Made by a program: the position numbers and the translations under genes. Below the pieces are notes generated by a model. It saw only the letters and a list, made by a program, of their open reading frames with translations. It searched no databases and was not told the DNA's origin. Below, piece by piece: positions 1 through 32,000 of a DNA stretch of 32,000 nt. How positions within the stretch are numbered: the first letter of the stretch is position 1; each line of letters opens with the position of its first letter. The stretch comes from Candidatus Nitrospira inopinata (GTDB lineage: Bacteria > Nitrospirota > Nitrospiria > Nitrospirales > Nitrospiraceae): contig NZ_LN885086.1 in NCBI RefSeq assembly GCF_001458695.1, positions 300,001-332,000 on the forward strand, read 5' to 3'.

Positions 1-402
1 ATGTTGTTCCTGACGAAGACCACGCTTTCCACGACCTCCATGATGGGCGTCATCATGATGCTCGGCATCGTGGTCTCCAACGGCGTGTTGTTGGTCGATT
101 ACACGAACGTGCTACGGCGAAGGGGTCGACCGTTGCGGGAGGCGGTGACCGCGGCCGCTCGGACGCGTCTGAGGCCGATCCTCATGACGTCGCTCGCGAC
201 CGTGTTCGGTCTGCTCCCCATGGCGATCGGCCTCGGAACCGGAGGAGAAACGAACGCGCCGCTGGCCCGGGCGGTCGTGGGGGGACTGAGCGTCTCCACG
301 CTCCTGACGCTGTTTCTCATTCCGACGATGTACGTGATCTTGGAAGAACGATTCCCCAGAAAAGCGGAGGACGACCAGGCGTTCTCCTCGGCGTCCGTTT
401 AA
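1..402 (+). CDS. RND (AcrB/HAE1-type) efflux transporter permease, C-terminal fragment; the 5' end lies outside the window
   Basis: The ORF is open from the window edge. Its tail, ...RPILMTSLATVFGLLPMAIGLGTGGETNAPLARAVVGGLSVSTLLTLFLIPTMYV, is the conserved last transmembrane region of RND pumps. Confidence 0.9.
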   Translation: MLFLTKTTLSTTSMMGVIMMLGIVVSNGVLLVDYTNVLRRRGRPLREAVTAAARTRLRPILMTSLATVFGLLPMAIGLGTGGETNAPLARAVVGGLSVSTLLTLFLIPTMYVILEERFPRKAEDDQAFSSASV

Positions 403-429
403 CACCGTCGGAGCGGCGAGCCGGGCGGT

Positions 430-756
430 CTATCGCCCGATCCCCGGAAACAACGACTTCAACTGCATGGCCAGCCCGATGTCCCCGTCGATCTGAAGCC
501 TCCCCGACATGGCGATGGCCATCCCGCTGAGCTGCCCCTTGAGCAGTTTGACGCAATCGTCCGCGTCCATCGACAGCGTGACGTGCGGAGCCGGATGGCT
601 TCCCTCTTTCACCTCGCAGGTTCCATTGCGCACGAGCAACTGATAGCGCCCCCCCTGCGCCCCCGTCAGGTCGAACTGATAGACGGCTTCGAGTTCCTCC
701 GCCGCCTCTTTGTCGAGCTTCGAGGGAAGCGAGTCGATGATTTCTTTGGCCGTCAT
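430..756 (-). CDS. SCP2 sterol-binding domain protein
   Basis: Translation MTAKEIIDSLPSKL...AVYQFDLTGAQGGRYQLLVRNGTCEVKEG...TLSMDADDCVKLLKGQLSGMAIAMSGRLQIDGDIGLAMQLKSLF matches the SCP2 pattern. I chose the internal ATG at 756 because GGAGGA lies a few nt upstream; the ORF track's longer start at 834 has no such site. Confidence 0.75.
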   Translation of the reverse strand: MTAKEIIDSLPSKLDKEAAEELEAVYQFDLTGAQGGRYQLLVRNGTCEVKEGSHPAPHVTLSMDADDCVKLLKGQLSGMAIAMSGRLQIDGDIGLAMQLKSLFPGIGR

Positions 757-873
757 GGTGGTCCTCCGGTGTTTGGCGCGAGCGAAACAGGCGAGACGAC
801 GCGCGGGATGCGACATCGCGTCCCTCTCGCGCACTTGAGCGCGGCGCCCGATCTCGGCACCGCACAGTGCCGC

Positions 874-1350
874 TCAGTACCGCAGCGTCGCCGTCGCCGA
901 ACTGCGACGGGCGCCGAAGAATTGTTTGGAGAAGGACTCGACGACCGTGGGATCGTATCCTTTGCAACTGAAAATGTCGAGATAGGCGTTGTTGGTATCG
1001 TTGGCGAAATGGCCGCTGATCAACGACGTGGAGATGAGCTGGACCATGGAGTAACCGGCGACGCGCCCCTCGCCGAAATCAACGACCTGGCAGTCGCCGT
1101 ATCGCTTCATGCCGATAAGATCGCACAATTCCACGACGTAGCGTTTGATGTGCTCGGCGTCACGGATCAAGTCGGGTTGACAATCCTGAAGATCGACAGC
1201 GGTGCAAAGCCCCCAAGCTTTGCCTTCTCCCACCATGTCTTGGATGGAAACGGACACGGCGCCTGAAACGCCGGGGGAAACATCGGACGAGGCATCGGGC
1301 GAGACATCGGATGACGCGATCGCAAACTCGGAACCTGACGGAATGCGCAT
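874..1350 (-). CDS. S-adenosylmethionine decarboxylase-fold (small SpeH/SpeD-like, pyruvoyl-type) protein with a Ser/Asp-rich N-terminal extension
   Basis: The core GLCTAVDLQDC...IKRYVVELCDLIGMKRYGDCQVVDFGEGRVAGYSMVQLISTSLISGHF...YLDIFSCKGYDP resembles small prokaryotic AdoMetDC proenzymes. The start is uncertain: 1350, or the internal Met at 1236. Confidence 0.65.
   Translation of the reverse strand: MRIPSGSEFAIASSDVSPDASSDVSPGVSGAVSVSIQDMVGEGKAWGLCTAVDLQDCQPDLIRDAEHIKRYVVELCDLIGMKRYGDCQVVDFGEGRVAGYSMVQLISTSLISGHFANDTNNAYLDIFSCKGYDPTVVESFSKQFFGARRSSATATLRY
1267..1314 (-). repeat. In-frame 24-nt tandem duplication (2 copies) encoding SSDVSPDA / SSDVSPGV
   Basis: Minus-strand units are TCATCCGATGTCTCGCCCGATGCC and TCGTCCGATGTTTCCCCCGGCGTT. 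Three of the differences are synonymous. Confidence 0.85.
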
Positions 1351-1487
1351 AACCTGTATACCTTTCTCAAAAAGTCCATGCCGCCTGACTCATGCGTTCA
1401 CTTACTGCGTGCAACTATACCATGAATCGGCAAACGCCCGGGGCCGAAGGAAAAATTATTTTGCTTTTCCTCCTCCGTGTGGCGCAG

Positions 1488-1517
1488 TTGACAAGATTCG
1501 CAGCCCTTGGAGACAAT
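1488..1517 (+). promoter_or_regulatory. Candidate sigma70-type promoter (TTGACA-N18-GACAAT) ending 6 nt before the ATG at 1524; possible leaderless transcript
   Basis: TTGACA lies at 1488-1493 and GACAAT at 1512-1517. No Shine-Dalgarno sequence precedes the ATG at 1524. Confidence 0.3.
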
Positions 1518-1523
1518 GCGGCC

Positions 1524-1703
1524 ATGGAAACGCCGGAAACGCCCGCCGAGACCGATCTTCCCGACCGACGATGCACCTGGTGCGGAGTGCCGATGAAAAA
1601 ACGTCTGGTCGGCGGCAAGCGGTTCGTTCACTATACCTGCCCGAAGTGCATCTTTCAGCATACGATCAAACTGTCTCCCAAACTCGTGACGCCCGAACGC
1701 TGA
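1524..1703 (+). CDS. Small zinc-ribbon protein (CxxC...CxxC), hypothetical
   Basis: Translation METPETPAETDLPDRRCTWCGVPMKKRLVGGKRFVHYTCPKCIFQH... carries two CxxC knuckles. I preferred the ATG at 1524 over the upstream start at 1392, whose N-terminal stretch looks non-coding. Confidence 0.45.
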   Translation: METPETPAETDLPDRRCTWCGVPMKKRLVGGKRFVHYTCPKCIFQHTIKLSPKLVTPER

Positions 1704-1782
1704 GAGCGCCGCGCTACCAGAAAGAACCGATCGTCGCGGCCCGTCTTTTACCCATCTCCGCCCGGCATGCAAGAGAGCCGGT

Positions 1783-2145
1783 CTAGAGCTTCCCGGACGT
1801 CAATCGGCGAATTTCTTCCATCCGGCGGCGATTCACGCCGAAATCGCCGTACCCCGTGCGCGAGGCGGACCGAAAATGAACGGTCTTGGCGTCGTCGTCG
1901 AAGAGAAACTCCACGTCGTCGACGAACCGAAAGATCAGGCTGGTAAACTCGTAGCGCAGATAGGCCTCGTCTTCCTCCACGAGACGGGCGCGAGGCAAGG
2001 GGCGGATGATTTCTTTCAGCGCTTCTTTTGCCTCGCCCCTGGGTTTTTGATACCGAAACGGGGCGATCGCATGGCGATCGTCCCGAGCCTGCGTGGACAC
2101 GCAGTTGGGGCTGGAGGGACAGGGAGCAAGCCGGCGCGTCGTCAT
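1783..2145 (-). CDS. DUF1499 family protein
   Basis: CPSSPNCVSTQ...IAPF... and ...EFTSLIFRFVDDVEFLFDDDAKTVHFRSASRTGYGDFGVNRRRME match my recollection of DUF1499. Confidence 0.65.
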   Translation of the reverse strand: MTTRRLAPCPSSPNCVSTQARDDRHAIAPFRYQKPRGEAKEALKEIIRPLPRARLVEEDEAYLRYEFTSLIFRFVDDVEFLFDDDAKTVHFRSASRTGYGDFGVNRRRMEEIRRLTSGKL

Positions 2146-2271
2146 GAAGCAGGATCATAGGCGCTTCTTCAAATCTCCCGCAACTCCATAATATTGCCTC
2201 GGCGCTTGATCGCGGGAGTCGAATCCGAGACGCTCTTGGCCCCAGAGGTCGGCGTGACGCCACGTGTTTGA

Positions 2272-3375
2272 TCAATAAAGGATGGTCCGGATGGTGGGCT
2301 GCTCATCGGCCGGTGCGACCACTGTCACCGGAACACGGCCGATGATTCGGCCGTCTTCCGTCTCCACGTCCACGCGCCAGTCTCCGGGATCGAGCCGCCG
2401 CTTGAACGTGTAGGCTCGATAGCCGCCTTCGCGACCTCCCAAGACCATGATCGGGATCTTATCGGCATGAATGAACGGCTTGTCGGAACGCGCCCGGTAG
2501 AACCAATGGTGATAGATCGTAGTTTTGAGATCCACCGGCGCGAACACGGCGGTGAAGCAATAGACCGGCTCGCCGGCCGGAAAGGTGGAGTCGGATCGTT
2601 TCCAGAATTCATACCATCGCCCCTCGAACGCAAGTTCGAAACGGCCATCGACTTTCTTCACGTCATGATAGATGCCCCCGAACTTCAGCGAGAGTGGCAC
2701 GGGGGGAATCCAATTGAGGAAATAAAATCCGACCAGCAACCCGATCACGGCGCAAGGCGGCGCCACAACACCGACGGCTTCTCGCCCGGATCGATCAGAA
2801 TTGTCGCGATAAATCAATTGCACGACGCGGAATGTGACGGCGGCGCTCAGCGCGGCGCCGAGAAGGAAGACGCCCGTATTCATGGAGCCCGTCACGACGG
2901 GCAGGAAGAACGTAAAAAACGCGAAGCAGACCACGGCGTACAAGGTCACGAGCAGGCGAAGGTTCGAGAGCCGATCCCGCAGAAATTCGTTTCCGACGAG
3001 GAGCGCGACCAGCAGGGCGAAAAAGACGGCGGTGCTCGTCAGCGTCGCGCTGCGCGAGTAGAAGATCGCATAGGCGCTGAAGAGCCCGCCCAACAGAAAC
3101 TGGCTCGCCATCGGATAGTACGGCCGGCTCTTCAGAAGCCACCGCTCCGGCAGCGAGAGTGTCGCCAACGACGCCGGAGCCGGCCCGACGCCCAGCCGAC
3201 CGATCAGCACGATCAGCGCCCCCAGCAGCACGAGGTAGAGAAGCAGCACGAGGTTATCTTGCAGCCGATCGATCCGCGTGAGCGTCAGAGAATCATACAT
3301 CACCCCGGACAGAAAACACACCGCCGGCATGACCGGCTTGGAGAGAAGGGGTCGCGTCTTCGCCGGCGGATTCAT
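2272..3375 (-). CDS. Polytopic membrane protein with a soluble C-terminal domain (possibly DUF2914)
   Basis: At least six hydrophobic helices are followed by a beta-rich tail, ...IYHHWFYRARSDKPFIHADKIPIMVLGGREGGYRAYTFKRRLDPGDWRVDVETEDGRIIG. Third codon positions are strongly G/C on this strand. The family name is recalled, not verified. Confidence 0.6.
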   Translation of the reverse strand: MNPPAKTRPLLSKPVMPAVCFLSGVMYDSLTLTRIDRLQDNLVLLLYLVLLGALIVLIGRLGVGPAPASLATLSLPERWLLKSRPYYPMASQFLLGGLFSAYAIFYSRSATLTSTAVFFALLVALLVGNEFLRDRLSNLRLLVTLYAVVCFAFFTFFLPVVTGSMNTGVFLLGAALSAAVTFRVVQLIYRDNSDRSGREAVGVVAPPCAVIGLLVGFYFLNWIPPVPLSLKFGGIYHDVKKVDGRFELAFEGRWYEFWKRSDSTFPAGEPVYCFTAVFAPVDLKTTIYHHWFYRARSDKPFIHADKIPIMVLGGREGGYRAYTFKRRLDPGDWRVDVETEDGRIIGRVPVTVVAPADEQPTIRTILY

Positions 3376-3497
3376 GCGCCCACTGTGCGAGATCGGGAAG
3401 GATAACTCAATGAAAATGAGGGTTCGAACCGTGCCTCCTCAACGGCACCGGCGCAAAACGGCACAACGCGCGGCTGACGGCTCGTTTCAACGGTTTG

Positions 3498-4559
3498 TCA
3501 CACGAACGCGGGAAGCGGCGCATAGGCCATCGGATGGCCGATCAACCGTTCGAGCCATTCGGCCATGGCGTCTTCCTTGAGCGGAGCGCGGTTCAAGCGC
3601 GCTTCGATCTGAAACCTGCCGTCGGCGCCGACGACCCCGATGATCGCCGACGCCTCGCCGCCGTCCGGGACGACGTCCTGAGTCTGAAATTCGCAGAGCG
3701 TGGCGTACAGGCGACCGTCCGGTTCGATCGCGCGCAACACGTCGGGCAGTTCGTCCAGCGGGCAATGGACCGAGCACCGATACGCGAGCCGGACGTCGCC
3801 TTCGATGGTCTGGAACTCCGTGAGCCCCGCCTCCGAAAAACCGGTGAGGTAGGCCCGCACGTCGGCAGGCTCCGGAGCGAACGTCTCCGCCAGCTTGCTC
3901 GCCGACACCAGGAACTCATAGGCGTCGGCGGAGTTGTATTCGAACTGACAAGGGCCGAACGCATCGGGCCAGGAACAAAAAAACGGAACGGACGCATCGT
4001 GCGGTCGCAGAACGACTCTCTCGCGGTCGATCGCCGTGTCCACGGGCAGTTCCAGCGCCGTGATGGCCTCCAAAAACGCCACGCGGCGCTCATCCAACCA
4101 TCGAGCCCGCTCGGCGTCGCCCCGCGTTTCCCCCGGCGTGATGACCTCGTGCGTATGCAGCCGAATCCGAACGAAGGAATGGGCATGGCGGAACCCCAAC
4201 CACAACATGCCGCGTTGCGCGTGCAGGCGCAACGGCTCGCGCACCCGCCACGGATGGCTGATGGAACAATAGGTGCCGATGTCCTGGTTCGTGCGATAGA
4301 CGGTATGGTAGGCGCCGGCCAACAGGAAGAAGTCGCCGCGCCACCGTTCGCGGACGTGCACCAGCGTCACGTCCTCGGTAGCCCACGCGTCGAGCTGATC
4401 AAAGTCGTCAGGCGAACGAACCGTCCACTCTTCCACGTAGCAGATGACGTCTTGGGCGGGCGACGCCGGCTTGAGGCCGAGCGCCGACAGCCGCTCCCCG
4501 ACCTCGATCACCTGGCCGAAGGTCAGGGGCACCGTCGTTTCCCATCGCCGCTCACGCAC
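3498..4559 (-). CDS. Hypothetical protein (353 aa), no recognisable domain
   Basis: Third codon positions are G/C-rich and the amino-acid composition is balanced (W/Y/F/D/E), unlike the Arg/Ala/Gly-rich ORF on the opposite strand. GTG start with AAGGA 7 nt upstream. Confidence 0.65.
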   Translation of the reverse strand: MRERRWETTVPLTFGQVIEVGERLSALGLKPASPAQDVICYVEEWTVRSPDDFDQLDAWATEDVTLVHVRERWRGDFFLLAGAYHTVYRTNQDIGTYCSISHPWRVREPLRLHAQRGMLWLGFRHAHSFVRIRLHTHEVITPGETRGDAERARWLDERRVAFLEAITALELPVDTAIDRERVVLRPHDASVPFFCSWPDAFGPCQFEYNSADAYEFLVSASKLAETFAPEPADVRAYLTGFSEAGLTEFQTIEGDVRLAYRCSVHCPLDELPDVLRAIEPDGRLYATLCEFQTQDVVPDGGEASAIIGVVGADGRFQIEARLNRAPLKEDAMAEWLERLIGHPMAYAPLPAFV

Positions 4560-4653
4560 AATGCCGTCCTTGGGCGAAGTACAAAAAACTGCTCAAAGGA
4601 TCACAAGCCGGCGTTCACTTCGGCGCGCTCGGCCTTCCCCCCTGCCGACCACG

Positions 4654-5301
4654 TTATCGAACGGACCGCAGCCCGTTCTCAGCGATCGTGGTGTCGGCGA
4701 TAAACCGATCAAGGCCGTCGTTGATCGTGTCGGCCAGCAATTCGCGAACATCCTCGTCCTCGAACCAGAACACCGTCCTGGTTCGCGCGCCTTCGATCAT
4801 GCGGGTCGTCGAGCCGTTGTCCGCCCGATTCTTCGCCTGAATGACGAGCCGTTGCTTGGTCTCGATCACGGTCGAGAACAGCCGGCTCTTGGCGTTTGCC
4901 GAAAGTTCTTCGACCTCACCCGTAATGAGAATGTCGGCGTCGGCGGACGAGCCGGCTTGCTCCAAGCGGACATTCCACGGCCGGCCGCCCCATCCTCGCG
5001 TCTGGAGCCGATGCGCCAACCGCTGAGCGATCAGTTCGGCGGGCCGTCCGCCGGTTACATCGAAATGGGTCACGCCGCCCCAGAGGTGGCTGCGGTTTCC
5101 GATGCGGGTCTTATTCGTCCGTCGGTCTTCAAACGGCTCGATCACGATCTTCACCGGCTCCACGCCGGTAGGGGGAGCGGCCGATTGCTTCGGTTGAAGA
5201 TCGAACTGCCGGACCTCTCCTTTCCCGGCGCAACCGGCGACGAAGGACACGAGCAACGCCACGCTCCAGACCAACGGCATGCACACGAATCGTCGTTCCA
5301 C
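4654..5301 (-). CDS. Putative lipoprotein
   Basis: AAGGAGG lies 5 nt upstream of the GTG at 5301. Signal peptide plus lipobox: MPLVWSVALLVSFVAGC. Confidence 0.7.
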   Translation of the reverse strand: MERRFVCMPLVWSVALLVSFVAGCAGKGEVRQFDLQPKQSAAPPTGVEPVKIVIEPFEDRRTNKTRIGNRSHLWGGVTHFDVTGGRPAELIAQRLAHRLQTRGWGGRPWNVRLEQAGSSADADILITGEVEELSANAKSRLFSTVIETKQRLVIQAKNRADNGSTTRMIEGARTRTVFWFEDEDVRELLADTINDGLDRFIADTTIAENGLRSVR

Positions 5302-5391
5302 GGAATCCTCCTTATGACAGACAACGGTGAGCGAATCGCGATGCAGTCTACCGAACTTGCCACGCGGAGACAATTGTTCCTCGCCGCAGGC

Positions 5392-6072
5392 TTACGGCGC
5401 GACAAGAGGGAGCATGGCCCGAAACGTCTCACAACCCAATCGCGGCAAGTCTCCCGCCTGAATCCGAGGGTCGGTCAGCGGCAGACATCGAACGATCTTA
5501 AAAAAGGGCCGTTCGGCCAGCACGGCGGCGAGTTGCGCCTTTCGATCATGAGTGATCGGAAGGGTATAGCCTTCGCCACGTTTCCATTCCCACAAGGTGG
5601 GAGCCAAAGACAGTTCCAGTCCCTGTCCGGCCAACTGATGAAACCGATTGACAAAGTGTTTCTTGTATTGCCTGACCTCGTCGCCTTCCAGGAGCCACGC
5701 CCACGCGACGTGATGCCCCCACCAGAACAAGGTGCGGAACGTAAACGCATCGCCCCCGCGGAAATGTTTGGGAAAGTCCAGATACTGATAGGGGAAATCC
5801 TCAAGATGTTCCCCTTTCACGAGCTGATACGCCTGCGGATTGAAACCGACTGGACCCGCCAACGGCACTTCGGCCAGCGCCGTTTTCAGGAAATGATGCG
5901 CGGTTTCCAATTGCACCCGCACCTTCGCGGTAATCGCGGCCTTCTTCCGAAAAAACCGCGCGTCGGCGACCAGCGCGGTCTCCTCATCGGTCAAAGTGAC
6001 GGAGGTCGGCGTCTTCACGAAGCGCTCATCCGGACGATAAAGTTCACGGCCGCGATCGATCGGCCGGCACAC
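5392..6072 (-). CDS. Hypothetical protein (about 226 aa)
   Basis: Coding-like composition, e.g. ...FPYQYLDFPKHFRGGDAFTFRTLFWWGHHVAWAWLLEG... I placed the start at the GTG at 6072, 1 nt after the upstream gene's TAG. The ORF track's start at 6114 would overlap that gene by 41 nt. Confidence 0.55.
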   Translation of the reverse strand: MCRPIDRGRELYRPDERFVKTPTSVTLTDEETALVADARFFRKKAAITAKVRVQLETAHHFLKTALAEVPLAGPVGFNPQAYQLVKGEHLEDFPYQYLDFPKHFRGGDAFTFRTLFWWGHHVAWAWLLEGDEVRQYKKHFVNRFHQLAGQGLELSLAPTLWEWKRGEGYTLPITHDRKAQLAAVLAERPFFKIVRCLPLTDPRIQAGDLPRLGCETFRAMLPLVAP

Positions 6073-6073
6073 G

Positions 6074-6439
6074 CTATTTCTGATGCGTCTCGAAGATCGA
6101 CACCCGCAACACATAGTGGCGTCGGCACTCCGCGCACCGAAGCACCACTGAATCTTGGAACACGTCCATCTCGCGGAGCGTCATCGACGCCCGATGAACG
6201 GTCGCGCACGTGTTCAACAGCAGATCGCCCGGCACAGTCGTCGGAGCGTGATCGCCGGCGGTCCGCGCGGCCGACTCCCGGGCTTCCACCGACTCGACCG
6301 TCACATGATGGGCCGACCGACAAGAGCTGCACGACAAAACGACCGTCCGGCCCTCCTCCATTCGCGCGACGGTCACGCAGAGAGGATGGACCGACCAACA
6401 TTGTTGAAGAAACGCGCCGCTGCGGATGATATGCGCCAT
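6074..6439 (-). CDS. Small Cys-rich protein with an internally duplicated CxxC knuckle (zinc-ribbon-like)
   Basis: VVLSCSSCRSAHHVTVESVE and VVLRCAECRRHYVLRVSIFE form an internal repeat. The start at MAHIIRSG (6439) is tentative because no Shine-Dalgarno sequence is visible. Confidence 0.5.
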   Translation of the reverse strand: MAHIIRSGAFLQQCWSVHPLCVTVARMEEGRTVVLSCSSCRSAHHVTVESVEARESAARTAGDHAPTTVPGDLLLNTCATVHRASMTLREMDVFQDSVVLRCAECRRHYVLRVSIFETHQK

Positions 6440-6599
6440 GATTTGCTCGTCAGAAAAGTGCCGCCGGGCCCGAGGGGACGGGGCGGCACCGCGGCGCGCA
6501 GGACCAAGCAAGCCAAGCCACCGTCACAGCCGGAACCACGGGAGACTTCCCCCGACCTGTCCGCCTTTGGTCTTCAAGAAGCCGCAGGGAAATAGGCCG

Positions 6600-6935
6600 T
6601 CACCACTTCCAGGACGCCAGCATCACGGCCCAACCGGTCACGTACGGGATGACGCAGGAGTAGAACACGGCCGCCTTCGCCCGCCCGGAGGAAACGTTCA
6701 TCGAACGCTGTTCCTTATAGACGAACTCGTACGACAGGATCAGCACCGTGGCCGTCAGGATCAGGACGCGACTCGTCTGCGGCCATGAATAGTGCCCGCT
6801 CACCACGAAGTTCGCCGTCAAGAATCCGCTGACCCACAGGACCGACGGAGCCAACACCCATCGGATGGCCTCGGGAAACAGCCGCTGTCTGATTGAATGC
6901 GTCCGGAGAGAATCGAATCGCGAGCCGGAACTCAT
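6600..6935 (-). CDS. Small 3-TM membrane protein (111 aa), hypothetical
   Basis: Its ATG overlaps the upstream stop codon (ATGA at 6932-6935). Hydrophobic segments: WVLAPSVLWVSGFLTANFVV, VLILTATVLILSYEFV, AAVFYSCVIPYVTGWAVMLA. Confidence 0.6.
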   Translation of the reverse strand: MSSGSRFDSLRTHSIRQRLFPEAIRWVLAPSVLWVSGFLTANFVVSGHYSWPQTSRVLILTATVLILSYEFVYKEQRSMNVSSGRAKAAVFYSCVIPYVTGWAVMLASWKW

Positions 6936-7225
6936 GACCCGACGGCGGCAGGAATATCGGAACCCTTGGCCGAGGACGGAACCGCGGCGCCCTCTTGCGC
7001 AGTCCGGCAGGCCTTGCACACTCGGGGTCGCGCTTTCAAAAAGGAAACCTTCCCGCTCGCCAAACAACTGTAATGGACGAACTCGTCGCACACCGTGCAG
7101 CGGGACCAGCCGCCTCGAAACAACGTGGTGTCGCGATACAGACCCTGCTTGCAAACTTTGCAATGGCGCGGTTCGACCGGGAGCAACATCGGCTCCCATT
7201 CGCCGCCAGCTTTTCGGATACTCAT
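6932..7225 (-). CDS. Small cross-brace zinc-finger protein with PHD-type C4HC3 spacing
   Basis: CKVC-x17-CTVC-x4-H-x2-C-x15-CKAC, read directly from the translation. The protein is 97 aa. Confidence 0.6.
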   Translation of the reverse strand: MSIRKAGGEWEPMLLPVEPRHCKVCKQGLYRDTTLFRGGWSRCTVCDEFVHYSCLASGKVSFLKARPRVCKACRTAQEGAAVPSSAKGSDIPAAVGS

Positions 7226-7397
7226 GGAAGGGGAGTATAACGAGACAATCGGCGGAAAAACAAGCGAGCGTCTTGACGGAAATCTGAGGAGACCACCCTG
7301 TATGGCTCGGGCATGCCGGCAGGCGAAGACGAGACAATACGCCCGAGACCGATCCCTTTCGGCGAGCTCTCTCGATCAGTTCTTCGTACACGGACGC

Positions 7398-7562
7398 TCA
7401 GTGCCCGACGGCCATCACACGAATGACCCGCGCGCTCTGATCGACGGCATAGACAATGCGAAAGCGGCCAACGCGACACGTGCGCAGCCCCTCAAGCTCG
7501 CGCGTAAGTGGCTCTCCGCCTGCGGGGCTCGTGGCGATCATTCGAACGGCCGCCTTGATGGG
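7398..7562 (-). pseudogene. RelE/ParE-family toxin remnant, N-terminally interrupted by an in-frame TGA
   Basis: Translation PIKAAVRMIATSPAGGEPLTRELEGLRTCRVGRFRIVYAVDQSARVIRVMAVGH* carries the RelE/ParE C-terminal signature (L.GEL.G....RVG.YRI.Y.VD....V.V..VGH). An in-frame TGA lies immediately upstream (LQR*PIK) and there is no usable start codon. A 42-aa ORF at 7589-7717 may be the antitoxin remnant. Confidence 0.55.
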
Positions 7563-7729
7563 TCACCTCTGCAACATGCGGAGGGGCGTCAAGGCGAAAA
7601 GGGTGCGCGCTTTACGCCGTTTCTTGGGAACAACGAGGAGGCGCCGAAGACATCCTCGAACGAGAGACCTTTCCGTTTCTTAACGTCAAGCGCCCGACTC
7701 TCGGCGATCTGGCTCATCACGCGATACGC

Positions 7730-8092
7730 TCATGCCCGAATACTTTTCCACCAAGCACCTATATGGTGTGCTACGAGCACGACGAGGGCAAACGTGAGTA
7801 ATCCGATTGACCAGGACAACATCCAGTTGGGTGGTTCAGCACAGGAGAACCACAGCCCCAGCGTGTTGTTCCAGAAGCCATGGAAGAACAAGAGCACGCC
7901 GGACACGACCAACGGGGCATCAGCCAACGTGAGCAGGAGGGAAGTCGTTTTGAGCTTCTTCTTTTCCTCGTTTTGAGCATTTTTGATCCGGTCAATCAAC
8001 CGCAGCCGTATCGTAGCGACATAGGCCGAGAGGGCGACAATCAGGGTCAGGAGGGCGATCGCGTCAGAAGTGGGCAAAAAGTCGTGAGTCAT
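7730..8092 (-). CDS. Small 3-TM membrane protein (120 aa), hypothetical; downstream partner of the pore-domain gene
   Basis: Three hydrophobic helices and a Lys/Glu-rich loop (KNAQNEEKKKLK). It starts 64 nt downstream of the 8157-9059 gene on the same strand. The local sequence is low in GC. Confidence 0.6.
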   Translation of the reverse strand: MTHDFLPTSDAIALLTLIVALSAYVATIRLRLIDRIKNAQNEEKKKLKTTSLLLTLADAPLVVSGVLLFFHGFWNNTLGLWFSCAEPPNWMLSWSIGLLTFALVVLVAHHIGAWWKSIRA

Positions 8093-8156
8093 TGTCCAGC
8101 CTTCGCGGCTACCAGATCAACGCCATCATTCGATGTCCGATTCACGCGCTCTTTCT

Positions 8157-9059
8157 TTATCGTTTTGTAAGGAACGTTACTCCGGTTCCAACGAGCACGA
8201 AGGCCGTCAGTGCGTGCGCGATAACGACCATTTGGCCGAACCCGCTCTGGGGAGTGAAGTTCGTGTACGCGCCAAAAGCGAAAAGATTGATGAACGCGAG
8301 GAAAATCGCCGCCCAAACTCGGCCGCTTTGATCGAGGCCGTTATGAGCTTCCGCAAGAACGACGCCGTCGCCACCCAGCAGGTAGCCGTACAAACATGAA
8401 AAGACCACGATTGAGAGAATGAAAAATATGGTCCACCGGCGAGGGCTGGTTCCATACCTGGTTACACCGCCCCAAATTGCAAGCACGAAGCACAGCAGTA
8501 AATCGTTCTCGCGCCAGGAGCGAAGTCGTTTAATGTCAAGCCGGAGAGCATGGGCTTCATCGCTCTTCTCTTCTTCCCCAAGATCTGAGAATTGAGCTTT
8601 AGCCCTTCCCGCCGACCTCAGCACGAGTTCAAGGGTCTGTTTCACACCTTCGCCTTTCGCGCTGTCCTGTTTTGAAACATTGAACGCCCGTAACGCAGAA
8701 TTGAAGTAGCATTGCACGGAACGCTCGAGCAAATCCAATTGCCGCAGCTCATTGGCCGCAAAGTGGTAGTACTCCGCAATGATGTCTGCGCGCTCGGCGT
8801 TGATGGTCTTCCCAGCGCCAAATGCTTCGTGCTTTGCCAGAACAAGGTACGCAAGGGCTGCGTCCAACCGTTTTTCTCTTTCTGTGCTGCCGCGGGCGGC
8901 TTGGGCGGTTTTCAGCAATCTTTCCCTCAGAAGCTCTAAAGACGCTTCGGCAGCACTTTTCAGTTCTCTCTCGTGTTTCTCCAACTTTTCGTTTGCGGTC
9001 GGATCACTGAACTTGTCCAACGGATAGTATGTGTAGTTGTGTCCGCCAAGAATGTTCAT
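8157..9059 (-). CDS. Uncharacterised protein: all-helical N-terminal domain of about 190 aa fused to a C-terminal 2-TM pore-loop (Ion_trans_2-like) domain with a degenerate filter
   Basis: ATG at 9059 is preceded by AAGGAAG. The C-terminus reads TM1 WTIFFILSIVVFSCLYGYLLG, pore-helix-like VWAAIFLAFINLFAFGAYTNFTP, TM2 GFGQMVVIAHALTAFVLVGTGVTFL. The position of the K+ filter motif T-x-G-Y/F-G-D reads AFGAYTN. Confidence 0.6.
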   Translation of the reverse strand: MNILGGHNYTYYPLDKFSDPTANEKLEKHERELKSAAEASLELLRERLLKTAQAARGSTEREKRLDAALAYLVLAKHEAFGAGKTINAERADIIAEYYHFAANELRQLDLLERSVQCYFNSALRAFNVSKQDSAKGEGVKQTLELVLRSAGRAKAQFSDLGEEEKSDEAHALRLDIKRLRSWRENDLLLCFVLAIWGGVTRYGTSPRRWTIFFILSIVVFSCLYGYLLGGDGVVLAEAHNGLDQSGRVWAAIFLAFINLFAFGAYTNFTPQSGFGQMVVIAHALTAFVLVGTGVTFLTKR

Positions 9060-9431
9060 GAATCTTCCTTGCCGCAAACCGATGTCAGCCCATGTCGTCT
9101 TGAAAGCTTTCCTTCAACGTCCGTTAAAGCCCATAAACATTCCACGGATTCGGCAGGGCATCATAAGCCAATGCCGTTTTTCTCACAACGGGCAACCGTC
9201 CATGAACCACTTACGATAGCCCCTGTGGTGATTGGCATGATGCTCCTTCTTTTTTATGAGACTCACCCTCAACTTACTGCCATGCCGCGTTCCCTGATTC
9301 CTGACCAGAACCTCGAACAAAGTCTCCTCTCTCTTTCCCCCGTGCTTCTCCCCTTTGACCTGCTCCCCCGCCGTTTGCTACGCTCCGCGCGGGCCGGTCA
9401 GGATCACCAGCACCAGTGGAAGGGGGCCTCC

Positions 9432-10322
9432 ATGACCATCACCGACTATCTTGAAGCCAAACGGCTGGCCGTTGATCAATTTCTCGATCAAGTGACGCCA
9501 CCAGCCGTCACGCCGCCGGCCACGCTCCATGAGAGCATGCGCTATAGCCTCATGGCGGGCGGCAAACGGATTCGACCGATTTTGACCGTCGCCGCGGCCG
9601 AGGCGGTCGGCGGCGATGCGCCGGGGCTGATGGCCGTCGCCTGTTCGCTCGAATTGATCCATACCTATTCGCTCATCCACGACGACCTCCCGTCGATGGA
9701 CAACGATGACTACCGGCGCGGCAAGCCGACGAACCACAAGGTCTATGGCGAGGCCATCGCGATTCTCACGGGCGACGCGCTGCTCACCATGGCCTTTGAC
9801 TGGATCAGCCGTCCAGACCTCATGAAGGGCTGCGATTCGGCGAGGCAAGTACGGCTGATCCAAGAACTGGCCCATGGCGCCGGCAACCGGGGCATGGTGG
9901 GAGGTCAAGTCCTTGACATCCAGGCCGAGAACCGGGACATCGATCTGCCGGCCTTGCAAACGATCCACAAGCACAAGACCGGCATGTTGATCCGCGCGGC
10001 GGTCCGGATGGGGGCGATCGCCGCCGGGGCGACCGACCGGCAGCTCGATGACCTGACCGGCTACGCCGAGGACATCGGCCTGGCCTTTCAGATCGCCGAC
10101 GATGTGCTGAACGTCACCGGCACGCGCGAAGAGTTGGGCAAGAATCCGAATACCGACGCGGAACGGGGAAAGAAAACCTACCCCGCGTTTTACGGCGTGG
10201 ATGGCGCCAGACGATTGGCGGACGACTGTGTGGAGCGGGCCATCGGGCGGCTTTCGTCCTTTGGGCCGACCGCCGATCCGCTCCGCGAGATCGCCCGCTA
10301 CATCACCGCTCGCAAACACTAG
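9432..10322 (+). CDS. ispA: Polyprenyl (farnesyl/geranylgeranyl) diphosphate synthase
   Basis: First Asp-rich motif LIHDDLPSMDNDDYRRGKPT and second motif FQIADDVLN are present, with the GKRIRP context. I chose the ATG at 9432; the N-terminal 153 aa of the ORF track's 449-aa ORF is non-coding. Confidence 0.9.
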   Translation: MTITDYLEAKRLAVDQFLDQVTPPAVTPPATLHESMRYSLMAGGKRIRPILTVAAAEAVGGDAPGLMAVACSLELIHTYSLIHDDLPSMDNDDYRRGKPTNHKVYGEAIAILTGDALLTMAFDWISRPDLMKGCDSARQVRLIQELAHGAGNRGMVGGQVLDIQAENRDIDLPALQTIHKHKTGMLIRAAVRMGAIAAGATDRQLDDLTGYAEDIGLAFQIADDVLNVTGTREELGKNPNTDAERGKKTYPAFYGVDGARRLADDCVERAIGRLSSFGPTADPLREIARYITARKH

Positions 10323-10389
10323 GAGCCACCTGTCCGATGCCTGGGATTTCGATGCGTGACCGGCTCCATCCTGACGGATCGTCTCTGCG

Positions 10390-11373
10390 ATGAACGCTCT
10401 CGTCACCGGCGCAACAGGGTTTGTAGGGGGCGCGGTGGCTCGCGCGCTCGTGCGAGCCGGCTACGAAGTCCGGGTATTGACCAGACCCCACGCTGACTTG
10501 CGCAATCTCGATCGGCTGCCGGTCAAACGAGTTGTCGGCGATCTGCGCGATCCCGCCTCGCTCCGAGCGGCGCTTAGGGGCTGTCGCCATCTCTACCATG
10601 TCGCGGCCCACTATGCGCTCTGGGCCAAGAACCCCTCCATCTTTTACGAAGTCAACGTGACCGGTACCGTCAATCTCCTGGAGGCAGCCCGCGACGTCGG
10701 CACGGAGCGCATCGTCTATTGCAGCACGATCGGGGCCATCGGCTTGCCTCCGGACGGAGGGCTGGGCACCGAGGAGACGCCCGTGTCGCTTTCGCAAATG
10801 GCGGGACATTACAAACGATCAAAGTATCTCGCCGAGCGGGAAGTCCTGCGTCTCGCCAAGGAGGGGCTGCCGGTCGTGATCGTCAATCCGAGCGCGCCGG
10901 TTGGAGCGGGGGACGTAAAACCGACCCCGACCGGGCAAATCATCGTCGATTTCATGAAGGGCCGCATGCCGGCCTACATCGAGACGGGCATGAACATCGT
11001 GGACGTGGACGATGTGGCGCAAGGCCACTTGTTAGCCATGCAAAAGGGGCGGGTCGGCGAACGGTACATCCTGGGCGGCAAGAATCTCCTGCTGCGCGAG
11101 GTGTTCGAGATTCTGAGCACCGTGACAGGCGTGAAGGCCCCGCGGCTCAAGTTGCCGCGCCTGGCGGTGCTGCCCCTGGCTTACGTCAATCATTGGGTCG
11201 CCAACATGACCGGCATCCCGCCGCGGATTCCGCTCGAAGGGGTCAAGATGGCCAAGTACATGATGCACTATGACTGTTCCAAGGCGATTCGCGAACTCGG
11301 CATCCCCCAGACCCCTCCCGAAGTCGCGATCGAAAAGGCCGTGCGGTGGTTCAAAGCCCACGGCTACGTGTGA
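10390..11373 (+). CDS. hpnA: NAD-dependent epimerase/dehydratase, hopanoid-associated sugar epimerase (HpnA)-like
   Basis: VTGATGFVGGAVARAL Rossmann motif, YKRSK catalytic motif, and PVVIVNPSAPVGAGDVKPTPTGQIIVDFMKGRMPAYIETGMNIVDVDDVAQGHLLAMQKGRVGERYILGG, which closely follows my recollection of HpnA. Confidence 0.75.
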   Translation: MNALVTGATGFVGGAVARALVRAGYEVRVLTRPHADLRNLDRLPVKRVVGDLRDPASLRAALRGCRHLYHVAAHYALWAKNPSIFYEVNVTGTVNLLEAARDVGTERIVYCSTIGAIGLPPDGGLGTEETPVSLSQMAGHYKRSKYLAEREVLRLAKEGLPVVIVNPSAPVGAGDVKPTPTGQIIVDFMKGRMPAYIETGMNIVDVDDVAQGHLLAMQKGRVGERYILGGKNLLLREVFEILSTVTGVKAPRLKLPRLAVLPLAYVNHWVANMTGIPPRIPLEGVKMAKYMMHYDCSKAIRELGIPQTPPEVAIEKAVRWFKAHGYV

Positions 11374-11522
11374 CGCGCGACCGTCTCCCTCTTCACATGA
11401 ACTGCGCCGGCCTTGCACCGGCAGGAGGAGCATGGTACCGTTCCGCCCGACTGTTTATGACTCGTGATCCTGAGCGAACTCAACGGATTGACTCCGGGCG
11501 GGGCTGTCGCACCTGACGATCG

Positions 11523-12359
11523 ATGGACTTCATTCTCCTGTTCCTCAAGACCGTGGCCTTCCGGCCCTACGTGTTTGTCTTCTTGGCCGCCTTTCTCTAC
11601 GCCGGCACGCAATTGCTCGGCTGGCGCCGTACCTGGCGCTTTTGGCTGATCAGTTGGGTCACGGCGTTCGTCTGCGAGTACGCCTCGACGCGCACGGGCA
11701 TCCCCTTCGGCTGGTACTTCTACAACGGGTCCACGGTGGGACAGGAGCTGTACATCGCCAACGTGCCGTTCATGGATTCGATCTCGTTCAGTTTTCTCCT
11801 CTATGCCGCCTATTGCGTGGCCCTGTGTCTTCTGTTGCCCGCTGGCGGATACTCGCTTCTTGGGCGTTTCAGGTTGAAACAGCTTCGCTTCAGCGAGCAC
11901 ACACGCACCGGCCTGCCCGTGCTGGCCCTGACCGTGTTTCTGTTCATGTTCATCGACATGGTGATCGATCCCGTGGCGCTGCGCGGCGACCGGTGGTTTC
12001 TCGGCAAGATTTACTACTACCCCGACCCTGGCGTTCACTTCGGCGTGCCGTTTGCCAACTATGTCGGCTGGGCGGTCGTCGGAACCCTGTCCCTCGCCGT
12101 CTATGTTCCGATTGACCGTCGATTGCCACCTCCTCCCCGTTCCGACTCGCCGACTCCCCGCCTGCTCCTGGGGGTGGGACTCTATTACGGCGTCCTGTTC
12201 TTCAATCTAGGCGTCACCTTCTGGATCGGCGAATGGTTCATGGGGGCCAGCGGCCTGCTGATGCACCTGCCGATTCTGGGGCTCCTGATCCATCGGGTCG
12301 TGGAATTCCCCTCCACATTCTCTTCTTCCTATCGCGGCGACGTCCCGGTGAAAAACTGA
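11523..12359 (+). CDS. Polytopic membrane protein, carotenoid-biosynthesis-protein family (DUF422-like)
   Basis: Seven to eight TM helices with segments such as TRTGIPFGWYFY and VPFANYVGWAVVG. The family assignment is from memory and is moderate at best. Confidence 0.55.
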   Translation: MDFILLFLKTVAFRPYVFVFLAAFLYAGTQLLGWRRTWRFWLISWVTAFVCEYASTRTGIPFGWYFYNGSTVGQELYIANVPFMDSISFSFLLYAAYCVALCLLLPAGGYSLLGRFRLKQLRFSEHTRTGLPVLALTVFLFMFIDMVIDPVALRGDRWFLGKIYYYPDPGVHFGVPFANYVGWAVVGTLSLAVYVPIDRRLPPPPRSDSPTPRLLLGVGLYYGVLFFNLGVTFWIGEWFMGASGLLMHLPILGLLIHRVVEFPSTFSSSYRGDVPVKN

Positions 12360-12393
12360 ACGGCGCCGTTCACAGTTGGACACGATTCTCTGT

Positions 12394-12795
12394 ATGATGG
12401 AATGGATGGGACATGCTCCGCAAAAGAGATGTCGCGAAAGATCCGTGGCGGCAGGCCTGGGGGCCTTGTTGGCGCTGTGGTACGTCCCTACATTGTCGTG
12501 GGATCTTCCCGCGGTCCATGCGGCCGACAAGACCGACAAGACCGTCCAACATGTCGTCGGCACCGTCGCGGCCATCGACCAGAAACGCCTGGTCGTCACG
12601 ACGTTCAAGGGCCAAACCATCTCGATCAAACTGACGAAACAGGTGCGCTACAAGGATAAGACGAACCCGCAATCCAACCTCCCGCCGGCCGTCGGCGACC
12701 GGGTGATCGTGGAGGCCGTTCGAGACAAGAAAACTTTGACCGCCGCCGTCGTCCATTATTCGCCCATGGGTCAACCATCCGAACCATCCGATTAA
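12394..12795 (+). CDS. Secreted/periplasmic small protein, hypothetical
   Basis: Signal-peptide-like RSVAAGLGALLALWYVPTLSWDLPAVHAA followed by a beta-rich body. The start could be the ATG at 12394, 12397 or 12406. Confidence 0.5.
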   Translation: MMEWMGHAPQKRCRERSVAAGLGALLALWYVPTLSWDLPAVHAADKTDKTVQHVVGTVAAIDQKRLVVTTFKGQTISIKLTKQVRYKDKTNPQSNLPPAVGDRVIVEAVRDKKTLTAAVVHYSPMGQPSEPSD

Positions 12796-12804
12796 CTCTT
12801 GACG

Positions 12805-13263
12805 ATGGCAACCTTCCGTTTCTTCCACCTCTCCCATGAATCAGCCCGGCAGGGCGGGCTTCGCAACACGGTCGCTCGGATGCTCATCACGGGCGTGGCG
12901 GTGTTTCTGGCCGTGGCGACCGTCCCCGGCCTGGAAGCCGACAGTATGACGGCAGGCATTGCGGCCGTCCTCGTCTTGACCATTCTCAACCTGATTCTCC
13001 GGCCGATTCTTTTGTTGATCACCCTGCCGCTGATCGTGTTCACGCTAGGCCTGTTCCTCGTCGTCCTTAACGCCCTGCTGCTGGAATTGACGGCGTACCT
13101 GGTGAAGGGTTTCACGGTCTCCGGGTTCTGGTCCGCGGTCGGCGGGGCGCTCGTCATCAGTCTCGTCACGACCGTGCTCACCGGTTTGATCATTGACCGT
13201 CGCCCTCCCCCGACCTTTCCGGACGACCCCCGCCGCCCTCCCAAGATCATCAATCCTGAGTAG
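12805..13263 (+). CDS. Membrane protein, phage-holin-4/DUF360 family
   Basis: ARMLITGVAVFLAVATVPGLE...AAVLVLTILNLILRPILLLITLPLIVFTLGLFLVVLNALLLELTAYLVKGFTVSGFWSA matches the family pattern. The start is uncertain: 12805 or 12880. Confidence 0.6.
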   Translation: MATFRFFHLSHESARQGGLRNTVARMLITGVAVFLAVATVPGLEADSMTAGIAAVLVLTILNLILRPILLLITLPLIVFTLGLFLVVLNALLLELTAYLVKGFTVSGFWSAVGGALVISLVTTVLTGLIIDRRPPPTFPDDPRRPPKIINPE

Positions 13264-13508
13264 GGCGGGCACGATCCAGCCTCTGCATCCGGGAGCTTCA
13301 CCAATATCGACTCCGGCTTTTCTTCAAAACGACCGAGCCGGTGAGCCGAGTGTGCCAATCGGCATCATCCGAGGTTACAATGGCCCTCAGCTTGACTGAA
13401 CGGTCTTCCCGACGGTAGGGTACATCCTCCTTGGCTCTCGTGCCGCTCAGGAGAACACCGAATAGACCAGAGCATGTTCACCCCATCGCGTTCACGCACC
13501 CATTCGGC

Positions 13509-14507
13509 ATGATGACCGTACTCCTCTGGACGATCGCCGTCTTGGCGGTCCTTCTTCTGATCGGGCTTGCTCTGTACCTGCTCTTTCCCCGCAAGTATCG
13601 ATCTGCGGAGTCCGTGGCCACGTCCTATGACGACTGGACGAACGACGGCATCCTCGAGTTTTATTGGGGCGAACACATCCACCTGGGGCACTATGGCTCT
13701 CCGCCCCGCAAAAAAGATTTTCGCCAAGCCAAGGCGGACTTCGTGCACGAAATGGTCCGGTGGGGCGGGTTGGACAAGCTGCCTCCCGGCACGACGCTGT
13801 TGGACGTGGGCTGCGGCATCGGCGGCAGCAGTCGCATTCTCGCGCGGGAGTATGGCTTTGCCGTCACCGGTATCACCTTGAGCCCCCAGCAAGTCAGACG
13901 CGCCCAAGAACTGACCCCCCCGGAGGTGACCGCGCGATTTCAGATCGATGATGCGCTGGCGCTTTCGTTCCCCGATGCCAGTTTTGACGTGGTCTGGTCG
14001 GTCGAGGCGGGACCCCACATGCCGGATAAGGCCCGCTTTGCCGGAGAACTCTTGCGCGTGCTGAAACCGGGCGGCATTCTGGTCGTCGCCGATTGGAATC
14101 AGCGGGACGATCGCCGGATTCCGCTCAATTTTTGGGAACGGCCGGTGATGCGGCAACTGCTCGATCAGTGGGCCCACCCGGCGTTCTCCAGCATTGAAGG
14201 GTTCTCGGAATTGCTGGAGGCAACGGGACTGGTGGCGGGCCGCGTCACCACGGCGGATTGGACCGCCGAAACCTTGCTGTCATGGATGGATTCCATCTGG
14301 CAGGGAGTCGTCCGACCGGAAGGGATCGTTCGGTTCGGCCTGATCGGCGTGATCAAATCCTTGCGAGAAGTGCCCACCTTTCTGTTGATGCGACTGGCCT
14401 TTGGAACCGGGCTCTGCCGCTTCGGTATGTTTCGGGCGGTGCGGGCCGATGTCCTGACAAGCCGGGTCCTGTCCGCGCAGGCGGAAGACAGACTCGTCCG
14501 ATCGTGA
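13509..14507 (+). CDS. SAM-dependent methyltransferase, cyanobacterial MPBQ/MSBQ (Sll0418)-like, with an N-terminal TM anchor
   Basis: YDDWTNDGILEFYWGEHIHLGHY, the SAM motif LLDVGCGIGGSSR, plus DVVWSVEAGPHMPDK, LKPGGILVVADWNQRD and RLAFGTGLCRFGMF. Confidence 0.75.
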   Translation: MMTVLLWTIAVLAVLLLIGLALYLLFPRKYRSAESVATSYDDWTNDGILEFYWGEHIHLGHYGSPPRKKDFRQAKADFVHEMVRWGGLDKLPPGTTLLDVGCGIGGSSRILAREYGFAVTGITLSPQQVRRAQELTPPEVTARFQIDDALALSFPDASFDVVWSVEAGPHMPDKARFAGELLRVLKPGGILVVADWNQRDDRRIPLNFWERPVMRQLLDQWAHPAFSSIEGFSELLEATGLVAGRVTTADWTAETLLSWMDSIWQGVVRPEGIVRFGLIGVIKSLREVPTFLLMRLAFGTGLCRFGMFRAVRADVLTSRVLSAQAEDRLVRS

Positions 14508-14609
14508 GCATCGCCGACGCGCTCGCTCGCCGCCACGCCGGTGATGAGTCTTACGCCAGCCATGACATTGGGGCGGCGACGCCTTGCTCTCGCCCCACCA
14601 GCACCGTCA

Positions 14610-14852
14610 TCACCTCCAACGTCGAATCGATTCGGCCATGGTCCTGAGCGCCGCCGCAGGCCGGCCGAGTTCCGACAGACAGACCCGGCAGAGACAGGTG
14701 TCATGCGACGCCTCACATGGAGGGGCGTCTCGTTTGTCGGACGGGACGGACAGGTCGAAACACCAACAATCGCCCATCCCGGCCGCCAGTCCACAGCCGT
14801 TGGGCCGATCACACAGGGGACAGACGGAAGGATCGCGCGGGTCGGCGCTCAT
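14610..14852 (-). CDS. Cysteine-rich CWC family protein
   Basis: CPLCDRPNGCGLAAGMGDCWCFD is followed by CLCRVC. The ATG overlaps the metE stop codon (ATGA at 14849-14852). Confidence 0.65.
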   Translation of the reverse strand: MSADPRDPSVCPLCDRPNGCGLAAGMGDCWCFDLSVPSDKRDAPPCEASHDTCLCRVCLSELGRPAAALRTMAESIRRWR

Positions 14853-17158
14853 GACCTCGCCTCGGCCACTTGACGGCGGACGTCCCGCGCCGCCTCGACC
14901 ATGTTAGTCAGCGCCGCCTCGACCTCCGACCACCCTCTGGTCTTGAGCCCGCAATCGGGATTCACCCACAGCCGCTCCGGCGACACAACACGGCCGGCTC
15001 GAAGCAAGAGGTCCGCCATTTCTTTATGGTCCGGCACGCGCGGCGAATGGATGTCGTACACGCCGGGGCCGATCTCGTTGGGATACTGAAAACGAGCGAA
15101 GTCTCCGAGCAACTCCATCCTCGAGCGGGAGGTCTCGATCGATATCACATCGGCGTCCAGTTCCGCGACCGCGCCAAGGATATCGCCGAACTCCGAATAA
15201 CACATGTGGGTATGGATCTGAGTGTCATCCCGCACACCGCCGGTAGCCAACCGAAACGCCTCCACCGCCCAGCGAAGATACGCTTCCCACTCACGGCGGC
15301 GGAGGGGCAACCCTTCCCGGAGCGCCGGTTCATCGACCTGGATCATCGCAATGCCGGCCCGCTCCAGGTCGAGCACCTCGTCGCGGAGCGCCAGGGCGAT
15401 CTGCCGGCAGGTCTCCTCGCGGGGCTGGTCGTCCCGCACAAAGGACCATTGGAGCATCGTGACCGGTCCGGTGAGCATGCCCTTGACCGGTCGGGACGTG
15501 AGCGACTGCGCATACGTCGCCCATTCCACGGTCATGGGACGAGGCCGCGAGACGTCACCGACGATCACCGGCGGCTTCACGCAGCGAGAGCCGTAACTCT
15601 GCACCCAGCCCTGTTCCGTGATGATGAAGCCCTTCAATTGCTCGCCGAAGTACTCCACCATGTCGGTGCGCTCGAATTCGCCGTGCACCAACACATCCAA
15701 GCCAATCGCTTCCTGTCTTTGGACGCACCGCCGGATCTCCTCTTTCAAAAACACCTCATACTCAGCGGGCGCCATCCGCCCAGCCCGCCAGGCGGCCCTG
15801 GCAGCCCGCACGGCTTCGGTCTGAGGAAACGATCCGATCGTGGTCGTGGGAAACGGCGGAAGATTGAAGCAAGCCTTTTGTTTGGCGGCGCGAACCGGAT
15901 AGGGTGAGTGTCGCCGGATCATCGAATCGGTCACCCCCTTTATTCGATTCCGCACTGTGGGATTACAGACCAGGGGCGACATCGCTCGACTTGATCGCGC
16001 AGCTCGTGATTCATCAAACCACGGTCCTTCCGGCCTGTCCGATTGAGCCGCGTCAGCCAGGGCCCGCAGCTCGACCAGTTTTTGCTCCGCGAAGGCGAGC
16101 CAACCGCGAACCTGCCTGTCCAACTTCGTCTCTTGACGGACGTCCACCGGCACATGGAGCAACGAGCAGGATGGCGCAGCCAACACTCGGTTGGCGCCCA
16201 AGGCCATGACGGCTCGTCTCACGATCGCATGGGCCGCGTCGAGATCGGCTCGCCACACGTTCCGGCTGTCGATCACCCCCACGGATAGATCCATCGACGG
16301 AGGCAAAGAGGCCAAGACCTGGTCCAATTGCTCCGGCGCTCGCACGAGATCAATGTGCAAGGCCTCGCAGCCGGACGCGACGGCAATGGAGAGATTGTCT
16401 TCGAGCGCGCCGAAATAGGTCGTCAGCATCAGTTTGGGACGGTCGTTGTTTCCGGTCAGCTTGGCCAATGCCAGGCGGTAGGCCTCCTTCGCCGGATGAT
16501 CGAGGTCGAGCACCAGGCAGGGTTCATCGAGCTGCACCCAGGCCACTCGTCGCTCCGCCAGTTGACGGAGGAGCTGCTCATACACCGGCAACAGCCGATC
16601 CAACAGATGAAGAGTGGTCTGTTCCCCGGTGTTTCCCATCATTTTCGATAGCAACAGAAATGTCACAGGCCCCAGGACGACCGGCCGGGGTTCAATGCCA
16701 AGAGCGCGGGCCTCATCGAGCTCCGCCAACAGTTTCGAGGCATCGAGGGAAAACCGCTGAGCTTGCTCAAGCTCCGGCACGATATAGTGGTAGTTGGTAT
16801 CGAACCACTTGGTCATTTCCAAGGCGGGCACATCGATGCCGGCCTGTCGGTCTTGTCGTCCGCGCGCCATGGCAAAGTACCGGACCAGCGGATCGGCAAT
16901 CTCCCGGTACCGTGACGGCACGGCTCCCACAGCCACAGCCGTGTCCAACACATGGTCGTAGAGCGAAAAATCGCCGATCGGGATCAGGTCGATGCCCGCC
17001 TCCTTCATTACAGACCAATGGCGGCGCCTCAACTCGGCGGCGGTCCGGTGCAACTCCTTCGTGGTGAGCCGACCGGACCAAAATGATTCGAGCGCTTTCT
17101 TGAGCTCGCGGGACGCGCCGATCCTGGGATAACCGAGACAGGTGACAAGAACAGACAT
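14849..17158 (-). CDS. metE: Cobalamin-independent methionine synthase (5-methyltetrahydropteroyltriglutamate--homocysteine S-methyltransferase)
   Basis: 769 aa. N-terminus GYPRIGASRELKKALESFW. The C-terminal half has TTIGSFPQT, the HMCYS zinc ligands and WVNPDCGLKTR. Confidence 0.95.
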   Translation of the reverse strand: MSVLVTCLGYPRIGASRELKKALESFWSGRLTTKELHRTAAELRRRHWSVMKEAGIDLIPIGDFSLYDHVLDTAVAVGAVPSRYREIADPLVRYFAMARGRQDRQAGIDVPALEMTKWFDTNYHYIVPELEQAQRFSLDASKLLAELDEARALGIEPRPVVLGPVTFLLLSKMMGNTGEQTTLHLLDRLLPVYEQLLRQLAERRVAWVQLDEPCLVLDLDHPAKEAYRLALAKLTGNNDRPKLMLTTYFGALEDNLSIAVASGCEALHIDLVRAPEQLDQVLASLPPSMDLSVGVIDSRNVWRADLDAAHAIVRRAVMALGANRVLAAPSCSLLHVPVDVRQETKLDRQVRGWLAFAEQKLVELRALADAAQSDRPEGPWFDESRAARSSRAMSPLVCNPTVRNRIKGVTDSMIRRHSPYPVRAAKQKACFNLPPFPTTTIGSFPQTEAVRAARAAWRAGRMAPAEYEVFLKEEIRRCVQRQEAIGLDVLVHGEFERTDMVEYFGEQLKGFIITEQGWVQSYGSRCVKPPVIVGDVSRPRPMTVEWATYAQSLTSRPVKGMLTGPVTMLQWSFVRDDQPREETCRQIALALRDEVLDLERAGIAMIQVDEPALREGLPLRRREWEAYLRWAVEAFRLATGGVRDDTQIHTHMCYSEFGDILGAVAELDADVISIETSRSRMELLGDFARFQYPNEIGPGVYDIHSPRVPDHKEMADLLLRAGRVVSPERLWVNPDCGLKTRGWSEVEAALTNMVEAARDVRRQVAEARS

Positions 17159-17229
17159 GCGAGAGGCTCCTTTCGTTCAACGGGTCCCGTTTTGACAACG
17201 TGTCTCCACATCTCACCGGCCCGTCACCG

Positions 17230-18248
17230 TCAGAACGTTTCGTCGAGGGCGACCTCCCCCGTCACGCCCACTTGATAGGCGGACACCCGCCGTTCGAAAA
17301 AGTTGGCGAGCTCCTGCACATCCTGAAGATCCATGAAGGGGAACGGGTTCCTCGACCCAAATCGTTTCTGAAGGCCGAGCGCCGCCAGCCGTTGGTCGGC
17401 GACACATTCCAGATAGTGTCTCATGTCGCGCAGAGAGAGGCCGGCGATCCCTTCGCCTAACAGATCCTCCGCGAACAGGGTCTCGCAGGCGACGGCCTCC
17501 TCGATCATCCGTCTCACGTCGGCTTCAAACCGCTCGTCGAACAGTTCCGGCTCCTCGCGCCGCACCTGCGTGATGACTTCGAACGCAAAGGCCATGTGGG
17601 CGCTTTCGTCGCGAAACACCCAGTTGGTGCCGCCGGCCAGTCCGTGCAACAGACCGCGCGACCGCAAAAAGTACACATAGGCGAACGCGGCGAAGAAAAA
17701 CAAACCCTCGACACAGGCGGCAAAGCAGGCGAGATTTCTGAGAAACAGGCTCCGCTTCTCGCGGGAATCCAGCACATCCAGCCGGTGGATCGCCTCCATC
17801 CATCGGAAACAGAACTCCGCCTTCTTGCGAATGGACGGCACGGTTTCCACGGCGGCAAAGGCGGCGAATCGTTCATCGGGATCGGCCACGTAGGTATCAA
17901 GCAGGGTCAGATAAAACTGCACGTGCAACGCTTCTTCGTAGAGTTGGCGCGAGAGGTACATCCGGGCCTCCGGCGCGTTGAGGTGTTTGTAGAGACTGAG
18001 CACCACATTGTTGGCGACGATGGAATCGCCCGTGGCGAAAAAGGCCACGAGCCGCTGCACCAGGTGTCGTTCGGCTTGGCTCATCCTCGATCGCAAATCG
18101 CCCACGTCGGTCGAAAAGTCCACCTCCTCGACCGTCCAGGTGTTCTTGATGGCGGCGCGGTACATCTCATAGAACACCGGATAGGTCATGGGACGGAGCG
18201 TCAAACAGAAGCCGGGATCGAGCAACCGCGCCGGTCGTGTCACCTGGC

Positions 18249-18252
<4 letters not shown>
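17230..18252 (-). CDS. nrdB: Class I ribonucleotide reductase, beta (R2) subunit
   Basis: Di-iron ligand context FFATGDSIV, EEALHVQFY (ExxH plus Tyr at +4), EGLFFFAAF and RDESAHMAF. The ATG at 18252 overlaps the nrdA stop (ATGA). The 636-aa ORF in the track is an artefactual upstream extension. Confidence 0.93.
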
Positions 18253-20726
<2,474 letters not shown>

Positions 20727-21000
20727 GAAGATCCTCCTCGCTTGGTCGAGTCGAACACGGGATGCAGTCGTTGCGACGGACCGCAAGGAGGCGGCGCCGG
20801 ACCGAAACGCGCAGAAAAACACAGACGCGTTCGGGCCGACCGGCATCCCCGCGGATGCTTCATCACGCCCACAAAAATGGAGAGGAGACGGTCGTGAGAT
20901 CGGGACGGAAGAAAAGACGTGACCCCGAGCCAGCTCAGACCGACCGCCCTCCCTCGAGGCGTCAAGGTCGAACCGGTTTCGGTTGTCTCTCCGTCGCCGG

Positions 21001-21180
21001 GTGCCGGCAGGTCTTCGGGCTCGCGAGCATATCGGCTGTCGCCGATCGCCTTCCCCGCGACTTCCCGGCCTCCTCGGCCAGTGTTTGCTTGCGGGGTCGT
21101 TCTCGCTTACCGCTGCGGGGCAGCCCCGGATTCACACCGGGTTCCCTCTTCGTCACCGACGAACGTCGGTGAACCAGCAC
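21001..21180 (-). promoter_or_regulatory. Cobalamin (B12) riboswitch aptamer in the nrdA leader
   Basis: The minus strand reads GTGCTGGttCACCGACgttcGTCGGTGacgAAGAGGGAAcCCGGTGTGAATCCGGGgCTGCCCCGCAGCGGTAAGcg...aaCACTGGCCgaggaGGCCGGGAAGtc...GAGCCCGAAGACCTGCCGGCAC. The conserved AGGGAA, GGTG.GAA.CC, CCCGC..C.GTAA and CACTG..GGGAAG elements and the B12 box (GCCCGAAGACCTGCC) are all present. P1 is GTGCTGG (21180-21174) pairing with CCGGCAC (21007-21001). Confidence 0.9.
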
Positions 21181-21187
21181 GCGCGGG

Positions 21188-21216
21188 AGTCTAGAAGGGC
21201 GCGATCATGTTGTCAA
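21188..21216 (-). promoter_or_regulatory. Sigma70-type promoter, TTGACA-N17-TAGACT, placing the transcription start just upstream of riboswitch P1
   Basis: -35 TTGACA at 21216-21211, -10 TAGACT at 21193-21188, 17-nt spacer. P1 of the riboswitch begins at 21180. Confidence 0.55.
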
Positions 21217-21264
21217 GGGGGAGGAAGTGCTCATCCGAAAAAAAGCGCCCCTGCTCGACCTCCA

Positions 21265-21975
21265 TCAATGAGAGACGGCGACGGCAGACCGACTCTCGTC
21301 ACTTCCCCTCACGACGGGATCGAGGTTGAACGCAATGCTGATGCGGGGCGCGGCCCCGGTATAGACGTTGACGGCATGGAACAGCCAGCCTGGAAACAGC
21401 AAACACTGGCCGGCGGAAGGAGTGAAGGATACGGTGGTGCCGGCATCGTGCAGTTCCGGCGTCTTGTATCGCAGATAGGGAGCCAACATCCGAGGCAAAC
21501 AGCCTCGCGGATCGAACAGCCGCAACTCGCCGCCGCACGAACCGCTTGTGTCGCCGGCTGCCACGTAGTACACGCCGGACCAAAAACTGCCGGGATGGGC
21601 ATGGGCGGCATTGCTGCCGCTCTTTCGGTGAACGTTGGCCCACACCTCGGCCACTTGCCACTCAAGCCTTCTCTCGCCCCGCCCGGTTTCCTCCGCCAGT
21701 TCCGTCATGTGCGAGGCGACCCCGATGACCCGTTCGAGCAACTCGCGCAACGGCGGTCCGGCCCATTCCAACATGGCAAGATCGTGCGGCGACGACCAGC
21801 CGACGACCTCGGGATCGGCATGGGCCTGGTGCGTGGCTTCCCGCTCCAGGATCGCGCGCGACAAATCGGCATTGAGCCGTTCGTGCTGCTGCACCGTAAA
21901 AATGAGCAGCGGCGTCGCAAACAGGGGGGCGATCGACACTTCGATTTCTCGGGGCACGGCGGGTTCGCTCGACAT
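21265..21975 (-). CDS. 2OG-Fe(II) oxygenase superfamily protein (TIGR02466-like)
   Basis: AHAHPGSFWSGVYYV...GGELRLFDPR...LLFPGWLFHAV...RISIAFN gives the HxH/D...H facial-triad context typical of this family. ATG at 21975 is preceded by AGGAAG. Confidence 0.7.
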   Translation of the reverse strand: MSSEPAVPREIEVSIAPLFATPLLIFTVQQHERLNADLSRAILEREATHQAHADPEVVGWSSPHDLAMLEWAGPPLRELLERVIGVASHMTELAEETGRGERRLEWQVAEVWANVHRKSGSNAAHAHPGSFWSGVYYVAAGDTSGSCGGELRLFDPRGCLPRMLAPYLRYKTPELHDAGTTVSFTPSAGQCLLFPGWLFHAVNVYTGAAPRISIAFNLDPVVRGSDESRSAVAVSH

Positions 21976-22261
21976 CAAGATACTTCCTGCTTGCAACCCG
22001 GTACGGGGAGGCACTGTATTGTTCGAGGCGATCGATGTCAAGCGCGTGCGGAGCGTTGTCCGACGGAGTCGCTCGCCGCAGGATGCCGCCGGCAACGCGA
22101 GTTCGCCGGCCTTGCGTTCGCAACCGGCCGATCAAGCCGCAGTGCTCACGATTCTCTTGGAGCGCGGCGACCAAAGAGTAGCTATTCTCCCTCATTCCGG
22201 CTACAATGCGGCCTCGTATCGCCGATCGATCCATGACCCCATGTCATAACGCCATGATCCC

Positions 22262-24085
22262 ATGACCACACAACCCGTTCGAACAAAACCGACGCCGGAA
22301 ACCCATCTTCAACGGACGCTCAATTCCGCCCTGAACGACATGGCGGCGGAGGCGGTGCTGGCCGCGATCTTTCATCAGGAAAACGGCCCGCTCGTCGAAC
22401 GGGCGTCGCGCGGGTTCACCCCACGCGACGTTCAGGCGATTCTTCGGACGCTGTCGGGATACGGAACCGCCATCCCCGCCGCATCGGCCCAGGATCAAGA
22501 CGCGGGACGGACGATCCGCCTGCGACTGATCGTGCCCGGCGCCAAATCATTGTTGGGCGTTCCACTCCGTCACCTTAATCGCATCTACGGTTATCTGGTC
22601 ATCGGGCGCAAAGAAGGCGTCGCGTTCTCAAAAAAAGACAAAGCGATGCTGGAACAGGCCTGCGACAACGTGACAAAAGCGCTGGAGCGGGAAGGACTGT
22701 TCAACACCGACGTCGTCCTCGGCCGCCCTTACGTGGCGCAGGAACCGGCGCCGCCGTCACCGGCGGGAACGGAGATGTTTCCGGCGTTGACGAAACACTT
22801 CTCCCCCGAGCTCCAAACGAAGATCGAGGCGGTCTTGACCGAGGCCGGTCAATTTGTCGCCTTCGACCGCGCCTGGGCCTGTTACTACGATCCCCTGGCC
22901 GGAAACGTGGAAGTGCTGGGCGTCGTCGGAGACGCCAAAAGCGAGCAAAAGGATGCCAAAAAAGACCTGAAACCCGGTCAACGGTTGACGCTCGACAGTT
23001 CCGCCGCGGGCTGGGCCGTCCGCCATCGCAAACCCCGCGTCGATCACGATCTCGCCTCGACGCAAGGCCGGTTTTTGGACCATAAACATTTGTTCAAAGA
23101 TCGCTTCCAATCCTCGCTGGTCGTCCCGTTCTTCGTTCGCGGCCAAGTGGGCGGCACCCTCACATTGGGCTCAAAGGAACCCCAACGGTATCAGACGACC
23201 GACGCCCGCACGCTGGAGCCCGTGATCCTCAAGCTGGCGGATCTGCTCCAGACCCCGGCCGTCGCTCCCGCCGCCGTATCCACGACGGGCGACGCCGCGC
23301 ACCAACCGGCCTCCGCGGTCCCGCTGGAACCCATCATCCGCAAACAGGAGCGCCAAGCCGCCATCGGCGAGTTCAGCGCGTTTCTGGCCACCGAGATTCG
23401 GGAACCGTTGGCTTCGATCCGCTCGCAGCTCGAAGAAGTCACGGCGGAAGGCATCTTGGACTTCGATCCCCAGACGCGCGTGGAAAATGCGATGCGCGAC
23501 CTCATTCGCATCGAGGCGATTTTGAACGAGATCCTCGACTTCGCCAAGCCGCTGGAGCTCAATCGCCAGCTTTGCCGCGTCCCCGAAGTCCTGGAAAGTT
23601 CGCTCATGGTGCTCGCGACGGATCTCGAGGCCACCCGCATTCACGTCACCAAGGATTACGCCACCATCCTGGCTCCGGTACGCGGAGACGAAGCCAAACT
23701 CCAGCAGGTCTTCTTGAGCATCTTCCGAAACGCCTGCGAGGCCATGACTCCCGGCGGCCACCTTCACATTCAAGTCACCCAACATCGAGCGGGGAAGGGG
23801 GTGGACGTGCAGGTTCTCATCAAGAACAACGGCGCGCCGATTCCGGCCGACCTCGTGGACAAGGTGTTCGAGCCTTTCTTCACCACCAAACGATCCGGTA
23901 TCGGCTTGGGACTCCCCACCGTCAAAAAAATCGTCGAGGAGCACGGCGGGACCATCGCCATCAGCAGCGCCCCCGACGAGGGAACCACCGTCACCATCAA
24001 GCTCCCGGGTGTCAGCAGAGGTCCTTCCTTCCGCCATCGGGGGAGAGGACGCCGTCCCCATCATCGCCGGACAACGACCAACTGA
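22262..24085 (+). CDS. GAF-domain sensor histidine-kinase-like protein; intact HATPase_c domain, but Thr at the H-box phospho-acceptor position
   Basis: N box LSIFRNACEAM, FEPFFTTK, and the G2 box GIGLGLPTVKKIVEEHGG are present. The DHp H-box reads FSAFLATEIREPL. GAF-like regions lie upstream. Confidence 0.85.
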   Translation: MTTQPVRTKPTPETHLQRTLNSALNDMAAEAVLAAIFHQENGPLVERASRGFTPRDVQAILRTLSGYGTAIPAASAQDQDAGRTIRLRLIVPGAKSLLGVPLRHLNRIYGYLVIGRKEGVAFSKKDKAMLEQACDNVTKALEREGLFNTDVVLGRPYVAQEPAPPSPAGTEMFPALTKHFSPELQTKIEAVLTEAGQFVAFDRAWACYYDPLAGNVEVLGVVGDAKSEQKDAKKDLKPGQRLTLDSSAAGWAVRHRKPRVDHDLASTQGRFLDHKHLFKDRFQSSLVVPFFVRGQVGGTLTLGSKEPQRYQTTDARTLEPVILKLADLLQTPAVAPAAVSTTGDAAHQPASAVPLEPIIRKQERQAAIGEFSAFLATEIREPLASIRSQLEEVTAEGILDFDPQTRVENAMRDLIRIEAILNEILDFAKPLELNRQLCRVPEVLESSLMVLATDLEATRIHVTKDYATILAPVRGDEAKLQQVFLSIFRNACEAMTPGGHLHIQVTQHRAGKGVDVQVLIKNNGAPIPADLVDKVFEPFFTTKRSGIGLGLPTVKKIVEEHGGTIAISSAPDEGTTVTIKLPGVSRGPSFRHRGRGRRPHHRRTTTN

Positions 24086-24136
24086 GCGGCCCCAACGCGC
24101 CGGAGGTGGGGGATGTCGCCGCCGTATCCGGGCCGT

Positions 24137-24166
24137 CCGACGGCACCCTCGTCGGTGGTGTTTTCC
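24137..24166 (+). terminator. Weak candidate intrinsic terminator downstream of the kinase gene
   Basis: CCGACG-gcaccct-CGTCGG (24137-24155) followed by TGGTGTTTTCC. The stem is only 6 bp and the T-run is short. Confidence 0.3.
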
Positions 24167-24313
24167 GCTTCGTTGTCTTCGCGCTTTCCGTTTGACAGAG
24201 CCCGTTCGGCATGGCTATGATCCCGCTCGTTCGGCACCAGCCGGGCATCCGGCACCATGAAGATGATAACCGCGACCATTGTCTCTTCGTCTCTTCATCA
24301 AAGGAGTAGAGGT

Positions 24314-24679
24314 ATGAAATTCGTCACCCTCGCGACGGCGACGACGTTCACCGTCTTCTGTCTGATTTCGGTGGCCTCGGCCAACCCGGCTCTGTTACCC
24401 AAACACGAGGGCTATCCTATGAAGAAGTCCGAAAGCCCGGTGACAGGGCAACCCATCGCCAACGATCCCGGTCAATCGGACGCGCATGGCACCGATGCCT
24501 TGCTGAAGTCAGCAGAATCGATTAAGAAGACCGAACAACATCTGGTCAAGACGGACAACCAACGGATCGTCGGGAGTCAGGGGGCGGGCCGCCTGCCGGC
24601 CGTGCAAGGCCCGCAGGTCAAAATCGATCCTCCCGTCAAGTCAGCCACGAAAGTCAACCCGGACCGGAAGATTCCCTGA
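24314..24679 (+). CDS. Small secreted protein, hypothetical
   Basis: AAGGAG lies 7 nt upstream of the ATG at 24314. Signal peptide MKFVTLATATTFTVFCLISVASA. Confidence 0.55.
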   Translation: MKFVTLATATTFTVFCLISVASANPALLPKHEGYPMKKSESPVTGQPIANDPGQSDAHGTDALLKSAESIKKTEQHLVKTDNQRIVGSQGAGRLPAVQGPQVKIDPPVKSATKVNPDRKIP

Positions 24680-24693
24680 TCGCCTCACATCGG

Positions 24694-24723
24694 CGGCGGG
24701 GGCGGCAGTGATCGCCCCCGCTG
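24694..24723. terminator. GC-rich hairpin between convergent genes (possible bidirectional terminator)
   Basis: GCGGGGGC (24696-24703) and GCCCCCGC (24714-24721) pair with a 10-nt loop. No clear U-tract follows. Confidence 0.3.
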
Positions 24724-24777
24724 GCCGATGCGGTTCACTGGCTGCGAGCAATCAGTCTTCAGGGTACACGACCCTTT

Positions 24778-25317
24778 CTAATCGATTCGCAACCGAAATC
24801 GCCAGGGCTTGCGCGCCCACTCCCCCGCGTAGTCGACGCCGATCCTGGGAAACCGGTTAATCCGGCCGCGCGAAACGCGAGCGCCTCGATCCTCAAACCA
24901 TAGAGATTGCCTGGCCGTCAGATCGAGCCGATTAAGCGAGCGATCGATGCCGAACGCGCGGCAGAGACGACCGGGCCCGTCGATGATCTCGCCGTCAACT
25001 TCCACGGCTCTGATCAGCACCGCCGCCGGAAATCCTTCCCGTTCCGTGACCACATTGAGACAATGGTACACCCCGTAGATCAGATAGACGTACGCCACGC
25101 CGGGCGGCCCGAACATCACATCGGTTCGAGCGGTTCTCCCCTTCGAGGCATGACAGGCTTTGTCCGCGGTTCCCACGTAGGCTTCGACCTCGACGATTTT
25201 CCCGGCCAATACTCCTTGGCCGTTGTGTCGAACGAGGAATTTGCCGATTAGATCCCTGGCAACCGTGAGAGTCGGCCTTAAAAAATATGGTCGTGCGAGC
25301 ACCGTCGTCGGTTCCAT
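24778..25317 (-). CDS. mpg: DNA-3-methyladenine glycosylase (Mpg/AAG family)
   Basis: VARDLIGKFLV...GKIVEVEAY...DKACHASKGRTARTDVMFGPPGVAYVYLIYGVYHCLNVV...AVLIRA...GPGRLCRAFGI. Confidence 0.85.
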   Translation of the reverse strand: MEPTTVLARPYFLRPTLTVARDLIGKFLVRHNGQGVLAGKIVEVEAYVGTADKACHASKGRTARTDVMFGPPGVAYVYLIYGVYHCLNVVTEREGFPAAVLIRAVEVDGEIIDGPGRLCRAFGIDRSLNRLDLTARQSLWFEDRGARVSRGRINRFPRIGVDYAGEWARKPWRFRLRID

Positions 25318-25466
25318 CTCGCGCCCCTCGCTCCCGCCAGACCACGAGAGAGACATCCTATCCCCATGGACCATCCTTTGCCGCGTCCGTGTTCTTGGCT
25401 CAAAATTGCCGCACCCGGGCAGAGATTCCAGCCTCCGTTGCCCGACAAAAGGTTGATGGTTTTGAG

Positions 25467-26483
25467 TTAAGCGGAGAAGGTGTCCGTCGAGGGATCCAAT
25501 ACGCGATCCGGCACCAGATAGTTGGACACATAGTCGCGCACCGCAAGGTCGAGAGATATCATGGGCCGGTCATAACCGGTCGCTCGCAATTTCCCGATAT
25601 CGGCTTTGGTGTAGTATTGATAGCGAGAGCGCAGATCCTCGGGCATGTCGATGAATTCAATCTTCGGTTCTTTCCCCAATGCCCGAAACACGGACAGGGC
25701 CAATTGTTTCCACGTGTGCGCCTCGCCGGATCCGATGTTAAAGAGTCCGGCCGCCGTGGGATGATCAGCCAGGTACAGCGTCATCGCGACCGCGTCCTTC
25801 ACGTACAGAAAGTCCCGCTGCTGTTCACCGTCTTGATACTCCCGTCGGTAGCTTTTAAACAATCGGATCGTTCCCTCGGCTTGCGCCTGCGCCGTCGCCT
25901 TGTTCACCACGCTTCGCATGTCGCCCTTGTGGTCCTCATTGGGGCCGAATACGTTGAAGTACTTCAACCCCACGATTCGGTCGAGCACACCGGCCCGCCA
26001 CGCGTACCGATCAAACAATTGTTTGGAAAACCCGTAGGCATTCAGGGGACGCAGCCGATCCAGATCCGGGTCGGTGTCGCTCATGCCGCCGCTCCCGTCT
26101 CCATAGGTCGCCGCCGAGGAGGCATAGATGAACCGGGCGCCCGTTTCGAGCGCCCAGTGACAGAGGAACTTGGTGAACTCAAAGTTATTTTTAATAAGAT
26201 AGGCGACGTCGCGCTCCGTGGTGGACGAACAGGCGCCCATATGGAGGACGATATCGAATTTGCCCAATGATCCATTGAGCAAACGGGGCAACAGTTCGTC
26301 GGCTTCAAGATAATCTTGAAACCGAAGCGGACCCAAATGCCGCCATTTGTCCGCCGATCGCAAGCGGTCGACCAACACCAGGCGGTCGCAGCCCCGCCGA
26401 TTGAGCCCCCACACGAGGGCACTGCCGATAAAGCCCGCTCCTCCCGTAACAAGAACGCGACTTTTTTCGTCGAGGCGACTCAC
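25467..26483 (-). CDS. hldD: ADP-L-glycero-D-manno-heptose 6-epimerase
   Basis: VTGGAGFIGSALV, ...FIYASSAATYGDG..., NAYGFSKQLFD, LKYFNVFGPNEDHKGDMRSVV. GTG start 4 nt after the upstream stop. Confidence 0.85.
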   Translation of the reverse strand: MSRLDEKSRVLVTGGAGFIGSALVWGLNRRGCDRLVLVDRLRSADKWRHLGPLRFQDYLEADELLPRLLNGSLGKFDIVLHMGACSSTTERDVAYLIKNNFEFTKFLCHWALETGARFIYASSAATYGDGSGGMSDTDPDLDRLRPLNAYGFSKQLFDRYAWRAGVLDRIVGLKYFNVFGPNEDHKGDMRSVVNKATAQAQAEGTIRLFKSYRREYQDGEQQRDFLYVKDAVAMTLYLADHPTAAGLFNIGSGEAHTWKQLALSVFRALGKEPKIEFIDMPEDLRSRYQYYTKADIGKLRATGYDRPMISLDLAVRDYVSNYLVPDRVLDPSTDTFSA

Positions 26484-26487
26484 GCCG

Positions 26488-27465
26488 CTACCAATCGAGG
26501 AGATAGGCGAAGATGAGCGGCGCCACGATGGTGGCGTCCGATTCGATCACGAACTTCGGCGTGTCGGCGCCCAACTTACCCCAGGTGATTTTCTCGTTCG
26601 GCACGGCGCCCGAATACGAACCGTAGCTGGTCGTCGAATCGCTGATTTGGCAGAAGTAGCCCCACAGAGGCACCTGCTCCAGCCGCAGGTCCTGGCTCAG
26701 CATGGGAACGACACAGATGGGAAAATCCCCCGCGATCCCGCCTCCGATTTGGAAAAAGCCCACCGACTGAACGGCGGACTCGCGCCGGTACCAATCGGCC
26801 AGTTCGATCATGTACTCGATCCCGCTCCGAACCGTGTGTACGTTGCCGATCTTCTTGGTGATGCACTGCGCCGCGTACATATTGCCCAATGTCGAATCTT
26901 CCCAACCCGGCACAAACATCGGCAGATTCCGTTCCGCCGCCACATGCAGCCAACTGTCCTGTGGATCGATTTGATAGGACTCCTTCAACGTTCCTTGACG
27001 GAGAACGCGGTACAAAAATTCGTGCGGGAAGTACCGTTGGCCGGACCGGTCCGCGGCCGACCACTCCGCGAACACGGCTCGCTCCACGCGACGCATGGCC
27101 TCTTCTTCGGGGATGCAGGTGTCGGTCACCCGATTCAGGTGCCGCTCAAGCAACCGTTGCTCGTCCCGCGCGTTCAGTTCTCGATAATGGGGAATGCGCT
27201 CGTAATGGTCATGGGCCACCAAGTTGAACACGTCTTCCTCAAGATTCGCCCCCGTGCAGCAGATGGCGTGCACCTTGTCTTTGCGAATCATCTCCGCGAG
27301 CGACAGGCCCAGCTCCGCCGTACTCATCGCACCGGCGATCGTCACCAGCATCTTGCCGCCCTTTTCGAGGTGAGCCCGATACCCGTGCGCCGCGTCCTTC
27401 AGCGACGCGGCGTTGAAATGCCGATAGTGGTGATCGATAAACTGCGAAATGGACGTTGGTTTCAT
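26488..27465 (-). CDS. Deoxyhypusine synthase-like protein (bacterial DHS / homospermidine-synthase-like family)
   Basis: TIAGAMSTAELG, AICCTGANLEEDVF, FQIGGGIAGDFPICVVP and SDSTTSYGSYSGAVPNEKITWGK. Confidence 0.8.
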   Translation of the reverse strand: MKPTSISQFIDHHYRHFNAASLKDAAHGYRAHLEKGGKMLVTIAGAMSTAELGLSLAEMIRKDKVHAICCTGANLEEDVFNLVAHDHYERIPHYRELNARDEQRLLERHLNRVTDTCIPEEEAMRRVERAVFAEWSAADRSGQRYFPHEFLYRVLRQGTLKESYQIDPQDSWLHVAAERNLPMFVPGWEDSTLGNMYAAQCITKKIGNVHTVRSGIEYMIELADWYRRESAVQSVGFFQIGGGIAGDFPICVVPMLSQDLRLEQVPLWGYFCQISDSTTSYGSYSGAVPNEKITWGKLGADTPKFVIESDATIVAPLIFAYLLDW

Positions 27466-27589
27466 ATACACCTCTCCCTTCCGGTTCGAACCGTTCGGCT
27501 TGTGGAGCATCCTCCGCGTCGATCGAACCAGCCGGATATTACCTCATAGGCACCGGCCAAGCAAACCACCATTCTCACAAACAATTCGT

Positions 27590-29632
27590 TCAAAAATACC
27601 ACGCCATCCCTCCCAGGAAGGTCCGGGGATTGCCCGGCACGAAGTGGATGTCCATGACCCCGGCCGGCTCGTTCCTCAGTCGCGATTCGAACGCGAAGAT
27701 CGCCTGTTCCCACTCGGTATTGAACAGATTCTGCACGAACCAAAAGGCTTCGAGCCGCCCGTGCGGCAATCGCACGGGAAGACGATACCGCTGCGATAGA
27801 TCGAAGGTGATCCATGACGGCGACCTGATGCTTCGATCCTCGATGAGCGGCCGAACGCCCAAGTACGTCGCTTGCAGTTGGGAGGTGAGTCCTTCCGGCC
27901 ACTGGAGAATGGCCGCGCCGTAGGCCGTGTATTCCGGCGCCAACGGAACGGCGTCGCCGTTTCGGAATTCCGCATGGGTCCAGGTGAAGCTGCCGTTGAC
28001 GTACAACGGCCCCCAGACCTGTCCTCTCGCCGCCACTTCCACTCCCTGTCGTCTGGTGGCTCCGCGGATCTCGGTCGTTCCTTCGTCGCCGACGAAGACA
28101 AGCTCCGACTTGAGATCCAAGCGCCACGCCGTGGCGATCAGCTCAAGCCCTTCCGATCCCCAAGGTCTCGATCGGACCCCGACCTCGTAGGTTCGCGCCC
28201 GCGCCAGCGGCGACGCGCCGAGCGCCACCGCCGACCTCGCGTCGTTGCTGTGAAACCCTTCACCGTAGTTGACAAAGAACTCCGTCCTGGCCCAGGGGCC
28301 GAGAATCATGCTCATCTTCGGGAGAATGATGCCGGACCCTTTCCGCCCCTCCGGTTGCTCCACGCAGGTGCCGCAGCGATTCGTCACATGGAAGGTGAAG
28401 AACTCCCCGCGAACTCCTCCCGCGAATCGCATCCATGAGAGCGGCTGAATCTCCGCTTTGGCGAACGGGGCATAGGAGACCGTGAAGGTCTCACTATCAA
28501 CGGTGGCGCCGGTGGGAACCCGCAGCGTTTGCGCGCCCAATTTCGTAGAGACGTCGTCCGCTCTGGTCTGAAACCCCACGGTTCCGATGGCCGGCATGCC
28601 GAAGAGGTCTATTCGCTGCTGGCAGCCGACGTCGCCGCCGTACATCACGCGGCGATCGAATTGCGCGAACCCGTCGCCGTTGACCGGATCGTTCAAAAAA
28701 AACGTAAAATCGGTGAACAGGTCCAATCGATAGTATTGCCCGTACACGTCGAGAAATAACCGCCCGCCCGACGTCGTGTCATAGTGATAATTCAGATGGC
28801 CCGTCGTTCGGAGCGTGTTGCCCCCTTCATAGGGGTTGACGGCCCCGAAGCGATCCAACAGACCGGCCGTCACCGCGCGAAGCGGGATCTCGCCGGACCC
28901 GTCCCATCGCGCCTGAAGAAACGTCGTCATGAGCCGAAGTTCATCCCTGCCCATTAGAGTGGTTGTGGCTTTCCCCATCAAATTGACTCGGTGATACTGG
29001 TTGTCGTTGAGATAGGGACCATTGGTATAGAATCCCTCCGCGGCCACCAACGTGCGCGTTCGCTCCGTGCTCGGAGAAAACATCAGGAGGTATCGCTGGG
29101 TGCTGAATTCCCCGCCCGCCCCTTGAATCACTCCCTCCTTGACCAGATCGCGCGTCCGAAAATTCACCGCGCCCGCCGTCACGAAATCGCCGTACTCCGG
29201 GAGATAGGCCCCCTTGTGGACGTCGATGCCCTCGATCGTCTCAGGAATAATAAAATTCAGATCCGTATAGCCCTGCCCGTGCGCGTGGCTTCTCAAGTTG
29301 ATCGGCATGCCGTCGAGAAAAAAGCCGACGTCCGTCCCATGGTCCGCGTCGAAGCCTCGGAGAAAGTATTGATCGGCCTTGCCGGCGCCGCCTGAATGTT
29401 CCACGGCCACGAAGCCGGGAATCAATCGAAGCACCTGCGCGGGGCGACCTTGGGGCTGAAGGAGAATTTCCTTGTCCGGGATGAACTGCTGTGACGAAGC
29501 GGCAACCGGTTCTTCGCCGATGACCGCGACCTCCGGAACGTCAAGGGCTTCCTCGTCCGGATCGTGGGCCCATATCACCTCCCCGCCCCAACTCCACATC
29601 ACCGCCGCCAGCATCATGATGAGACGCCCCAT
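27590..29632 (-). CDS. TonB-dependent outer-membrane receptor
   Basis: Signal peptide, a plug region (...FVAVEHSGGAGKADQYFLRGFDADHGTDVGFFLDGMPIN), a long beta-barrel and the terminal aromatic ...GGMAWYF. Confidence 0.85.
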   Translation of the reverse strand: MGRLIMMLAAVMWSWGGEVIWAHDPDEEALDVPEVAVIGEEPVAASSQQFIPDKEILLQPQGRPAQVLRLIPGFVAVEHSGGAGKADQYFLRGFDADHGTDVGFFLDGMPINLRSHAHGQGYTDLNFIIPETIEGIDVHKGAYLPEYGDFVTAGAVNFRTRDLVKEGVIQGAGGEFSTQRYLLMFSPSTERTRTLVAAEGFYTNGPYLNDNQYHRVNLMGKATTTLMGRDELRLMTTFLQARWDGSGEIPLRAVTAGLLDRFGAVNPYEGGNTLRTTGHLNYHYDTTSGGRLFLDVYGQYYRLDLFTDFTFFLNDPVNGDGFAQFDRRVMYGGDVGCQQRIDLFGMPAIGTVGFQTRADDVSTKLGAQTLRVPTGATVDSETFTVSYAPFAKAEIQPLSWMRFAGGVRGEFFTFHVTNRCGTCVEQPEGRKGSGIILPKMSMILGPWARTEFFVNYGEGFHSNDARSAVALGASPLARARTYEVGVRSRPWGSEGLELIATAWRLDLKSELVFVGDEGTTEIRGATRRQGVEVAARGQVWGPLYVNGSFTWTHAEFRNGDAVPLAPEYTAYGAAILQWPEGLTSQLQATYLGVRPLIEDRSIRSPSWITFDLSQRYRLPVRLPHGRLEAFWFVQNLFNTEWEQAIFAFESRLRNEPAGVMDIHFVPGNPRTFLGGMAWYF

Positions 29633-29758
29633 GTGTCTTTTCTCCTCGCGGTCATGCGCGGGCGGATGAGGCGCCCACGACGGCTCTCCGACGGCCCTCT
29701 CATCGGCCGGCGCAGACCTTCGTGGTCCACCGAATAACGTTGAAGCGGAAAGGCCCGG

Positions 29759-30184
29759 CTAGTCCGGGCAAGACGTCCCGGCACACCTCGCGACGTGAGC
29801 GAGAGACCGTGCGATCAATGCGTGAAGCGTGCAATCGTCGGTCCCTACGATTTCCACGTGCGCGCCATTGACGGGGAGCAAGACCTTCTTGGCCTTGGCG
29901 TTCAGAATGGCATGGGCGACGGCCGGCGTGATCTCGCCGCCCATCGCTCCCGGCAACACAAGATTGAGCGTGCCCACGATGACGTCCACGGTCGGCAGAG
30001 TGTGCACGATGGCCGATTGCCCGACGCGCACGCACCACGCGCCCGCTTCCCTCATCGCCTTTGCGGCGGCGGGAGTGGTGCCCAGCGCGACGACATTGTG
30101 CCGTTCTCCCAAGGTGCTCCGCAGGCCGGAGACCAGCAGCCGACCCAGCCCGCCGCCCTGTCCGTCGATCACGCAGACTCGCAT
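29759..30184 (-). CDS. DUF3842 family protein
   Basis: MRVCVIDGQGGGLGRLLV...VVALGTTPAAAKAMREAG...VDVIVGTLNLVLPGAMGGEITPAVAHAI...KKVLLPVN matches my recollection of DUF3842. It starts 3 nt after the nikR stop. Confidence 0.65.
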   Translation of the reverse strand: MRVCVIDGQGGGLGRLLVSGLRSTLGERHNVVALGTTPAAAKAMREAGAWCVRVGQSAIVHTLPTVDVIVGTLNLVLPGAMGGEITPAVAHAILNAKAKKVLLPVNGAHVEIVGTDDCTLHALIARSLAHVARCAGTSCPD

Positions 30185-30187
30185 GGC

Positions 30188-30604
30188 TCAGACGACTCCT
30201 TTTCCCGTAGTCGTCATCGTGAGCTTGCCGTGCTTGACGCCCTTGACGCTGATTACGGCGTCGGCCAGCTTCTTGATATCGGTTCCGCGTCCCCGCACGA
30301 CGATAACCTCAAGACAATGGGCATGGTCGAGATGCACGTGCATCCCGGAGAGGATCAGTCCCTGATGCTCGTGTTGGATGTCGGTCAATTTTCTCGTCAA
30401 GTCCCGCACGTGGTGGTCGTATACGAAAGTGACGGTCCCGACCGTTTCCCGATCGTGATCCCATTCCTGTCCGACGAGGTCGTCGCGGATCAGATCCCGC
30501 AGCGCCTCGGACCGATTGGTATAGCCGCGGGCCCTGATGCGGCGGTCGAAGGCGTCCAGCAGCCGGCCGTCGAGCGAGACGCCGAACCGCACCAATTTCT
30601 TCAT
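30188..30604 (-). CDS. nikR: Nickel-responsive transcriptional regulator NikR
   Basis: Ribbon-helix-helix N-terminus (VRFGVSLDGRLLDAFDRRIRARGYTNRSEALRDLIR) and a C-terminal metal-binding domain with His/Cys ligands (YDHH..., HEHQ, HVHLDHAHCLEV). Confidence 0.85.
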   Translation of the reverse strand: MKKLVRFGVSLDGRLLDAFDRRIRARGYTNRSEALRDLIRDDLVGQEWDHDRETVGTVTFVYDHHVRDLTRKLTDIQHEHQGLILSGMHVHLDHAHCLEVIVVRGRGTDIKKLADAVISVKGVKHGKLTMTTTGKGVV

Positions 30605-30624
30605 GGCGTTCCCTTGATTGTTAG

Positions 30625-30650
30625 TAGCACGATTTTTATTTTCATAGCAC
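30625..30650. promoter_or_regulatory. Direct repeat TAGCAC-N14-TAGCAC across an AT-rich spacer just upstream of nikR; candidate operator or promoter element
   Basis: TAGCAC at 30625-30630 and 30645-30650, a 20-nt period. The spacer gatttttattttca is the most AT-rich stretch I noticed in the window. Confidence 0.25.
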
Positions 30651-30752
30651 TCTTGGCGCCGAATCGCAACCGGCAGATCCCCCTTCACCATGTCTTACGG
30701 AATTTTGGGAGAAATGGATGTGCGCCGAAACGGCGATTCGGCGCCGGCCGAC

Positions 30753-31652
30753 TTACGACGCCGTTTCGTTCTGGGGAGAGGAAATCGCGAGAAGCAGGCA
30801 GCCGTCGTCCGTCGATGTATCATGATGGACGGTTCCGGCTTCGGCGCGGTGATAGTCCCCGACCGCCATCGGGCGTCCGGCGATCCGGCAGCCGCCTTCC
30901 AGCACGTAGAGCTCTTCCACGGCGGTGTGCCGATGCGGAGCATACCTCGTGCCGGGCGCGAAACGGAGGAGCGTGGTAATCCGCCGGGAGGCCGGATCGA
31001 ACGAGAGCAACTTGGCCGTGACTCCCGGGGCGATTTCTCGCCACGTTCCCTCCGAGGCCTTGATAAAGGTCAAGCCTTTGATCGGTTGTCTGCCGGCGAT
31101 CTTGGCCTTCCAGTACCCGATCCGCTCGGACGTGACCAAACGGATCAGACAAGTCCGCAAGAGGTGTTTCATGGCGGTCCAACGCGATCGCGGCCGGTCG
31201 TCCGGAAGACCGGCGTCTTGAGGGAGAACGGCGCTACGTTCATCGATCGGACCGCTGCTCCGCAGGTCGAACGTCGCGTCGGCATTCCGAACGGCTTGAT
31301 GACTTCCGATACGGGAGAGGAGTCGTTCTCTGAGTGAATCGCTCGGTTTGACGGAACCTGCGCTGAAAGCCACGGTATCGGCGGTCAATTCGAATTGCTC
31401 GGCTTCGCGGGCCGCTTCCAGCGCAATCCGGTCGACGAGCCGGTCGCGAAGAGTCGGCGGTGGCGGCGCCGGTTTCACCGCATAGGCAAGAAGCCCGGCA
31501 AGTTCTTCATAAACCCGGACGGTTTGCCGAAAGGATGGCGATTCATCTTCGATTCTCGCCGTCAAGACCTGCCGATCCTCGATCTCCAAAATCCCCAGAG
31601 CCTGGAGAATCGCCATCTCTTCCCGGTCATGAGGCAATTCGATCCCCGTCAC
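30753..31652 (-). CDS. Anti-sigma factor with a C-terminal ChrR-type cupin domain
   Basis: The N-terminus ...MAILQALGILEIEDRQVL...YEELAGLLAY resembles the sigma-binding helices of zinc-less anti-sigma factors. The C-terminus reads ...WREIAPGVTAKLL...LLRFAPGTRYAPHRHTAVEELYVLEGG...GDYHRAEAGTVHH. GTG start overlaps the sigma gene stop. Confidence 0.65.
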   Translation of the reverse strand: MTGIELPHDREEMAILQALGILEIEDRQVLTARIEDESPSFRQTVRVYEELAGLLAYAVKPAPPPPTLRDRLVDRIALEAAREAEQFELTADTVAFSAGSVKPSDSLRERLLSRIGSHQAVRNADATFDLRSSGPIDERSAVLPQDAGLPDDRPRSRWTAMKHLLRTCLIRLVTSERIGYWKAKIAGRQPIKGLTFIKASEGTWREIAPGVTAKLLSFDPASRRITTLLRFAPGTRYAPHRHTAVEELYVLEGGCRIAGRPMAVGDYHRAEAGTVHHDTSTDDGCLLLAISSPQNETAS

Positions 31653-32000
31653 GGCGTCAATCCTTCCTCGTAGGGGGCCAGGGCTTCTCGTAATTTAATC
31701 ATGTCCAATCTGATTCTCGTCTTCACGGTGCCGAGAGGCAACCGCAGGTGCTCCGCAATCTCACTCTGACTCAACCCATAAAAATAGGCCAGCGCGATGG
31801 CGCCGCGCTGCTCGTCGGTCAATGTCGCCAAGGCCTGGCGCACGAACCGTCGGCGCTCCTGCCCCGCCATGTCCTGTTCCGGTGTGTCCCCATCACTGGC
31901 GAACAACTCGGCGGCGTCCAGCGGTTCCAACCGTCCATACTCGGCCGCGCCCGCGCGGAATCGATCGATGGCCCTCGTTCTCGCCAACATCATCAACCAG
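31649..32000 (-). CDS. ECF-type RNA polymerase sigma factor, C-terminal part; the 5' end lies outside the window
   Basis: Region 4 helix-turn-helix: LTDEQRGAIALAYFYGLSQSEIAEHLRLPLGTVKTRIRLDMIKLREAL. The ORF is open to the window edge. Confidence 0.85.
   Translation of the reverse strand, partial: WLMMLARTRAIDRFRAGAAEYGRLEPLDAAELFASDGDTPEQDMAGQERRRFVRQALATLTDEQRGAIALAYFYGLSQSEIAEHLRLPLGTVKTRIRLDMIKLREALAPYEEGLTP

Follow-up and report, generated by a model that had tools for sequence, protein, structure and literature searches.

A stand-alone Nitrospira gene joins a helical domain to a divergent pore-loop channel domain with an altered selectivity filter

The window, by which we mean the whole 32 000-nucleotide stretch of DNA that was analysed, carries two genes for membrane proteins on the minus strand within its lowest-GC 1.8 kb stretch (positions 7269–9114). 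Gene A (8157–9059) encodes a protein of 300 residues in which a cytoplasmic helical domain is followed by a pore-loop channel domain with two transmembrane helices (2-TM), as supported by an open reading frame with a ribosome-binding site, by relatives, by an AF2 model and by dN/dS. The frame starts at an ATG preceded by the Shine–Dalgarno sequence AAGGAAG (9064–9070); a TTG further upstream would allow a product of 306 residues, but homologues begin at the ATG. The upstream region (9060–9200, minus strand) also contains one σ70-like hexamer pair (9188–9160), where the promoter scan returned two sites against 0.7 expected, a weak excess. Gene B (7730–8092), identified from its open reading frame, TM segments and relatives, lies 64 nt downstream of gene A on the same strand and encodes a lineage-restricted protein of 120 residues with three TM segments by hydropathy; it is possibly co-transcribed with gene A. 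A search of 5.8 billion proteins found 29 relatives of gene A, and an exhaustive profile search of a library of 1.84 billion proteins returned 300 cluster representatives. The dN/dS ratios against the orthologues in Nitrospira W63 are 0.34 for gene A and 0.23 for gene B. Since both have relatives and both show such ratios, A and B are real genes.

The GC content and GC3 are 0.529 and 0.595 for gene A and 0.537 and 0.686 for gene B, compared with a GC3 of 0.78–0.80 in three flanking biosynthetic genes (polyprenyl synthase, epimerase and a carotenoid-synthesis family member). Next to the pair is a remnant of a ParE/RelE toxin (7398–7541, minus strand), 47 residues long and comprising the C-terminal half only (Pfam ParE_toxin, E = 4.8e-7, profile positions 39–84 of 89), for which the NCBIfam RelE_StbE match falls below the cut-off. 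Neither a full-length toxin nor a cognate antitoxin is present at the remnant, and the 43-residue open reading frame upstream of it belongs to no family. The segment 7269–7635, which includes the remnant, is replaced by other DNA at a second Nitrospira locus (L007; loci and proteins are cited below by L and P numbers). A search around the islet for island boundaries found no tRNA and no meaningful direct or inverted repeats, and there is no integrase at the Nitrospira gene A site, which is a fixed syntenic position in the Nitrospira clade. An earlier sequence-only reading of the window had described a low-GC islet with a dead RelE/ParE locus beside two genes, a 300-residue frame at 8157–9059 followed on that strand, after 64 nt, by a second gene, and had proposed TM1, a pore helix and TM2 for A and three TM segments for B; all of this agrees with the present data, the topology through hydropathy for both proteins and through AF2 for A as well.

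The N-terminal 185 residues of A (8505–9059, minus strand) constitute a conserved, cytoplasmic, all-helical domain, a SNAP/TPR/14-3-3-like array of hairpins, supported by alignment and Foldseek and presumed to act in sensing or gating. This array is common to A and to a sister group of proteins with canonical K+ filters. The AF2 model of A has a pLDDT of 86 and a pTM of 0.81 and places seven helices across residues 20–183. Conserved motifs in the alignment of this domain (A1) are YHFAANELR, DLLERSAQCYFN and LRSAGRAKA, with Arg56, His99, Asn103, Arg106, Tyr118 and Arg148 invariant and Arg152 and Lys154 also conserved. Profile scans against Pfam, NCBIfam, PADLOC and PHROG did not place it in any family, and Foldseek returned only generic helical repeats (α/γ-SNAP, 14-3-3, LGN and designed DHRs), all with E ≥ 0.04, so that the expectation of about 190 residues of TPR-like helices with no recognized motif is confirmed. 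Some relatives of the domain (P0088–P0113) continue into TM1 and then into a different C-terminal TM segment without a P-loop.

In its C-terminal 115 residues A belongs, as a divergent member, to the pore superfamily of tetrameric cation channels (Ion_trans_2/KcsA/Kir-type). A juxtamembrane amphipathic 'slide' helix (residues 186–205; 8445–8504, minus strand; helical at 187–202 in the AF2 model) carries the motif W-x(3)-T-x-Y-G-T-S-x(2)-R-W, whose W, G, S and W do not vary in the corresponding alignment (A2) and which is also present in pentapeptide–Ion_trans_2 proteins. It leads into the outer helix TM1 (residues 206–229; 8373–8444, minus strand), which is supported by hydropathy and AF2 (206–228) and aligns with TM1 of the Slack pore domain. 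The pore helix RVWAAIFLAFINLF (residues 247–260 by alignment and in the AF2 model; 8280–8321, minus strand) aligns with those of Slack, NaK and the sister group. The inner helix TM2 (residues 273–299; 8163–8243, minus strand), placed by alignment, AF2 and hydropathy, ends in the conserved sequence GTGVTFLT(R/K)R. The hydropathy profile itself shows three hydrophobic segments at approximately 209–231, 246–266 and 272–298.

With full-length A as the Foldseek query against the PDB, matches to helical repeats hid the pore, and it was the separately modelled C-terminal domain (residues 186–300; pLDDT 82) that proved informative. Pore-loop channels account for 49 of its 50 top PDB matches, among them KirBac (2wll), a Kir chimera (2qks), KcsA, iGluR and plant Shaker channels; the best fold matches are Kir/KirBac channels, which themselves have a slide helix. 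The target TM-score is 0.65 against NaK2K (3t4d; r.m.s.d. of 2.5 Å) and 0.72 against a Kv pore (4h37). PDB entry 9ma5, an unnamed 'transmembrane protein' of 313 residues, was also among the fold matches. The Foldseek E-values are weak (0.17–0.8), and the assignment of the fold is therefore based on the uniformity of the matches together with transitive homology. In the viral structure library BFVD the matches are Kir-like proteins of Marseillevirus and K channels of a Rhizochromulina virus. The profile of the C-terminal region found the Slack pore domain (5a6e) as its best match in the PDB (E = 0.009), with TM1, P and TM2 in register, and NaK gave a weak in-register sequence match.

A direct hmmscan of A against PF07885 (Ion_trans_2) remained below threshold, and only one of 19 members gave a match (E = 0.61). 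All ten of the distant members of the gene A profile that were tested carry PF07885 above the gathering score, as do members of the sister group, and hhalign between the A family and the canonical-filter sister family gave a probability of 100% over 282 columns (E = 4.2e-56). Because the Pfam model itself stays below threshold for A, its place in the Ion_trans_2 clan is assigned through PF07885-positive relatives, by transitive and profile homology. The TM1–pore helix–TM2 layout that had been proposed from the letters alone is thus recovered by fold search, by profile comparison with the PDB, by transitive homology and by hhalign, and the profile and structure searches that had been suggested did find a pore fold at the C-terminus.

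A lacks the K+ signature T-x-G-Y/F-G-D; in its place the subfamily conserves F-G-x-Y-T-N/Q, with one residue inserted. In the alignments, the remodelled filter loop AFGAYTNFTP (residues 261–270; 8250–8279, minus strand) aligns with T-V-G-Y-G-D-x-x-P; the string AFGAYTN, residues 261–267 (8259–8279), stands where the sequence-only reading had placed it, and that reading's view of K+ selectivity as unlikely fits the missing signature. The consensus in the A subfamily is F-G-[AGS]-Y-T-[NQ], with a side branch that has F-G-T-L-G/D-T, and Asn258, Phe262, Gly263 and Pro270 are invariant. As the change is retained in sequences from several phyla that are 34–47% identical to A, its conservation indicates a functional filter rather than a decayed one.

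Gene A is rare, patchy across phyla, compositionally foreign and situated in variable or integrase-linked regions. A relative is present in four of 185 579 species genomes (two Nitrospira, one alphaproteobacterium and Ca. Accumulibacter), and pattern scans yielded seven metagenome loci and four genome loci, so that the context statistics rest on approximately 12 independent neighbourhoods. No relative was found in a scan of viral contigs, A has no PHROG match, and PADLOC-DB v2 models gave no match to A or B at E ≤ 1. Tyrosine integrases occur near gene A in two sets of loci (L024/L028 and L016/21/22) and also at a sister-group locus (L031). An OLD/GajA-like ATPase (PADLOC Old, E = 7.7e-23) is encoded directly downstream in L024–27, an SLFN_AlbA_2/HATPase_c_4 protein 59 nt upstream in L001–3 and a PIN7 protein directly upstream in L030. 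Neighbours of toxin–antitoxin (TA) type comprise HigB/HTH_3 (L004), PIN/RHH (L008) and the ParE remnant in the window, and Fic/HTH_17 accompanies a sister-group gene (L033). Other surroundings look metabolic: an Mla transporter with methyltransferases (L006), a sulfatase-like gene (L016) and TctC/CMD (L029). The defence-like neighbourhoods are anecdotal, and may hint at a role in defence or abortive infection. In sister strains gene A is decaying or being lost: in L008/L009 it has a frameshift and a 182 nt deletion that removes TM1, and in L007 a deletion has taken the upstream region and the first 218 codons, leaving the last 82.

Our preferred reading, on which we judge the case to be evenly balanced, is that the product of gene A is a solitary pore-loop channel, gated by a ligand or signal, whose gene moves horizontally. 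A would assemble as a tetramer, and its four helical domains would make up a ring on the cytoplasmic side. This ring may keep the inner gate closed and release it when a cue binds or is withdrawn; the conserved Arg/His/Lys motifs could bind such a cue, which might be a protein, a nucleic acid or a small anionic molecule. Opening would allow non-selective passage of cations and hence membrane depolarization. The likeliest role would be that of a single-gene effector in conflict, abortive infection or stress, one that resembles HalA, the effector protein of the anti-phage system Hailong reportedly described by Tan and coworkers in 2025, but uses another sensor domain and lacks the nucleotidyltransferase HalB. 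A part in conflict or defence is plausible. Against the reading stand the lack of PADLOC, PHROG and viral-contig matches to A and the fixed position of the gene in the Nitrospira clade, and a HalA-like effector that lacks an inhibitor-producing partner would need another mechanism of closure. A bolder proposal would make A the first of a class of single-gene sensor–effector immunity channels, in which the SNAP/TPR-like ring senses a phage or stress cue without a partner enzyme and opens a HalA-related, non-K+-selective F-G-x-Y-T-N pore, aborting infection by depolarization, while the canonical-filter sister represents the ancestral K+-conducting switch; we hold this to be unlikely as a whole, and offer it as speculation.

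A may instead be an ordinary physiological cation channel, serving ion homeostasis, the response to osmotic or pH stress or the tuning of membrane potential, with a helical domain that senses a metabolite and with no part in conflict with phages or mobile elements. We regard this as somewhat unlikely. The sister group, which has canonical K+ filters and is annotated as Ion_trans_2 only, would suit such a channel, as would the metabolic contexts (L006, L016 and L029) and the lack of a PADLOC match to A; to our knowledge, many prokaryotic K-channel homologues have no known role in conflict. Against such a role stand the extreme rarity and patchiness of the gene (the four of 185 579 species), its foreign codon usage, its repeated loss in sister strains and the frequency of integrase, TA or defence-type genes near it.

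The altered filter raises the question of conduction. Phe replaces the Thr at the filter base and Thr replaces the second Gly, and a bulky Phe at the first of these positions could make the pore non-conducting. The pore domain would then be only a tetramerizing membrane anchor and the helical domain a scaffold, adaptor or receptor, as might also be suggested by the loss of the K+ signature and by those relatives (P0088–P0113) whose N-domain is attached to a C-terminal TM segment without a P-loop. Against this, conservation across the protein is highest in the altered filter, along the pore helix and at the end of TM2, with Asn258, Phe262, Gly263, Pro270 and GTGxTFL invariant, and a mere anchor would not be expected to be so conserved. 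The non-canonical filters of NaK, CNG and HCN channels do conduct. We consider the anchor improbable.

The sequence-only reading had treated A and B as a two-gene membrane module, in which B might be a regulator, immunity protein or assembly partner of the A pore. The two genes do share a strand, the 64 nt that separate them contain no convincing terminator, both have lower GC, both are intact in Nitrospira W63 and both are damaged in L007. Their co-occurrence is nevertheless confined to a single syntenic slot in close Nitrospira relatives. Among the 27 loci that carry relatives of A, B is present in the Nitrospira loci only, and tblastn over the full flanks did not find it at the non-Nitrospira loci. 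The ten relatives of B (38–94% identity), of which the named ones come only from Nitrospira metagenome-assembled genomes, include some without A (L010 and L011/12) that adjoin CobN or a PEP-CTERM protein, and in L008/L009 an intact B stands beside a pseudogene of A. B has no Pfam, NCBIfam, PADLOC or PHROG match above threshold. All-against-all clustering of neighbouring open reading frames, over 4 kb on either side in 12 independent contexts of A and the sister group, disclosed no conserved partner of A: no neighbour family was shared by more than two contexts, and the one shared family was an integrase common to two groups. A is therefore a stand-alone gene and B is not its conserved partner; B was rejected on co-occurrence as an immunity or regulatory partner, the earlier proposal of a module largely fails on the very co-occurrence check that had been put forward for it, and a joint function is decidedly improbable. 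B would be an unrelated, lineage-restricted small membrane protein that lies downstream by chance.

If the solitary-channel reading is correct, the principle of Hailong, in which a cytoplasmic sensor ring gates a pore derived from a K channel, would extend to an architecture without a partner and with another sensor fold, and ion-channel biophysics would gain a non-canonical filter that is conserved in nature, F-G-x-Y-T-N/Q plus an inserted residue. The analysis also delineates a family, so far unannotated and with some 300 cluster representatives, that is missed or half-annotated by Pfam, NCBIfam and PADLOC, and it revises the earlier view in which the 3-TM gene downstream was part of the system of A.

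HalA is the closest curated relative of A by sequence. Its family, NF051894, is the only recurrent NCBIfam match (18 of 30 A-family members; best E = 5.3e-6; juxtamembrane and TM module), and A itself scores 19.8 bits (E = 3.6e-4; profile positions 207–322 of 338). Both proteins are approximately 300–340 residues long and carry a cytoplasmic sensor domain at the N-terminus and a juxtamembrane/2-TM channel module at the C-terminus, the modules being detectably homologous through those 18 matches, and both belong to an accessory or mobile genomic setting. According to two reviews, HalA is a homotetrameric channel that is held by an inhibitory ligand, the loss of which leads to membrane depolarization (PMC13434031, PMC13276650), and this corresponds to the mechanism proposed for A. 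The sensors differ: that of A is α-helical and SNAP/TPR-like, whereas that of HalA is apparently a pentapeptide-repeat domain, judging from matches of the HalA profile to the pentapeptide regions of P0170 and P0163. A sequence search for a solved HalA chain with a pentapeptide–Ion_trans_2 relative as the query retrieved only Qnr/MfpA-type pentapeptide proteins and KcsA-type pores, none of the chains being named HalA. That A is a true Hailong effector with its HalB nucleotidyltransferase encoded elsewhere is scarcely credible and was rejected on score, domain architecture and the missing HalB, since, although HalA is the sole curated family matched, A falls far below the cut-off of 250 bits, the match is limited to the channel module, the N-domain is helical rather than a pentapeptide β-helix, the PADLOC HalA models do not match A, and no nucleotidyltransferase-like gene lies beside A in the window or in approximately 12 homologue contexts. 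Because HalB is absent from every context, the ligand and trigger of A must differ from those of Hailong. To speak of an undescribed system is too strong: A represents a new subfamily or architecture inside a channel superfamily that is already known, and HalA is its nearest curated relative.

With KcsA, KirBac and NaK (Ion_trans_2/IRK) A shares the slide or M0 helix, TM1, pore helix, filter loop and TM2; it differs in lacking the K+ signature and a direct Pfam match, and its gating domain is N-terminal and helical, in contrast to a C-terminal RCK domain, Kir β-sandwich or CNBD. Fusions of pentapeptide repeats to Ion_trans_2 (YjbI-like, annotated as 'pentapeptide repeat-containing protein') have the juxtamembrane motif and pore module in common with A (E of about 1e-9 to 1e-6 when the A profile is searched against the 1.84-billion-protein library), but their N-terminal domain is a β-helix and their filter is the canonical GYGD or GFGD. 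The sister group (P0048, P0049, P0057, P0063 and others) is homologous over its full length and similar in size, joining an unannotated helical N-domain to a canonical Ion_trans_2 pore; it shares the N-domain motifs (Y/F)HFAG(H/N)xFR, (I/L)RSxxRAK and SDxxHxL, the juxtamembrane motif W..T.YGTS..RW and island contexts with integrase, HTH or Fic genes. The sister group retains T-(T/V/L)-G-Y/F-G-D and scores above the PF07885 gathering threshold, whereas the A subfamily has the altered filter and lies below Pfam detection. The A subfamily beside this TxGYGD clade thus offers a ready evolutionary comparison for selectivity.

The 300-aa ORF A (8157–9059, minus strand; ATG start preceded by AAGGAAG) and the 120-aa ORF B (7730–8092, minus strand), 64 nt downstream of it, are placed exactly as in the sequence-only reading, which had put them in an AT-richer islet beside a dead RelE/ParE locus. 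By hydropathy, A has three hydrophobic segments, all C-terminal, and B also has three. Composition bears out the islet: GC and GC3 are 0.529 and 0.595 for A and 0.537 and 0.686 for B, against a GC3 of 0.78–0.80 in three flanking biosynthetic genes (polyprenyl synthase, epimerase and carotenoid-synthesis family), and 7269–9114 is the 1.8-kb stretch of lowest GC anywhere in the window. Both ORFs are real genes: relatives exist (for A, 29 by word-indexed search and 300 cluster representatives by exhaustive profile search; for B, 10) and comparison with the Nitrospira sp. W63 orthologues gives dN/dS values of 0.34 (A) and 0.23 (B). The toxin locus is also present: a 47-aa ORF (7398–7541, minus strand) has a Pfam ParE_toxin match restricted to the C-terminal half of the model (E = 4.8e-7) and is therefore a dead toxin gene, and a 43-aa ORF between it and B (7589–7720, minus strand), in the usual antitoxin position, may be a decayed antitoxin.

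The adjoining cluster at 9423–12359 (plus strand; polyprenyl synthase, NAD-dependent epimerase/3-beta-HSD-like protein and Caroten_synth family protein) is conserved and collinear in three other Nitrospira contigs and resembles a lipid locus for isoprenoids, hopanoids or carotenoids. Two small Cys-rich ORFs (6932–7225 and 6074–6511, both minus strand) gave weak PHD/C1/zinc-ribbon-like matches, all sub-threshold; the 97-aa one is conserved in the Nitrospira contig L007. Searches with neighbouring ORFs such as 5392–6114 found no family, a sign of a run of Nitrospira-specific unknown genes. The sole Rfam match in the window is a cobalamin riboswitch aptamer at 20989–21193 (minus strand; RF00174, 118 bits, full-length model match).

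A has no direct match to any curated model in Pfam, PADLOC or PHROGs. Five independent lines agree that its C-terminus is a pore-loop channel, a structural assignment that we regard as very probable and that upholds the 2-TM layout of Ion_trans_2/KcsA type first read from the sequence. The AlphaFold2 model from the family alignment (pLDDT 86, pTM 0.81) has seven cytoplasmic helices (residues 20–183), an amphipathic helix (187–202), TM1 (206–228), a short re-entrant helix (247–260) and TM2 (273–299). Residues 186–300 modelled alone (pLDDT 82) retrieved tetrameric pore-loop channels as 49 of the 50 best PDB fold matches, among them KirBac, a Kir chimera, KcsA, NMDA receptors and plant Shaker channels, with an r.m.s.d. 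of 2.5 Å over 92 columns to NaK2K and a target TM-score of 0.72 to a Kv pore; since the individual E-values are weak (0.17–0.8), it is the uniformity of the matches that carries the argument. The viral structure library returned the Marseillevirus and Rhizochromulina virus K channels. Searched against the PDB, the C-terminal profile scores best with the isolated Slack/KCNT1 pore domain (E = 0.009), aligned in register through TM1, P-helix, filter and TM2, and A as a single query also touches NaK. When 1.84 billion representatives were searched exhaustively by HMM, distant matches were obtained that cover only residues ∼155–298 (E = 1e-9 to 1e-6); all ten members tested exceed the Pfam Ion_trans_2 gathering threshold, and seven carry N-terminal pentapeptide repeats. 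A second tier of relatives, the sister group, is full-length, N-terminal domain included, with precomputed PF07885 assignments, and 18 of these align with the A family by hhalign over 282 columns (probability 100%, E = 4.2e-56). The sole entry among the 50 fold matches not named as a channel, 9ma5 chain B (rank 6 in Foldseek; 313 aa, released 2026-03), is titled 'CryoEM structure of a transmembrane protein' and is near A and HalA in size.

Relatives of A occur in four of 185,579 species-representative genomes (Nitrospirota, Alphaproteobacteria and Betaproteobacteria), and none were found on viral contigs. Their neighbourhoods are heterogeneous, yet repeatedly mobile or conflict-like. At loci L024–L028 a tyrosine integrase and small unknown ORFs lie upstream of A, and an OLD/GajA-like ATPase (PADLOC Old, E = 7.7e-23) and an unannotated 292-aa gene directly downstream; at L001–3 a SLFN_AlbA_2/HATPase_c_4 protein matching a pAgo-associated PADLOC model (E = 6e-20) is 59 nt upstream. 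PIN7 is immediately upstream at L030, HigB/HTH_3 and PIN/RHH are nearby at L004 and L008, as is the ParE remnant in the window, and sister-group loci include an integrase island with HTH_3 (L031) and Fic/HTH_17 (L033). These contexts are suggestive of a conflict function, short of statistical proof. Other contexts look metabolic (L006, L016 and L029), and we consider it unlikely, though the foremost of the alternatives, that A is an ordinary physiological channel. In the Nitrospira clade, A is accompanied by neither an integrase nor a tRNA nor flanking repeats, from which we take the insertion there to be old and now eroding. The distribution and contexts of A are consistent with an accessory gene that moves horizontally and is dispensable and possibly costly. 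Two side observations concern these loci. The OLD/GajA/AriA-like ATPase (575–602 aa) and the 292-aa protein, at L024 7030–9722 and also in L025–L027 in an integrase-bounded island, may be an uncharacterized OLD-family two-gene defence system. The alphaproteobacterial copy of A at L014 7995–8900 is broken into ORFs of 132 and 118 aa, its middle part lying in a different frame; either it is a pseudogene or the long-contig MAG has a frameshift error there.

In the filter, hhalign places the sister-group T-x-s-T-v-G-Y-G-D-i-x-P against the A consensus N-L-f-a-F-G-x-Y-T-n-i-t-P, with one residue extra in A. All retrieved sequences split cleanly between TVGYGD, TLGYGD or TLGFGD in the sister group and F-G-[AGS]-Y-T-[NQ] in the A subfamily, with a small F-G-T-L-G/D-T side branch. 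Asn258, Phe262, Gly263, Pro270 and the C-terminal G-T-G-x-T-F-L are invariant in sequences only 34–47% identical to A, which argues for a filter remodelled under selection and not decayed. With the Thr hydroxyl at the filter base and the second Gly lost and the Asp replaced, K+ selectivity should be abolished, in keeping with the initial doubt that A is a K+-selective channel. The altered filter would either pass cations non-selectively, as in NaK/CNG, or be blocked by Phe; that A is a non-conducting anchor or scaffold seems improbable to us.

Residues 1–185 form an all-helical hairpin array, agreeing with the TPR-like helical domain first described, in which no familiar motif had been recognised; no Pfam or NCBIfam family was found for it. 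Structure searches returned generic helical repeats (alpha/gamma-SNAP, Sec17, 14-3-3, LGN TPR and designed repeat proteins), all with E ≥ 0.04. The domain is strongly conserved (motifs YHFAANELR, DLLERSAQCYFN and LRSAGRAKA; invariant Arg56, His99, Asn103, Arg106, Tyr118 and Arg148) and, by hhalign, is kept in the sister group. The grouping of conserved His and basic side chains would suit an anionic ligand. Since some relatives join this domain and TM1 to a different C-terminal helix without a P-loop, it appears to be a mobile module joined to membrane ends of different kinds. Proteins P0088–P0113 match A only over the helical domain and TM1 and end in another hydrophobic helix (…GQLILQR…) without a P-loop.

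The pairing of A with B did not survive comparison. The window is ∼88–93% identical in DNA sequence to Nitrospira MAG contigs; in Nitrospira sp. W63 (L013) both genes are intact in the same slot beside the polyprenyl-synthase/epimerase/carotenoid-synthesis cluster. In SRBZ-2_Bin184 (L008/L015) and an independent Logan assembly (L009) B is intact and A has a frameshift near codon 90 and a 182-nt deletion of the slide helix and TM1 (remnants at L008 3628–4341 and L009 343–1056). In GCA_024331125.1 (L007) B is frameshifted and a 708-nt deletion took the promoter and first 218 codons of A, leaving the last 82 (9687–9932). A thus decayed independently in two sister lineages, one form being seen in two independent assemblies. 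By tblastn over full flanks, B is missing from every A-bearing locus outside the Nitrospira clade (Ca. Accumulibacter, an alphaproteobacterial MAG and several metagenomes), and where B has relatives at 61% and 40% identity, these sit downstream of CobN or of a PEP-CTERM protein and A is not in the vicinity. When ORFs up to 4 kb on each side were clustered all against all in 12 independent context groups of A and the sister group, no common neighbour family emerged except a tyrosine integrase shared by Accumulibacter-type loci and L024. In substance this is the lack of co-occurrence beyond the present genome that the sequence-only reading had itself named as refuting the pair. B is a lineage-restricted small membrane protein and a chance downstream neighbour; a joint module is decidedly improbable, and the two-gene framing should be dropped.

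A is thus a rare, solitary gene of foreign composition that is in decay in sister strains, and its product joins a divergent Ion_trans_2/HalA-like pore with a conserved non-K+ filter to a conserved, unannotated helical cytoplasmic domain. A would assemble as a tetramer whose helical ring would gate a pore depolarizing the membrane non-selectively, in conflict or abortive infection; we hold this combination to have about an even chance, and a defence role to be a tentative proposal, somewhat short of even. A makes a good candidate single-gene channel effector, and its subfamily and the sister group offer channel biophysics a natural filter-variant pair. The initial suggestion of an undescribed system proved too strong: A is an unannotated architecture and filter subtype inside the pore-loop channel superfamily, not a categorically new system.

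Its nearest characterized relative is HalA. NCBIfam NF051894 (Hailong effector HalA) is the only curated family touched by A, over profile positions 207–322 of 338 (the last cytoplasmic helices and the TM module), and 18 of 30 family members scanned singly match it (best E = 5.3e-6), no other family recurring. True Hailong membership is rejected as very improbable, because the score (19.8 bits) is far under the cut-off of 250, the sensor is helical, PADLOC does not recognize A and no nucleotidyltransferase adjoins A-family members in any context examined. Two reviews describe HalA as a homotetrameric channel in the membrane that bears a cytoplasmic crown, is kept shut by HalB-made oligodeoxyadenylate and depolarizes the cell once this ligand is lost (PMC13434031; PMC13276650). 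A and HalA share the channel module, and their logic is plausibly alike, whereas the sensor domain is helical in A and apparently pentapeptide-like in HalA.
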